This document shows positions 1-64,000 of a DNA stretch of 64,000 nt, piece by piece. Where the stretch lies: positions 32,001 to 96,000 of the IMG/VR virus record IMGVR_UViG_3300032321_002024. One strand, 5' to 3'. Source of the DNA: a virus. Taxonomy: Duplodnaviria; Caudoviricetes. Every line of letters begins with the position of its first letter. The first letter of the stretch is position 1. Both the position numbers and the translations under genes were made by a program. The notes under the pieces were generated by a model. It was not told where the DNA came from. It ran no database searches and saw only the letters and a program-made list of their open reading frames with translations.

Positions 1-615
1 TTCAAGAAATACACCTTCCTCGAAAGTAAGAACCCAATCTTGAATATCTTTTGATAAATTCTTACCAGTGGCGTCATAGTAGTTGAAGATTTTACTAATA
101 GCTCCAATCGTCATTAGTATCTGAGAGAATAAAGTAGAATCTTTTCCAAGTCCTTTTACTTTGTGATTTTGAATCAAGTGATAGATATAAGTAACTTCGG
201 TAGCTGTCACTGCAAAAGGTAGAACTTCCTGATTAGTGAATTTTGATGATTTAATTTCCGTTAAAACTTTGTTTAACTCAATTGCAAAAAACACAGTATT
301 TACATCATATTCTAATTTAGAATAAATTAAATCAGTTAAAAATTTCCATTGGTCTTTATTTAGATAGAAGTTGTATTTAGTTCCTTCTAAAGTGTCAATG
401 AATTCTTTCCAAATTTTTTGAGATTCAGCATAAAGTGAGTCTTGTTCTTGAGGAGTTTTTCCTTTACCTGATTCATTTTTCATAAATTGATTTATTTCCT
501 CAATTTTAGAATCCAATGATACTTCATTCTCATTGTTGATGTGTGAGTATTCAGTTCCTAAATATTCAAATTTAGTTTCTGGTTTAACAACGTTAGTTTC
601 AATTTTTCTTGTCAT
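1..615 (-). CDS. Hypothetical protein (3' end runs off window)
   Basis: Manually read open frame from ATG at 615 (MTRKIETNVVKPETKF...) with no stop before position 1; co-oriented with upstream ORFs. Confidence 0.75.
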   Translation of the reverse strand, partial: MTRKIETNVVKPETKFEYLGTEYSHINNENEVSLDSKIEEINQFMKNESGKGKTPQEQDSLYAESQKIWKEFIDTLEGTKYNFYLNKDQWKFLTDLIYSKLEYDVNTVFFAIELNKVLTEIKSSKFTNQEVLPFAVTATEVTYIYHLIQNHKVKGLGKDSTLFSQILMTIGAISKIFNYYDATGKNLSKDIQDWVLTFEEGVFLE

Positions 616-635
616 TTCTTTTATTTTATTTTTTA

Positions 636-881
636 TTAACCTTTAATAATTTCTTCTTGTGAGCCAAAAAGCTCATTTAAAGTTTCTAGTTTATCTTTTG
701 AGTTAGTGTATTTTTCAATCCACTTATCATGCTCTTCCATTAAGTCAGAGTGTTCTCCGATAGCTACTAAATTGTTTACATAAAGTGCTAAATTTGCTTT
801 TGCTTCTGCCATCTCAGCTTCGTATTTTTTTCTTAAAGCTGTGATGTAATTCATTCCTAGTTTTGTTGTTTCCATAATCAT
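636..881 (-). CDS. Hypothetical small helical protein
   Basis: 81-aa ORF in minus-strand operon. Confidence 0.7.
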   Translation of the reverse strand: MIMETTKLGMNYITALRKKYEAEMAEAKANLALYVNNLVAIGEHSDLMEEHDKWIEKYTNSKDKLETLNELFGSQEEIIKG

Positions 882-1306
882 ATAATAAATTCTTCGTTTT
901 TTGCGTCTTTTTGTTGCTCCTGATATAACTCTTCTACTTTGTTAGCTCTTGCTACCTTTTCTACGCCATATTTGTTTACAAGAGAAGAGAATGTGTTTAA
1001 GTCTGTTTTTACAAGTTTGATTTTTCCTGAATCCAGATTGATGTTAACTTTGTCAATTTCTTGTTCGAATAAAATCGTAGCTGATTCTTCATCATAAGTA
1101 TTTAACAAATCTTCGTTGATGCTCACTTTTAATTCTTTTTGTAGAATAAAAGAAATATCATCTGCGATTTTAGCAATTTTTATTAAATTCTTTTGTTTTG
1201 AATCTCCAATAAATTGAAATTTAATTGCTATAGGAAATGATTTTTTATTAAAAACGTTAAAAAAATCATCAATTGTGTCTTGTGACAACTCATAAAATCT
1301 ATCCAT
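878..1306 (-). CDS. Hypothetical protein
   Basis: 142-aa ORF overlapping the next gene. Confidence 0.75.
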   Translation of the reverse strand: MDRFYELSQDTIDDFFNVFNKKSFPIAIKFQFIGDSKQKNLIKIAKIADDISFILQKELKVSINEDLLNTYDEESATILFEQEIDKVNINLDSGKIKLVKTDLNTFSSLVNKYGVEKVARANKVEELYQEQQKDAKNEEFII

Positions 1307-1351
1307 ATTAATCTTTTTTATTTTATAAATAAAAATGCTGTAAAAGTTTAA

Positions 1352-1768
1352 TTAAAGAAAGAAAATCAATGAAAATATAATAGAAGTTAATATAAGTAAA
1401 GGTGTTACAATATAATAAACTGTGTTATAATATCTTTGACTTTCGAAAAGTGAAAATCCAATTACCAATAAATATGAATATTTCTCTACTTTTCTAATTT
1501 CATAAACTCTAAAAAGTTCTTGAAGTCCCCTTTCGTTTAGTGTTTGAGTTAATTCTCCACTAAATCCTCTAATATATGTTTCTGATATTCTGTCTATGTC
1601 TTGTTTTTTAAGAGCATAGGCTTCACCAATTAATTCCTCTGGGACATTAATCACAGTGTATAATCTTTGTGCAGAATCTATTCTTAAATTGAATTTTTGT
1701 TGTAATTCAAATTTAGATTCTTTAATGGTTTTTCTCCAAAGAAAAAAAAGTTTAAGTCTTTTCAGCAT
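1352..1768 (-). CDS. Hypothetical protein with C-terminal TM helix
   Basis: Hydrophobic C-terminus YYIVTPLLILTSIIFSLIFFL. Confidence 0.7.
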   Translation of the reverse strand: MLKRLKLFFLWRKTIKESKFELQQKFNLRIDSAQRLYTVINVPEELIGEAYALKKQDIDRISETYIRGFSGELTQTLNERGLQELFRVYEIRKVEKYSYLLVIGFSLFESQRYYNTVYYIVTPLLILTSIIFSLIFFL

Positions 1769-1818
1769 AATTATTATATTATATATCTAAATGTTTGTTT
1801 TTTGTTCAAAATAATAGT

Positions 1819-2085
1819 TTACTTTTTTAAAAAAATTCTAAGTATTTTTTTTATTCTTCTATAATTTTTTGGTGGTGTATAAATGGAAGAATCAACATCT
1901 CTTATATAAACACCTGGGCTTATATACTTATTACCCATTTTTCCTATGTTATTTTGTTGTGTTTCATTATCTATATGAGCATTGGCATACTGAGACATCC
2001 AGTCAGCTTTTGATCCAGTCATACCCATAGAGCCTAAAATATTAGACCACTTTTTCATTATATCTTTCTTACTTGGTTGTTTCAT
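1819..2085 (-). CDS. Chimeric mini-protein: capsid-N-terminus-like + tail-sheath-N-terminus-like segments + RxxKI tag
   Basis: KKWSNILGSMG...WMSQYANAH, then YISPGVYIRDVD (sheath SPGVY motif), then RRIKKILRIF. Confidence 0.55.
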   Translation of the reverse strand: MKQPSKKDIMKKWSNILGSMGMTGSKADWMSQYANAHIDNETQQNNIGKMGNKYISPGVYIRDVDSSIYTPPKNYRRIKKILRIFLKK

Positions 2086-2131
2086 AAAACAAAAAAACTT
2101 TTCTTGTTATAGAAAAGTTTTTATTTATTGT

Positions 2132-2890
2132 TTAAATTTCGTATTTATTCTTTAGTCCATTTTTTGGAACGTCTCTGTGACTAATCTTCCAAAGGTCGTC
2201 TTTTGATAGTTTTACTAACTGTTGAAGAAGATTCAGATTTTTTTGATACTCATTCATATTTGGTTGTTCTCTATTATGAAAAAGATGATAACATCTATAA
2301 TCCATTTGTTTCCAATTTAAAAATTGTTGAACTTTAAGTGAAACAAAATCGTCTTCTGCACCCCAACCAATAAAGTTTTCATTCCATCCGGCAATCTTGT
2401 TTATTGTTTCTCTTCTAAAGATACAAATTCCGCCACAAATTGGAACTTTTTGATGATCAGTTTCTCCTCTACCTGGTCGGTTGATTTGTATAATCTGTTC
2501 TAATTGAAGATTAGCCTCATTTGATTCCAAGTCTACTACTGATTTGTATGGGTTAACCATATCGTGTGTTTCGATTTGTTTTAGGGCATCAATTAATTGA
2601 TTTGGATGCATAATTAAATCAGAGTCTGCAAAAACAATAATATCTGATTTTGCCATTTTAGTTGCATAGTTAAAACTCCAAGATTTGTTATAAGGTTTGT
2701 CTGATTTTAAGAAAAGATGTCTACATCTAAGGCTTAAATGAGAAATTTTTGAGTGAGTATCTTGTTCAACTACGATTACGTCTACTCCCTGGAATCCGTT
2801 AATCCAGTCTAATACTCTTCTAAGATTTTGTAGTCGGTCTGGTTTATGTCTGTAACCGATGATATAAGTGAAAGAATGTCCATTATTCAT
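2132..2890 (-). CDS. GT-A glycosyltransferase (GT2/GT7 galactosyltransferase-like C domain)
   Basis: DSD motif, GWNENFIGWGAEDDF, HLFH. Confidence 0.85.
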   Translation of the reverse strand: MNNGHSFTYIIGYRHKPDRLQNLRRVLDWINGFQGVDVIVVEQDTHSKISHLSLRCRHLFLKSDKPYNKSWSFNYATKMAKSDIIVFADSDLIMHPNQLIDALKQIETHDMVNPYKSVVDLESNEANLQLEQIIQINRPGRGETDHQKVPICGGICIFRRETINKIAGWNENFIGWGAEDDFVSLKVQQFLNWKQMDYRCYHLFHNREQPNMNEYQKNLNLLQQLVKLSKDDLWKISHRDVPKNGLKNKYEI

Positions 2891-2910
2891 TAAAAATAAT
2901 TATTTTTTAT

Positions 2911-3639
2911 TTATACTACTGATATATTGATTTGTTTTGATTCTATGAACTTTTTAACTTCTATTGGTTCATTCTCTTCACCTTTGTAGAATTTAGATAA
3001 TGGTAATATTTTATCAGAGTCTAATGTGTCTACTATTATATCATTATATAAATGTCTTCCAAATTCTAACCATATTTTGTGTTCATAATTTGTTTTGTGT
3101 GTTTTGTGGTATATAATTTCATCTTTTATGTGATATACATTTAGTCTATTTTTTAAGGCACAAATAGGAATCCAGTAATCCCACCAAGGCATTCCAATTA
3201 CATATTTTTCATTTTTAAATAAAGAGGCATATTTTGAGTTAAATATAAAAATATCATATCCGTATATAAACGGATATTTTTCACCATTGTCTAACTCATA
3301 TCTAGTTCCTATAAAAATTCCGTTTATTAGATATCTATTTTTAATATTTATATCTAATTCATCGGTCAAAATTATATCGGAGTTTATTATTGCTGATACT
3401 CCATTTGATACTTTTTCAATGGAATCTAATATAGAGTTTAATTTTATTAGTTTTTTATTTTTGTATAAATATGTATCATCAGTTTCTATAAAATTTACAT
3501 TTTTATAGATATCTTTTATTCTTTCAATCTCTTCTTTTCTATTTACTGAATAGACTTTATATTTTTTAGTCCAAGAAGATATAGCATTTAATTGAGTGTT
3601 ACTGAGATCATTTGGATTTATTGTAGTAAATATCTCCAT
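2911..3639 (-). CDS. Putative glycosyltransferase-like protein
   Basis: INSDII, GYDIF, GMPWWDYW; similar to the C-terminal domain of 5756..7396. Confidence 0.6.
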   Translation of the reverse strand: MEIFTTINPNDLSNTQLNAISSWTKKYKVYSVNRKEEIERIKDIYKNVNFIETDDTYLYKNKKLIKLNSILDSIEKVSNGVSAIINSDIILTDELDINIKNRYLINGIFIGTRYELDNGEKYPFIYGYDIFIFNSKYASLFKNEKYVIGMPWWDYWIPICALKNRLNVYHIKDEIIYHKTHKTNYEHKIWLEFGRHLYNDIIVDTLDSDKILPLSKFYKGEENEPIEVKKFIESKQINISVV

Positions 3640-3641
3640 AA

Positions 3642-3854
3642 TTATTTTAACTTTTTTAAGTCGTTATCTATAGGTAATTGTAAATCAAAGTCATGATTTT
3701 TTGACACAATACTTCCTTCTTTACAGGTTGCAGAATTGCAACAATTATAAAAGTTACAATATGACCATTCAACTTCTTGTTTTTCTGTTAAGTATATAAA
3801 TATTGATTCATCTAAATGTTGTCCGCTTCTTTGAAATGATGATATTATATCCAT
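3642..3854 (-). pseudogene. Short sulfotransferase-like N-terminal fragment
   Basis: SFQRSGQH resembles the PAPS-binding 5'-PSB loop, KNHDF downstream; only 70 aa. Confidence 0.4.
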
Positions 3855-4543
3855 TTTTCTATTTCATTTTTAATTTCATCTGTTAATCCACCGTATGACC
3901 AATATTGTTTACCTATTGGTGGCTCATAAGAGTAACTATCTGTATTTGTGAGTTTATAATTATCTGGTTCATTATAAAATAACCAAGCACCAATTGCGTT
4001 AAATTCTGAAAATTTCTTACTAAACTTATTCATTATAGTATCTTCGATATCATATTCTTCATTGATTTTTTCAATTGTACTTCTATGATAAATTAAAGGC
4101 AATCTTCGCATAAATTCATAATCTAATTCTCTTCCTATAAATTTCTCAGTAACTTCTTTCCAACAAATGGCATCCCCTACTTTTGAGTAATCTGTATATA
4201 ATATTTCAGGTTTATCATCATCTATTAAATTTTGTAAATCTATTTCTTTATTAAAAATTAAATCAGAATCTGAATATAATATAAATTTCGATTTACAATA
4301 TTTATGAGCAGTCATTTTTATAAACTGTTGATATATGTAACCATTACCATATTCATTTACAAAATAAACTTCACAATTTAGTTCGTTTATTAAGTCATAA
4401 TTTAATAATTCTTTTTCTTTTTCGGGTATAATTATTATTATTTTATTATAACCAGTTAGATACTTTTTTATTGATTTTAATGAGTAATATAACCACTCAA
4501 AATCTTTTGCATATGATTTGTAAAATATGTCTATCATGCCCAA
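3845..4543 (-). CDS. Putative glycosyltransferase (GT-A-like)
   Basis: YSDSDLIF DxD motif, GYIYQQFIK, FSEFNAIG. Confidence 0.65.
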   Translation of the reverse strand: MGMIDIFYKSYAKDFEWLYYSLKSIKKYLTGYNKIIIIIPEKEKELLNYDLINELNCEVYFVNEYGNGYIYQQFIKMTAHKYCKSKFILYSDSDLIFNKEIDLQNLIDDDKPEILYTDYSKVGDAICWKEVTEKFIGRELDYEFMRRLPLIYHRSTIEKINEEYDIEDTIMNKFSKKFSEFNAIGAWLFYNEPDNYKLTNTDSYSYEPPIGKQYWSYGGLTDEIKNEIEKWI

Positions 4544-5121
4544 AAGTTTATTTTTACACCAAGTTCTTCTATTTTTCTAATAAGTTCCATTTTTGATTCA
4601 TGTGTTTCTTTTGGCATATATCTATCGTGGAACTCTACATATATTTCTGATAGTTTATTTATCGAACCATCATTTAGAATATGTCTAAGTACATCAAACT
4701 CAGCTCCTTCGATATCCATTTTGCATATAATTTGAGTATCTGGTAAACTTTTTATAAATTCACCAAAATCGATACAATCAACTTCTATTTTGTTTTCGGA
4801 TCTTTCATCCATATATTCATTTCCTATATTATCAATAGATGAGCACCAACCATCAATATCAGAAACACCGTCATTTGGTGACCCACTTTTTGTTTTTTTA
4901 TGATTTTCCTGATTAAATATTACTTTACCGTTTTTAATCCATACGGCTTTGTTATGAGCTTCTATTTCAAATGGTATACTTTTAACTCTCTCAAGTATGT
5001 TACATTCTGGATTTGCTTCAAATGTGTAAATTTTGAAATTATCATCAATAATTCCATTACTTATGAACTCATTTAATCCTTCACATAGGTGAGTTCCGCA
5101 ATCAATAAATATTTTTTTCAT
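4534..5121 (-). CDS. FkbM-family SAM methyltransferase
   Basis: FIDCGTH, FEANP, KMDIEGAEF, VEFH. Confidence 0.9.
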   Translation of the reverse strand: MKKIFIDCGTHLCEGLNEFISNGIIDDNFKIYTFEANPECNILERVKSIPFEIEAHNKAVWIKNGKVIFNQENHKKTKSGSPNDGVSDIDGWCSSIDNIGNEYMDERSENKIEVDCIDFGEFIKSLPDTQIICKMDIEGAEFDVLRHILNDGSINKLSEIYVEFHDRYMPKETHESKMELIRKIEELGVKINFWA

Positions 5122-5744
5122 TATAATTCTAATTTTTTTTGTGGTAAACCAGCGTGAGTGACGTCCATTTCAACATCTTTGTTAAAAGAATTTCTATTTT
5201 CAGCTCTACCTTCGTGATTTGGATGGAATACACATTTTAAGTCGGTAAAATTCCAACTATTTTCCCAGTGATAAGAATTACCAAATGACAATAAACCTTG
5301 ATCGTCAGTGATTCCAAATCTACTGAGATTTTTTGGCATTTTTTCTAACCATTCTTCCCAAAATAATTTATTTCCTATAAAAATACTAACACCATATGGT
5401 GATGTAATCTCTGAATTTTCAATAAAATTTGGATAGTTTAATTCATCAAAACAGTATCTATGTGAAGTTGCCCATGCTGGCTCTTTTTTACTTTTAATAA
5501 ATTCAAAAACTTTAAGAATTGGTTCGGTTAGTATTATATCCGAATCCATATGTGCTCCTACATCATGTTTTATCAGTTCTTCAACTAATTCATGACAGTA
5601 AATATGACCAACTCTGGCTAAACTTGTCCATTTTAATCCTAATAAAGCCCAACTATCTTGAGCCCATTTTTGATTATCTAAATGTTGTTTTGTGCAAGGA
5701 AATCCGCTTTCCTCAAATCTAACTGCGCTAACTAAATTATACAT
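5121..5744 (-). CDS. Putative glycosyltransferase-like protein
   Basis: MDSDIIL DxD motif, FHPNH, cluster context. Confidence 0.5.
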   Translation of the reverse strand: MYNLVSAVRFEESGFPCTKQHLDNQKWAQDSWALLGLKWTSLARVGHIYCHELVEELIKHDVGAHMDSDIILTEPILKVFEFIKSKKEPAWATSHRYCFDELNYPNFIENSEITSPYGVSIFIGNKLFWEEWLEKMPKNLSRFGITDDQGLLSFGNSYHWENSWNFTDLKCVFHPNHEGRAENRNSFNKDVEMDVTHAGLPQKKLEL

Positions 5745-5755
5745 AATTTTATTAA

Positions 5756-7396
5756 TTATTTTATATATTCACCGTAAGTTTTTTCAAAGTATTTCTTACC
5801 GGTAAATTTATTATTTGATTTCTCAATCATCCAATCATATGCGATTTTTGTATTTGATATATTAGATTTTTCTAATAATGATCTATTCCAAAATGATTCG
5901 TGTGTTTCATGATATGAAATATTTGGTGTCTCACAAACTCTACCTTGATCCTCAAATTTTTTTCTAAATGTTATATCTCCTTCTAAACTAACACCCATAG
6001 TTATTCTAAAAATCCAATCCCAAGTTGGTCTACCAATTGTTTGATTGTCTGGTAGATAATCTCTCCATTCTAACCACCATCTTTTAGTCACTGCGAAAAT
6101 ATCAGCTCCTTCAGGATTTCGACTTCCATTTGAAAATAATGATTTAGATACTTCTGATGGTGTTTTAATTTCTTCTAATTTACCAAAGTCTTTTCTAAAT
6201 GAAAAAGTACATTGATATCTTTTACAAGATTCTAATATCTTATTATAAGCATCCTCAGTTATACATATATCCGAGTTTGTATAAAGAATTATATCATCAT
6301 CACTTTTACAAAATTTATATCCCCATTCAAATATATCTTTTATTTTTGGTAATTCGTCATTATCATCATATACCATAGCAGGAATAACGTTTCCTGATTC
6401 ATAAAAACTCAACCATGTTTTTTGAGCAAACTCATTTCTTCTAATTGAATCATCATCTTTTGCTCTATAAATAGACGAAACATGAATTATAAAAACATCT
6501 TTTGATTTTTCATCAAAATTTAAATCAAAATTTAAATTATTACTTTCGTGTTTAATGTTATTCAATAGGTCAATTAGATTTTTCTCTTTGTATATAACTA
6601 TTTTCTTTATATTATTTAATATTTCAGTGAATAAATTATCAGTAATAAAATTTTCTGATGTTCTTCCATTCCAATTTTTTTTAACATCTCCTAAGTGAAT
6701 TATATCAACACTTATAGTTTGTTTTTTTGGAAAATAACTACTGAATTTCAAATCAGGATGACTTGAGTTTTCTAGTTCACTTGGATACCATTTTGATTCC
6801 ATTGTATTATTAAAGTTAAAAAGTTGAAAAAATCCATATCCGTTGTCTCTTTCATATTTTGGTAAATTATTTACCGGTGTTTCGCCTTTTTTCCATTTTT
6901 CATATTGAAAATGGTTATAACAGATCCATCTATCTGATGTGTATAATGTATCGGATTCTAAATTAGTTAGTTCAATTTTATTTGTCACAATTATATCAGC
7001 ATCTAATATTAATATAAATTCAGGGTTAGTAAGTGACTCGATGCCAACATTTATCGCCTTTCCTTTATTGAATTTAAAACCATCTTCATAAAAAACATCA
7101 GTTGTTATACATTTTACTCCATAACTTTTACAAATATTTTGACATATGATATCATCATTTGATGTAACTACTGTGATGTTCTCAAAATATTTTGTATTAT
7201 TTTCTAATGATAATATCAAAAAGTCATTATAGTTAACAGATGTTATTATAACATCTATTTTCTTTTTATCAATTGTTTGATTTATTGTCGCGTTTATAAT
7301 AGATTGTGTGGATCTTTTAATAACTTTAGGTTCAGGGGCCTTTGGTCTCCATTTTTCTTTGTTTTTGTGACCAAAGATAGTATTTGCCTTATTCAT
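5756..7396 (-). CDS. Two-domain glycosyltransferase
   Basis: N domain FNKGKAIN...LDADII (GT2-like); C domain NSDIC...GRPTWDW...HETH. Confidence 0.75.
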   Translation of the reverse strand: MNKANTIFGHKNKEKWRPKAPEPKVIKRSTQSIINATINQTIDKKKIDVIITSVNYNDFLILSLENNTKYFENITVVTSNDDIICQNICKSYGVKCITTDVFYEDGFKFNKGKAINVGIESLTNPEFILILDADIIVTNKIELTNLESDTLYTSDRWICYNHFQYEKWKKGETPVNNLPKYERDNGYGFFQLFNFNNTMESKWYPSELENSSHPDLKFSSYFPKKQTISVDIIHLGDVKKNWNGRTSENFITDNLFTEILNNIKKIVIYKEKNLIDLLNNIKHESNNLNFDLNFDEKSKDVFIIHVSSIYRAKDDDSIRRNEFAQKTWLSFYESGNVIPAMVYDDNDELPKIKDIFEWGYKFCKSDDDIILYTNSDICITEDAYNKILESCKRYQCTFSFRKDFGKLEEIKTPSEVSKSLFSNGSRNPEGADIFAVTKRWWLEWRDYLPDNQTIGRPTWDWIFRITMGVSLEGDITFRKKFEDQGRVCETPNISYHETHESFWNRSLLEKSNISNTKIAYDWMIEKSNNKFTGKKYFEKTYGEYIK

Positions 7397-7452
7397 TTTG
7401 AATTTATCAACTTTTTATATTGTATTTATATATAATCCTAAAACCTCTCTAA

Positions 7453-7851
7453 TTGAAAAAAATAGGTAGATCTGAAAAAATTGCATTTTCTTCTTTAAAT
7501 GAAGGACTAATCACTGCGAAAATTGATACCGGTGCTTTTAATGCTGCTCTTCATGTAGATGAAGTAAAGATTATAGAATCTGGATTACAAATTAGAATTA
7601 AAAACAATACTTATATTTTTCATAAATGGTCTGAAGTAGAAGTAAAAAGCTCAAATGGTAAGGTTCAAAAGAGATTTGGAGTTAATTTAAAAATTCAATT
7701 AGGTAAAAAGAAGTATAAAATATTTGTTTCTTTGACTAATAGAAAAAGTATGAAGTTTTCACTTCTAATTGGTAGAAGATTTTTACATTCTAATAATTTT
7801 TTGGTAGATGTAACTAAAAAGAATATTTATGATAGACCTAAAGAAATATAA
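7453..7851 (+). CDS. RimK-associated retropepsin-like protease (putative ATP-dependent Zn protease family)
   Basis: AKIDTGA and LLIGRRFL motifs. Confidence 0.8.
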   Translation: MKKIGRSEKIAFSSLNEGLITAKIDTGAFNAALHVDEVKIIESGLQIRIKNNTYIFHKWSEVEVKSSNGKVQKRFGVNLKIQLGKKKYKIFVSLTNRKSMKFSLLIGRRFLHSNNFLVDVTKKNIYDRPKEI

Positions 7852-8362
7852 TTATTTTACCGGTGATAAATCATCAGTAGCTTTTGGTGTCAGTGATATC
7901 GTTAAGTTTTTGGATTTAGCTGGTCACAACTATGTTCTTTTTACTCCACCAAAACCTACTGGTTCAAGTAAAGTTCACGATATTTGTTTGTATCATTATT
8001 TAGATAATAAAATAGAGTTTAATAATATTGATGAGTTTAAAGATAAAATTTTAGATAAATCTAATTTATTTAGAGTTGATTTAATAGTATTTGACTTTTG
8101 GAGTATAAAAAAAATGAATTGGTCTAATTACTTAAACGAAATTGTTAACCTTTCGCAGAATTTTATAATAGTTGCTAAAGAGTTTCAGTATAAAACAACA
8201 GATGATGTTAATGATTTTTTACTTCAAACAGAGTATAAAGAACTACACAAAACTGATAATTGGCTGACTGATAGAATTAATAAAAATACAGCAACAATTG
8301 ATTCACTTAAAAAAGCTTATATAAGAGATAAGAAATTAGAGCATTTATTTGGTGATGAGTAA
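7829..8362 (+). CDS. Hypothetical protein, possibly degenerate RecA-fold, with C-terminal RxxKL tag
   Basis: DLIVFD Walker-B-like strand, no intact Walker A; ends IRDKKLEHLF. Confidence 0.55.
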   Translation: MIDLKKYNYFTGDKSSVAFGVSDIVKFLDLAGHNYVLFTPPKPTGSSKVHDICLYHYLDNKIEFNNIDEFKDKILDKSNLFRVDLIVFDFWSIKKMNWSNYLNEIVNLSQNFIIVAKEFQYKTTDDVNDFLLQTEYKELHKTDNWLTDRINKNTATIDSLKKAYIRDKKLEHLFGDE

Positions 8363-8394
8363 AATATTTGTTAAATTTATTAAAATTTGTAAAA

Positions 8395-9468
8395 ATGAAT
8401 GTAAAAAAGAAGTTTCTAAAACTTACTTCAAAGACCTATCCACACGGAACAGAGGCACAATTAAAAAATCATTTACCTAACGGCTTTAAAGAAGATGGAT
8501 CTGGTAATTATTTTATTGAAATCGGTGTTAATCCTACTACTATGTTTACTAGCCACCTTGATACTGCAGACCGTAAACAAGAAAAAGTAAAACATGTAAT
8601 AGATGGTGATATCATTAGAACTGATGGAACATCAATTCTTGGAGCTGATGATAAAGCAGGTATGACGGTGATGCTTTATATGATAGAAAAGGAAATACCT
8701 GGGCTTTATTACTTTTTCATCGGTGAAGAAAGAGGATGTGTTGGTTCAAGTAGACTATCAAAAGTTTGGAATAGTAGACCAGAGTCGAGTTATATAACAA
8801 AATGTATATCATTTGACCGTAGAGGAACTGACTCAGTAATTACTGAACAGTTGTATGGTGTTTGTTGTTCTTTAGAATTTGCTAAAGATTTATCAAAAAG
8901 ATTAAATAATGTCGAAAAGTCTTTTAATTTTAAACCAGATCCAACTGGAATTTACACTGACTCTGCTCAATTCACTAGTTTAATTTCAGAATGTACTAAT
9001 ATTTCGGTAGGATACTACAATGAGCACTCTACTTCTGAAAGACAAGACATAAAACATTTAGAAAAACTTTGTGAAGCTGTGTGTAAAGTAGATTGGGAGG
9101 CTTTAAGTATCGTAAAAGAACCAGGTTATCATCACGATGATTTTCATGATGATGATGATGATGATTGGGAAACAGATCCAAATCAAAATTTCCAAACACA
9201 TAATTTCACTTGGGTTAGTTGGGAAGGTAAAACATCAAAAATGATGATTTCAGACCAACAAATTGAGGTTGAAAAAGAAACTATCGTAAATTGGATGACC
9301 TCTGGTGGTATGTCATATGAATATGCGGACTTTACTTGGGATGGTCAGAATCTACATGGAGCAAGTTGTTCAGGTGAGTATCACTTTATTGCAAGTCGTT
9401 CTGAGTTAATAGATTATATTGAAGATTTGAAACAAATTCCAGCAGACCACTTAAAGGGTTTTATTTAG
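8395..9468 (+). CDS. M28/M20-like zinc peptidase
   Basis: SHLDT, LGADDKAG, GEERG, SFDRRG, GYYNEH; ATG at 8395 preferred over upstream TTG. Confidence 0.85.
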   Translation: MNVKKKFLKLTSKTYPHGTEAQLKNHLPNGFKEDGSGNYFIEIGVNPTTMFTSHLDTADRKQEKVKHVIDGDIIRTDGTSILGADDKAGMTVMLYMIEKEIPGLYYFFIGEERGCVGSSRLSKVWNSRPESSYITKCISFDRRGTDSVITEQLYGVCCSLEFAKDLSKRLNNVEKSFNFKPDPTGIYTDSAQFTSLISECTNISVGYYNEHSTSERQDIKHLEKLCEAVCKVDWEALSIVKEPGYHHDDFHDDDDDDWETDPNQNFQTHNFTWVSWEGKTSKMMISDQQIEVEKETIVNWMTSGGMSYEYADFTWDGQNLHGASCSGEYHFIASRSELIDYIEDLKQIPADHLKGFI

Positions 9469-9616
9469 AATTTTTTACTTCTGGTTGATTTAGGATAAAA
9501 AGCATTTGACCGGTTGTTAATTCATTTATATTCCAACCTCTTTCTTTACAAATTTTAGTCATTATTCTTTCTTTGACTAAACTTTTTACTAATTTGTTAT
9601 CTTTTTTTGAACTCAT
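9461..9616 (-). CDS. Small hypothetical protein (51 aa, not in ORF track)
   Basis: MSSKKDNKLVKSLVKERIMTKICKERGWNINELTTGQMLFILNQPEVKNSK, preceded by TTTAATATATAG motif. Confidence 0.6.
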   Translation of the reverse strand: MSSKKDNKLVKSLVKERIMTKICKERGWNINELTTGQMLFILNQPEVKNSK

Positions 9617-9652
9617 AAACTATATATTAAAAAAATTGCTTATCTTTGCCTT

Positions 9653-10120
9653 ATGTTCGAGATAAAAGGTAAAATAGTATTTGATCCAATCAATGTGACT
9701 AAAAAACACAATGCTCAATCTACGTGGAAAAAAGTTGCTATTGTAAAATTTGATTGTGATATCTACGCCTACTACTCTTGGTTCTTACAAAAGAGATTTA
9801 ATTTGTTTTTGAATAAACCATTAAGAGGAACTCACTTAACTTTTATCAATGATATTGTCGATGATGATGTTTATCTCAAAGCAAGAGATTTATTTGATGG
9901 TAAGGAAATAACTGTAAACTATGATCCTTTTTTTATTAGATCTAATAAAAAAGGTCACTGGTGGTTGAGAGCTGAATCTTTAGATGCTCAGAACATTAGA
10001 ACCGTTATGGGTTTGGGAGATCCTTATTTTGGTTATCACATCACTGTTGGTTTGGCAACTCACTTACAATTAGAACACTCTAAATATATCACTGACCAGT
10101 GTATAAGATTTGACTTATAG
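9653..10120 (+). CDS. 2H-phosphoesterase-like protein
   Basis: Two HxT motifs (THLTF, YHITV) about 70 aa apart. Confidence 0.65.
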   Translation: MFEIKGKIVFDPINVTKKHNAQSTWKKVAIVKFDCDIYAYYSWFLQKRFNLFLNKPLRGTHLTFINDIVDDDVYLKARDLFDGKEITVNYDPFFIRSNKKGHWWLRAESLDAQNIRTVMGLGDPYFGYHITVGLATHLQLEHSKYITDQCIRFDL

Positions 10121-10136
10121 GTATCAAAAATAATTT

Positions 10137-10463
10137 TTATCTTTCCTTTTGAATGTCTTCTAAAACTTCTATGGTTAGATTAAGTTCTTCTATATCTTTA
10201 TCACACATTTCGTGGTATTTCTTTTTACCACATAATGACCAAAAAAAGAAATGAACAACAAGATATATCAAATAAACATTAAGAGTCGGTCCAATAAGTA
10301 AAGGAAAAATAAAAAAAGGAATTAAAGAGATTATCCAAAAAAATAACTCAGAGTAAAGTCCTCTTAAAAATTTATGACCTTTAATATATCTATTTAGACT
10401 TTTATCAGAATAGTTTTTAGTTTTTTCCGATTCTTCTTCTTTTATTTCGTGATAGTTTAACAT
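10137..10463 (-). CDS. Hypothetical membrane protein (2 TM)
   Basis: Two hydrophobic stretches. Confidence 0.65.
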   Translation of the reverse strand: MLNYHEIKEEESEKTKNYSDKSLNRYIKGHKFLRGLYSELFFWIISLIPFFIFPLLIGPTLNVYLIYLVVHFFFWSLCGKKKYHEMCDKDIEELNLTIEVLEDIQKER

Positions 10464-10530
10464 AAATTATTCATATTATTTATGTATATATGATAAACAT
10501 TTTCAATAGTTTACCGTAAAATTTTTACCA

Positions 10531-10884
10531 ATGAATGATTTTTTTGATAGTTTTAAGGGTAAACCTAAATATGACCATAAAGTCAGAGTAGTTCATTTTA
10601 AGAAAGAACACTTTGATATTTATATTGGTCGCCTTCCAAATGGTAAGTATAATAAATGGGCTTACCCTAAAGAATTGCGTGAGTCTTTTCCAGAGGGAAC
10701 TCCGCGAAAAATAATTGTAGATGCTTATGAAGAGTATTTACTCTCAAATAAAGAATTAATGAATGATTTACACGAACTAAAAGATAAAACACTTGGATGT
10801 TGGTGTAAAAATTTAGGAGGTGGTGGGAAATCTTGCCATGGTGACATTTTAGTTAAATGGGTTAAAAAGAAATGTAATGACTGA
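10531..10884 (+). CDS. DUF4326-like protein
   Basis: DIYIGR...LGCWC...CHGDIL. Confidence 0.8.
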   Translation: MNDFFDSFKGKPKYDHKVRVVHFKKEHFDIYIGRLPNGKYNKWAYPKELRESFPEGTPRKIIVDAYEEYLLSNKELMNDLHELKDKTLGCWCKNLGGGGKSCHGDILVKWVKKKCND

Positions 10885-11221
10885 TTTAGAATTATTAGAA
10901 TGTACTCAAAGTGTTTATGATCTTCTCATAGATGATAATGATATTAGATTGAATAAAAGTTTTAATTCATTTATGGAAAATCCTTCATTTAAGAAAATGA
11001 ATGATACTCTAACGAAATATGGTTTTGGAAATGAATGGAGTGAAAGAGCTGATATGGTTTTATTTACCCAATGTCTTAATGGCTTATATAAAATATATGA
11101 CCAAAATGATTTTAGAAAATTACTAAAATATACTCCAAAAGATTTCTTTTCATCAACAAAATCACATGATTTTTATAGAACAATTTTAAGAGAATTAAAA
11201 TTGAATCTATGCCTGAACTAG
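10877..11221 (+). CDS. Hypothetical protein with C-terminal RxxKL tag
   Basis: Ends LRELKLNLCLN. Confidence 0.65.
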   Translation: MTDLELLECTQSVYDLLIDDNDIRLNKSFNSFMENPSFKKMNDTLTKYGFGNEWSERADMVLFTQCLNGLYKIYDQNDFRKLLKYTPKDFFSSTKSHDFYRTILRELKLNLCLN

Positions 11222-12012
11222 CAGAATTAAAAATCATGGCTGATTATATTAATCAGAATGTAAAACAAAAGACTTTCAATAAATCATTTCATGTCCTAAA
11301 AGGTAATAACCCTGAACAATTTCAACTACTTAATGAATTCAAAGTTGATGCTGAATCTTTTGGTAAAGAGTTAATTATTAGATTTTATAATGGTTCTGAA
11401 ATTCATAAAATATCTGTTTTTATGGGTATGTCTGGTAATTGGAAGTGGATTCCAACTGGTGTTTGGAGTGATACTAAGTATGTTAGAATGAGATTAGACA
11501 CTACTGATGGATATTCACTACTTCTTTATGGTTCTTATATGGGACCAAAATATAGAATTGGTGGATTTACTGGTGTTAAAAGAGGTCCTGATCCTACTAA
11601 GGACTTTTCAGGTTTTTGTGAAAATATAAAGTCAAATCTTAGTAAAAAAACTTTTGATAAACCTATTTGTGAGGCTTTACTTGACCAAAAGTATTTTAAT
11701 GGAATTGGTAATTATCTCAGAAGTACCATTTTATACTATTTAGATGTTAATCCATTTGAAGATGCTCGGACTATTATTAAGTCATATCCTGAAATATTAG
11801 ATATGTGTAGAGATATTCCAATAAAAGCTTATCATTTAAACGGGGGTCAGTTGGCTGATTGGAAGAATCCATTTGATACTGATTATGAGGAGTTTCAAAA
11901 ATGGGTTTATTATAAAAAAGGATTATCTTGTAAAGATAATACTGGTAGAACATTTTGGTTTGATAAAAAATGGATGGATTTCTGTCCTTACAAAACTATT
12001 CTGAAAAAATAA
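11209..12012 (+). CDS. Fpg/Nei-family DNA glycosylase/AP lyase
   Basis: N-terminal MPELAE, GKEL, H2TH motif LLDQKYFNGIGNYL, GRTFW. Confidence 0.9.
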   Translation: MPELAELKIMADYINQNVKQKTFNKSFHVLKGNNPEQFQLLNEFKVDAESFGKELIIRFYNGSEIHKISVFMGMSGNWKWIPTGVWSDTKYVRMRLDTTDGYSLLLYGSYMGPKYRIGGFTGVKRGPDPTKDFSGFCENIKSNLSKKTFDKPICEALLDQKYFNGIGNYLRSTILYYLDVNPFEDARTIIKSYPEILDMCRDIPIKAYHLNGGQLADWKNPFDTDYEEFQKWVYYKKGLSCKDNTGRTFWFDKKWMDFCPYKTILKK

Positions 12013-12023
12013 ATAAAACTATT

Positions 12024-13100
12024 ATGAAGAATAATGTAGATAAACAGTATTTAAAATATTTAAAATACATACTAAATAATGGAGTTAAAAAAGTAGATAG
12101 AACCGGAACCGGAACTATATCAATTTTTGACTATTCTATGCGTTTTAATATGTCAGAAGGATTTCCACTTCTTACATCAAAAAAGGTTTTTACAAAAGCT
12201 GTAATTCACGAACTTATTTGGTTTTTAAAAGGTGATACTAATATTAAATATCTTGTTGATAATGGTGTTCATATCTGGGATGGTGATTCCTTCGCCAATT
12301 ATTTAAAGACTAGAGATAGGTTTTCTAATAAAGATAATGTAAAAGAAGATGTTGTCATTAATGGAATGAATGGTTCTTCTAATAGACCTTATACTCAAGA
12401 AGAATTCATTGACAAAATCAAAACTGATGATGAGTTTGCTAACAAGTGGGGTGAGTTAGGTCCAGTGTATGGAAAGCAATGGAGAAGTTGGAATAGTTCA
12501 GAAGCAGAATTTGAAGGATTGGCAGGTATAGATCAAATCCAAACCCTAATCAACGACCTTAAAACAAACCCAGATAGTAGACGATTAATGGTTAATGCTT
12601 GGAATGTAGGTGAATTAGACCAAATGGTTCTTCCACCTTGTCACTTTGGTTTTCAGTGCTATACGTCTGAATTAACAATTGAACAAAGAAAAAAATGGTG
12701 GTGTGATTACTTTGAAAAAGATATATCATATGCTGATGATATTAGTGAATCTGAATTAGATGAACAGTTAGTTCCTAAAAGAAAGTTAGATCTTAAATGG
12801 TTTCAAAGATCGGTGGATTCACCACTAGGTCTTCCTTTTAATATTGCGTCATATGCTATACTATTGCATCTTTTAGCAAAAGAAGTAAATATGGTTCCTA
12901 ATGATTTGATTTTCTCTGGTGGTGATTGTCATATCTATCTTAATCAAATCAAAGGAGTTAATGAGCAGTTAAAAAGAGAAACTTTTAAATTACCAAAGTT
13001 GAAACTACATAATAAATCAATTTTTGATTTAAAATACGAAGATTTTGAAATTATAGATTATAAATATTCACCAACTATTCAGTTTCCACTTTCGAACTAA
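12024..13100 (+). CDS. thyA: Thymidylate synthase
   Basis: DRTGTGT, GPVYGKQW, SRRL, LPPCH, QRSVD, PFNIASY, HIY; ATG at 12024. Confidence 0.97.
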   Translation: MKNNVDKQYLKYLKYILNNGVKKVDRTGTGTISIFDYSMRFNMSEGFPLLTSKKVFTKAVIHELIWFLKGDTNIKYLVDNGVHIWDGDSFANYLKTRDRFSNKDNVKEDVVINGMNGSSNRPYTQEEFIDKIKTDDEFANKWGELGPVYGKQWRSWNSSEAEFEGLAGIDQIQTLINDLKTNPDSRRLMVNAWNVGELDQMVLPPCHFGFQCYTSELTIEQRKKWWCDYFEKDISYADDISESELDEQLVPKRKLDLKWFQRSVDSPLGLPFNIASYAILLHLLAKEVNMVPNDLIFSGGDCHIYLNQIKGVNEQLKRETFKLPKLKLHNKSIFDLKYEDFEIIDYKYSPTIQFPLSN

Positions 13101-13122
13101 AATAAAAAAAATAAAAATATAA

Positions 13123-13647
13123 ATGGATTTAGTAAAAACAGACTACCGAGAACAACTTCTTGAATCAATAAAAAAATTAGAAACAGAAGGTCTATCAGAT
13201 GAGATTGAGATTATCTCTAAGGTTGTTGAAGAACAAAAAGTATACTTTTGGATTAGATTGTATCTTAAAGAAGAAGACTTAAATATTCAAGTTGGTGATG
13301 ATATAGTAATTAGGTATCAACCTCGTTCAACTTTCATAGATGGTGTTAAGATATGGGAATCCGAACAAGTTGAAGAACTTGTGACAAAATTTGTTTGTTA
13401 TGGTAAGAAAGGTTTAGAGAAAGATCATGATAATGAAGTTGTTAATTATTCAAATGAAGATGATTCAAAAATATTGTGTCTTATGGTTGATGAAACTACT
13501 GTCAATTTTGGAGAAGGTATTGGATTTATCAGAACACTTTTCAAAACAGGAAGACACTATGAGTATCAGCTTGTTAGAAGAGATGAGTTACTTTTTATAA
13601 ACAAAAGAAATGGAGTTATTTTAGATTATTTTGATTGTGATTTTTAA
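13123..13647 (+). CDS. Hypothetical protein
   Basis: 174-aa ORF. Confidence 0.7.
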   Translation: MDLVKTDYREQLLESIKKLETEGLSDEIEIISKVVEEQKVYFWIRLYLKEEDLNIQVGDDIVIRYQPRSTFIDGVKIWESEQVEELVTKFVCYGKKGLEKDHDNEVVNYSNEDDSKILCLMVDETTVNFGEGIGFIRTLFKTGRHYEYQLVRRDELLFINKRNGVILDYFDCDF

Positions 13648-13728
13648 TAAATTTTCTAAATTTTTTTAAAAAATTAAAAAAACGAGTTTTTATTATAAAT
13701 ATATACATTATAAAAAAATAAAAAAAAT

Positions 13729-14379
13729 ATGAAATACGTAAAAACATTCGAAAATTTTAATCCTTCTGTTAATGAAGGATGGTTATGGGGAGAAGGAAAC
13801 ATCTTTTCAAAAATTGGTAAGTGGTATTCTGGGTGGAAAAATAAAAAAGCTGTAGAAATGGCTGAGGCTACAAAAAAAATTATGGAAGATCCTGCTAATA
13901 AAGCTAAATTTGCTAAAGTAGAAGAAGAACTCGCGAAATTGCCAGAAGAAGATCTTAAAGAATTGAAACTTAAAATGGAAAATTTCAATCCAGACGTAGC
14001 TGCTGCTAATGCTCCAGAAGGAACTGAAGAAGAATTAAAAGAATTGATTCAAGATTCTGTAAATATTTCTAGAACAAAATATGGAACACCATTATACGAA
14101 TCTAGACTTATTGCAATAAATGAAAATGCTCAATCATTGGGACAAAGGATTTTGAAAGCTTTCGGATTAGCTGCTAAATATTTAGCAATAATACTTGCCA
14201 TAGTTATTGTTCTTGTAGCACTTGGAGCACTAATTAAAATTGCTGCAGGAGCAATAGCAACTGCAGTTGCTGTTGGTAGCGGAGTAAGCATATTCGTTGC
14301 TTGTTGGTCAGCAGCTGTTGCTACAGGATTGACAATTGGTGTTGGAAGAGTTGGATATGGTTTAGCAACTGGTAAATAA
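13729..14379 (+). CDS. Putative virion internal protein with C-terminal hydrophobic hairpin
   Basis: MKYVKTFENF...VNE signal; long Ala/Gly/Ile-rich C-terminus. Confidence 0.6.
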   Translation: MKYVKTFENFNPSVNEGWLWGEGNIFSKIGKWYSGWKNKKAVEMAEATKKIMEDPANKAKFAKVEEELAKLPEEDLKELKLKMENFNPDVAAANAPEGTEEELKELIQDSVNISRTKYGTPLYESRLIAINENAQSLGQRILKAFGLAAKYLAIILAIVIVLVALGALIKIAAGAIATAVAVGSGVSIFVACWSAAVATGLTIGVGRVGYGLATGK

Positions 14380-14423
14380 TTAAAATTATTTTCGATATAA
14401 AAAAATAGTAAGTGAATAACTTA

Positions 14424-14699
14424 CTATTTTTTTTTGTCTAAATTTTCGAGTTGTTCTTTCATATAGTCGTCAGTAAGACCAGCTTTTTCTAACATAATTG
14501 GATTTACTTTAAAACAATAAGCTAAAATACCAAGTTTGAAAATTAGACCAAGTAATCCTGGTTGAAAAACCACATCAAAAATCCACCCTAACAATGGTGC
14601 AAATGATAGCAATTTGAGTGTTGAGAACACCAAAATAATAAAAAAGGAATGATGAATAAATTTGAAGTTTTTAAGGTAAAATTTTAGTAATGTTTTCAT
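14424..14699 (-). CDS. Small membrane protein
   Basis: Hydrophobic; TATATTTG promoter motif upstream. Confidence 0.6.
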   Translation of the reverse strand: MKTLLKFYLKNFKFIHHSFFIILVFSTLKLLSFAPLLGWIFDVVFQPGLLGLIFKLGILAYCFKVNPIMLEKAGLTDDYMKEQLENLDKKK

Positions 14700-14808
14700 A
14701 ATGTTTCTTTATATCTACAAATATAGTGAAACTATCTTAATAAAAAAAATATTTTTTAACTTTTTTTGAAAATGGTCTATAATATATGTAAAAATTAATA
14801 AAAATTAA

Positions 14809-16335
14809 ATGCTTGTAGAAACGCAATATCTATCAAATAGTAAAAAGTTAGTAGTAAGTTATGTTGATAAAACAGGTGATATCAAACTCAAATACTACAA
14901 TTGGGATAATCCCATGAAATATGTAGCTTGTGATGATACTGATGTTCAGAAACATCCAACATTTCGTTCTTGGGATGGTAAATCAGTTAAACAAATTGAA
15001 GTTAATCATCCAGATAGGTATGCAATATATGAGTTTCTCGATTCTTTACCACAAAAAGAAAGAGAAGAAATTTTTGAATTTAATCTACCGAAAATTTATT
15101 TTATAGATATTGAAACTGAAATCGTTGATGGTTTTCCAGAAGCAGCTGATATAAAAGATGCTGCTGGTAATGTCATTAAAGAAGGAGCTTGTACACAAGT
15201 TCTTTCTATTTCAATTGTTTATGATGATAAAATCATACTTCTTGGGTTAAAAGATATGCCTGAAGACATGCAGGAAAGAATTAAAGATAATACTAATAAG
15301 TATTTTGAAAAATTTGGTTCTGATTATAAATTCAAATATGTCAAATACGAAGATGAGTTTGATATGTTATATGCTTTCTTTTATAAGATGGTTCCTAAAA
15401 TGCCACTTCTTACTGGTTGGAACTTCTTGAAATATGACTGGTTGTATTTAGTTAATAGATCTCGTAAAATTAGTAAGTGGGTTAATGGTAAAGAATATAA
15501 AATTGATCCAGCTGTATCATCATTGACAAAAAGAATAACTAAAGCATGGGGAACAGAGTACGAAGTTCCAGCTCATAGAATGATTTTTGATTATATGCAA
15601 CTTTATGAGATTTGCGATACATCTATTAAAGTAAAAGAATCTTCTTCATTGGACTTTGTTTCTAATAAGCTTGTGGGTGTTGAGAAGATTAAATATACTG
15701 GTTCACTTCAAAAACTTTATGAAGATGATTTTGAAACATTTATGTATTACAACGCGGTCGATTCCGTGTTGGTTCAAAAGATACACGAAGCTAGAAACTA
15801 TATCTCTATCATATATGCGATATCATCACTTGCCCAAATTAGAATAGTTGATGTTGTTTCTCAGATGAACAATGCTCTTGGATCACTTGCGATTACAGAA
15901 GGTGTTTTAAGAAATAGATTCCGAGAGATGGATAATATAGTTCTTTTTAGAGATGAAAAGGGAGATGCTGAGTCAACAATTGCTGGTGGTTGGGTAAAGG
16001 ATCCAGTAGTTGGTATGAATCAGTGGTGTGTCACTTATGACTTTGCTTCACTTTATCCAACAACACAGCGTCAATTCTTTATTGCTCCTGAGACATTTAT
16101 TGGTTTACAAGATGAAAAAGATAAATCAAAGTGCACAAATGGTAGAAAAATTGATTCTCAAAAACACGTTCTTTGTGTAAATGGTGTTGTATTTGAAAAA
16201 AGAATTTCACCAACTCTGAATATGCTTGAAGATGTTTATGCTGATAGAAAGAAGAATAAAAAAATCATGATGCAAAAGAAAGAAGAGTTAAAAGAAGTCA
16301 TGGATGAAATAAAAAGATTAGAAGCGGAATTATAA
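14809..16335 (+). CDS. Family B DNA polymerase, N-terminal subunit (exonuclease + motif A; split gp43A-like)
   Basis: DIETE (ExoI), GWNFLKYD (ExoII), YNAVDS (ExoIII), DFASLYP (motif A); ends after first fingers helix, no KxxxNSxYG or DTDS. Confidence 0.9.
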   Translation: MLVETQYLSNSKKLVVSYVDKTGDIKLKYYNWDNPMKYVACDDTDVQKHPTFRSWDGKSVKQIEVNHPDRYAIYEFLDSLPQKEREEIFEFNLPKIYFIDIETEIVDGFPEAADIKDAAGNVIKEGACTQVLSISIVYDDKIILLGLKDMPEDMQERIKDNTNKYFEKFGSDYKFKYVKYEDEFDMLYAFFYKMVPKMPLLTGWNFLKYDWLYLVNRSRKISKWVNGKEYKIDPAVSSLTKRITKAWGTEYEVPAHRMIFDYMQLYEICDTSIKVKESSSLDFVSNKLVGVEKIKYTGSLQKLYEDDFETFMYYNAVDSVLVQKIHEARNYISIIYAISSLAQIRIVDVVSQMNNALGSLAITEGVLRNRFREMDNIVLFRDEKGDAESTIAGGWVKDPVVGMNQWCVTYDFASLYPTTQRQFFIAPETFIGLQDEKDKSKCTNGRKIDSQKHVLCVNGVVFEKRISPTLNMLEDVYADRKKNKKIMMQKKEELKEVMDEIKRLEAEL

Positions 16336-16388
16336 AAAAAAGAGATTTTTGAATTTAATATATAAGTTACTAAAAATTAAAATTTTAT

Positions 16389-18089
16389 ATGAGAGTTCAA
16401 AACTTCACAAATTACTCTAAACTCTACGAAGCAAAATTGATGGAATGTCAATTTCTTACAGAGCAAAATATTACAGCTGATGATATAATTACTCCATTAG
16501 AATCATTAATCACTGAAGAATTCATTAATAATCTAATTCAAAAAGGAAAACAAGCTATTTCTAATGTTTATACTAATGTAAAAGATGCTATTAGTAAATT
16601 CTTTACAGGTGTCGTTGAGTTTTTCAAAAACTTTTCACTTAAGAAATTAGCTGGTTCTATCTTTAACAAGATTAAGGAAATCGGAACTAAAGTTTGGAAC
16701 AAAATTAAAGATATGTTGAGTGGATTCAAAGAATTTATCGTATCAAATGGTTTGGCTGATGAGAATAATAGACCTAACTTTCAAAGAATTTGGACTGTAT
16801 TGTGTCAAAAAGCAAAATCTGCTGTTAATTGGCAAGAAGCTGGAGTTACTCCAGATAAATTACAATCTGTTGGTAATCAAGTTAAGTTAAATGAATCTGA
16901 TAGTAAATCAATTGGTGATGATGAGGTTAAATATTATGGAGTTTTTGAAAAAATAGCACATGCTTTAGGTATCAAAAATGCTAGATTTAATGGAGTTGTT
17001 TCTCAGATAATGAAGAAAACTACAATAGGTTTAATTATAATTGGTATTCTTAAAGTTGCTGGTATTAGTTTAGCGGGTCTTACTTTAGGTTTAAGTCCAG
17101 TTGCAATGGCCGCTATCGGTGGTATGTTGTTAATGGCTGGTTTAATTATCTTAGCAATTTGGGTTTGTAAACCTTATCCAACAGTTGATGATTGTTTAGC
17201 TTATTTGCATATGGCTTTTGGTGGAAATTTAAATCAAAACGGGGTAACTAATATTTTCATTACAGATATTGATATTACATACATTGAAGGAGGTGGTATT
17301 ACTGACACAGGATCATCTGAGGCAGGTGATTCAGATATAACATCTAAAGACATTGAAAAAGCCAAACCTTTAAAATCTCTTTATCCTACAATGATTAAAA
17401 ATCTACAAGCATTGAAAAGTATGATTATTTCTTTTGAGGGTGTGGGAATTGAAGGTGAGGAATCATCTCAAAAAGGAGATATGGTTAAAAGAAAAAATAA
17501 AGAGGAAGTTGAAAGAGCTAGAAGACAAAAAGTAAGAGAGTCTGTTCAGTCTTTTTTACTTTTTGAAAAAGAATTTTCAAAAGAATTTTCAAAACAATCA
17601 AGAAAAGTTCAAATCACAGGAGCTGAAGAACATCTTGTTCAAGCTTTTAAAAATATCACTAAATCTTTACAAGTTCTAAAAGATGAAAAAGATAAAGGTG
17701 TTGGAATTACTGATGATTTTGTCGGTGATATTTTAGATAAAAAGATGGATGTTGAGGCTAAAAAGTCTATTAAGGCTTTATATGAAGAGGTTTACGAACA
17801 TCTTTATGGTAAATATTCTAAGACTATGGCTGATTTAGGACCACTTTTCAAAGAAAGTATAGAAGTAATTTCTGATAAAAATAAAAGAAAAGTAGTTGCT
17901 GAAAAAATGGCAAGACTTTCAAAGAGAACAATGCAATTTGAAGGTGAGAATATGTATGCGTCTTTAGGTGAATTTGGAGCTGATATGAGAGATTTTAATA
18001 CAACACTTAAAGAAATAATGACTTCATTTAAAGCAGAATCTGTCGCTGAAAGTAAAGTTTTTTCTTTTAAAAACTATAATAATAAATAA
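16389..18089 (+). CDS. Putative virion internal protein with central TM hairpin
   Basis: MRVQNFTNY...LYE; hydrophobic segment IGLIIIGILKVAG...LAIW; many L/I-x-E sites. Confidence 0.6.
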   Translation: MRVQNFTNYSKLYEAKLMECQFLTEQNITADDIITPLESLITEEFINNLIQKGKQAISNVYTNVKDAISKFFTGVVEFFKNFSLKKLAGSIFNKIKEIGTKVWNKIKDMLSGFKEFIVSNGLADENNRPNFQRIWTVLCQKAKSAVNWQEAGVTPDKLQSVGNQVKLNESDSKSIGDDEVKYYGVFEKIAHALGIKNARFNGVVSQIMKKTTIGLIIIGILKVAGISLAGLTLGLSPVAMAAIGGMLLMAGLIILAIWVCKPYPTVDDCLAYLHMAFGGNLNQNGVTNIFITDIDITYIEGGGITDTGSSEAGDSDITSKDIEKAKPLKSLYPTMIKNLQALKSMIISFEGVGIEGEESSQKGDMVKRKNKEEVERARRQKVRESVQSFLLFEKEFSKEFSKQSRKVQITGAEEHLVQAFKNITKSLQVLKDEKDKGVGITDDFVGDILDKKMDVEAKKSIKALYEEVYEHLYGKYSKTMADLGPLFKESIEVISDKNKRKVVAEKMARLSKRTMQFEGENMYASLGEFGADMRDFNTTLKEIMTSFKAESVAESKVFSFKNYNNK

Positions 18090-18098
18090 ATTTAAGCT

Positions 18099-18746
18099 AT
18101 GAGTAAAATTGAAAAATTTGATGAATTTACTAACGAAGGTTTAAAAGAGTTAGCAGCAAAAATGAGAAGAACCGTTACTGGTCAATCAGCTGGTGAGGAA
18201 ATTGAAAAACTACCTCAGGACCAACAACAGAAATTGGTTGATTTATACAAACAAGATCCAACTGAAGCGGCTAAATACTTAAGAAGTATTATAATAAAAG
18301 AAAAAAATAGTCAATTTGGTTTAGGATTGGCTTTAACAATAGCTGGAGCTGCTATGATTTATAAAGCTGCTAATATCGAGCCACCACAGCCGCCACCGCC
18401 ACCATCCGATGGTAAGTTTATGCCATCAGAGGAAGGTATTACACAAACACTTAACAAGTATACTGGAAGTGAGTTAAATCCAAAATCAAGTCCTGAAGAA
18501 TTTATAAAATCAGTAAAAGACTTTGGAGGTGGAGATTATAATCAAGGTATTGAAAATCTAACAAAAGGAGTTTCAGGTTCTGATAAAAGTGAAATTATTT
18601 CTACTCTAAAAGCAATTGGTTCCGATCCACACGGAAATGGTGATACATTAGGACAAATATTCCAAGGTGATTGGTCAGGAACTGGTAAAACAGCCGGAGA
18701 CTTATTAGATTGGCCAGCTGATACAAAAGTTTGGGTTCAAAATTAA
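18099..18746 (+). CDS. Putative virion internal protein with TM helix and Pro-rich linker
   Basis: MSKIEKFDEFTNE; FGLGLALTIAGAAMI; PPQPPPPP. Confidence 0.6.
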   Translation: MSKIEKFDEFTNEGLKELAAKMRRTVTGQSAGEEIEKLPQDQQQKLVDLYKQDPTEAAKYLRSIIIKEKNSQFGLGLALTIAGAAMIYKAANIEPPQPPPPPSDGKFMPSEEGITQTLNKYTGSELNPKSSPEEFIKSVKDFGGGDYNQGIENLTKGVSGSDKSEIISTLKAIGSDPHGNGDTLGQIFQGDWSGTGKTAGDLLDWPADTKVWVQN

Positions 18747-18823
18747 ATAAAATTTTATTAAAAAAAACCTCTAATATTTATTTATTAGAGGTTTTTTTGT
18801 ATATTTGTATAAATAAATCCACT

Positions 18824-19408
18824 ATGAAATATCTAATAATTTTATCCTCTATAGTTTTTTGTTTATATTTTGTATTTTTTCAAAACAATGTCAAAGTTGA
18901 AGAAATATATGATACGAATTCGACTAAAATTGAAATAGTTGGATTGAATAATTTTTCTGAAGAAGATTTAAAAATTGTAAAATCTACAATTATAAAGTTC
19001 TATGGCTTTGATTGTGTGATATCAAATCCTGAAAATGTGAATTTATCAAGTTGTGAAGATGCTCAACTTTCTACTGGTAAAAATGATTATTTTTATTATG
19101 ACGAAAGTGAAAAAATTGTCATATATGTTACAGACCAAAAGTTATACTCAACTAAGAATAACGAATCTGTTCAAGGTCTTTGTTTTGGAAATCAAATTTA
19201 TTTAAGAAGTAATATAGTTCATGATAGAGAATCTTCTATTGAATTAATAAAATCCAATGCAATTCATGAAGTTGCACATAGCTTTGGAGTTAGTCACTGT
19301 CATAATACTTGTATAATGAATAGTGAGTCCTTTGAATTTTGGAATAAAGTTAAAGATGAGCCAATTTTCTGCGATGATTGTAAATCTAAATTACCTTCAC
19401 GGTTTTAA
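18824..19408 (+). CDS. Archaemetzincin-like Zn metalloprotease with N-terminal anchor
   Basis: HEVAHSFGVSHC..CIM...FCDDC; ATG 18824 after promoter. Confidence 0.85.
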   Translation: MKYLIILSSIVFCLYFVFFQNNVKVEEIYDTNSTKIEIVGLNNFSEEDLKIVKSTIIKFYGFDCVISNPENVNLSSCEDAQLSTGKNDYFYYDESEKIVIYVTDQKLYSTKNNESVQGLCFGNQIYLRSNIVHDRESSIELIKSNAIHEVAHSFGVSHCHNTCIMNSESFEFWNKVKDEPIFCDDCKSKLPSRF

Positions 19409-20039
19409 AATTTAAATTAGGTAGTTTCTCTGAGACTACCTTTTTTGCGCCTCTAATATATTTAGAGTTATCATCATAAAAGATAACATTTTGAAATCCG
19501 GTGGTTTCTACCAATTCTACAATCTTATCACCTTTCCATTTTCCAGCATTTACTTTACCATCTGGGCACATATGTAAACCCCATTTTGGATTTTCTAATC
19601 CAAATTGTTTCAAAACTGATTCTATTTTATTTCTCATTCTTTGTGGTCTAGCTGTTACTATGCACTTATCTTCAATTGATTTGTAAAGACTTGCCAGTTC
19701 TTTCAATTTAGTTGGTAAACTTTCATCTAAGTAACTAAATTCATCTGGTTGAACTAAATAAAGACGATTACCTTTTCTAACCCAATCTTTTTCTTCTTTA
19801 TAAATTTTATTAGGATCATCTACAAATATTCTTCTATCCTGAACTTTTAGTTTGTCTTTTGTTATTCCAATTCTTTTAACAGCTCTATCTAATAAATCTT
19901 TAACAGTTAAGTTCTCATTTAGAAACTTTATGGCAATATCTTCATATCTTGGTGTCACCATAAGAGTGTCATCAAAGTCAAAAACGTATAGAGTGTTGTT
20001 CTCTATATCAAACTCATTAAATTTATCAATCTTCACCAT
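19386..20039 (-). CDS. HAD-superfamily phosphatase (RNA-repair-like HAD) with N-terminal signal
   Basis: VFDFDDTL, VTAR, KG, FYDD; MVKIDKFNEF. Confidence 0.8.
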   Translation of the reverse strand: MVKIDKFNEFDIENNTLYVFDFDDTLMVTPRYEDIAIKFLNENLTVKDLLDRAVKRIGITKDKLKVQDRRIFVDDPNKIYKEEKDWVRKGNRLYLVQPDEFSYLDESLPTKLKELASLYKSIEDKCIVTARPQRMRNKIESVLKQFGLENPKWGLHMCPDGKVNAGKWKGDKIVELVETTGFQNVIFYDDNSKYIRGAKKVVSEKLPNLNFKTVKVI

Positions 20040-20211
20040 AAATAACTCTCTCTATCAGATCAAAATTAGATTTCCCAAACTCTAAAACACAGTTAGAAAA
20101 AATATCTTCCTCTGATGAAAGTCCTTGTTCAAATAGTGATGTGATAAAGATTTTAACATCGTCTACTGTTGTGTAGATTCCGAACTCATCGTATTGTGGA
20201 ATAACTTGCAT
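20026..20211 (-). CDS. Small hypothetical protein
   Basis: 61-aa ORF behind TAATATATA motif. Confidence 0.55.
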   Translation of the reverse strand: MQVIPQYDEFGIYTTVDDVKIFITSLFEQGLSSEEDIFSNCVLEFGKSNFDLIERVIYGED

Positions 20212-20319
20212 AAAGAAAACTGATTTTTTCTTATATATTAATCATTTTCTGTAAAAAACCTTATTTTTTAAACTAAAATAGAAATATTGATATAAATTTT
20301 ACAAAAAAATATCTTTTTA

Positions 20320-21987
20320 ATGTCGTTAAAAAATGATCTCTCAAAATACAAACCTCGTAAAGAACAAAAAGAGGCTTTAGATTTTATCGATTCTGAATAT
20401 CAGAAGAATAAATTAACAAAATTTTTCTTACTTAATTTACCAGTCGGTTCTGGTAAAAGTCACTTAGCACTTATGATCGCTGATTGGTATCGTAAAAATG
20501 TAACAAAAATGTCTAGAGTTGACATTATTACAAATTCTAAAATTTTACAAGACCAATACGCTGATACTTATGAGTCAATTGCTGATTTAAAAGGTAAAGA
20601 AAATTATGAATGTGAATCATATTCTTGTTCTTGTGCTCAGGGTGGTGAATTCAATAGATTAAATAAGACTTCTTGTGAGAGTTGTCCTTATTCATTTGCT
20701 CGAGAAAATTATATCTCTGGTGGAATATCACTTACAAATTTTTACCTTTATATCCTTTATGCTATCTATAATCCAAAATTAATGGAAAATAGAGGAGCTA
20801 GAGTTTTAATCGTTGATGAAGCTCATGATTTTGATGATGTTATGTCAGATTTTATCTCAATTAAAATAACAGATAATGTTGTTAAGAAATTTAAATTCTC
20901 AAATGAATATGATATTTTAAAAAAATTGAAAAGTGTTAATTCAATTTCAGATTATGTTGAGTTCTTAAGATACCTGAATAGTGAAATTATCACAACTACT
21001 GAAGATATGGAAAGAGGTATGTCATCTGCTCCAAGAAATATAAAGTCAGATAAAAGAGATTTAAAAATATCTAAAGTTCTTAAAACAAAAAACACTGATG
21101 TTAAAGTTATGAACTTAGTTACTGATTTGAAACAGTATCAATTAAAAATTGATGTATTTTTGAAAGAATATAAAGACAATCCTAATAACTGGGTATTGGA
21201 GTCTAGTTGGAATGAGAAGATGAAAAGTAAAGAGTTATCACTTGAGCCTATCTGGGCTTATGATTACTTAGATAAATATATCTTTTCAAATTATGATATG
21301 GTGTTTTTAATGTCTGGAACTATTTTAGATAAAAATCTTTTCTGTCAATTGAATGGACTTGATGTGACAAAGGCATCATATTATTCAATAGCTTCTCCTT
21401 TTCCTTTAAAAAATAGACCTATTTATTATATGCCAATTGGGAAAATGTCATTTAAATCTAAAGAAGATACTTTTAAAAGATATGTTCCTTACATACAAAA
21501 GTTATTAGATAAATATAAAAAGAAAAAGGGTATCATACACACTAACTCTTTTGAATTAGCAAAATGGATAGAAGACTCGATAAAAGACCCAAGATTGGTT
21601 TTTCACGATTCTTCTAATAAAGATGAGGTATTAAGAATGCATATGGAATCAGAAGAACCTACAGTTATTGTAAGTCCTTCTATGGATACTGGTGTTAGTT
21701 TTGATAATGATAGTGCTAGATTTCAAATCATTGCAAAGGTTCCTTATCCTTCATTAGCTTCTCAGAAAAATAAAATGAGACAAATGAATAATCCTGATTG
21801 GTATTCTTGGAAAACAGTTTCTGGTTTAATTCAAATGACTGGAAGGCCTGTTCGTTCAGATAAAGACTATGCTGATACAATTATTATTGATGGTGGATTT
21901 GGTGATGTTATAAAACACTCTTCTCAATTCTTACCTGATTGGATTCAGGAAGCTATTAAGAAAGTAAATGTAAAAGTAGGAGCATAA
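20320..21987 (+). CDS. DinG/YoaA-like SF2 helicase (Fe-S)
   Basis: PVGSGKS, Cys cluster, DEAH, MSGT, KVPYP, QMTGRPVRS. Confidence 0.9.
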   Translation: MSLKNDLSKYKPRKEQKEALDFIDSEYQKNKLTKFFLLNLPVGSGKSHLALMIADWYRKNVTKMSRVDIITNSKILQDQYADTYESIADLKGKENYECESYSCSCAQGGEFNRLNKTSCESCPYSFARENYISGGISLTNFYLYILYAIYNPKLMENRGARVLIVDEAHDFDDVMSDFISIKITDNVVKKFKFSNEYDILKKLKSVNSISDYVEFLRYLNSEIITTTEDMERGMSSAPRNIKSDKRDLKISKVLKTKNTDVKVMNLVTDLKQYQLKIDVFLKEYKDNPNNWVLESSWNEKMKSKELSLEPIWAYDYLDKYIFSNYDMVFLMSGTILDKNLFCQLNGLDVTKASYYSIASPFPLKNRPIYYMPIGKMSFKSKEDTFKRYVPYIQKLLDKYKKKKGIIHTNSFELAKWIEDSIKDPRLVFHDSSNKDEVLRMHMESEEPTVIVSPSMDTGVSFDNDSARFQIIAKVPYPSLASQKNKMRQMNNPDWYSWKTVSGLIQMTGRPVRSDKDYADTIIIDGGFGDVIKHSSQFLPDWIQEAIKKVNVKVGA

Positions 21988-22014
21988 AAAAACCCACCAA
22001 CTTGGTGGGTTTTT
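21986..22014. terminator. Bidirectional intrinsic terminator
   Basis: AAAAAACCCACCAA-C-TTGGTGGGTTTTT between convergent genes. Confidence 0.8.
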
Positions 22015-22028
22015 ATTTTATGTTAAGA

Positions 22029-22556
22029 TTATTTCTTTTTATTCTTTGCTTCAATTGCTTTTCTAAGACCCTCTGGAAGTTTCTTTTGTGCGGCAGTTAA
22101 ACCTTTACCGCCTTTTTCTTCCTCTTTTTTATCTTCACCTTTTTTATCTTCTTCTTTTTTACCCTTTTTATTTTCTATTGCCGCAGCAATAAAGTCACCT
22201 TTTGTAATTTTATCTTTTGGTGGATATTTAGCTGCAAGTTCTTTTTCTTTTTCATTTTTAGGAGTTTTACCTTTTGCGTTCTTTTTAGCTTCAAACTGTT
22301 TGAATGAAACAACTCTTTCTACATAGATATTCTCATCACCCCAAGTTTTTGTAGGTTCTTCTGAAGGATCTTCATCTTCATCTTCACAAGGTGCACAATA
22401 TTCATCACCTTCCTCATCTCTTTCTTCTTCTGAGTAAATATCTCCAGTTTCGTCTCCAGTAGGTTCATTTAGTTCTAATGGTGTGATTTCTTCTTCTTCT
22501 GGTGTTGAAAATCTATGACCTAAATCATATTCTTCAAATTTTCTAAGGTGTTTCAT
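22029..22556 (-). CDS. Putative internal/core protein, acidic N-half and Lys-rich C-half
   Basis: MKHLRKFEEY; second motif VVSFKQFE; KGLTAAQKKLP. Confidence 0.6.
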   Translation of the reverse strand: MKHLRKFEEYDLGHRFSTPEEEEITPLELNEPTGDETGDIYSEEERDEEGDEYCAPCEDEDEDPSEEPTKTWGDENIYVERVVSFKQFEAKKNAKGKTPKNEKEKELAAKYPPKDKITKGDFIAAAIENKKGKKEEDKKGEDKKEEEKGGKGLTAAQKKLPEGLRKAIEAKNKKK

Positions 22557-22623
22557 ATAAGGGTTTATTTTTAAGTATATATTATATTTTGATTTTCATT
22601 TTTCAACTTTTTATATATAGTTT

Positions 22624-23640
22624 ATGAGATTATTCAGATATTTTGAATTTATTTTGGAAGCAAAAGAAGAAGCGTTATTACCAACGTTTTTTAGTAAAGA
22701 ATTCACAAATAAAGTTCAAAAGATTGATTCACCTATTTCTATTGAATTTGAGAGAATGACCGCTTATGGTCATAGTCAATACAAGCCTTTGAGCAAATGG
22801 ACTTTTATTTCTGTTTCTGATTCAAATGATAAAATAGTCTATACCGACTCTAGTAAAGTAAAGACATATATTTCAGTAAACTATCAAATTGAGGATAATG
22901 ATGAAATTATCAATTTTGTAAAAAAATTACCTTTTCCATCATATGATAATAATTTATTACAATTTGCAAGAACTGAAATGAATGTTGGAAGATTTATTAG
23001 AGCTTTTTTTGGTTCTAAATTTTCCGATGTTGAGATAGAAAAATTTGTTAATCAATGGAAGTCACTTGATGAAACTTCAACTTTTGAAGTATGGTCAGGT
23101 AGTGATATTGTAAAAGGGTATTCTTCTAGATTGTATCATTTCAATGATTATGATAATGGCATGAACCCACTAATGAATTCTTGTATGAATGATATGACTT
23201 GTGTTCAGTTTTATAAATATTGTCCTGATGTAAAGTTATTAGTTCTTTTAGATAAAGAAAGTGCAATTTTAGGAAGAGCTCTTCTTTGGAAAGATAAAGA
23301 CGGTAGAAATATTATGGATAGAGTTTACTTTGTTTATGATAAGGATTATTATAAATTTATTAGATGGGCTAATGAAAATGATTTTTATTACAAAAAGTCA
23401 AATAGTGGACTTACTAAATTTATAAAATCAGGTAAAGAAGAAATTATACTAACTGGTGTTAAAATATTAAATGCTTTTGATTTTCCAGATGAAGAGTATC
23501 CTTATATGGACACTTTTAGTTATGTATACAAAGATATGGCTTATAATTATGAACCTAAGGGTAATTATTGGAGACTAATGAATACCGATGGAACCTATGA
23601 TGTTTATGATTATGACGATTGGGAAACTAAAGAAGATTGA
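22624..23640 (+). CDS. Hypothetical protein with N-terminal signal
   Basis: MRLFRYFEFILE; NSCM, GRALLW, MDRVY, YPYMDTF motifs. Confidence 0.65.
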   Translation: MRLFRYFEFILEAKEEALLPTFFSKEFTNKVQKIDSPISIEFERMTAYGHSQYKPLSKWTFISVSDSNDKIVYTDSSKVKTYISVNYQIEDNDEIINFVKKLPFPSYDNNLLQFARTEMNVGRFIRAFFGSKFSDVEIEKFVNQWKSLDETSTFEVWSGSDIVKGYSSRLYHFNDYDNGMNPLMNSCMNDMTCVQFYKYCPDVKLLVLLDKESAILGRALLWKDKDGRNIMDRVYFVYDKDYYKFIRWANENDFYYKKSNSGLTKFIKSGKEEIILTGVKILNAFDFPDEEYPYMDTFSYVYKDMAYNYEPKGNYWRLMNTDGTYDVYDYDDWETKED

Positions 23641-23664
23641 TTTCAATTTTTAATATATAGACTT

Positions 23665-24639
23665 ATGAAAATTAAAAGATTTGGAGACTTTTATAAACAG
23701 GAATCAATTATAGATGATTTCTTATCATCACTTAACGAGTCAAGTGGTGGTGATGTTAATGAAATTTTAAAAAGATTTAAAGAGGAATTTAAAGATGTTA
23801 CTCCTACAAAAACACAATTTGCTGAGTTTTATCACAAATTGAGAAGTGAAGGATTTGACGGAACTGAAATTTTTGATATTTTAGATGATTATATACCTAA
23901 AGATGATGAAGAAAATTCAGATGATTTTGAAGACCAAAAAGAATCTACTTATAAATCTATTGAAAAGAAAGTCATCTCTGACTTAAAGCTTGATTCAAAA
24001 TTGGTTTTAACATTTGGAGCAGGAATCGGAGCACTTTATCCAGTGGTTTTAGAGATGATGCAAAATATGTCGATTAGTGTTGATGTAAGTAAACAAAGTG
24101 TGGTTCTTCTCACAATAGCCGCTATCACAATTACTTATTTAGAAGAAAAGAAATTTAAAACACCTGAAGAAGAAGATATTTTAACTAAAGATTCTAAATC
24201 CATGTTAGAAGAATTGAGAATGCAGGGTATTGGTGATGGAATAGTAAAAAAAGTAATTAAAGCTCTCAATGGTATTAAAAACATCTTTTCTGCGATAGGT
24301 AAACATTTAGGAGCAGCCGTTGGTGGTATTATTGATATGTTTGCTTACACCGCAATTCTTATTCCAGTGATGAATGCTATACTATCTGTAATTGGAATGC
24401 ACGAGATGTCAGTTGATGATGTTATATCAAACTTTTTCTCACTTTCTATGGGTGTGGCCACAAGAATTGCAAAACATGGACTTGTTGAGATTTTAGATAG
24501 ATTAAGAAGATTTATTTCCCCAAGTAGTAAAAGAGAAATATTAGATGATTTAGAAACACCGGTAATACAAAAATTTGGTGATTTTACACACGGTGACACG
24601 GAGTCAGAACAAGAGGGAGATTTAATTAAGGAGCAATAG
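23665..24639 (+). CDS. Putative internal protein with hydrophobic helices
   Basis: MKIKRFGDF...LNES; several hydrophobic segments. Confidence 0.6.
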   Translation: MKIKRFGDFYKQESIIDDFLSSLNESSGGDVNEILKRFKEEFKDVTPTKTQFAEFYHKLRSEGFDGTEIFDILDDYIPKDDEENSDDFEDQKESTYKSIEKKVISDLKLDSKLVLTFGAGIGALYPVVLEMMQNMSISVDVSKQSVVLLTIAAITITYLEEKKFKTPEEEDILTKDSKSMLEELRMQGIGDGIVKKVIKALNGIKNIFSAIGKHLGAAVGGIIDMFAYTAILIPVMNAILSVIGMHEMSVDDVISNFFSLSMGVATRIAKHGLVEILDRLRRFISPSSKREILDDLETPVIQKFGDFTHGDTESEQEGDLIKEQ

Positions 24640-24687
24640 TAAACCATGTCGTTTAAATATCATATAACTTAAAATGATTTTATTTAA

Positions 24688-26019
24688 ATGACTCCGCAAT
24701 TAGAGAAGGTATTTTTCAACTATATACTGGCTTATAAAAAATACTTTGAATTAGTTAAGCCTTTTTTCTTTAGAAATTCCGAAATTCAATTTGTATATGG
24801 TATTATTAGAAGTTATATGTTAACTTCGAGTGATAGTAAAATACCATCACCAAGACAAATTTTAGATATGGTTTCTTTAGAAGATAAAGAAGGAGTTATT
24901 ACTAAAGAAATATTAAAATCCATTCTACAAGTTGATCTCAAAGAATATGACGAAAAAAACTTTATTGAACCTAAGTTCAATGCATGGATTCTTTCCAATC
25001 GGTTAAAAACAGGAACAGTTGATATTATTGATGAGACTAGAAATTTAGATCAAATATCTGATTTTGATAAAGCTGTTGAAGCAGCTGAAAGAATCAAATT
25101 AATTGTGGATGAAATGTCTTCTACAAATTTTGTTCAAGATGACGATTTAGGTTCCGATTTTGATGATCCAGAGAATCACGTTCAAGACTCTTCTAAATTT
25201 AAGATTAAATCTGGATTTGAAACTTTAGATCATATGTTAGGAGGTGGTTGGGATATCCAAACACTAAATTGTATAATGGCTGAGACTAATAATGGTAAGT
25301 CTCTATGGATGCAAAACTTCGCTGTTAAATCAGCAGATTCTGGATATAATGTTCTTTATATCACACTCGAGATGTCTGAAAGAAAAGTAATGAAAAGATT
25401 GGGAGCAATGAGATTAAAAATTCCAATCAATGATTATGATACTGCATCTAAAGATACCGATATGATTAAAAAAAGAATCAAAGCTTTAGGTAGTATAAAA
25501 GAAGGTGGAGATATCTTTGATAAAAAAGTTGGAAAGATTTATAGTAAATTCTGGGCAGCTGGCACCGCTACTATATCTGACTTTGATTATTATTTACAAA
25601 AACTAAAAGATAAAAAAGATATAAAAATAGACTTAATTATCGTTGATTACATCACATTAGTTGCTGCTCCTAAAGGTGTGGGTGCTGATAACCTTTATAC
25701 TAAAGGAAAAGCTTTAGCTGAAGGTCTTAGAGCCTTAGGTGCTAAATATAAATGTCCGGTTATTACTGGAGTTCAAGTTGCAAAAGATGCTTGGAATTCA
25801 TCTGATATTACATTAGAAAGTGTTCCTGAATCAAAGGCAATTGCTGAAACGGCCGATACTTTCTTTGCAATTATTAGAACCGAGGAAATGAAAAGGCAAA
25901 ACCTCTTTCGTTTTAAGTTATTAAAACAAAGAGATGGTGATTTTTTGAAATCACAAATTAGGTTGAACTTAAATTCGACCTATTTAACACTGGAAAATGA
26001 CCAGTTTTTAGATCAATAA
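24688..26019 (+). CDS. Replicative DnaB/gp41-like helicase
   Basis: AETNNGKS Walker A, ITLEM, IIVDY, ESKAIAETAD, KQRDG. Confidence 0.92.
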   Translation: MTPQLEKVFFNYILAYKKYFELVKPFFFRNSEIQFVYGIIRSYMLTSSDSKIPSPRQILDMVSLEDKEGVITKEILKSILQVDLKEYDEKNFIEPKFNAWILSNRLKTGTVDIIDETRNLDQISDFDKAVEAAERIKLIVDEMSSTNFVQDDDLGSDFDDPENHVQDSSKFKIKSGFETLDHMLGGGWDIQTLNCIMAETNNGKSLWMQNFAVKSADSGYNVLYITLEMSERKVMKRLGAMRLKIPINDYDTASKDTDMIKKRIKALGSIKEGGDIFDKKVGKIYSKFWAAGTATISDFDYYLQKLKDKKDIKIDLIIVDYITLVAAPKGVGADNLYTKGKALAEGLRALGAKYKCPVITGVQVAKDAWNSSDITLESVPESKAIAETADTFFAIIRTEEMKRQNLFRFKLLKQRDGDFLKSQIRLNLNSTYLTLENDQFLDQ

Positions 26020-26059
26020 ACAAATTAATATTTGATTATATAAAAATAAAAAAAATTCT

Positions 26060-27013
26060 ATGGCTAAAAAGCGAGTAGATGAAGATGACGACTTCGAAAA
26101 CGATTTTGAAAACGATGATGAACAGGATGTTTATGAAGAAGTTGAGGAAGATACAACTGAAAGTGAATCTGAAATATTAGTTGATGATGATGATTCCGAT
26201 TTAGAATTAGTTATTGAGATAGATGATTCTGATTTAGAATTGGAAGATCCAATTGAACCTGAAAAGGAAGTTGATTCGGAATCCCCTGATGAAATAATTC
26301 TTTCAAAGCATAAAATTGAAGGTAAACACTCATTAAAGTATGATTCTATCTTTAAAGGAAAAAAAGAGGATCCTGTTGATGAGGATACACTTGAAGGATT
26401 TTCAACTTATTTTAAAGAAACTATTGAAGTTGATAAGTCATCGGCTTATCATTCTGAATCAATGGATAATGAGGCTTATGTTCGAGCTAAACTTGTGAAA
26501 GAAAGAGTTTATGATATTTTAAAAGAAAATACTTCAATTAATTTTTTAAATAATAGAAGAAAACCATCTCGTAATGACTTCAATCAATATTATTCACTAT
26601 TAAAATTAAATTTAAAAGACGAAAGTTTTACTAATGTTGAATTATTTAATGAACTAGCAGTTTACTTTTCTGACAATTTATTCAATATGTTTAAATTACT
26701 AGATAACAATTGGAGAAATTTAATAATTAATGAACTACAAGATCATATTGGTAAGAATAAAAATTCAAAAGAGGTGACTAATAGAAATATCTACGAAGGA
26801 ACCGAAATTGAGTTTATTTGGTTTGATGAAATGTTAGAAGAGGATAAATTAATAACAGGTGTGGTTATGGAAACTAACTATGATGACTCAAATTTCAAAG
26901 TCGATTCTTTTGAGAAAATATATTTAGTTGAAATATCTGATGTGACAAAAATTTTAAATAATACTAAATTTAAGTACAACCTAAATAAACTAAACAATAT
27001 AGACTTTTTGTAA
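26060..27013 (+). CDS. Hypothetical protein, very acidic N-terminus
   Basis: 317-aa ORF; ends NNIDFL. Confidence 0.7.
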   Translation: MAKKRVDEDDDFENDFENDDEQDVYEEVEEDTTESESEILVDDDDSDLELVIEIDDSDLELEDPIEPEKEVDSESPDEIILSKHKIEGKHSLKYDSIFKGKKEDPVDEDTLEGFSTYFKETIEVDKSSAYHSESMDNEAYVRAKLVKERVYDILKENTSINFLNNRRKPSRNDFNQYYSLLKLNLKDESFTNVELFNELAVYFSDNLFNMFKLLDNNWRNLIINELQDHIGKNKNSKEVTNRNIYEGTEIEFIWFDEMLEEDKLITGVVMETNYDDSNFKVDSFEKIYLVEISDVTKILNNTKFKYNLNKLNNIDFL

Positions 27014-27141
27014 AAAATAAAAAAAATAAAAAAAAACAATATAAAAATAACGATATAAAAAACCTCTTAAAAATCAAAAAATGAATTTTTGATTTAAAAA
27101 GTGGTTCAATATATAACTAACAAAAAAATTATAAGGCAAAT

Positions 27142-29694
27142 ATGAATATAAAAGTAACGAAAAGAAATGGTAAAAAAGAACCAGTAATGCTGGATAAAAT
27201 TTTAGAAAGAATTAATCAACAAACTTATGGATTAGATCCAAAATGGATTTCACCGTTTGATGTCGCTCAGAAAGTTATTGCTGGTGTGGCTCCTGATATT
27301 AAAACATCTACATTAGATCAATTGGCAATGGAAACAGCTGCTTCCTTAGCCACAAAACATCCGGACTATTCCGTATTAGCGGCAAGATTGGCAATTACAG
27401 CACTTCATAAAGAAACAAAAAAATCTTTTTCTGAAACATCAAAAGATTTATATAATTATATAAATCCAATTACGGGAAAACATTCTCCTATTGTATCAAA
27501 AGAATTTAATAAAATTGTTCAGAAATATGCTGACGAATTAGATTCGGTTATTGTTCACTCAAGAGACCACAATTTTGATTATTTTGGTTTTAAAACTTTA
27601 GAAAAATCTTATCTTCTTAAGATTAATGGAGTTGTTGCTGAAAGACCTCAGTATATGTATATGAGAACTGCAATTCAAGTGTGGGGTGAGAATTTAGAAA
27701 AAGTTATTGAAACTTATAACACACTTTCTGAAGGATATTATACACATGCTACTCCAACTTTATTTAATTCAGGAACAACAAGACCACAATTATCTTCTTG
27801 TTTTTTATTAGATACTGAAAGTGACTCAATTGAAGGTATTTTTAATACACTTAAAGAATCAGCTCAAATCTCTAAAAATGCTGGAGGTATTGGAATCTCT
27901 TTTAATAAAGTAAGAGCTAAAGGAACTTACATCGCTGGAACTAACGGAACATCAAATGGAATTATTCCTTTCTTGAAAATATTTAATGAAACTGCTAGAG
28001 CGGTTGATCAAGGTGGTGGTAAACGCAAAGGTTCAATTGCAATCTATATGGAACCTTGGCATGCGGATATTATGGATTTCTTAGACCTTCGTAAAAACCA
28101 AGGTAAAGATGAAATTAGAGCAAGAGACCTTTTCTTAGCTATCTGGAATAATGACATTTTTATGGAGAGAGTTGACTTAGACGAAGATTGGTCATTAATG
28201 TGTCCACATGAATGTGAAGGTTTAAATGAATCATATGGTGAAGAGTTTAAAACACTTTATTTAAAATATGAATCAGAAGGAAAAGTTAAGAGAACAGTAA
28301 AAGCAAGAGATGTTTGGAATAAAATTTTAGAGTCACAAATCGAAACAGGAACTCCTTATATTCTTTATAAAGATTCTATCAATGAGAAATCAAATCAATC
28401 TAATATTGGTATTGTTAGAAGTTCTAATCTTTGTGCTGAAATTGTCGAAGCAACTGGTGTTACAAAAGTTCAAAAAGAGATTCTTCAAAATAAAGAACTA
28501 CTTGAATCTTTAGGATTAGGTGAGTTTTATGGTGAAGAATCGGTTAATGAAACGGCTGTTTGTAACTTAGCTTCGATTGCTCTTCCTAAGTTTATTAACA
28601 AAAATAAAACTTATAACTTTAATAAATTATATGAAGTTGCTTATACAGCAATCGTCAATTTGAATAATGTTATTGATGTTAATTACTATCCTTCAGAGAC
28701 GGCTAGATTTTCAAACGTATTGCACCGACCAGTTGGATTGGGAGTTCAAGGACTTGCTGATGTTTTCTTTACACTTAATTTACCTTATGATTCAGAAGAA
28801 GCAAAACAACTGAATAAAGAAATTTTTGAAACTATTTATTACGCATCTATTAAATCCTCTTGTGATTTAGCTAAATCTCAAGGAACTTATGCTACTTACA
28901 AAGGTTCTCCTATTTCAGAAGGTAAATTTCAATTTGATTTATGGGGCACTAAACCCACAAAAAGATGGGATTGGGAAAAATTAAGAGAAGATGTTAAAAA
29001 ACATGGTGTTAGAAACTCTTTAACAACTTGTATTATGCCAACTGCTTCTACAGCTTCTATCTTAGGAAATGAGGCTTCTTGTGAAGCTCAAACTTCAAAT
29101 ATGTATACTAGAGGAGTTCTTTCTGGAACATTTATCTTAGTAAACAAATATTTAGTGAAAGAATTAGTTAAGTTAGGACTTTGGGATGATAATTTAAGAA
29201 GAAAAATTATTGCTGAAAATGGATCTGTTCAGAATATTCCACAGATTCCAACAAATATTAAAGAGGTTTTCAAAACAGTTTATGAGATTAAACAAAAAGA
29301 TGTTATTGATATGGCTGCTGAGAGAGGAGCATTTATTGACCAAACTCAATCAATGAATATCTTTATGGATTCTCCTAATTTTGCTAAGTTAACTTCGATG
29401 CACTTTTATGGTTGGGGTAGAAGAAGTTTATTGAAAGATGGTAATGGTCAAATTATTTTACCACAAGATGAAAATTGTGAAGTGGTTTATGATAAAGATG
29501 GTAACCCAAGATTCTATAGAGAAAAGAAAAACAATCTTAAAACTGGTATTTACTACTTAAGAAACAAATCTGCTTCTGATGCTGTTAAATTTACAGTTCA
29601 AGAAGAAAAAGATGTTAAGTCTGTTGAAGAACAAATGGCTGAAATCAGTTGTTCACTTGATAACCCAGATGATTGTTTAGCTTGTGGGGCTTAA
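27142..29694 (+). CDS. nrdA: Ribonucleotide reductase class Ia alpha subunit with ATP cone
   Basis: VTKRNG cone, ATPTLFN, SSCF, SNLCAEI, VCNLAS, MPTAS, C-terminal CLAC. Confidence 0.97.
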   Translation: MNIKVTKRNGKKEPVMLDKILERINQQTYGLDPKWISPFDVAQKVIAGVAPDIKTSTLDQLAMETAASLATKHPDYSVLAARLAITALHKETKKSFSETSKDLYNYINPITGKHSPIVSKEFNKIVQKYADELDSVIVHSRDHNFDYFGFKTLEKSYLLKINGVVAERPQYMYMRTAIQVWGENLEKVIETYNTLSEGYYTHATPTLFNSGTTRPQLSSCFLLDTESDSIEGIFNTLKESAQISKNAGGIGISFNKVRAKGTYIAGTNGTSNGIIPFLKIFNETARAVDQGGGKRKGSIAIYMEPWHADIMDFLDLRKNQGKDEIRARDLFLAIWNNDIFMERVDLDEDWSLMCPHECEGLNESYGEEFKTLYLKYESEGKVKRTVKARDVWNKILESQIETGTPYILYKDSINEKSNQSNIGIVRSSNLCAEIVEATGVTKVQKEILQNKELLESLGLGEFYGEESVNETAVCNLASIALPKFINKNKTYNFNKLYEVAYTAIVNLNNVIDVNYYPSETARFSNVLHRPVGLGVQGLADVFFTLNLPYDSEEAKQLNKEIFETIYYASIKSSCDLAKSQGTYATYKGSPISEGKFQFDLWGTKPTKRWDWEKLREDVKKHGVRNSLTTCIMPTASTASILGNEASCEAQTSNMYTRGVLSGTFILVNKYLVKELVKLGLWDDNLRRKIIAENGSVQNIPQIPTNIKEVFKTVYEIKQKDVIDMAAERGAFIDQTQSMNIFMDSPNFAKLTSMHFYGWGRRSLLKDGNGQIILPQDENCEVVYDKDGNPRFYREKKNNLKTGIYYLRNKSASDAVKFTVQEEKDVKSVEEQMAEISCSLDNPDDCLACGA

Positions 29695-29762
29695 ATATAA
29701 AAGAGAGATTAAAAAATCTCTCTTTTTTTTAATATATACATTATAAAAAATAATAAAATTAT

Positions 29763-30092
29763 ATGAAATATGTAAAAACTTTTGAAAGATTTGCTTTGAA
29801 TGAAAGCCATGATATTGATTTTTCAAGACTTTGTTCTGAAGAACCAGATATGTTTCGTCTTGATTTAAGTGATGAAGGAATTGAACTTACTCGAGATCAA
29901 GAAGCTTTAGTTTCTGAATTTTCAAAGTTAGAAGAAGAATGTGTGAGAAAATCAACAAGTGGTCAATACTCCAAAGTTGTCGGGACTCCATCGTATAATA
30001 GAAGAATTGAAATACTTAAAGAATTAGGAGTTACTGATACTTCAGAATTTGAAGAAAGGTGGGCGGAGTTTGATAAACACGAAGGATTCTAA
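29763..30092 (+). CDS. Putative virion internal protein
   Basis: MKYVKTFERFALNES; upstream region nearly identical to that of 13729. Confidence 0.65.
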   Translation: MKYVKTFERFALNESHDIDFSRLCSEEPDMFRLDLSDEGIELTRDQEALVSEFSKLEEECVRKSTSGQYSKVVGTPSYNRRIEILKELGVTDTSEFEERWAEFDKHEGF

Positions 30093-30262
30093 TAAAAAAT
30101 ACTTAAAAAGGAGAAAATTAAACTTTCTCCTTTTTTTATGCTATAAAAAATCCACCTTCGAAAAAAACGAAATTTTAAAGGTGGATATATAACATACTTT
30201 TAAGAAAAAAAATTTAAATTTTTAACAACTTTTTTATTTTTGGAACTAAAAGTTAGACTGAA

Positions 30263-30344
30263 AATTACCCAGTAGTGAGTTAGAGAGTTACTTCGATATT
30301 TGGATTATGAAAAAACACTCTTTGACAATTTACTCTGGTCAATT
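30263..30344 (+). ncRNA. Structured RNA 1 upstream of Ro60 (Y-RNA-like candidate)
   Basis: Long bulged stem CCAG-T-AGTGAGT-TAGAGAGT / ACTCTTTG-ACA-ATTTACT-CTGG; TACTTCGATAT after 5' strand. Confidence 0.6.
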
Positions 30345-30357
30345 ATATAGGTTATAA

Positions 30358-30575
30358 GCAAACATAGCGATAGTTTGAGATACTTCGATATACAATTTCA
30401 ATTAAGATCGAAAAGTGTCTAATGGCGACAGCTGAGACTACCAAAAAACCGTAAAAGGTGAGGTGAAAAAGTCCGGATGATTCCACGTAAAGGGTTAAGT
30501 GAGATGGTCACTGCAACTATCGGCAAAGTTTCGGGAGAATTCTTTGTAACGCTCAGGCTAAATTATCTTGTTTGC
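30358..30575 (+). ncRNA. Structured RNA 2 upstream of Ro60 (Y-RNA-like candidate)
   Basis: Ends pair (GCAAACA/TGTTTGC; TAGTTTGAG/CTCAGGCTA); same TACTTCGATAT; GC-enriched interior. Confidence 0.6.
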
Positions 30576-30585
30576 AACATTATAT

Positions 30586-30626
30586 AAAAGACCAGATTTA
30601 TCTTCGGATAGTCTGGTCTTTTTTTT
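30586..30626 (+). terminator. Strong intrinsic terminator with cUUCGg loop
   Basis: AAAAGACCAGATTTATC-TTCG-GATAGTCTGGTC followed by a T run. Confidence 0.85.
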
Positions 30627-30658
30627 GTTAAAAAATTAAATAAAATAAAAATAAAGTT

Positions 30659-32110
30659 ATGTCAAAATTTAACCAAACATTACCAAAACAAAAAACACTA
30701 ACTGAAAACTTAGCTGGTGGTCAAGCTTACACTCAATCTAGTGAGTTGGCTCTTGTATCTTTGTTATTGACTTCATTTGTCAATGACCAATTTTATAGAG
30801 GTGCTAAAGATACACTCAATGATTTGAAGAAGTTGTCCGAGAAAGTTAAAGACAAAGAATTTGTCGCTAAATCTGCTATCTATGCTCGTGATAAGTTTGG
30901 AATGCGTAGTATAACTCACGCACTTGCTGGTGAATTGACTTCTCAGTTGAATGGTGTTGAGTGGGGTAAAGACTTTTACAACAAAGTTGTTGTAAGAGTA
31001 GATGACATGACTGAAATTCTTTCTTATTACTTAGCTTACAAAACTGAAAAAGACAATCCTAAGTTTCCAAACTCTTTGAAAAAAGGATTTGCAAAAGCTT
31101 TTGATAAATTTGACGGTTACCAGTTAGCTAAGTACAAAGGAGAAAACAAAGATGTTAAACTAGTTGATATTGTTAACTTAGTTCACCCTGTTCCAACAGT
31201 TAGAAATAAAGAAGCTTTAGAACTTCTTATCAAAGGTGAGTTGAAAAACACTGATACTTGGGAAGCTAAATTATCTCAAGTAGGACAACAAGCTGAATCT
31301 GAAGAAGAATTGGCTGATCTTAAGTCAAATGCTTGGTCAGAACTTATCTCCTCAAGAAAATTGGGTTATTTTGCACTTCTTAGAAACTTAAGAAACATTA
31401 TTACTCAGTCTCCTGGTTCTGTAAAGGCAGCTTGTGAAATGTTAGTTGATGAAAAATTAATTAAAAACTCACGAGTTCTTCCTTTCCGTTTTGCAACAGC
31501 TTATGATGAAATCAATAAAATTGGTTCATCTAAAGAAGTTAGAGACGTTTTGGTGGCTATTAATGGAGCACTTGAAGTTTCTATTCAAAACGTTCCAAAG
31601 TTTGATGGTGAGACTCTTGTTGTTATGGACGTTTCTGGTTCTATGATGGGTAGAGCATCTGAAATTGCTTCTCTTTTTGGAGCTGTTTTAGCAAAAGCAA
31701 ATAACTGTGATGTTATGACTTTTGCAACCGATGCTAACTACAAGTCATACAATCCTTTGGATTCTGTAATGTCTATTAGAAATAGCTTTAAATATTCAGG
31801 TGGTGGAACTAATTTCAAAGCCATTTTTACAAAAGCAAACAAAAAGTATGATAATATATTGATCCTTAGTGATTTACAAGGTTGGATTGGATACACATCA
31901 CCTACAAAGGAATTTAACGATTATAAGAAAATATTTAATTGTAACCCTCATGTGTTCTCATGGGATCTTGCTGGTTATGGGACATTGCAATTTCCAGAAA
32001 ATAATGTTTTTGCTTTAGCGGGATTCTCTGATAAAGTTTTCGATATAATCGAACTATTAAAAACCGATAGAAAAGCTTTGCTAAATGAGGTTAAATCTAT
32101 TCAGATATAA
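30659..32110 (+). CDS. rsr: Ro60/Rsr TROVE + vWA domain RNA-binding protein
   Basis: NLAGGQAY, YQLAKY, TWE, ALLRNLRNI, SRVLPFRF, vWA DVSGSM, GGT, SDLQ. Confidence 0.92.
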   Translation: MSKFNQTLPKQKTLTENLAGGQAYTQSSELALVSLLLTSFVNDQFYRGAKDTLNDLKKLSEKVKDKEFVAKSAIYARDKFGMRSITHALAGELTSQLNGVEWGKDFYNKVVVRVDDMTEILSYYLAYKTEKDNPKFPNSLKKGFAKAFDKFDGYQLAKYKGENKDVKLVDIVNLVHPVPTVRNKEALELLIKGELKNTDTWEAKLSQVGQQAESEEELADLKSNAWSELISSRKLGYFALLRNLRNIITQSPGSVKAACEMLVDEKLIKNSRVLPFRFATAYDEINKIGSSKEVRDVLVAINGALEVSIQNVPKFDGETLVVMDVSGSMMGRASEIASLFGAVLAKANNCDVMTFATDANYKSYNPLDSVMSIRNSFKYSGGGTNFKAIFTKANKKYDNILILSDLQGWIGYTSPTKEFNDYKKIFNCNPHVFSWDLAGYGTLQFPENNVFALAGFSDKVFDIIELLKTDRKALLNEVKSIQI

Positions 32111-33089
32111 AATCATTCTCTGATAGAATTCCTTTTTTTCTATTAATTGACCTTTTTGTTATACAGAGATTTCTAATATCTCCTATAATAGAAGGGTCAA
32201 TTTTATTTATGAATCCAAAGTGTATAGAGATTTTATGATCGATAGATGGGTAATTATTATTATTATGATGTAGGTTATAATTATCCTTTATTAATTCATT
32301 ATCATAATAATCATAACCATTCCAATTTTCTATGAGTCTTTTTTTAACTCTATGTGTTAATTTCCATACCTCATTTTTATAAATATCAAATTCGGTCTTT
32401 TTCTCTATCGGAATATATGGGTTGTATCCATGTTTTTTTTCAAAAAAGTCCCCCTTTATTTTATTTGAAGAGAATATATGGTCAAATCCATAGTTTTTAT
32501 TAAAAGTTTCTTTCTTTTTATCTTTTATAGAATCTAATTTTGAAACATTATCAACTCCAAATTTTTCGATAATATTCTTTTTAAACTTTTTCATAAATTG
32601 TTTTGATTTCATGTGATGTGAAACACCATATTTCTCTATATTTTTTTCAATTCTTGTTTGGTTTATTTCATCTGTTTGTAAATAAAAATCAACACCATAT
32701 TTATCATTATTTGTTTTTTTAGTTTTTTCTATATACTCTTTTGTTTTAGTGAAACTACTTACACCATATTTCTCTATACAGGTTTCTTTTCTTTTCTTTG
32801 ATACTTCCGGATCAGCATAAATACATTTTCTAGAGCATCTTTTGGAATAACCAATACTATATTTCAGATAGTTAACGGGACTTCCACAATAACATAAAAC
32901 CCTATTTTTAATATTATTGTCTATACAATAGATCCTTTCTCCTATACCAGACTCTTCTGGTAGAAATATGGTTCTATTTTTTAACTCAATATTTAACTCA
33001 ATATTTTTAAACCTTGATATTTTTTCTCTTATAGGTAGTTTTATAACTTCTTCAAAATCCATAATGTATATATTAAAAATGACAGTCAC
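32097..33089 (-). CDS. Putative HNH-type homing endonuclease with EKYGV repeats
   Basis: CYCG..CSRKC zinc motif, repeated (E/D)K(Y/F)GV, C-terminal SIDHKIS...NL...INRKK. Confidence 0.7.
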   Translation of the reverse strand: MTVIFNIYIMDFEEVIKLPIREKISRFKNIELNIELKNRTIFLPEESGIGERIYCIDNNIKNRVLCYCGSPVNYLKYSIGYSKRCSRKCIYADPEVSKKRKETCIEKYGVSSFTKTKEYIEKTKKTNNDKYGVDFYLQTDEINQTRIEKNIEKYGVSHHMKSKQFMKKFKKNIIEKFGVDNVSKLDSIKDKKKETFNKNYGFDHIFSSNKIKGDFFEKKHGYNPYIPIEKKTEFDIYKNEVWKLTHRVKKRLIENWNGYDYYDNELIKDNYNLHHNNNNYPSIDHKISIHFGFINKIDPSIIGDIRNLCITKRSINRKKGILSENDFISE

Positions 33090-33138
33090 TTTATATTATC
33101 TGATGAATAAATATTAAACCCACTAATTAGTGACTTTT

Positions 33139-33912
33139 TTATTTCCAGATGTTTTCTAAGTCGATTTTGGAATTTATATCGACTTCTTTTCCTTCCTTAA
33201 TTAAGGAGTATTTTTGTAGTGGTACGAAAGTTTCAATAGTTTTTTTTACTTTTTCTAACTCATCTTTTTCCAAATCGTGATTGAAAATTTGTATTAAGTT
33301 ATCAATTTCGTTAAAAGTTAAAAAGTTTTTATCTCCAACAAAATAAGTAAAGTCGTAGTTTAAACTTTGATATTTATAAGCGTCGTAAGATGATGATTTA
33401 TGAAATAAAAAAAATGTCAAACTGTTTTCAACTCCAATTGAAGGTAAAGAGTATATATAACCATTTAATTTGAAGTTTTTTTCAATTGAGTTGTAACCTT
33501 TCATAACTTCATCACCTAATTTATAATAGTTAAAAGTTTTATAGTCGAACTCAATATCATCTAATTTATTGTTGACTTCATCAACATAATTAATCATAAT
33601 GTTTTGATTCTTAGTGTATTTTACAATTTCTAAAAACAAAAAAACAACATCTATACTTTTAATATCTTCAAATATATAACCTTTGGAAAGAATTATATTA
33701 TTCTCTACAATTTGTTTTACTTTTTGAATAATTACAGCTAAATTATTCTTGACAAAGTTTTTCTCATATTCTTTGATATCCTCTTCTTTTGACTTCTTTA
33801 TAAATATAAAAAAATCATCTTTATAGAAAAGACCTTGAGATGGTAATTTAGATTTATCAATCTTTTTCTGAGAAAAAATCAAGTCTTTGAGTATGTTATA
33901 GATAGATAACAT
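33139..33912 (-). CDS. Baseplate hub-like protein (gp26-like)
   Basis: LPSQGLFY, D..FLFLEI, PSIG pattern recalled from T4-like hub proteins. Confidence 0.55.
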   Translation of the reverse strand: MLSIYNILKDLIFSQKKIDKSKLPSQGLFYKDDFFIFIKKSKEEDIKEYEKNFVKNNLAVIIQKVKQIVENNIILSKGYIFEDIKSIDVVFLFLEIVKYTKNQNIMINYVDEVNNKLDDIEFDYKTFNYYKLGDEVMKGYNSIEKNFKLNGYIYSLPSIGVENSLTFFLFHKSSSYDAYKYQSLNYDFTYFVGDKNFLTFNEIDNLIQIFNHDLEKDELEKVKKTIETFVPLQKYSLIKEGKEVDINSKIDLENIWK

Positions 33913-33973
33913 AGTTTTCTTTATTTAGATTATATATTAAATACAGAAGACTTGTAGTTTCAATATATACTGA

Positions 33974-34681
33974 ATGATTATTTTAGGGGATTGTTTACAA
34001 GAATTACCAAAAATTGAAAGTAATTCAATTGATTTGATAATTACTGATCCACCATATCTTATTTCAAGAGACTCTAATTTCAAACAAATATCCGATTCAA
34101 CATCAAAAGAAATGTCTACTAAGTATAATATTTCAATTGACTTTGGTGATTGGGATAAAGTTGAATTAGACTTTAATTATTTATTCAAAGAATGGTTTAG
34201 AATCCTAAAGAAAGGTGGAACATTAATTGTTTTTTATGATGTTTGGAAATCCAATGAAATTAAAGAATCCGCTAATATAGTTGGATTTAAACAACCAAGA
34301 GTTTGTGCATGGACAAAAACAAATCCTGTTCCTATAAACTCTAAAACAAATTATCTGTCTAATGCTACTGAATACTTTTTTACCTTTGTAAAAGGCGGTA
34401 AACCAACTTTTAATTCAGCATATGATAACGGATTTTATAAATTTCCAATTTGTCACGGTAAAGAAAGACTTCAACATCCAACACAAAAACCTTTATCATT
34501 AATTTCTCAATTAATAGAAAAACATTCAAATTCAGGAGATTTAGTTTTAGATAATTTTGCTGGAACCGGAACTGTTGGCGAAGCTTGTGTTAAGTTAGGT
34601 AGAGATTATATTTTAATAGAAAAAGAAGAAACATACTTTAATATGATTGATAGTAGATTAAACAAATCTATAATTAGTTAA
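33974..34681 (+). CDS. Beta-class N6A/N4C DNA methyltransferase
   Basis: TDPPY, HPTQKP, VLDNFAGTGT. Confidence 0.92.
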   Translation: MIILGDCLQELPKIESNSIDLIITDPPYLISRDSNFKQISDSTSKEMSTKYNISIDFGDWDKVELDFNYLFKEWFRILKKGGTLIVFYDVWKSNEIKESANIVGFKQPRVCAWTKTNPVPINSKTNYLSNATEYFFTFVKGGKPTFNSAYDNGFYKFPICHGKERLQHPTQKPLSLISQLIEKHSNSGDLVLDNFAGTGTVGEACVKLGRDYILIEKEETYFNMIDSRLNKSIIS

Positions 34682-34703
34682 TATAAAAAATAAAATTTTA
34701 ACA

Positions 34704-35105
34704 ATGTCGATAATAGTTAAAAACTCACAATTAAACACCGAAACCGTAAATGCTCTTAATTTTCTAATTGATTTAGATATAAAAGCGTCTACTGCATTTA
34801 GATTATCAAGAATAATAAAAGAGATTTCCTCAATTGTAGAAGATAAACTTAAAATGGAGAAAAGAATTCTTGATAAATGGGTTGAAAAAGATGAAGATGG
34901 AAATCCTAAGCAAGCACTTGATAATAATGGTCAAGTGATTGAAGGAGCTGTTAATTTAACTGATCCTGAATCTTTTACACAAGAGATGCAAAGTCTTATG
35001 GATGTCGAAAACGAAATACCTTTTGAAAAAATAAATTTTGAAGATTTAGAGTTGCAAACTGCTAAAGTAAAAGACCTAATGAAATTAGAGTTTCTGTTTA
35101 ATTAA
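34704..35105 (+). CDS. Hypothetical phage protein
   Basis: 133-aa ORF. Confidence 0.7.
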   Translation: MSIIVKNSQLNTETVNALNFLIDLDIKASTAFRLSRIIKEISSIVEDKLKMEKRILDKWVEKDEDGNPKQALDNNGQVIEGAVNLTDPESFTQEMQSLMDVENEIPFEKINFEDLELQTAKVKDLMKLEFLFN

Positions 35106-35175
35106 AAAGATTTTTAAGCCTGATGACATCATCAGGCTTTTTCTTTTTAATATATAATCAAAAAAGTGATTCTTA

Positions 35176-36822
35176 ATGTCAGCAACTTACAGTATTAATG
35201 TAGGAACTATAACAGAGGCCCTAAAAAAATCAGATATTTACTCAGCATTATTTGATTTACCAGATAATGTTCAAAAGAAAATATCTCCAAAAGATCTAAG
35301 AGATGCTATTTTTACATCTTGGGCATCAGCTGCTTTTAAGCTTACTACTCCTGATTCTATATCAACCGAGTATATTGGAATTGACTCTTCAAATCCTGAA
35401 GATAGAGATATTAAGAAAAAAATATTACTTGGTAAAAGAAGTGTTGGTAACTTAGATGTAGTTAGTGATACCCTTTTAAATATTTCAGATGCTGATATAT
35501 TTTTCTATAACACAAAGCCTGAAAATGTTTCTCAAAATCAAACTAAAATTTCAATATTAGCTGGAACTGATTCTAATCTTTTCTATACAGCTCCTTTTAT
35601 ATCGGCTAGTTATTCTGTTACAGATAGCACAATAAATATGGATATTACCAATCCTTCTTTAGCTGGTGGTGCTATTAATATTTATTCAAGCACTGGAAGA
35701 ATTGGAATTAATGCGGTTGCTTTTCCGACCGTTGGTGAAACAAATGCTACCGCGTCAAGTGGTAAAATCTTAAAATATTATGGAACTTATCCAAATGGAT
35801 TTTTGAAATGGGCTAATCCAGATGTTACAACTTCGGTTATTGGATCAACCGGTTCACCAACTTATATTTACGGAAGTTCTAGTTATGTAAATGGATATCC
35901 ATTAGAATTCATTGTTGATGGTCAAATTGTTCCAGAAACAATTGGTGGTATTTTACAAGGTGATAGTTTTACATCATCTTCTTATTACTCTACTATAAAT
36001 TCAGCTTATCAAAACTGGCCTATAGTTGAAGTAATGAGAAAGTTGTTATATCCTTACATTGAACCTGAATTAAACATTTCAGTTGTAAATAGTGTTACCG
36101 GAACTACTTATGCTGAAGTTGGAACTACACCATCGATTTCAATAAACTTTTCAATAAAAACATTTGCTAGAGATTCAAATGAATATATTAGAGATTATTA
36201 TATTGTAAATTCAGCTACTTATTCGAATCCAACATTCAGTGTTGGTGGATTCAGTTATTCAGCTGTTCCTGGTTCAACACTTACTTTAGCAGCGAGTGGA
36301 ACAACTTATAGTGGTGTGACTGGTTCTATTAACTATGGTTTAAAAGTTTCAAATAAATGGATTCCGGCTTGGGGATATTCATACAGTGCAACAGCTTCAA
36401 TTAATTTTATTCAACCAATTGTAAGTGCTTTTGTCGGAACAAGTAGTTTGGATTTCTTAGTTGTTGATGGAACACTACCAGAGCAAGTACACAGAGCAAA
36501 TTCGACTAAAGTCATCTTAGACGGTATTACTGTTTCAAGCACAAGAAAAATTGTTCCTTATCCTGGCTTGAGTCAATCTGTTACTATGGATGTTGATGGT
36601 CAAGGTTATTTATATTTTGCTAGTCCAACTACTTATGGTTATTTGAAGTATATTAAAGATCCAAACGGATTTATAATACATGATTATAATAACTTTACTT
36701 ATTCTGCTTTTACATACTCTATCTCTGTTAATACAGGAACTCCTTTTGGAACTTATTACTTGTATAGAACATCAGCTACTTGTAGTTATGTAGGTGGTGG
36801 TGAATTTGAATTTATATTTTAA
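35176..36822 (+). CDS. Virion structural (tail/fibre-associated) protein
   Basis: S/T/G/Y-rich beta composition; paralogous to next ORF. Confidence 0.65.
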   Translation: MSATYSINVGTITEALKKSDIYSALFDLPDNVQKKISPKDLRDAIFTSWASAAFKLTTPDSISTEYIGIDSSNPEDRDIKKKILLGKRSVGNLDVVSDTLLNISDADIFFYNTKPENVSQNQTKISILAGTDSNLFYTAPFISASYSVTDSTINMDITNPSLAGGAINIYSSTGRIGINAVAFPTVGETNATASSGKILKYYGTYPNGFLKWANPDVTTSVIGSTGSPTYIYGSSSYVNGYPLEFIVDGQIVPETIGGILQGDSFTSSSYYSTINSAYQNWPIVEVMRKLLYPYIEPELNISVVNSVTGTTYAEVGTTPSISINFSIKTFARDSNEYIRDYYIVNSATYSNPTFSVGGFSYSAVPGSTLTLAASGTTYSGVTGSINYGLKVSNKWIPAWGYSYSATASINFIQPIVSAFVGTSSLDFLVVDGTLPEQVHRANSTKVILDGITVSSTRKIVPYPGLSQSVTMDVDGQGYLYFASPTTYGYLKYIKDPNGFIIHDYNNFTYSAFTYSISVNTGTPFGTYYLYRTSATCSYVGGGEFEFIF

Positions 36823-36825
36823 AAT

Positions 36826-38340
36826 ATGTCTACATTTAGTATTAACATAGGATCTGCTACTCAAACTTCAGGTTATGAACTTGGTGGAACAAGTAGTGAT
36901 TTGGATAACATTATATTATATAATTTTAGAGACAATGTTTCTGGGTTAGTGACTCCTGAGTCGGTGAGAGATGCTGTTTTTTCTTTAAATGTGAGTTATC
37001 CTTTTAAAGAAACTACAACCGGAACCACATCTTATATTGGTATTGATACTTTAAATCCAAGTGGTAGAGATTTAAAAGATAGAAAATTATTCTTTGGAAA
37101 AAGAGCTTATTCAGGAACATATTCCTATACTGATCCTCAGACTTATAATATAATGGATTCGACACTACTTAGTAGTGATACGGATATATTTTTTTATAAT
37201 ACTAAATTAGATACTGTTTCAAATGAAGCTACTAAAATATTATTAATATCTGGAACAGGTGCTAATACTTTTCAAGATTCTCCTTTAATTCAATCACAAA
37301 TAGTAACTGGTTTAACACAAAATTCAACCTCTTTAGACTTTATAAATGCAGGAGATATATCTGTAAAAAGTGATTATGGAACAGTTTCATTAAATGATAT
37401 ACATTTTCCACAAACTGCTAATAATCCTTCAAACTTAGATACTTTGATGTTTGTTGGAGCAACTGGATCCACTGCTGCTACATCTTGGCAACAGATTACA
37501 TTTCCTCCACTATCTCAATTAGGGGGATATTTAGGTGTCACTGGTTCTCCAATTAACTTTTTTGGAACACCTGTATATATGAACGACTATCCACTTGAGT
37601 TCACTGATAGTAGAAGAATGCCAATAGATTTTAACGATTTAGATATAGGTTCTACATTTTCACAAGTTCCTTTAGTTGAAATGTTAAAAAGAATTGTATT
37701 TCCTTATCTACCACCTGAAGGACAAATTCAGATTGTTGGTCAATATGCTGGTGGATATGCTGAAGTTGGAACTTTCCCATCACCAACAATACAATGGTCT
37801 ATAAAAAAGAGAACTTTTGATACTCAGATAACATCTCTGATGAATATGATTCCAGGAGCTTATCCTGCAATTACAGGAACTGGTGAACAAACAATTTTAG
37901 GGTCTTCAATCGGTATTGTAATTTCACCTATTTCAGCAACTTCTACTGAGTTCAAAATTATAGTTGGTGATGGAACTCAATCAGGTTCTGCCTCGACAAC
38001 ATTGACGGGTATATATCCTTATTTTTATGGATATTCAACTTTATCTACTATGACTAATGTTGGTTTATCATCTTTAACAAAAGAATTATCTTTTAAAGAA
38101 GATAAAGAACTGGACCTTTACGGAAGTGGTAATTATTTTTATTTCATATATGATTTTAATTGGGGAACTTTATCAAACATATTTGATGATTATGGTGTGA
38201 CTTGTTCTGCTTCTTTTTCAGCAACGTCATCTATATTTTCTTCACCAACTGGTTTATGGGCTGGTAAAAATTTTTATATTTATAAGTGGTCTTCACCACC
38301 TACATTTACAAACTCCACATTATATGATTTTAATTTTTAA
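36826..38340 (+). CDS. Virion structural protein, paralog of 35176..36822
   Basis: Shared blocks: SIN(V/I)G, DN...P...RDA, YIGID, GKR, DIFFYNTK, YPLEF, YAEVGT. Confidence 0.65.
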   Translation: MSTFSINIGSATQTSGYELGGTSSDLDNIILYNFRDNVSGLVTPESVRDAVFSLNVSYPFKETTTGTTSYIGIDTLNPSGRDLKDRKLFFGKRAYSGTYSYTDPQTYNIMDSTLLSSDTDIFFYNTKLDTVSNEATKILLISGTGANTFQDSPLIQSQIVTGLTQNSTSLDFINAGDISVKSDYGTVSLNDIHFPQTANNPSNLDTLMFVGATGSTAATSWQQITFPPLSQLGGYLGVTGSPINFFGTPVYMNDYPLEFTDSRRMPIDFNDLDIGSTFSQVPLVEMLKRIVFPYLPPEGQIQIVGQYAGGYAEVGTFPSPTIQWSIKKRTFDTQITSLMNMIPGAYPAITGTGEQTILGSSIGIVISPISATSTEFKIIVGDGTQSGSASTTLTGIYPYFYGYSTLSTMTNVGLSSLTKELSFKEDKELDLYGSGNYFYFIYDFNWGTLSNIFDDYGVTCSASFSATSSIFSSPTGLWAGKNFYIYKWSSPPTFTNSTLYDFNF

Positions 38341-38371
38341 TAATGGGTATTTAAAATTTTATATATAGATT

Positions 38372-39949
38372 ATGTCAATACAGTTAATAGATAATTTTTA
38401 TTTAAACTCTTCAAAGCCATTGGATAATCGTTTTGTTGTTGGTTCTCAGTCTTATTATACAAATAGAGATTTAATTGATTGGAAATATGTCGGTATGAGA
38501 GTTTGGGATTTAAATGATGGTGTCAATGGTATGCCATATGTTTGGACCGGAACCACATATAGTAGTGAAAACTCGGTTTCAATTGGTGGTTCAGGAACCG
38601 TAAATCAAATTCCAAAATTTGTTACTACAACAACGGTAGATGATTCTATTATTTATGATGATGGAACTTATGTTGGTGTTGGTAATACTACTCCTGTTTA
38701 TAAATTAGATGTTAGTGGTGCTATTAGAACAACTGATGGGTTTATTGGAAATGGTGCTACTATAAGTAATATAAATGCTGATAACATAACAAGTGGGACT
38801 TTATTATTGAATAGAATTCAAAACTCTTCAAATTCAAATTGGTTATTAACTTCTGGTCTTGGTGGACCTGGTCAGTCTACTTGGGTAGATCCAACAGCCG
38901 TGACGGTTGGTAACGCGACTAACGCGACTAACGCGACAAATGCAACTAACACATCAAATGTTAATGTCACTACTACATCATTGAACAGTTCTTATAATTT
39001 GGTATTTGCTACTACAACTGGTAATACTATAATTTATACAAATACAACTAATGCTCCAAAAATAAATCCAAGTACTGGAAATGTTGGTATAGGCACTGCT
39101 GTGAATGCGTCGTATAAATTAGCAGTTGCTGGGGATGTTAGTTTCAGTAGTGCAATATATTTAAATTCTAGTTTATCTATTAGTGGTAGTGGTAATTATG
39201 TATATTTTAAAAAAACTGGTGTTAATGTTTGTGGTATATTTTTAGAAAACTCGTTAGGTCTCTCATCTGCTAAATCTTTATATCATGATGGAAATGGTGA
39301 TTTAATCACGGGTGGTAATTTGGGTAGTAGATTTGGTAACTTTAGATTAGATAACTCCACTTCTGGAACTGCTAGAGCTTTCTTACGAGATAGATTAAGA
39401 CTAGGAACTGATTCTGATACTGGTCAAAGTGGAAATTTACAAGTTACATCTAGTGCTACTAATGTAGATGGTGCTTCTTTTAAGGCACATAATGATACTA
39501 ATAATATAATAAATTTTGTTAGCACATTAGGAACTTTGAGAGGTAAAATAAGAGGTACAGGAACTGCATCTGTTTCTTATGATACTTCTTCTGATAGAAG
39601 ATTAAAAGAAGATATTTCTACTATGGAAACCATGATTGATAAAATAATGTTATTAAATCCTGCTACCTACAAATGGAAAGGAGATAATTCTAGTAGTTTT
39701 GGATTTGTAGCACAAGAGGTTTATAATGTCTTTCCTGAGTTAAGACCAGATATTTCATCTTATTGTGATGGAAATGATTTGGAAAATCCAATTGATAGAA
39801 ACGGAAATCCTTATTATTATGGACTAGATTATGGACAATTTACACCTTTTTTAACTAAGGCCTTACAGGAAGTTATATCAAATTACGAAGATTTAATTGA
39901 GAAAATAAAGACTTGTGACTCCTTAGAAGATTTGAAAAATAGTTTATAA
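38372..39949 (+). CDS. Tail fibre with C-terminal S74 intramolecular chaperone
   Basis: VGVGNTTP/GNVGIGT repeats; SSDRRLKEDI...GFVAQEV...LDYG..coiled coil. Confidence 0.85.
   Translation: MSIQLIDNFYLNSSKPLDNRFVVGSQSYYTNRDLIDWKYVGMRVWDLNDGVNGMPYVWTGTTYSSENSVSIGGSGTVNQIPKFVTTTTVDDSIIYDDGTYVGVGNTTPVYKLDVSGAIRTTDGFIGNGATISNINADNITSGTLLLNRIQNSSNSNWLLTSGLGGPGQSTWVDPTAVTVGNATNATNATNATNTSNVNVTTTSLNSSYNLVFATTTGNTIIYTNTTNAPKINPSTGNVGIGTAVNASYKLAVAGDVSFSSAIYLNSSLSISGSGNYVYFKKTGVNVCGIFLENSLGLSSAKSLYHDGNGDLITGGNLGSRFGNFRLDNSTSGTARAFLRDRLRLGTDSDTGQSGNLQVTSSATNVDGASFKAHNDTNNIINFVSTLGTLRGKIRGTGTASVSYDTSSDRRLKEDISTMETMIDKIMLLNPATYKWKGDNSSSFGFVAQEVYNVFPELRPDISSYCDGNDLENPIDRNGNPYYYGLDYGQFTPFLTKALQEVISNYEDLIEKIKTCDSLEDLKNSL
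38912..38950 (+). repeat. 9-bp tandem repeat encoding (NAT)n
   Basis: AACGCGACT AACGCGACT AACGCGACA AATGCAACT AAC. Confidence 0.8.
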
Positions 39950-39956
39950 TTTATAA

Positions 39957-40637
39957 TTAATCCATTTTCTCAAACCACCAATTAAAGTAAATATAGTTAT
40001 CACCTACTAAGTTATAGACATTAGATTCGTATCGAATTACTAACTTTTCGTCATAAGCTCTTACTAATTCAATTTCGATACCTTGTTCCATTTTAAGAAG
40101 TTTTCCAGTTTCTTGTGAATAACAAATTACTTCATCGTTAAGAAGTCTATACATACCTGGTTCTGGTTTTAACCACTCTTTAATTGTTTTAATTACTAAA
40201 CCTTTAATTTTTATTGTCCATTCGATTGGTTGATAAAGGTCCATATCTTTAAATAATTCTGACGTGAAATCGGTGTTTTGACCCAAGATATCTTCAACAA
40301 CACCCCAATAGTCGTCATCATCTATTGTAACAACAACATAACAGTCATACTTTATACCATTTTTAATAATCTTTTGAATTTTTAAGTTTTGTATATCTTG
40401 TTTTTCAAGAGCTAATTTACTTCTTAATTGAGAATAAGCAGTAGTTCCTTTAACATTCATTAAAATGTCTGTGATTCTTGACATCGCTGCTCTAATCGCA
40501 TCTTGATGTTTATCAAAAGCATCTATACTCAATTTTGGATCATCAACGTGAACTGATGCCTGAGCTGAGTCTGGATTAAAACGCTGTAGGTTGAATTCAG
40601 TGAACTCGAGGATAAGATGTTTATTTCTACGTTTCAT
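39957..40637 (-). CDS. Hypothetical protein with N-terminal signal
   Basis: ...LILEFTEF; behind palindromic TATATA element. Confidence 0.7.
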   Translation of the reverse strand: MKRRNKHLILEFTEFNLQRFNPDSAQASVHVDDPKLSIDAFDKHQDAIRAAMSRITDILMNVKGTTAYSQLRSKLALEKQDIQNLKIQKIIKNGIKYDCYVVVTIDDDDYWGVVEDILGQNTDFTSELFKDMDLYQPIEWTIKIKGLVIKTIKEWLKPEPGMYRLLNDEVICYSQETGKLLKMEQGIEIELVRAYDEKLVIRYESNVYNLVGDNYIYFNWWFEKMD

Positions 40638-40659
40638 AATTTAATATATATATTAAATT
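40638..40659. promoter_or_regulatory. Palindromic bidirectional putative late promoter
   Basis: Perfect palindrome AATTTAATATATATATTAAATT between divergent genes. Confidence 0.55.
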
Positions 40660-40673
40660 TTAAAATTCATTCT

Positions 40674-40991
40674 ATGAGAATAAAAAGATTTAATGAATCT
40701 GAAGAAGTTGATATTTCAACTGAAAGAATCGATGAGATAGTTAAAGAATTAAATGAGATTTCTGCATCTATAAAAGATAAGAATAAAACCATTGAATCTT
40801 TGAATAGTGAATTTAATAATTATGTAAGTGATTCTCAAAAAGGTAATGACCAAATAGACGATTCGATATTTGCGTTACAAGTAATCAAAAAGAATTTAGA
40901 TGATACTCAGGATAAGATAGATACGATATTGCAAAATATGAAGAGCTATACTGATGAGGGTAGAAAATACTTATATACCGAAAACAAATAA
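40674..40991 (+). CDS. Coiled-coil protein with N-terminal signal
   Basis: MRIKRFNESEE (ATG 40674). Confidence 0.7.
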   Translation: MRIKRFNESEEVDISTERIDEIVKELNEISASIKDKNKTIESLNSEFNNYVSDSQKGNDQIDDSIFALQVIKKNLDDTQDKIDTILQNMKSYTDEGRKYLYTENK

Positions 40992-41014
40992 CTCATTTTA
41001 TACTAAAACTAATA

Positions 41015-41218
41015 GTGAAAAAGTATAAAGTTAAGAGTCTTGTAGTTGATAGTATCAACAATGTATCTTCATATGGTGTAGATATAGAATCCGAACTTAC
41101 TAAAATTTTATCTGAACAAATAGCAAAAGAAATGGATAGAGATATTCTAAGATATTTAGGTGTTGAGCCTGATAGAAATAAACGTAGAATTAATTCCATA
41201 AATAAAATATTCATATGA
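41015..41218 (+). CDS. Mini-protein resembling gp23 major capsid central helix + tag
   Basis: YGVDIESELTKILSEQIAKEMDRDILRYL; ends RRINSINKIF. Confidence 0.6.
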   Translation: MKKYKVKSLVVDSINNVSSYGVDIESELTKILSEQIAKEMDRDILRYLGVEPDRNKRRINSINKIFI

Positions 41219-41784
41219 AAGATATAATCGTTGTAGAGAATATATTTGATGGATCTGATGTTACTGCTGATGAATTCAACTCAATAATTATTAAAAAAAT
41301 TAAAACTCACCCTGGTTGGCATTTAAGTGGTGATGAGCAAATTGAGAAAAAAGATATAGATTCTGATTTGTCTGACACTGGAATGTTACTTCAGTCTTTT
41401 TTTAGAATTCCTAGTCATGATTTTAATTATCACTCTGAAATAAACTCATTAGCTGATATGATATTTCAGCAGATACAAAGTAAATTACCAATTAAGTTTA
41501 CAAAAATAGAACCTGTTAGATTTCTTTGGAACTATTACAATCGATCGTCTACTGGTGTTATTCATAGAGATATGAGTGAGAAAACAGAAGGAAATTTTTG
41601 CAGTATAGTTTATCACTTAAATGATAGTGATGGTGAAACAGTTATTGAAGATAATTTTATAAAATCTAAGTCTGGTCAGTGTGTTGTTTTTGATTCAAAA
41701 AGAATACATCATGGCACTGGTCCAAAAGAATATAAAAGTAGATATTGTTTAAATATCATGTTTAAATATGAAAATATAATTTGA
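41215..41784 (+). CDS. 2OG-Fe(II) oxygenase
   Basis: HRD...YHLNDSDG...FDSKRIHHG...R.CLN. Confidence 0.85.
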   Translation: MKDIIVVENIFDGSDVTADEFNSIIIKKIKTHPGWHLSGDEQIEKKDIDSDLSDTGMLLQSFFRIPSHDFNYHSEINSLADMIFQQIQSKLPIKFTKIEPVRFLWNYYNRSSTGVIHRDMSEKTEGNFCSIVYHLNDSDGETVIEDNFIKSKSGQCVVFDSKRIHHGTGPKEYKSRYCLNIMFKYENII

Positions 41785-41785
41785 T

Positions 41786-41956
41786 ATGTTTGTCAATCCT
41801 AATAAATTAAATTCTTATCGTAAAGTTTTACGTGGTATTGAAGATAATAATAATGATATTCAAGCAACCTGGACTTTACTTAGATCTATGATAAGAAAAC
41901 AAAAAATCGAAAGAATATATGGAACAAAAAATACAGATAGGAAAGAAAAGTTCTGA
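41786..41956 (+). CDS. Small tagged protein (56 aa, not in ORF track)
   Basis: MFVNPNKLNSYRKVLRGIEDNNNDIQATWTLLRSMIRKQKIERIYG... Confidence 0.55.
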   Translation: MFVNPNKLNSYRKVLRGIEDNNNDIQATWTLLRSMIRKQKIERIYGTKNTDRKEKF

Positions 41957-42191
41957 CTTAGAACCAGGTTATGTTTATGTTCCTTATATCCCAATGACAA
42001 CATCACAAGTTATAGTTGATTATGGTTCTAAAAATATAAGTAGAAAAAGAAAGATTAATAAAATATTTGATTTAGGTTTAGATGTTAAAGATGAATTCTC
42101 ACCAAGTAAATCAATTATGAGTAGATACTCTAAAAAGATAGTGAATAGTAAATATTACGGAACTATAGAAATAAAAAAACCCACTTATTAA
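41919..42191 (+). CDS. Mini-protein resembling gp23 major capsid C-terminus with inserted tag
   Basis: IGKK...EPGYVYVPYIPM...[SRKRKINKIF]...FSPSKSIMSRYSKKIVNSKYYGTI. Confidence 0.65.
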   Translation: MEQKIQIGKKSSDLEPGYVYVPYIPMTTSQVIVDYGSKNISRKRKINKIFDLGLDVKDEFSPSKSIMSRYSKKIVNSKYYGTIEIKKPTY

Positions 42192-42204
42192 GTGGGTTTT
42201 TAGT

Positions 42205-42777
42205 TTACTTATTATAAGTTAATTTGTAGATTGTCTTATATTGAAGAGCGATTAACTCATCTACTATATTGTGAATGTGTGTATCTTCTGCTTTAATACA
42301 TTTTCTATCAGATTTTACAAATTCAACAATTTCTTTAAAATAGTCTAATCTATCTTTTGATTTAGAATCTGTTGTATCAATAACTTCATATCCTTCAATT
42401 AATCCATATTGACCTTGATAAATCTCAACGATATCATCAATAAATCCAATAACACCGTCATAGTAAGCTTCTAAAGCCAAATGAGCTGCGTGTGAACCCA
42501 TATCACCTTTAACAGTCCAATGATAAACTTGAGCCATTTCTCTACTTTCTAACAATCTAGAGATAAATTTAGAAACATCACCACCTTCTGATACTTCAAC
42601 TTTTTCTTCTTCCTCTTTTTCTGGTTCTGGTTGTTCTTTTTTACCAGCCATAAGAGCTAAAAGTTCTTCTTTAGACATATCTTCATAATTTGAAGGTAGG
42701 TTAGCTGGTGTCTCATCAGCTTCGTTTATTCTTTTTAAAACTCGCGATTTTTTTTGAATTTCTGAAAATCTTTTCAT
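42205..42777 (-). CDS. Ferritin/Dps-like four-helix protein with N-terminal signal
   Basis: YHW...HAAHLALEAYYD...DDIVEIYQG...NIVDE...YKL. Confidence 0.7.
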   Translation of the reverse strand: MKRFSEIQKKSRVLKRINEADETPANLPSNYEDMSKEELLALMAGKKEQPEPEKEEEEKVEVSEGGDVSKFISRLLESREMAQVYHWTVKGDMGSHAAHLALEAYYDGVIGFIDDIVEIYQGQYGLIEGYEVIDTTDSKSKDRLDYFKEIVEFVKSDRKCIKAEDTHIHNIVDELIALQYKTIYKLTYNK

Positions 42778-42887
42778 TTGAATTATTTAATTTTTTCTGA
42801 TTTATATATTAAATATTAAAACCTCATTTTTTGATTTAAAAAAGTAAATATTCTATTTTAATATATACTAAAAAATAAACTATAACT

Positions 42888-43271
42888 ATGAGTTATATTA
42901 AAAAATATCAAAGATTTGTGGAAGAGTTTGTGATGGATACAGAAACAAAACCATCTACGCCAATAACTACTCCAGATACTCCGACAAGACCAAGACCAAC
43001 TCGTCCAGGAATCACTCCAACTGAAGTTCCTTCTGAAGAAGATGCTCCATTGGCTTATGGAACTGAAACAAAACCATCTACGCCAATAACTACTCCAGAT
43101 ACTCCGACAAGACCGAGACCAACTCGTCCAGGAATTACTCCAACAGAAGTTCCTTCGGAAGAAGATGCTCCATTAGCGGCTGCTAAAGAAGTTATGGATA
43201 GACTACAAAGAGTTTACTCAGAAGCAACAAAAGAAGAAAAAGATAAAATCGATTCTTACTTTGAAAAATAA
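42888..43271 (+). CDS. Pro/Thr-rich protein with N-terminal signal and duplicated 41-aa unit
   Basis: MSYIKKYQRFVEE. Confidence 0.7.
   Translation: MSYIKKYQRFVEEFVMDTETKPSTPITTPDTPTRPRPTRPGITPTEVPSEEDAPLAYGTETKPSTPITTPDTPTRPRPTRPGITPTEVPSEEDAPLAAAKEVMDRLQRVYSEATKEEKDKIDSYFEK
42939..43177 (+). repeat. Two-copy 123-bp tandem duplication
   Basis: GAAACAAAACCATCTACG at 42942 and 43065; differences mostly synonymous. Confidence 0.9.
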
Positions 43272-43279
43272 ATTTAATT

Positions 43280-45001
43280 ATGAAAACATTCGGTGAATTT
43301 TTAAAAGAAGAAGTTGATTTAAGAGGTAGTAAGGTTGTTCCATCTGATTTTATGTCAAAGTCGGAAGAAGAAGCTAGAAGATCGTTAGGTGTAAGACCTG
43401 ATGATGAAAGAGGTGAAATGCCAAGAATCTGGCCAGAGTTTCAACAAAATATGATGCAATCTAATCAACTATTAAGAATAGGTCAAGATGGTCGTGAACT
43501 TAATCGAGAACAACTTGAAGAAAGAATAAAAAGATTAGAGGTGTTAGCTGAAACTGTAGTGAGAGAAGAGTTTGGTGATATATTAGACACCGCTATTAAA
43601 CCTATTGAATTAAATATTAAATTAGTTCAACAAGGTAGTGTTTCTAATCAAATTTCTGATATTAGAAATGTTCCACAACGTGCTGAACAACCTAGCGAAG
43701 AACAACAAGAAGAACAGGATAAGAGAGACGAAGAGAAAAGAAAAAAAGAAGAGGAAGAAAGATCAGAAGAAGAAAAAATTCAACACGCTGAAGAAGGTGA
43801 AGAAGTTCCAGGAACTAATTTAGCATTAGCGATTGATAAAAAGAAGTTATTAAATATGATAACTCAAGCTGCTGGTAAAGCAACAAAAGATATTATCAGA
43901 GTTTCTGAGACAGTTGAACAGGAGTTAACTCAAATTTTTGGGGAAAGACAAGGTAAACAAATTTTAGATTGTTGGGTTAGAATGTCAGACTTAGCTGATA
44001 AAATGGACTGGGTTATTCCAATTAATAGAAAATCCGAAATGATGAAAAACATGCCTCAGGGTATGGCAGGTGCTTGTCAAGTTATCTGGGAAAGTCATTC
44101 TGGTTCTGAATATAATATGAGTCTTCTTTTAGAAAAAGAAGCAACAAAAATTATTATTAAGTCGGTTGGTATTGATTTTCCGATGTTAATACATGAAACA
44201 ATTAAAGGTATTTATCTTTTCTTACAATCAGGAGCTGTTAAAAAAGACAAAGAAACCGCTAAGATTATTAAAAAAGCAACTTCTTCTTTTATGGATGAGG
44301 CTCAAGACTTTAGATATGGTCCACCCGCACTTGAAATGTTAGTTAAATTTATTAATAAATTTCCAGAATCAAATCAGTATAAAAGATTAGATACAAGAGT
44401 ATTTACAATTTTAGCTTATGATAAAGAAAGAGCTAAAGATGAAGCAAAGGAATCTTCACCAGAATTCAAACAATATTTAGAAAAAAGAGCAGATGTTTGT
44501 AGAACTGATGACCAATTTTCAGAAATTATGAAAAGTTTATTTTCAACTTTTGATTTAGAAGGACCACAATTTGTTTTAAATGAAGATAAATTTAATGACT
44601 CACATGCTAAAGATGAGATTTCAAAAATTATAAAATATATTGTTGATGATATTGAAGATTATAAGAGAGAAATCGAAGAGTGGGAAAGAGAGCAAAAAGA
44701 AAGACAAGAAGAAGAAAGTTGGAAAGCTCAATCTCAAGAAATTGAACCAGAAGAAGAGTCTGATATCGATAAGTTAGTTAGACAATCTTTATCTGGAGAA
44801 CAACCAGAACCAGCTCAACAAAAACCATATGATCAGATGACTATGGTAGAGATTCAACAAGCAATTGATGATGCAGTAGCTGAAGAAAATTATGAGCTAG
44901 CGGGTGAACTCACAAATAAATACCTTAAGGGAGAGGCTAAAAAAGTTTGGGAAAACGAACTTTTAAGAATTAATGAAAATTTACATATAAGAAGAAAATG
45001 A
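43280..45001 (+). CDS. Large putative internal protein with C-terminal UVR-like motif
   Basis: MKTFGEFLKEE; LIHETIKG; IDDAVAEENYELAGEL. Confidence 0.65.
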   Translation: MKTFGEFLKEEVDLRGSKVVPSDFMSKSEEEARRSLGVRPDDERGEMPRIWPEFQQNMMQSNQLLRIGQDGRELNREQLEERIKRLEVLAETVVREEFGDILDTAIKPIELNIKLVQQGSVSNQISDIRNVPQRAEQPSEEQQEEQDKRDEEKRKKEEEERSEEEKIQHAEEGEEVPGTNLALAIDKKKLLNMITQAAGKATKDIIRVSETVEQELTQIFGERQGKQILDCWVRMSDLADKMDWVIPINRKSEMMKNMPQGMAGACQVIWESHSGSEYNMSLLLEKEATKIIIKSVGIDFPMLIHETIKGIYLFLQSGAVKKDKETAKIIKKATSSFMDEAQDFRYGPPALEMLVKFINKFPESNQYKRLDTRVFTILAYDKERAKDEAKESSPEFKQYLEKRADVCRTDDQFSEIMKSLFSTFDLEGPQFVLNEDKFNDSHAKDEISKIIKYIVDDIEDYKREIEEWEREQKERQEEESWKAQSQEIEPEEESDIDKLVRQSLSGEQPEPAQQKPYDQMTMVEIQQAIDDAVAEENYELAGELTNKYLKGEAKKVWENELLRINENLHIRRK

Positions 45002-47064
45002 AACTATTTAGATATAACCAATTTACAAAGTTAGAACCTCTCAATGAGAATCTCGATAAGTCAAAGAAGTTTTTAAAAGACCAATTTGTTATTAAAAAAA
45101 TTGCTACTGATTTAAAATTTATTGATTCTGAATTAGATTATCAATTAAGAAATGGTGAAAAGAAAGGTCTTTCTAAAAATGACTTTACACCAGAACAATT
45201 TAACGAAATCAGAATGAAAATGAGAGATGTTAGATTGACTGATGATCAAGTTAGAAATCTTGAAAGAAATGAAGAGTTTGTAAAACTAAGAGAGCTTTTT
45301 CAACCAAACATTGGATATCTTTATAATTTTGTTTATATGTATTTTGTTGAAGGTATCTCTTATGAAGAAGTGGAAAGACTTTATGGTCTTCTTATAGAGT
45401 ATAAAGACTTATTAGATAAACTTCCGAAAAAATTTGATATTAACTTTATAGATGAGTCAATTCCAAATCCTTCCAATAATCATACAAATGCTGAGATTCT
45501 TTCAGATGAATTGGATAGGTTAGGAGACTATAGAAAAGTTAAAAAGATTATTGATACGCTTCCTCCTAAATTGAAAAGAGCCGCTAATTCAGCAACTGAA
45601 CTACAAATGGAACAGTTAATAGAAATAGCTGTTGGTTTTGAAAGTATTGAAGAAGATGATAAAAAAGAAATCGTTTGGAAAACTTTCTTTGGTGAAATGC
45701 TTGTAGATACTTATGAAACAACAAGAGATGGAAAACCAAATCCAAATTTTGGAAAATTAGTTTGGAGAAGTAGATTAGCTAGATTTAATAATGAGGAAAA
45801 TCCACTTGTTGAGTTTATTAGAGCAGCAAAACAACACTTAGATGCTTCTGGAACAGAAGGTTACTCTGATAGAATTGAAAAGATTAATAAAGTAAATGAC
45901 TTACTTGGTGTTAAAGGATGTAAAGTTATTTACAATGTATCTGGTATTATGATTGTTGAAGTTAATTCATATCCTGCTAATAAAATGTTGAATGCTCACT
46001 GTTCCCACTGTATTGTAAATAGTGAAAGTTATTGGAATAGTTATCTTGGAGAATATAATATACAATATTATATTTATAATTTTAATCTTTCATCTACAAA
46101 TACTAGATGGACTATTGGAGTTACAATGAAGCCTGATAGAACTTGGGGTAATGGAGCTTGTCAAACAGTAAATAACAACTATATTGGTGGTGAATTCAAA
46201 TCACTCTTAAAACAATGGGAAAATGAATACGAAATTAGTGATAGTCTTTTGGATATCTTACAACCTCTTAGTCAAGACGAAATCGATAGAAGAAAAAAAG
46301 CTAAAGACGCTGAGAGATTTATCATTAAGAAAACAATTCCGGATCCAGAAACCGGTAGAGAAAGAACTATTACAGCGGCTGATTTACAAGGATATGTTAA
46401 AGAATTTGGAGCTGATATCAATAAAGATAACGGAAAAGCTCTTATCAATGCTGTTGAAGATAATGATATAGAGAGAGTTAAAATGATTTTCCTATTAGGA
46501 GGAACACCTAACTTACAAAAAGGAGCTGATTCAGCAATTGCTAAAGCTAAAGATATGGAAATGATTAAGTTATTAGTTACAAATCACGCTATTCTTACAG
46601 GTGATGTATTTAATAACGTCGTTTGTGATGAAGATGCTTTAGAATTCTGTTTGAAGGCTGGAGCTGATGCTAACTTTAATTCAAATCTTCCAATCAGAAA
46701 AGTTTGTAAGGGAACTTGGAGAAGTCTTACAGAAATTGGTGAGTCTTATTTTGCTGGATACCAAATGTTACTAAAATATGGAGTTAAGACTGAAGAAGCT
46801 GGTAAAAACTTTGTAGTTAAATGGGCAGCTGAATATGGTCGTATGGATATTATTAATGACCAAATGACAAAAGGATGCAAAACAGGATTTGTTGATGCTT
46901 TTGCTTGGATGGGTCATACAAGAAAATTACCTAATGAAGACTTGAAAAAACAAGTTGGTCAATTCTTAAAAGAAAATGCACTTAAATTTGAACCTAATGA
47001 GTGGAAAGATATGTGTGATAAACTTGAAAGAAGAGGTAAGAAGCCTTGGGTTGATGAACTGTAA
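44998..47064 (+). CDS. Ankyrin-repeat-containing protein with N-terminal signal
   Basis: MKLFRYNQF...LNE; GADIN..ALINAV, GADAN, WAAEYGRMDI. Confidence 0.75.
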   Translation: MKLFRYNQFTKLEPLNENLDKSKKFLKDQFVIKKIATDLKFIDSELDYQLRNGEKKGLSKNDFTPEQFNEIRMKMRDVRLTDDQVRNLERNEEFVKLRELFQPNIGYLYNFVYMYFVEGISYEEVERLYGLLIEYKDLLDKLPKKFDINFIDESIPNPSNNHTNAEILSDELDRLGDYRKVKKIIDTLPPKLKRAANSATELQMEQLIEIAVGFESIEEDDKKEIVWKTFFGEMLVDTYETTRDGKPNPNFGKLVWRSRLARFNNEENPLVEFIRAAKQHLDASGTEGYSDRIEKINKVNDLLGVKGCKVIYNVSGIMIVEVNSYPANKMLNAHCSHCIVNSESYWNSYLGEYNIQYYIYNFNLSSTNTRWTIGVTMKPDRTWGNGACQTVNNNYIGGEFKSLLKQWENEYEISDSLLDILQPLSQDEIDRRKKAKDAERFIIKKTIPDPETGRERTITAADLQGYVKEFGADINKDNGKALINAVEDNDIERVKMIFLLGGTPNLQKGADSAIAKAKDMEMIKLLVTNHAILTGDVFNNVVCDEDALEFCLKAGADANFNSNLPIRKVCKGTWRSLTEIGESYFAGYQMLLKYGVKTEEAGKNFVVKWAAEYGRMDIINDQMTKGCKTGFVDAFAWMGHTRKLPNEDLKKQVGQFLKENALKFEPNEWKDMCDKLERRGKKPWVDEL

Positions 47065-47784
47065 TTAAAATCCTTTCAAATAGTTTTTAAGGTTTTCCTC
47101 AATAACTTCTGGTTGGCCTTCTTTAACTTGTTTACAAGTGTGGCAATTCTCACAGGGTTTTCCATCAATAGGAACTCTACAAAACCAACAAAGTTTTAAT
47201 AACTCATATGGCATCATTTTCATTACATCGGTCTTAGTAAGTCCTACAAGTGGATAAATGCATTCAACTTCTTTATCTGAGGTCAAATTCATAACTTTTC
47301 TTCTAGTTTGTTCTCTTGTTGTTTCATGTCCATAAATCGGAAAGAAAACTTTATTGATAGAACTCCAACGACTAGTGGAAAGAATTATTCCAGCAATGAA
47401 ACCACAAACTTCAACATCATATACGACTCCTGAAATATTACCATAATCAAATGTATTTTGAATATAAAAGTAATTTGTGAGTTCTTGTGAATCTAACCAT
47501 CTAAGAACTTTATCAACAGCTTCTAATTCTTCTTTATTTCTTTTTTCAAAATGTATCATGTCAATATGATGAACAACACAATATTCATCCGGATGATTTA
47601 CTAACCACCACCAAAGAACAAAAGTTGAATCAATACCACCACTAAATTGAATAAGTGTAGAAGCTTGAACAGCACCAACTGAGCTTGGTAAAGTTATTTT
47701 ATCAACTTTATTTGCTAATAATTTTATAAAAGTTTTTTCGCTAATTAAGTGACTAGATCCATATGGATATACAATACCATTCAT
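47065..47784 (-). CDS. QueC-like PP-loop ATPase
   Basis: FSGGIDST; WFC...PCENCHTC. Confidence 0.75.
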   Translation of the reverse strand: MNGIVYPYGSSHLISEKTFIKLLANKVDKITLPSSVGAVQASTLIQFSGGIDSTFVLWWWLVNHPDEYCVVHHIDMIHFEKRNKEELEAVDKVLRWLDSQELTNYFYIQNTFDYGNISGVVYDVEVCGFIAGIILSTSRWSSINKVFFPIYGHETTREQTRRKVMNLTSDKEVECIYPLVGLTKTDVMKMMPYELLKLCWFCRVPIDGKPCENCHTCKQVKEGQPEVIEENLKNYLKGF

Positions 47785-47805
47785 ATAAATTTTATTGAAA
47801 AAATA

Positions 47806-48513
47806 CTATTTGTTTAGTATTTTGTAAATAAGATAAGCGTCATTTACATCTTCATATGGTTTAGGAATTGTTGCAACTGAAAGAATATCTGATTTTGATA
47901 ATTTACAATGTTTTGACCAAAAGTCATCTATTTCATTATTATCAACTATTGATAAAAACATATCAGTTTTAGTGAATTTACCACCAGATATTCCAATAGT
48001 ATTCCTCCATATAAACTCTTGTCTTGGTTTCTTACCACCAATTTCTTTAATAATAGGTGGATAAGCTAATTTACAAGATTCTAATTTAAGTGTTGATGGT
48101 GAAAGAACTGTAATATCTTCTGATATCTTATCAAATAGTTTCTTTCTTAAAAGAGTTGAGAACGTAACTAAGTCAATAATATCACCAGCTGTTGATGAAA
48201 ATGAATATCCTTCAATTCCAACCTTGGTTGGTTTAGTAGGATCAATATTATCTAAGATATCTTTAATAATACCATCTGTTATTTTATCATAATCTTTAAG
48301 TTTGGTGATTTCACCTTCGGAGTAATCTTCAAATTCTCTATATTCAACAAACTTATAAGTTACCCATTGTTCAGCTAGTTTGAACCACTTTTTGATTCCT
48401 GTTTTACCAAATGCTGATGATTCTCTACAATAGTTAAACATCTTGAAAGTGTCACTAGAAGTGACTACAAGAGCTGTTGAGATAAGTGATGGATCAATTG
48501 CTACAATATTCAT
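47806..48513 (-). CDS. RuvC-like Holliday junction resolvase
   Basis: VAIDPSL, IEGYSF, PSTLK, EDVNDAY. Confidence 0.75.
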   Translation of the reverse strand: MNIVAIDPSLISTALVVTSSDTFKMFNYCRESSAFGKTGIKKWFKLAEQWVTYKFVEYREFEDYSEGEITKLKDYDKITDGIIKDILDNIDPTKPTKVGIEGYSFSSTAGDIIDLVTFSTLLRKKLFDKISEDITVLSPSTLKLESCKLAYPPIIKEIGGKKPRQEFIWRNTIGISGGKFTKTDMFLSIVDNNEIDDFWSKHCKLSKSDILSVATIPKPYEDVNDAYLIYKILNK

Positions 48514-48555
48514 AATTCTATATATGAATAGTAAGTGGTTTCCTCAATAGTTTGA

Positions 48556-48822
48556 TTATTCTTCAGGTTCCTCTTCTTCACCTTCCATTTGAGGTACCTC
48601 TTCTTCACCTTCCATTTCAGGTTCCTCTTCTTCTGTTTCCATATCTACATCACTATGAAACTGAGGGTTGTCTCTATTTTCAGCTGGAATATTCTTTTTA
48701 GAATCTTCTTCTTCTCTCTTAGCTTTTCTTCTTTCTTCTTCTTGTTTGGCTAATCTTTGAGCATTTGTTAATGCCGCAAATTGCATAGTTTCTAAAAAAG
48801 ATTCATATTTTAATATTTTCAC
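48556..48822 (-). CDS. Small acidic protein with N-terminal signal
   Basis: MKILKYESFLE. Confidence 0.6.
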   Translation of the reverse strand: MKILKYESFLETMQFAALTNAQRLAKQEEERRKAKREEEDSKKNIPAENRDNPQFHSDVDMETEEEEPEMEGEEEVPQMEGEEEEPEE

Positions 48823-48904
48823 GGTTAAAATTATTTTTATAATTTATATATTAAACTTTTTTTTTGAAAATTATATGATATTTATAAACTAAAAATATTG
48901 AATT

Positions 48905-49465
48905 ATGGCAAACGATTGTGACTGCAAAATTAGAATTACAGGAGAACCTGAAGATGTTAAAAGATTGAATGATAGATTACAAATTCAAGAAATTATTGAA
49001 AAAGGATCATTACATAGTGGTAATTATGAATTATTATTTGATTCTATTGATGACGTAGATGATTGGGGTTCAAAATGGCAAGTATTCTCTGATGTTGATT
49101 ATTCAGAAGGGGATACTATGATGTTTATCAATGGTTATTCAGCTTGGGCACCAGCCGATGGTCTTTGGAAAAAGATTTCTAAAGATTTCAATTTATCTGT
49201 TACTTGTGAGTATTCAGAACCAGGAATGGATTTCGCTGGTATTACATCTTGGAATGATGGTGATGAAACAGAAAGAGAAGAAATGACTTATTGGGAATAT
49301 CTTTTCGATAACGATAACGAGTATTTCTGGGAAGAAGTTGGTTATCGATGTGAATGTTTTACACTTTTAGAAGTTAAAGAAAGTTTAGATCCAATCTGGG
49401 ATAAACTTACTGAAGATGAAGTTCAAAAAATTGAAGAACTTCACACTGAAAGATTTGTGGAGTAA
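48905..49465 (+). CDS. DUF1281-like ferredoxin-fold protein
   Basis: WGSKW, SAWAP, YSEPGMDFAG. Confidence 0.65.
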   Translation: MANDCDCKIRITGEPEDVKRLNDRLQIQEIIEKGSLHSGNYELLFDSIDDVDDWGSKWQVFSDVDYSEGDTMMFINGYSAWAPADGLWKKISKDFNLSVTCEYSEPGMDFAGITSWNDGDETEREEMTYWEYLFDNDNEYFWEEVGYRCECFTLLEVKESLDPIWDKLTEDEVQKIEELHTERFVE

Positions 49466-49516
49466 AAAAAGCCGAGATTAAATTCTCGGTTTTTTTGATT
49501 TAAGATATATTTATAT

Positions 49517-49546
49517 TATATTTGTATAAATAAATCCACTATGAAA
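49517..49546 (+). promoter_or_regulatory. Bacteroidota-type promoter/leader, identical copy at 18800-18829
   Basis: TATATTTGTATAAATAAATCCACTATGAAA contains the TAnnTTTG -7 element. Confidence 0.65.
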
Positions 49547-49996
49547 GGTCATAAAATAAACACATCTAAAGAAGCTCTTAAATTTATGTTCTCTGGTAAA
49601 TCAGTAGTAACATTCCTAAATACAAAAACTGATAATAGATTTACTTTTAAACTAAAACAAGCTAAAGACTCTAATTTATTCTTTATTAGTGTTCTAACTG
49701 GACCCGAACAATATACTTATCTAGGGACTTGTAGTGAGGGAAGATATAAGCACGGTAAAAAATCGACTATCTCAGAAGATGTTCAATCTGTAAAAGTTTT
49801 TAATTATATGTTAAGAAATCTAATTCAAGATAGTGTCGAAGGCTTTTTAGAGGTTTGGCACGAAGGATTTTGTGGAAAATGTGGTAAACGTTTGACTGTT
49901 CCTTCTTCAATCCTCAGTGGAATTGGACCTGATTGTATTAAAAAACTTTCTAAGTTGGAAAAAAGAGATAAATTTTTAGAATTAATTTTAGCCTAA
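49541..49996 (+). CDS. DUF6011-like Zn-finger protein with C-terminal tag
   Basis: CGKCGKRLTVPSSI..GIGPDC; ends KRDKFLELIL. Confidence 0.75.
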   Translation: MKGHKINTSKEALKFMFSGKSVVTFLNTKTDNRFTFKLKQAKDSNLFFISVLTGPEQYTYLGTCSEGRYKHGKKSTISEDVQSVKVFNYMLRNLIQDSVEGFLEVWHEGFCGKCGKRLTVPSSILSGIGPDCIKKLSKLEKRDKFLELILA

Positions 49997-50457
49997 TGTT
50001 TTCAGTTATTTTTTGTTTTTTACCGTTTTTATTTTTATTTTTTCAATTTTATCTTCTAAAAAAGAGAAGAACATTGGTTTGGGAAATAAAAAAAGGTGAA
50101 ATTTGTTATAACTGTAAAGAAAGTTTAAATATCCCAGAAAAAGATATCTGGGATAGACTTATGAAGTCAGAAGACTTCTCAAAAATATGTATTTCTTGTA
50201 GTAGAGATAGAAAAATATCTTTACTTAAAAAACCTCTTTTTATTTGGAAATACAAATTTCAAAAAGCTATTGTAAGTAATAAATTTAAAATTCACTGGAT
50301 ATTTTTACCAATTATTTTTTTCTTTATTATCTTAGATGTTATTCTTATTTTCTGTGGTATTAGATTAGGATTATGGTTGGTTTATGGTTCTTTGAATATA
50401 ATTTGGTGGTTAATAATAACTTATAAAACATATTATACAACAATGAAAAAAAAATAA
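49996..50457 (+). CDS. Membrane protein with Zn finger and internal tag
   Basis: CYNC...CISC-SRDRKISLL; TM segments. Confidence 0.65.
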   Translation: MFSVIFCFLPFLFLFFQFYLLKKRRTLVWEIKKGEICYNCKESLNIPEKDIWDRLMKSEDFSKICISCSRDRKISLLKKPLFIWKYKFQKAIVSNKFKIHWIFLPIIFFFIILDVILIFCGIRLGLWLVYGSLNIIWWLIITYKTYYTTMKKK

Positions 50458-50486
50458 ACATTTTAGTTTTATTTGATAAAACTAAA

Positions 50487-51593
50487 ATGATAGCTAAAAA
50501 TGTGTATGGTTTATATTCAATACCAAAAGAAGTTGAATACACATATACCGCTCAGCTAATATTAGAAGGTGGTGTTCATGAAGACACGACAATTGAATAC
50601 CTACAATCTATTGGTGGAAATATTATACACGCTGGTTCTGGATTTGGTGATTTCTTACCAGCATTAAAAGATTGTGATAAAGTATGGGTTTTTGAACCAA
50701 ATCCTTTAATGTATGAATCTTCATTAGAAACTATATCCTTAAATAGTTTAGTCAATGTTGAGATATTTCCATTTGCTTTAGGTAGATATAATGGATATTC
50801 AAATCTAAAACACATAGATGAAAGTGGATTAGAAATGGGTCCGCGGAGTGAAATGGATGATGAAGGACTTAAAGTTAAAATGGTCAAGTTGGACTACATG
50901 ATTACTAAAGATACCAAAATATCACTAATACATTTAGATTTAGAAGGATATGAGTTTGCTGCTCTAAACGGTGCCAAACAAATCATCGAAAGAGATAAAC
51001 CAATAATAGTTTTAGAAATAGACAGTAGAGCCGTTATTTATAATGACTTTATGTTATCTATAAACTATGTTCCCCATAAGCAATTAATATTTAACTCAAA
51101 TGAAAGAATGGTATTTGTTAATACTGTTTATATTCATAAAGATAAAGAAGTCAAAAAAGATTACTGGGCTTCTGAATTACAAAGACCATTATCACCAGAT
51201 GATAATGATGTTGATATCTATAAAGACAATATGATTGAAGGTAGCACTTTGATGTTAGGTTGTACTAAAAAATTAATTCCTATTAGTAATATTCAAATGG
51301 ATATAGATCCTTGGTATGAAGCCAAAACGGTCATTAAAGGTGATTGGTTAGATAATAAAACTTATTATGGTAATATTATCGCTGATGGTTCTCTTTCATT
51401 CACTAAAGAACTAGCAGATGGTTTAATACAAATGGCTTCTAAAAATTGTAAAGTTTTTATTTGTAGAACATATACAAAAAGATTGCCTATTATGAGAATT
51501 GCTGATTATTTTCCTCAACCTGAGGATTTCAAAATACTACCTACAAAAACTGTAGTATTTGAAGATTATTCATTTTACATATGGCAGTTCTAA
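50487..51593 (+). CDS. FkbM-family methyltransferase with extra C-terminal domain
   Basis: HAGSGFG, FEPNP, HLDLEGYE. Confidence 0.85.
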   Translation: MIAKNVYGLYSIPKEVEYTYTAQLILEGGVHEDTTIEYLQSIGGNIIHAGSGFGDFLPALKDCDKVWVFEPNPLMYESSLETISLNSLVNVEIFPFALGRYNGYSNLKHIDESGLEMGPRSEMDDEGLKVKMVKLDYMITKDTKISLIHLDLEGYEFAALNGAKQIIERDKPIIVLEIDSRAVIYNDFMLSINYVPHKQLIFNSNERMVFVNTVYIHKDKEVKKDYWASELQRPLSPDDNDVDIYKDNMIEGSTLMLGCTKKLIPISNIQMDIDPWYEAKTVIKGDWLDNKTYYGNIIADGSLSFTKELADGLIQMASKNCKVFICRTYTKRLPIMRIADYFPQPEDFKILPTKTVVFEDYSFYIWQF

Positions 51594-51618
51594 TTAATAA
51601 AGAATTAATTAAAAGTAA

Positions 51619-52338
51619 ATGAACGACTACCAAAAAATTTTTATAAAAAGAGCAAATGATTATCATTATGCGATGCAAAAATATCCAGATGTTCGCTCTT
51701 ATGAATTTGAAAGTTTAATATCGACTACCGACTTTTCAAGCATTAAGAAAGTTTTAGATATTCCATCTGGTGGTGCATATTTAAAAAAATATCTTCCTAA
51801 AAATATTGAACTTATCTCTGCTGACTTTTCAGAAGGTTTTACAAATGAAAACATACAACTTGTGAATCCTACACAATTTTCATATTCTGATAATTCATTT
51901 GACTTAGTTCTTTCTTTAAGTGGACTACATCATTTGGATGATGTTCCTAAATTTGTACACGAATGTTTGAGAATTTTGAAAAAGAATGGTTCATTTATCT
52001 TTTCTGATGTAAAAAGAGATAGTCCGGTTGACTTTTTCTTAAATGAATTTGTCAATAAATATAATTCATTAGGTCATAATGGAGTTTTCTTTACAGAGAA
52101 TTCATTTAATGAATTTCCATTATTACAAGAAAAGATTATAAGAACACAATATAACCAGTATCCGTTTGTGTTTAAAGATAAATCTGAAATGCTTTGTTTT
52201 TTCTCGTTTTTCTTTGGACTAGATAAAGCTAATGAAAATATTATTTATGATGGAATTCGTGATATATTAGGAATAAAATCTACTGAAAATGGTATTGAAG
52301 TAGATTGGGGCTTGATTCAATTTGAATTTAAAAAGTAA
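51619..52338 (+). CDS. Class I SAM-dependent methyltransferase
   Basis: VLDIPSGG, SFDLV, GLHH, RILKKNG. Confidence 0.85.
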   Translation: MNDYQKIFIKRANDYHYAMQKYPDVRSYEFESLISTTDFSSIKKVLDIPSGGAYLKKYLPKNIELISADFSEGFTNENIQLVNPTQFSYSDNSFDLVLSLSGLHHLDDVPKFVHECLRILKKNGSFIFSDVKRDSPVDFFLNEFVNKYNSLGHNGVFFTENSFNEFPLLQEKIIRTQYNQYPFVFKDKSEMLCFFSFFFGLDKANENIIYDGIRDILGIKSTENGIEVDWGLIQFEFKK

Positions 52339-52341
52339 AAT

Positions 52342-53382
52342 ATGGCAGTTATAACACAAGAAGATGTTAACAGAGATGTTAAGTATTTATTAGACTTTAT
52401 AGAAAATGCTCAATGGAATCATGAGATAGATTTTAATCTTATTGATGGTTTAAATATAATGACCAGAGATGATTTAAGAAAATGTGAAATAAAGGATAAT
52501 ATTGGAATAACCAAAACATCTGGATCTACCGGTGAACCAGTAACAGTTGGTAAATCTTATAGAGATTATATTTGGTATATTGTATCTTCTATAAGAGAAT
52601 TTAGATGGCTAAAATGGGATGTTACAAAAAACATTGCTATAATCAAAGCCGGTAATAAAATTGAAGATGTAAATGGATGGGGAATACCTTATTCAATTGA
52701 GCCTAATCAGGGTATATCATATAAAAATAACTTACTACCAATATCAGAATTACAGAGATGGTTAGAAGAAAAAAATCCTCATTATATACACTGTTTTCCA
52801 TCAGTTTTCAAACAAATAGACACTAGTAGAATTTCCAATTTTATAGACTGGAAAGGAACTGGTGAAGTTGGTGGAAAAGCTTATTCTTCTGAAGAGTGTG
52901 GTATAATAGCTTTGACTTGTCCTGATAATCCAGATGTTTATCACGTTATGGAAAATCAAATAGTTGAAGTAGATTCTGATGGTGCTTTAATCATAACAAC
53001 AAAAAGTAATAAGTATATAAGAAGATATAAACACGGAGATCATATTGAATTAGGTGAGTGTAATTGTGGTCGTAAATTGCAGACTATAAAGAAAATACAC
53101 GGTCGTGTGAGAAATATGATGATATTACCTAATGGTGATAAAAAATGGCCTTTAGTTGGGTCTTTGGAATATGAGTCTTTTGGAATTAAAAGGTTTAAAA
53201 TGATTCAAACTAAAGTTGATGAATTAGAATTAAGTATAATTTGTGACCCTTTATATGAAAGAGAGACTGAGTTAATTGAAGTTGTTAGAAAAAAGATAGG
53301 ATTTCCTGTAAATGTAATTATAAAATATGTTGATAATTTTTCTAACTATAAATTTGAAGAATTCATTTGTGATATAAAATAA
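52342..53382 (+). CDS. PaaK/CapK-like adenylate-forming ligase
   Basis: TSGSTGEP, YSSEECG, RYKHGD, GRV. Confidence 0.8.
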   Translation: MAVITQEDVNRDVKYLLDFIENAQWNHEIDFNLIDGLNIMTRDDLRKCEIKDNIGITKTSGSTGEPVTVGKSYRDYIWYIVSSIREFRWLKWDVTKNIAIIKAGNKIEDVNGWGIPYSIEPNQGISYKNNLLPISELQRWLEEKNPHYIHCFPSVFKQIDTSRISNFIDWKGTGEVGGKAYSSEECGIIALTCPDNPDVYHVMENQIVEVDSDGALIITTKSNKYIRRYKHGDHIELGECNCGRKLQTIKKIHGRVRNMMILPNGDKKWPLVGSLEYESFGIKRFKMIQTKVDELELSIICDPLYERETELIEVVRKKIGFPVNVIIKYVDNFSNYKFEEFICDIK

Positions 53383-53451
53383 AAAAACCTTCAGAATATC
53401 TGAAGGTTTTTCTCTGTAAAAAGGCTCGAAATTTCTTCCGACTCCACCACC

Positions 53452-53670
53452 TTATTTTTGTAAACAAGGAAACTTCTTTTGTTGGATATAATTAACTATA
53501 CCTCTAATAAATAATTCTTTTATAACCGATTCACAAGTATAAGTCTTGTCAAAATAGAATTCAATGTTTTCTCTAACATTATCCATTCCTACTTTATATA
53601 AAGTATCTAATGGTAAGTTTTCAATACTTACATCTCTCTCTAAAAGAATCTCTTTAATCCTGTGTTTCAT
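53452..53670 (-). CDS. Small hypothetical protein
   Basis: 72-aa ORF. Confidence 0.55.
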   Translation of the reverse strand: MKHRIKEILLERDVSIENLPLDTLYKVGMDNVRENIEFYFDKTYTCESVIKELFIRGIVNYIQQKKFPCLQK

Positions 53671-53679
53671 TTAGTTAAA

Positions 53680-53850
53680 TTACTTTTTTGCTTCTTCAAC
53701 AGATGCGTTTCTATAAGGAGTAACCAATTTCTTAATCTCACCTAAAGCTTTGCGCGCTCTTGTATCAGAAACTTTACTTGTTGCTGCATGATTTGTTTCA
53801 AATTCAGCCCACAACGTTTTCAATTGCTCATAAACTTCTTGTTTCGTCAT
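53680..53850 (-). CDS. Histone H1-like (Bacteroidota Hc1-type) protein, 56 aa (not in ORF track)
   Basis: MTKQEVYEQLKTLWAEFETNHAATSKVSDTRARKALGEIKKLVTPYRNASVEEAKK. Confidence 0.7.
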   Translation of the reverse strand: MTKQEVYEQLKTLWAEFETNHAATSKVSDTRARKALGEIKKLVTPYRNASVEEAKK

Positions 53851-53900
53851 TTTGATTTATTTTATTTTTTAGAGTTAAAGTACTCTTGAACTTTTTCTAT

Positions 53901-55133
53901 TTATCCGAAAATATCATCTGCGTCAGCCGCATCTGTAAATCCGTTTGTATCATCTTCTTCGTCTTCGCCAATTACATTATTGAATTGTTTTTCAACTTCT
54001 TCAATTTCATCTAATGATTTGAATCTAAAATAATCATTTACGATTGGTGCCATTTTTTCTAAAACTTCTTGAGTAAATATCTCAGGTGAAAATAATTGTT
54101 TTGTTGTAACTGATTTATTTAAGTGATTGATATACCATCTGATACCACCTGGAATAAAAGTCATTTCTCCTGTTTTTTTATCAACTTCCATTTTACCTTT
54201 AGCGATTCCAATTTGTTCAAAATATTCTGGACGACAGAAAGCGTCTAATCCAGTGTAAGGGTTCATACCATTTGCAAAAGAAATATCAAATCTAATTTTC
54301 TTAGGTTTTGCTAAACGGTTCTTTTGTGTTTTGAATAAAACTGAAATACCAGAACCTCCTAAATCCATATCATCTTCTTCGCCAGTTTTTAATTTTGATT
54401 TGGTCATAAATCCAATTACTGATGCTGAATATAATAATGCTAATCCTCCCTTCATGACTGCTTGTGGAAAAAGATCCATAGTTAAGTAGGTATGGTTACA
54501 GACTATCATAGGGATGTCTAAATAACCAAGGTCATTATTGATAGATCTAAACATAGAGCCAATTGCCTTAGCTTTAGTCATATCTTGTTTGATATCACCT
54601 TTTAATAAATCAGCTTTTTCTTTATTAGAAGCCATTTGACCTAATGAGTCAAGAACAATCATTAATTTAGGTAGTTCATATCCAGCTAATTTTTGTTCTT
54701 TTAATTCATCAACTAACTGAGTTAATGTTATGTTGATATCTTCAACTTTATTCGATCTAACTAATCTAAATTTTTCTAAATCGTTGCTTACTCCAAATTT
54801 TGGAAGGTCTTCTAAATCTACCGCTTGTTCTGTATCAATATAGATAACTGAATATCCTGCTTTTTGTGCATTTTTAGCACAAGAGTATGCTAAGAAAGAT
54901 TTACCTGCTCCAGACTCTCCAGCGAATACACTAATTCTATTAGTTGCTACTCCACCTCCTAACAATCTACCTGACATTGCGGCGTCTACTATATAAACAC
55001 CTGTAGATATAAACTTTTTTTCTTTAATTTCTTTTTCAACTTGAATCGGAACTGACTTTGCTATATTGTCCAAAATTGAACCAATCTTAGAAAACTCAAA
55101 CCTTTTTGTTTCTTTTGGTTGTTGTTTTGCCAT
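53901..55133 (-). CDS. uvsX: UvsX/RecA-like recombinase
   Basis: AGESGAGKS, IDTEQA, LDSLG, DMTKAK, NHTY, KNR. Confidence 0.92.
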   Translation of the reverse strand: MAKQQPKETKRFEFSKIGSILDNIAKSVPIQVEKEIKEKKFISTGVYIVDAAMSGRLLGGGVATNRISVFAGESGAGKSFLAYSCAKNAQKAGYSVIYIDTEQAVDLEDLPKFGVSNDLEKFRLVRSNKVEDINITLTQLVDELKEQKLAGYELPKLMIVLDSLGQMASNKEKADLLKGDIKQDMTKAKAIGSMFRSINNDLGYLDIPMIVCNHTYLTMDLFPQAVMKGGLALLYSASVIGFMTKSKLKTGEEDDMDLGGSGISVLFKTQKNRLAKPKKIRFDISFANGMNPYTGLDAFCRPEYFEQIGIAKGKMEVDKKTGEMTFIPGGIRWYINHLNKSVTTKQLFSPEIFTQEVLEKMAPIVNDYFRFKSLDEIEEVEKQFNNVIGEDEEDDTNGFTDAADADDIFG

Positions 55134-55246
55134 TTTAATAATTTATTTTTTATTATATATTTATTTATTGTTCTCCCCTTTTATAATTTTCAAAAAATGC
55201 CTTAATAAAAAACAAAAGGGAGAATAAACTTTTCAATATATAGTAT

Positions 55247-56323
55247 ATGACAAAACAAGAATTTTTAGATAGAGCTAGGGATAAACACGGTTATAAATAT
55301 CAATATCCTAATCTTAGTGATAAAGTTTTATCAACTGATGATATAGATATAGTTTATAATGGAGTTTTATATAAACAAAAAGTAGTTAAACATATTACAT
55401 TGGGTAGATGTCCTGAAAAAAACACACCAACAAAGACAAATGAAGAATTTATTAAAGAAGCGGAGGAAATATGGGGTAAAAAATATGATTATTCACTTAC
55501 TGATTACCAAGGTGCTTTAAAACCAATTAAAGTAATATATGATGGTGTTATTTTTGAACAAACCGCATCAACACATTTAAGATGTGCGCCGGAATTAAAT
55601 ATGAATAAAGATTGGTTTATCAAGAGATCTCAAGATAAGTGGGGTAAAGACAAATATGATTATTCATTAGTCGAATATAAACATTGTAAGTCAAAAGTTA
55701 AAATAATTTATAATAAAACGGGTGAGATTTTTGAACAAATACCTGCTGGTCACCTAATATCTGCTCCTGAAAACATAAGATTGTCTATCAGAAAAACAAC
55801 TGAGCAATTTATTAAAGAGTCAAATGAAGTTCATGATTTTAAGTTTTCATATGATAAAACAAATTATGTTAAAAATCAAATTAAGGTTATAATAACCTGT
55901 CCAGTTCATGGAGATTTTAATCAAAATCCATTATCTCATCTACAAGGGAATGGTTGTCCTAGTTGTAATGAATCAAGAGGTGAAAAAGAAATTGCTAAAT
56001 ATTTAGACAAGAATGAAATTTCATATTATAGACAATATAAATTTGATGACTGTAAGAACATATTCTCTCTGCCATTTGATTTCTATTTACCTAAATATAG
56101 AATTGCTATAGAGTTTGATGGGAAACAACACTATGAACCGGTTGATCATTTTGGTGGATTACAAACATACGAAAGACTTAAAATCAATGATAAAATAAAG
56201 AATGATTATTGTGAGGATAATTATATTAGTTTAATTAGGATTAGATATGACCAGATTGATGATATTTATAGAATACTTTGGGATAATCTGAAGACACATA
56301 TAAAGACAAAAAAGACTAGTTAA
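55247..56323 (+). CDS. Putative homing endonuclease (YDYS repeats + PD-(D/E)xK/Vsr-like domain)
   Basis: Repeats F.K...W(G).KYDYSL; CPVHG, HLQGNGCPSC, FDFYLP, IEFDGKQH. Confidence 0.8.
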   Translation: MTKQEFLDRARDKHGYKYQYPNLSDKVLSTDDIDIVYNGVLYKQKVVKHITLGRCPEKNTPTKTNEEFIKEAEEIWGKKYDYSLTDYQGALKPIKVIYDGVIFEQTASTHLRCAPELNMNKDWFIKRSQDKWGKDKYDYSLVEYKHCKSKVKIIYNKTGEIFEQIPAGHLISAPENIRLSIRKTTEQFIKESNEVHDFKFSYDKTNYVKNQIKVIITCPVHGDFNQNPLSHLQGNGCPSCNESRGEKEIAKYLDKNEISYYRQYKFDDCKNIFSLPFDFYLPKYRIAIEFDGKQHYEPVDHFGGLQTYERLKINDKIKNDYCEDNYISLIRIRYDQIDDIYRILWDNLKTHIKTKKTS

Positions 56324-56697
56324 ATTGAATTTCTTTTCATTCCACTTCCATCACATTCTTCACAACCTGTGCCTTTACAACTTTTACAAAATGGGGATTC
56401 AAATCCAAAATCATCATCATCATAAAATTCATCCGAATCATCTTCTTCTTCATCATTATCTACTAAAAATGAGTGATCCGGAAAATATCCTTTAAGTATA
56501 TCTATTGTGCTTTTATCTTCTGATTCAAACCAAAGTTCTGGTAAGTTATCAAGTGATACTTTTCTATCTGATACTAATTTTTGTAAAGCTGGTTCAGTAG
56601 TAAACATTTCAACCTCATCACTATCGATGTATATTCTAGCTGATGAATTACTTAATTCAATATTTTCTTTTACAAATTGATTAAATTTCTTTAACAT
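56320..56697 (-). CDS. Signal-bearing protein with C-terminal CxxCxGxG Zn finger
   Basis: MLKKFNQFVKE; CKSCKGTGCEECDGSG. Confidence 0.65.
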   Translation of the reverse strand: MLKKFNQFVKENIELSNSSARIYIDSDEVEMFTTEPALQKLVSDRKVSLDNLPELWFESEDKSTIDILKGYFPDHSFLVDNDEEEDDSDEFYDDDDFGFESPFCKSCKGTGCEECDGSGMKRNSI

Positions 56698-56835
56698 AGT
56701 GATACAATATTTCTTTATATATTAAAAATCAAATATTAATTTCAAAGATAATTTAGGTGAAAAAATCATTTATTTGATTTACCCAACTATACTGTTACCA
56801 TGCAATCAACTTACACTACATTAATTATTTAAGTT

Positions 56836-57360
56836 TTATTTTCCTGGCATTTCCAAATACTGGTCTAGTAATTGTCTTGTTTCTTCATCATTCTCATCAA
56901 AAAGAACTTCTTTATTTTTAAGAGTGATTTTATTTTTAGTAATTAATTCTTGTAAAGCAGATTCATCTGAAAAAAGATTCATTTCATCATCTGAGATATG
57001 AACGCTTTTTGTGTGTGATTCTTTAATAAATTTTGAAAATTTTTCTAATTTCATACCTGATTCAGATTTTTCTGGATTAGCTTTTAGGATTCTAATTAAA
57101 CCTTCTAATTCATCTGTGTCAATAAAGTCAGAAGCTTTAACAGTAGTTCCTTCGATTTCATGAGAAATTACATCAACAGCACTCATTAATATTTCCATAA
57201 CTTGTGGGTCAGAACATCTGTCATGTAAATCCATAACAGTTCCACCGTTTAACTTTGAACTTAGTCTTTTGTTAGATTTTACTAAACTTAAGATTGTTTC
57301 TAAAGTTTTAATTACTGGTTCGTTATCGTCAAAGTTTTCAAATAATTTTAAATGTTTCAT
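56836..57360 (-). CDS. Signal-bearing protein; C-half paralogous to 56320..56697
   Basis: MKHLKLFENF; internal MKLEKFSKFIKES. Confidence 0.65.
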   Translation of the reverse strand: MKHLKLFENFDDNEPVIKTLETILSLVKSNKRLSSKLNGGTVMDLHDRCSDPQVMEILMSAVDVISHEIEGTTVKASDFIDTDELEGLIRILKANPEKSESGMKLEKFSKFIKESHTKSVHISDDEMNLFSDESALQELITKNKITLKNKEVLFDENDEETRQLLDQYLEMPGK

Positions 57361-57393
57361 AATTTATATATTAAATATGAAATTTATTTTTTA

Positions 57394-58266
57394 TTAAAAA
57401 CAGGAAAGATATCTTTCTCCTCTATCACATAGAATAGTGATGATATTACCTTCAACCTCTGGATATTTTTCTAAGAATTTTTCTGATGCTAAGATATTGG
57501 CTCCAGATGAGATACCAACAAATAAACCTTGTTCTTTTGCTAATCTTTTTGCTCTTTCTTTAGCTTCTTCAGTTGATATAATAATAATATCATCAACTTC
57601 TTTTAAGTTAACCATAAATTTAGAACCATCTCCAATTCCTTGAATTCCGTGAAGTCCTGGTTCACCACCAGACATAACAGGAGATTCTGCTGGTTCAACA
57701 GCTACAACTTTCATATTAGGATGATACATTTTAAGAATTCTAGAAGTTCCCATAAGTGTTCCTCCAGTTCCGGTTCCATCAATAAACGCTGATATCTTAT
57801 TTGTGTGTTGGTGTAAAATTTCAACACCGGTTCCTTTAAGATGGGCTTCTATATTTAGTGGATTATGAAATTGATTTGGATTAAAATATCCATTTTCTTT
57901 AGCTAATTTATCTCTTAAAGCAATTGCGTCGTCAAATTTACCATCTGGAACTTCAATAAGTTCTGCTCCGTAAAGTCTTAACATTTGTTTACGTTCTTCA
58001 CTCATATTAGATGGCATAATAATTATACACTTATATCCTCTTTCTGATGCTAAAAAGGCAAATGCTATTCCAGAGTTTCCAGATGTTGCTTCTATGATTG
58101 TATCTCCTTTTTTTATCAATCCTTTTTCTTCGGCATCATTGATTATATAAGTTGCCATTCTGTCTTTTATTGATCCACTTGGATTTTGACCTTCAAATTT
58201 TGCGAAGATTCTTTCTGAGATTTGTAAAAGTGGAGTTTGTCCAACTTCTTGTGATAATTTTTGCAT
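57394..58266 (-). CDS. cysK: Cysteine synthase (O-acetylserine sulfhydrylase)
   Basis: NPSGSIKDR, EATSGNSG, NQF, GTGTGGT, HGIQGIG, GISSGA, DRGERYLS. Confidence 0.93.
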   Translation of the reverse strand: MQKLSQEVGQTPLLQISERIFAKFEGQNPSGSIKDRMATYIINDAEEKGLIKKGDTIIEATSGNSGIAFAFLASERGYKCIIIMPSNMSEERKQMLRLYGAELIEVPDGKFDDAIALRDKLAKENGYFNPNQFHNPLNIEAHLKGTGVEILHQHTNKISAFIDGTGTGGTLMGTSRILKMYHPNMKVVAVEPAESPVMSGGEPGLHGIQGIGDGSKFMVNLKEVDDIIIISTEEAKERAKRLAKEQGLFVGISSGANILASEKFLEKYPEVEGNIITILCDRGERYLSCF

Positions 58267-58328
58267 TAAAAGAGATAATTTTTATGTTTTATATATTGTA
58301 TCTAAATAAGTTTAACTATATTTGTAAT

Positions 58329-58928
58329 ATGAATATATGGTTTACATCAGACAGTCATTACGGACATACAAATATAGCGGGTCCTAAAGTTTCTCGCTGG
58401 CAAAGAGGTTATCGTGATTTTAATAGTGTTTGGGAAATGAATCAATCTCTTATTGATTGTATTAACAAATATGTTAAAGAAGATGATATACTTTATCACT
58501 TAGGTGATTGGAGTTTTGGTGGAATTCACAATATCAAATTATTTAGAGATTCGATTATTTGTCAAAATATACATCTTATTTTAGGAAACCACGATGAACA
58601 TATTGTAGACAAAGAAGTAAAATTTCACGATTCATCATTTAATCCAATTGAACTATTTTCTTCTGTTCAGGATGTTCTACATTTAGAAATAGGTAAAACA
58701 AAAATATTCCTATCACATTATTCACATCGTGTTTGGAATGGAAGTCATAAAGGAGTAATTCATCTTTATGGTCATAGCCATGGTTCTATTCCAGACTTTG
58801 GTCGTTCAATGGATGTTGGAGTTGATGTTGCTTATAGAATGTTTGGAGAATATCGACCATTTAACATAGGAGATATTACCAGAATTATGGATAAAAGAGA
58901 AATTCATCAAATTGACCATCATGCATAA
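58329..58928 (+). CDS. Calcineurin-like metallophosphoesterase
   Basis: SDSHYGH, LGD, GNHD, YGHSH; ATG 58329 after TATATTTG. Confidence 0.9.
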   Translation: MNIWFTSDSHYGHTNIAGPKVSRWQRGYRDFNSVWEMNQSLIDCINKYVKEDDILYHLGDWSFGGIHNIKLFRDSIICQNIHLILGNHDEHIVDKEVKFHDSSFNPIELFSSVQDVLHLEIGKTKIFLSHYSHRVWNGSHKGVIHLYGHSHGSIPDFGRSMDVGVDVAYRMFGEYRPFNIGDITRIMDKREIHQIDHHA

Positions 58929-59100
58929 ATTAAGAAATGAAATGATGAATCTGAAAATTATGATTAATTCCTCTTATGGCATGAGTGGGGTTAGTCTGAG
59001 TCTTTATGATGAAATGTTAAAGAAAAAGAATAAGTTTTTCAAAATACAAAATAGAGTTTTTAAAGTTAAAAGAGTATTCAATGATAATAAAAACAAATGA
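58921..59100 (+). CDS. Mini-protein with PolB motif B + tag
   Basis: LKIMINSSYG; ends NRVFKVKRVF. Confidence 0.6.
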   Translation: MHKLRNEMMNLKIMINSSYGMSGVSLSLYDEMLKKKNKFFKIQNRVFKVKRVFNDNKNK

Positions 59101-59354
59101 CAGAAGTTAATTTATATTTAGAGAATAAAAGTAAAAAATTAAAAACCTATCATTTTGAAGAGGATGTTACTAATATTGATAATGCAAGAGTTTTACTTTT
59201 TAAATATGTGAATTCTTTTTATTTGAATTCAAAGTATAAAATAATAGTTTCAAATAGATTTATTAATGATACTCAATGTTCAAAAATCAGTGTGATTTTT
59301 GATAAAAATACTGAACTAAATAGAGAATTTTTACTAAAAGATTTATTAAAATGA
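59097..59354 (+). CDS. Small tagged hypothetical protein
   Basis: Ends NREFLLKDLLK. Confidence 0.6.
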   Translation: MTEVNLYLENKSKKLKTYHFEEDVTNIDNARVLLFKYVNSFYLNSKYKIIVSNRFINDTQCSKISVIFDKNTELNREFLLKDLLK

Positions 59355-59968
59355 TTGATATTTTTGATACTAAAAAATTAGACTTGATAAATATTACTTG
59401 TCACTCGGGTGGAGCAGTTGGTTCTGACTCTGAGTGGGAGAATATTGGTAAAGAATTTGGAGTATCAACCAGAGCTTATTCATATAAAACATCCTATCAC
59501 GTTTCTGAAAACAAAGTTGAAATTTCAGAATCTGACTATAAAGAAGGAGTTGAAGAAGTAAATAAAGCCAATAAATGGTTAAATCGATATGGGATTCATA
59601 AATATATGAATTTACTGGCCCGTAATTGGGCTCAAGTCAAATATTCTGAACAAATTATTGCAATTGGAACTATTGTAAAAGTTGGTCAAAAAAATCCAAA
59701 AGGTTATTATAATAAGGGGAAATATGACATGGTTGATGGTGGAACTGGATATGCAGTTCAAATGGCAATAAATAATCAAAAAGAAGTTTATGTTTTTGAC
59801 CAAATTAGAGATAAATGGTTTCGTTGGTCTTATTCTTCACTTTGTTATGTAGAGTGTCAGTGTCCTAAAATTACTTATCAAAACTTTGCTGGAATTGGAA
59901 CTCGTGAAATAAAATCTAATGGTGTTGGAGCAATTCGAGACGTATACAGTAAAACATTCTCAAAATAG
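59351..59968 (+). CDS. SLOG-like nucleotide-binding protein
   Basis: HSGGAVGSD, ARN, GGTGYAV, FAGIGTR. Confidence 0.55.
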   Translation: MIDIFDTKKLDLINITCHSGGAVGSDSEWENIGKEFGVSTRAYSYKTSYHVSENKVEISESDYKEGVEEVNKANKWLNRYGIHKYMNLLARNWAQVKYSEQIIAIGTIVKVGQKNPKGYYNKGKYDMVDGGTGYAVQMAINNQKEVYVFDQIRDKWFRWSYSSLCYVECQCPKITYQNFAGIGTREIKSNGVGAIRDVYSKTFSK

Positions 59969-60075
59969 TATTTTAGATTTAATATTCTTTTTTTCTCACT
60001 ATTTACGGGTTTAGCAATTCCTGAAACAATTCACATAATTTTTGTTATAATATGGAACCTTAAAATTGCATTTAA

Positions 60076-60453
60076 ATGACAAAACAAGAATTTATACTTT
60101 TTATTAAAATTTTCGGCTTTCAAGAGACTTATCAATCTGATGGATCAGGTCCATTAAACTCCTTCTCTATGGCTACTGACTCTACAAGTCAAAAATACTC
60201 ACCTGCTTATTTAGATAAATTACAAATTTCCATAAATGATGAAAGAGGATCATTTCAACTTAGTTTATCACAAATGGGTTCTCATGTGATGGTTGGTAAA
60301 AACTTTGGCAATTTCAGTTTAAATACATTTGGAGATAAAAATGATTTTCAGTTAGAATTATTTTTGAGTTTTATTTTAGGTAGTTTCAAAGAAAAACCAA
60401 AACACATTTTGCAATTTATGAGAGATAGAAAAATTGAAAATATTCTACAATAA
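60076..60453 (+). CDS. Tagged hypothetical protein
   Basis: Ends MRDRKIENILQ. Confidence 0.65.
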   Translation: MTKQEFILFIKIFGFQETYQSDGSGPLNSFSMATDSTSQKYSPAYLDKLQISINDERGSFQLSLSQMGSHVMVGKNFGNFSLNTFGDKNDFQLELFLSFILGSFKEKPKHILQFMRDRKIENILQ

Positions 60454-60842
60454 TGTTTTTATATAAATTAAAAAAAGTATTAAGAGAAAGAAAAAAAGAT
60501 ATCATTCAATCTACTTTATCATTTTCTTTAATGGCATCTGTTATTTCGTTATTTGTTTTTATGTTTATAAATAATGAAGATTTTTCTAAATCGGATAAAA
60601 GACAAATGGGTGTTACTTCCGCTATTCTAACGTCAATAAATTTAACAATTATTTATTTTGTTGATTATTTTTTAGGATATAATATAATAGTTACTATTTT
60701 ATTAGGTTATTTTTCAAGTTTTCTTTTCTTTTTTATACCTTGTTTAATTTTTATTTTGTATTTTGAGGTAACTGAATTAGAACTTGATAAAAGTGAGACC
60801 AGAGATGCTAAGTTAAATAGTCTTTTTAGAAATTTATTCTGA
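60453..60842 (+). CDS. Tagged membrane protein
   Basis: Three hydrophobic segments; ends TRDAKLNSLF. Confidence 0.65.
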   Translation: MFLYKLKKVLRERKKDIIQSTLSFSLMASVISLFVFMFINNEDFSKSDKRQMGVTSAILTSINLTIIYFVDYFLGYNIIVTILLGYFSSFLFFFIPCLIFILYFEVTELELDKSETRDAKLNSLFRNLF

Positions 60843-60859
60843 TATTTAATATATACTTT

Positions 60860-61342
60860 ATGAAAAAATTTACTCATATGGTAAATGAAGAAATAGGTGG
60901 TGGTAAATTCAAACTAGGTTTGGATATACACGGAGTTGTAGATGCTATGCCTGAGTTTTTCTCATTTCTAACAGATTCATTTATTAAAAACGGAGGTGAA
61001 GTTCATATAATAACTGGTGGTCGATGGGATTCTGAATTTGAAACCATGTTGAATAATTTCAACATAAAATGGACAAATAAGTTCTCTGTTTATGATTACT
61101 TAAAAGAATCAGATGCTGAAGTTATCGGTAAGGTTCAATTTCCAGATGGAACTATACAGAAGAAATTTAAAAATGAAGACTGGGACTCGGTAAAAGCTCA
61201 GTATTGTAAGGAAAATGGAATTGATTTACATATTGATGATACCCTAATTTACAATGATTTCTTTTCGACTCCATTTGCTAGACTTTGGACACATTCGGGT
61301 CAATCAAAATCTTCTAATAAAGATGTTAGGCATATGGATTAA
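60860..61342 (+). CDS. HAD-like protein with N-terminal signal
   Basis: MKKFTHMVNEE; LDIHGV, ITG, K, HIDD. Confidence 0.7.
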   Translation: MKKFTHMVNEEIGGGKFKLGLDIHGVVDAMPEFFSFLTDSFIKNGGEVHIITGGRWDSEFETMLNNFNIKWTNKFSVYDYLKESDAEVIGKVQFPDGTIQKKFKNEDWDSVKAQYCKENGIDLHIDDTLIYNDFFSTPFARLWTHSGQSKSSNKDVRHMD

Positions 61343-61377
61343 CTTTTATATTTTTTTAAGATATAAAAGAGAAAAGT

Positions 61378-61725
61378 ATGTTTCAGTCTGAGAAAACTCA
61401 AGAGTTAGATTTAAATAATCCTATATTTGTATTCTATTTAAACGTAGAAAACAAATCACGTCAATCAGCTCAAGAATATATAGAAGTCACTAAAAAACAC
61501 TTTGACGTTTATAAGAACGCCACAATGTGGTTCGTGGCCGCAAAAAAAGATGAAGTTGTTTGTATTTATGATGGTTGGGGTAGAGTAAGAGATTCCGAAA
61601 TAAAAGACTTAATAGAAGAAATAAATACTAAAATAGAAATAATGTCTAATTCTCATTCGTTTGATGATTTTAAGATTAATGTAAGAGATTGGAGAATAAG
61701 TAAATTAGTAGATGAAAAAGAATAA
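61378..61725 (+). CDS. Tagged hypothetical protein
   Basis: Ends VRDWRISKLV. Confidence 0.65.
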   Translation: MFQSEKTQELDLNNPIFVFYLNVENKSRQSAQEYIEVTKKHFDVYKNATMWFVAAKKDEVVCIYDGWGRVRDSEIKDLIEEINTKIEIMSNSHSFDDFKINVRDWRISKLVDEKE

Positions 61726-62071
61726 GTGGGATATAATAGGTAAAGAAATTGATAAAGATATCAACTCGGAATATGATAGTTGGTTTTATTGGTGGTATGA
61801 TGGCGGGGATTATTTTGACCACGATTATGGTCAATATTATACTTATGATTATTCTGAGCCTGTTTATAGAGAATATTTTTCAAAAAGAGGTAAATGGAGT
61901 AAAGACAGACATTTAGTTGGGAACTATATTGATATGATGTCAATTTATTCACCACAGGTATTGAGACAAAAGAAAATTGATTATCTATTAGGAATTGATA
62001 AATGGGAAGTGACGAGTAAACCAACAATTTTGGATTACATAAATTATAAAAAAGGAAATGAAAGAAATTGA
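61712..62071 (+). CDS. Tyr/Asp-rich tagged hypothetical protein
   Basis: LRQKKIDYLLG. Confidence 0.6.
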   Translation: MKKNKWDIIGKEIDKDINSEYDSWFYWWYDGGDYFDHDYGQYYTYDYSEPVYREYFSKRGKWSKDRHLVGNYIDMMSIYSPQVLRQKKIDYLLGIDKWEVTSKPTILDYINYKKGNERN

Positions 62072-62885
62072 AATTTATGAAGGTTTTTGGACAGTAAATG
62101 ATATAAAATCTAATGCAGAAAAAATATTTATTTTTGGTGATAATGATTTAAGAATTGGAACAGGTGGTCAAGCTGTAATTAGAAATTGTAGTAACACATT
62201 TGGTATAAGAACGAAAAAGAAACCATCTAACTCAGGTGATTCTTTTTATTCGGATGATGATTATGATTTCAATACTCAAAAAATATTACAAGATATTTTA
62301 CAAATAAAATATTTACAAGTTTCTGGAAAACAGCTTGTATTTTCTAACGGTGGATACGGAACAGGTTTAGCTTCACTAAAGTCAAAGGCTCCTAAAACTT
62401 TTGATTTTTTAGTTAATTGTTTAAGGAACTTTTTTCAATTTGACAATGAAAGTGGTAAGTCTTGGAAATATATTCCTTCTTTTGATGAGTTAAATTTTGC
62501 AAAGTATCTAAATATATCAAATGAGTCAGTTCTTTTACCAATAAATAATAGTTATTTTAGAAATGATTGTCTTGAAAAGGGAATTTTTAACTATTTTGAT
62601 TTAATTAAATCGGAAAATAAAGTGGCTTTTACATCAGAAACTAAATATGAACCGGGTCAAATACTTAATTTAAACGTTTTTAGTAATGAATATTTAGTAG
62701 TAAAAGTTTCACAGTCTTATAATTGTGATTTTATATCTAAAGAATATTGGTCTATGTTTGAAGGTTTTAATAACGACTTTGTTGAAGATAAAGAAATTGA
62801 TGACTTATTTCAAACACAATTTGAATTTATTTGCACTCTTAATCCAGATGGAACTATGAAATTTAAAGAAAACATTTTTAATTAA
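62058..62885 (+). CDS. Hypothetical protein with macro-like N domain
   Basis: FIFGDND..IGTGGQAVIR...FGIRTK...GYGTGLA. Confidence 0.6.
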   Translation: MKEIEIYEGFWTVNDIKSNAEKIFIFGDNDLRIGTGGQAVIRNCSNTFGIRTKKKPSNSGDSFYSDDDYDFNTQKILQDILQIKYLQVSGKQLVFSNGGYGTGLASLKSKAPKTFDFLVNCLRNFFQFDNESGKSWKYIPSFDELNFAKYLNISNESVLLPINNSYFRNDCLEKGIFNYFDLIKSENKVAFTSETKYEPGQILNLNVFSNEYLVVKVSQSYNCDFISKEYWSMFEGFNNDFVEDKEIDDLFQTQFEFICTLNPDGTMKFKENIFN

Positions 62886-63307
62886 TGGAAAATATTGAAC
62901 AAATAATGAAAGAAGAAGGTGACTTCTTTGAATGGACTTATACCGCAAAAAATGGTTTAGAAGTAGATTGTTTTATAAGAAGAAATAATTCTTTAGCCTT
63001 TTGTGGTTATGTTGTTATAACTTCAGATAATAAATTATTTGGATTAGACTATGATAATATCTACTCAAAAGTCAATATCTCTGTTCATGGTGGTTTAACT
63101 TATTCAGATGAAGGCGAAGGAGGATGGATTATTGGTTTTGATTGCTCTCATTTGGGTGACTTTTGTCCAGCTTTTTCTTATGATGGAATTTATAGAACAA
63201 AAGAATTTGTTATTTCAGAGTGTGAGAGTTTAGCAGAATCTGTTTCTAAATTTAGTGGTATAATACAAAGATTAAAAAATATTGATTCAGTTATTGGTGA
63301 TAATTAA
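62885..63307 (+). CDS. Conserved phage protein with C-terminal tag
   Basis: CGYV, VHGGLTY, GFDCSH; ends QRLKNIDSVIG. Confidence 0.7.
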   Translation: MENIEQIMKEEGDFFEWTYTAKNGLEVDCFIRRNNSLAFCGYVVITSDNKLFGLDYDNIYSKVNISVHGGLTYSDEGEGGWIIGFDCSHLGDFCPAFSYDGIYRTKEFVISECESLAESVSKFSGIIQRLKNIDSVIGDN

Positions 63308-63340
63308 AAAAATTTGTATATTTGTTAAAATATAAAAGAT

Positions 63341-63478
63341 ATGGACGCCACTACAACAATTAATGATTATTTAGAAAACCCCGCTTACGACTTTGAATCA
63401 CTTTCTGATTTAATTTCAATGGCTCAAGATTACCAATACCAACAATTGATGTCCGAACTTCAAGAAGAAGGTTTATAA
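63341..63478 (+). CDS. Small acidic protein (45 aa, not in ORF track)
   Basis: MDATTTINDYLENPAYDFESLSDLISMAQDYQYQQLMSELQEEGL after TATATTTG promoter. Confidence 0.55.
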   Translation: MDATTTINDYLENPAYDFESLSDLISMAQDYQYQQLMSELQEEGL

Positions 63479-63486
63479 TACTATAC

Positions 63487-63557
63487 GGTTGGGTGACCGA
63501 GATCTTAGGTGTCACTACGCAATAGTGAATACGGTAGTTAGTTACTATCCCCAACCT
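63487..63557 (+). tRNA. Non-canonical tRNA-Cys(GCA)-like RNA
   Basis: Acceptor GGTTGGG/CCCAACC, D stem ACC/GGT, anticodon stem TCACT/AGTGA with loop ACGCAAT, T stem GGTAG/CTATC, discriminator T. Confidence 0.7.
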
Positions 63558-63571
63558 CTAATTTATTTTTT

Positions 63572-64000
63572 ATGTCAATTTATATAAGTAGACAAGACTA
63601 CCAAAGAGACTTATTATCAGAATTTAGAGATTTCAAATTGAAGTTAATTCAATCTGATATAGAATTTTCAGTCAGTAAAGAAGTAATAAAAAAATATCAT
63701 ACAGACTTAACTTTTATTAGAAATAATTTTAAAAACGATATAATCTCAGGGTCAATCACTCTCAGTTTATTAGGTCTTATTAATAGAGTGGCTTCTGATA
63801 TTGATATTCTTATTAAAGATAAGAACCGATATTCTGGATATATCAATAGCACATATGTTGGTGATGAATCCAGTAATATGGATAATCGACTTGGTTATAT
63901 CAATTTTGAATATAAAAAGAACTTCTTTTCAAAAACCAGAGTTTATGAGGTTGATTTCTTTTTAAATTTGGATGCTAAATATATTGAATTTGATTTTGAA
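63572..64000 (+). CDS. Nucleotidyltransferase-like protein (partial)
   Basis: SGSITLSLLG...SDIDIL...VDFF; FRDFKLKLI tag-like motif near N-terminus; runs off window. Confidence 0.6.
   Translation, partial: MSIYISRQDYQRDLLSEFRDFKLKLIQSDIEFSVSKEVIKKYHTDLTFIRNNFKNDIISGSITLSLLGLINRVASDIDILIKDKNRYSGYINSTYVGDESSNMDNRLGYINFEYKKNFFSKTRVYEVDFFLNLDAKYIEFDFE

Follow-up and report, generated by a model that had tools for sequence, protein, structure and literature searches.

The window studied here, the whole stretch of 64,000 nucleotides that was analysed, comes from a 262.6-kb contig of a giant freshwater bacterial virus. It carries an operon with a 59-aa mini-gene that overlaps both of its neighbours: a metallophosphoesterase gene runs over its start, and its stop lies over the start of the next gene. 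The neighbours encode the metallophosphoesterase and a DprA-like nucleotide-binding fold, and the mini-protein itself is very basic. The features of the operon are as follows.

58317..58324, + strand: predicted -7 promoter element of the Bacteroidota housekeeping sigma factor (TAnnTTTG), heading the operon
58329..58928, + strand: metallophosphoesterase gene (profile matches, relatives), the invariant upstream neighbour, overlapping the mini-gene start
58921..59100, + strand: gene of the 59-aa mini-protein, a helical hairpin (motif-B helix, loop, tag helix); about 100 homologous clusters, AF2 model, pN/pS < 1
58954..58980, + strand: look-alike of motif B of family B DNA polymerases (PolB), K12-x-x-[IL]-N16-S17-x-Y19-G20, near-invariant in 46 homologues and 13 position-defined orthologues
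59053..59079, + strand: C-terminal tag R45-x-x-K48-[IV]-x-x-[IV]-[FY], the F/Y-ending subtype of fragment-bearing mini-proteins

An earlier note on this DNA had placed KIMINSSYG at 58954-58980 inside a 59-aa ORF without motif C (DTDS), and the coordinates, the motif and the lack of DTDS were all verified in the sequence; KKRY and a thumb are likewise missing from the 59 residues. The note quoted the ORF as ending in NRVFKVKRVF; the length and the tag are as described, but the protein runs six residues further.

We confirmed that 58921-59100 is a real gene under purifying selection. Successive searches recovered 19 close homologues, then 15 representative ones and then 103 homologous clusters, nearly all of 50-66 aa. 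The pN/pS between diverged orthologue pairs (uncorrected) was 0.17-0.57, and the motif codons show synonymous variation among orthologues. Longer or fused forms were not found at E<=10, which is weak evidence; two longer matches, apparently chimeric assemblies, have only the N-terminal 35 residues in common with the mini-protein. Searches for loci by pattern, using the mini-ORF or a close alignment, returned none. There was no meaningful match to a described family in Pfam, PHROGs, NCBIfam, PADLOC or PDB, and no description of the family or its tag was found in the literature searched, which covered few subscription papers. The family is real and conserved, and apparently undescribed. One 52-aa orthologue (L190; LR745206.1 263801-267379) has shed helix 1 for the most part, along with the core of helix 2, while retaining the motif and the tag; this natural minimal version would be useful experimentally.

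The mini-gene co-occurs with a separate gene for the second polymerase subunit in five records (G001, G003, G012, G013 and G038), while no match to it was found in G004, G005, G039 and W01 (465-642 kb), all of which have both polymerase subunits. Moreover, in several lineages the next gene directly follows the phosphoesterase gene and the mini-gene is cleanly missing. Because of these absences and clean skips, the mini-gene is shown computationally to be accessory and dispensable; an essential part of the polymerase would be expected in every genome of the clade.

In PolB, KXXXNSXYG forms motif B and lies on helix P; the triphosphate of the dNTP is coordinated in RB69 by K560 and N564, and the minor groove is read by Y567 (PMC3564110). 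By chance, the strict motif KxxxNSxYG should arise about 5e-5 times in an ORF of 59 aa, and within two proteomes totalling 220,342 residues it was found solely in the mini-gene. Since profile searches could favour matches that keep the motif, we picked orthologues by gene position, taking the ORF directly 3′ of the phosphoesterase gene at 59 loci retrieved with the phosphoesterase alone. K-x-x-[IL]-N-[SA]-x-Y-G was kept in 15/15 family-like ORFs (52-67 aa) of the clade defined in this way, even where the C-terminal half had diverged to 2-10 bits. This is far above chance and marks a genuine, selected motif-B look-alike; the earlier note had named loss of NSxYG among homologues, together with the lack of a predicted interface, as the sign of a chance match, and the residues were found to be conserved. 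Thirteen distinct position-defined orthologues share a median identity of 33% (minimum 24%), and the sole positions conserved in at least 12 of the 13 are M1, L4, K12, N16, S17, Y19, G20, R45, K48 and I49. Conservation is thus confined to the motif and the tag, apart from M1 and L4. The conserved Gln that precedes motif B in PolB and the residues that follow the Gly are not retained in the mini-protein homologues.

How far the likeness to PolB extends was assessed by several searches. With a family profile of the N-terminal half, none of the 76,148 windows of the genome's proteome scored as high as motif B from pelagiphage gp43 or from the second subunit of the clade, a ranking that is partly circular because the profile is anchored on the motif. 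Profile-profile alignment (hhalign) of the mini-protein with PolB covered only about 13 columns (E 0.0044, probability 7.8%), and language-model neighbours with an assigned family were all of the PolB clan (0.80-0.85), which serves as a lead only. PolB was absent from a PDB sequence search with the mini-protein and was not called by standard profile and structure searches. The mini-protein therefore carries a likeness to a conserved surface of a phage core protein, but as a short match only; judged from the sequences, the resemblance is narrow but exact.

One residue of the motif separates the mini-protein from the polymerase of its own clade, which has N-G-[ST]-Y in 52/52 loci (duplicates included), whereas the mini-protein has N-S. 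The N-S form also occurs in the polymerases of MaF61, MA9V-1, pT24, Lak-A2, a T4-like phage and HTVC008M, and on this comparison N-S is the canonical form and N-G the clade's own. The mismatch indicates that the mini-gene is not a recent copy of the phage's own polymerase gene; either the enzyme was altered after the mimic arose, or the mimic follows the canonical form. The mini-protein would have descended from PolB or would mimic it.

AlphaFold2 modelled the mini-protein as a hairpin of helices 2-17 and 24-57 (pLDDT 91), with the motif on the first predicted helix. Hydrophobic residues 4, 8, 11 and 15 of helix 1 lie on one face, and K12, N16 and Y19 lie on the adjacent face. In this model helix 2 appears to shield the seam that in PolB lies under the first fingers helix, and to leave the catalytic face exposed, and the tag would project past the hairpin on the protruding end of the second helix. 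Fold searches with the model (PDB, viral and Atlas) returned generic hairpins alone. A circular permutation, in which helix 2 would replicate the first fingers helix, was rejected, there being no profile match to the first polymerase subunit (E 0.28); the analogy is structural only.

The TAnnTTTG element lies 4 nt 5′ of the phosphoesterase start, and an upstream copy occurs at 22/22 related loci; the -7 consensus of Bacteroidetes is TANNTTTG (PMC6847099). A motif of putative late genes, TAATATATA, found at 52 of 285 genes (30-fold enriched), is absent upstream of the phosphoesterase/mini-gene operon loci. The mini-gene is thus a small accessory gene behind a host-type promoter, and the operon is probably transcribed by host RNA polymerase and probably early, with the timing read from the promoter element.

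The earlier note had also described the tag as shared, and this was borne out. The tag, which reads R-x-x-K-V-x-x-V-F at R45-F53, has R45 and K48 in 46/46 homologues and stands at the end of 25/328 genes in this genome (background 0.7%) and of 52/583 genes in G001. Mini-proteins that carry fragments of core proteins mostly have the F/Y-ending subtype, and three siblings lie in the window.

41015..41218, + strand: tagged mini-protein with a major-capsid fragment (Pfam Gp23 E 6.8e-6; phrog_138 E 4.5e-6)
41919..42191, + strand: mini-protein with a weaker capsid-fragment match (Pfam Gp23 E 0.017) and an internal tag
1819..2085, - strand: tagged mini-protein with an SPGVY segment; no significant profile match, 42-aa counterpart in G001

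Pfam Gp23 matched three mini-ORFs of this record (E 5e-8, 7e-6 and 0.017) and several each in G001, G003 and W01, where they occur beside the full gene. With PHROGs, two tagged mini-ORFs were matched as major head protein and one as terminase (E 0.0034). Other tagged mini-ORFs have, by eye, helicase Walker-B-like or sheath-like segments, and we take the SPGVY segment to resemble tail-sheath N-termini; many tagged proteins show no recognisable fragment. The mini-protein combines a tag, an intact and selected ORF, a block of a core protein and siblings in the same genome, and it is confirmed as a member of a set of tagged mini-proteins that carry capsid and terminase fragments.

Further tagged ORFs were seen elsewhere. 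At G000:156438-156638 (L197), L097, L112 and L113, tagged mini-proteins with a terminase Walker-A-like RQxGKS segment, and neighbours in relatives with helicase Walker-B-like segments, cluster near a sirtuin-like gene. Two tagged ORFs of G001 resemble host proteins: one of those at 420608-420892 and 381137-381388 is acyl-carrier-protein-like by eye, without the attachment serine, and the other is like a Clp ATPase coiled coil (E 0.014 to the phage's own Clp). The tagged library may therefore include mimics of host proteins. A second class of labels occurs genome-wide (window positions 13729, 22029, 42205 and 56836), with N-terminal MKxxKxFExF-like starts resembling the T4 capsid-targeting sequence.

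The window also contains a part of the replicative polymerase.

14809..16335, + strand: first subunit (gp43A-like) of a two-gene family B polymerase, identified by domain matches and relatives; the partner gene is not in this partial record

As the earlier note had stated, this polymerase stops before motif B: its matches extend over the exonuclease and into the PolB domain for the first third, and the ORF ends once the exonuclease, motif A and the first fingers helix are complete. The subunit shares 86% identity with its counterparts in phage records of 642 kb and 635 kb, and the nearest large relative of the record is 436 kb. A second subunit was not found in this record by motif scan, Pfam/PHROG search or tblastn with a relative's gene. 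The neighbours of the second-subunit gene and the full capsid gene are missing as well, which indicates that the lack reflects a partial record. In relatives, the second subunit has a gene to itself, with about 480 codons and some 100 kb away from the first-subunit gene, and begins with a long helix, followed by its own motif B (KLVLNGSYG) and then YADTDS. The gp43B-like (DTDS) gene, which the earlier note had proposed to check for a motif B of its own, thus has both in the relatives.

The second-subunit genes of the relatives show a feature of their own. In 27/46 loci (L226-L277; e.g. L128 in G014, L131 in G040, L132 in G004 and L116 in G013) motif B is broken by an insert of about 35-48 nt, usually with a stop codon, a G/C hairpin (about -18 to -35 kcal/mol) and a codon resembling a take-off codon, at four different positions within the motif. 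From their sequences, these inserts look like translational bypass elements of the T4 gene 60 type or micro-introns. Further large insertions in the gene, in G010 (L121/L126; near DTDS, about 1.6 kb) and in L257-L259, are consistent with an intron, intein or homing endonuclease. In G002 (476 kb), rated 97% complete, the second polymerase subunit was not found; this record is probably incomplete, because CheckV estimates run high for the clade. The presence of the mini-gene did not correlate with interruption of the second-subunit gene.

Given that a catalytic motif is under selection in a small non-catalytic protein, something is expected to bind it; the retention of K, N and Y without a palm or a catalytic site points to a partner that reads this surface. 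Our leading proposal, held tentatively and at less than even odds, is that the mini-protein is a decoy that shows the PolB fingers surface to a host sensor or inhibitor. The accessory mini-gene, probably transcribed by host RNA polymerase, would yield a self-contained hairpin that displays the dNTP-binding face (K, N, S, Y, G) of the fingers helix and bears a docking tag on the protruding end of its second helix. As one member of a library of core-protein fragments with tags, it would occupy a host factor, an immune sensor or an inhibitor of polymerases, by which the invariant surface of motif B is recognised; the tag would pass the complex to a common reader or block its assembly into an active form, and the real polymerase would thereby be protected. 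We infer the timing, the binding partner, the decoy function and the role of the tag alike.

Several findings favour a decoy, including the selection on both motif and tag, the top rank of PolB motif B with the profile, the sibling capsid and terminase fragments, the promoter at all 22 related loci, and the clean presence or absence across lineages. Bacterial sensors are known that detect capsid, terminase, helicase and polymerase (PMC13581612; PMC12931631; Borvo, 10.1101/2022.08.27.505566). However, what most Avs sensors recognise is an entire fold, and a motif of nine residues may give a sensor too little to recognise. The similarity to PolB spans only the short block described above and is missed by standard searches, a decoy of the phage's own enzyme should copy N-G rather than N-S, and many tagged proteins have no recognisable fragment. 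A sensor of family B polymerases was not found described in the literature searched. A decoy with a docking tag is nevertheless, in our tentative judgement, the best single account of the motif, the tag, the siblings, the promoter and the patchy distribution together.

An alternative that we regard as unlikely is a dominant-negative fragment, similar to a microProtein, whose motif helix displaces the N-terminal helix of the second subunit and so regulates the phage's own split polymerase or poisons that of a competing phage. The enzyme of the clade is split exactly between the two fingers helices (for such splits, see PMC3061061), so that the interface would be exposed during assembly, and in having N-S the mini-protein agrees with polymerases from T4-like phages and from other phages of Bacteroidota (MaF61, MA9V-1, pT24, Lak and HTVC008M), which suits a role against competitors. 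However, most of the N-S polymerases compared are not split between the fingers helices, and the Gln before the motif and the residues after the Gly are not kept. Pairing would need the hydrophobic seam, which helix 2 covers in the predicted model in its presumed register, and would not require the catalytic-face residues that are invariant. The covered seam, the invariance of catalytic rather than packing residues and the mismatch of N-S with N-G together lean against pairing with the phage's own polymerase.

Chance likeness is quite unlikely. Under convergence, the K-N-S-Y-G of a tagged protein unrelated to PolB would serve to cap a helix and form a binding patch. A helix C-cap accommodates N-S-x-x-G well, the motif is short, many famous motifs could have matched, and there is no significant HMM or structural match to PolB. 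Against this, five motif residues, including an exposed Lys, are kept at exact spacing at 33% identity, and siblings with the same tag subtype have core-protein fragments that profiles detect.

Also improbable is a ligand sponge or nucleic-acid binder, in which oligomers would bind dNTP-like molecules (e.g. chain terminators or signalling nucleotides) or DNA ends through the basic helix and the residues of the motif. Triphosphate is a native ligand of motif B (PMC3564110), and the basic protein sits between a metallophosphoesterase and a DprA-like fold; however, it lacks acidic metal ligands, and since the capsid and sheath fragments of its siblings are not nucleotide binders, the explanation would not cover the whole class.

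It is hardly credible that the mini-protein is the third subunit of a three-way split polymerase, as the earlier note had suggested, or that it supplies motif B in trans where the second-subunit gene is interrupted: this record lacks a second subunit and 27/46 related loci carry the stop-plus-hairpin insert within motif B, but the record is partial, the whole motif is still encoded across the two sides of the interrupted genes, G001 and G012 combine the mini-gene with an uninterrupted motif B, G004 has an interrupted motif B without the mini-gene, G005, G039 and W01 lack the mini-gene too, and the three-way split is refuted in the relatives because, in five of them, a complete second subunit with its own motif B and YADTDS coexists with a mini-gene that is dispensable and supplies no part absent from the other subunits. 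The remaining probability lies with explanations we did not foresee.

Taken together, the mini-protein is no member of the split PolB and would be an anti-defence mimic, one bait in a tagged library. Should a host protein turn out to bind it, the mini-protein offers a probe, ready to use, for a sensor of immunity or an inhibitor directed at phage polymerases of family B; should it poison the polymerases of rivals, it is a naturally occurring peptide that inhibits PolB. The question of how huge phages conceal their most conserved proteins becomes directly testable through it. It is possible, though we think it doubtful, that huge Bacteroidota phages practise a modular counter-defence, with a bait library drawn from invariant capsid, terminase, helicase and polymerase motifs, each joined to one and the same docking tag, by which host sensors caught on a bait are passed to a single reader that inactivates them, and that the mini-gene is the polymerase bait, which would point to an undescribed sensor of family B motif B.

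Known systems share some of these properties. MicroProteins and other dominant-negative single-domain fragments are small, consist of one element of a larger protein and keep its dimerisation surface; the mini-protein likewise retains a single element of a larger protein, but it keeps the catalytic-face residues and, in the model, buries the packing seam. The capsid-targeting sequence of T4 is a short peptide label found on many unrelated small proteins, as is the tag; however, it is N-terminal, cleaved and late, whereas the tag is C-terminal and here stands behind a host-type promoter, and the phage has a separate class of starts resembling the T4 sequence.

In the split T4-type PolB of phages 133/44RR/31/25/65 (Petrov et al., reviewed in PMC3061061), the enzyme is split at the fingertip, as is the first subunit 14809..16335, and gp43B starts with a helix ending in motif B, as does the mini-protein. 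The mini-protein differs in that its 59 residues are dispensable and tagged, lack the palm, DTDS, KKRY and thumb, and coexist with a complete second subunit. Hosts do sense phage DNA polymerases, which gives a reason for a polymerase decoy: Avs19 senses family A (PMC13581612), and escape mutations from Borvo lie in the proofreading cleft of pol I-family enzymes (10.1101/2022.08.27.505566). These sensors concern family A or pol I-type enzymes, and neither is known to recognise motif B of a family B enzyme. The working model is DSAD1 of phage SPbeta, which imitates the trigger of DSR2 and so keeps DSR2 blocked (PMC10973363). In that case there is one inhibitor, tested and with a defined target, whereas here the target is only proposed, the sequence motif itself is copied, and the protein has a shared tag and a library of siblings; the likeness is that DSAD1 is a small phage protein that imitates a core phage protein, the tail tube, and fills the pocket of the sensor.
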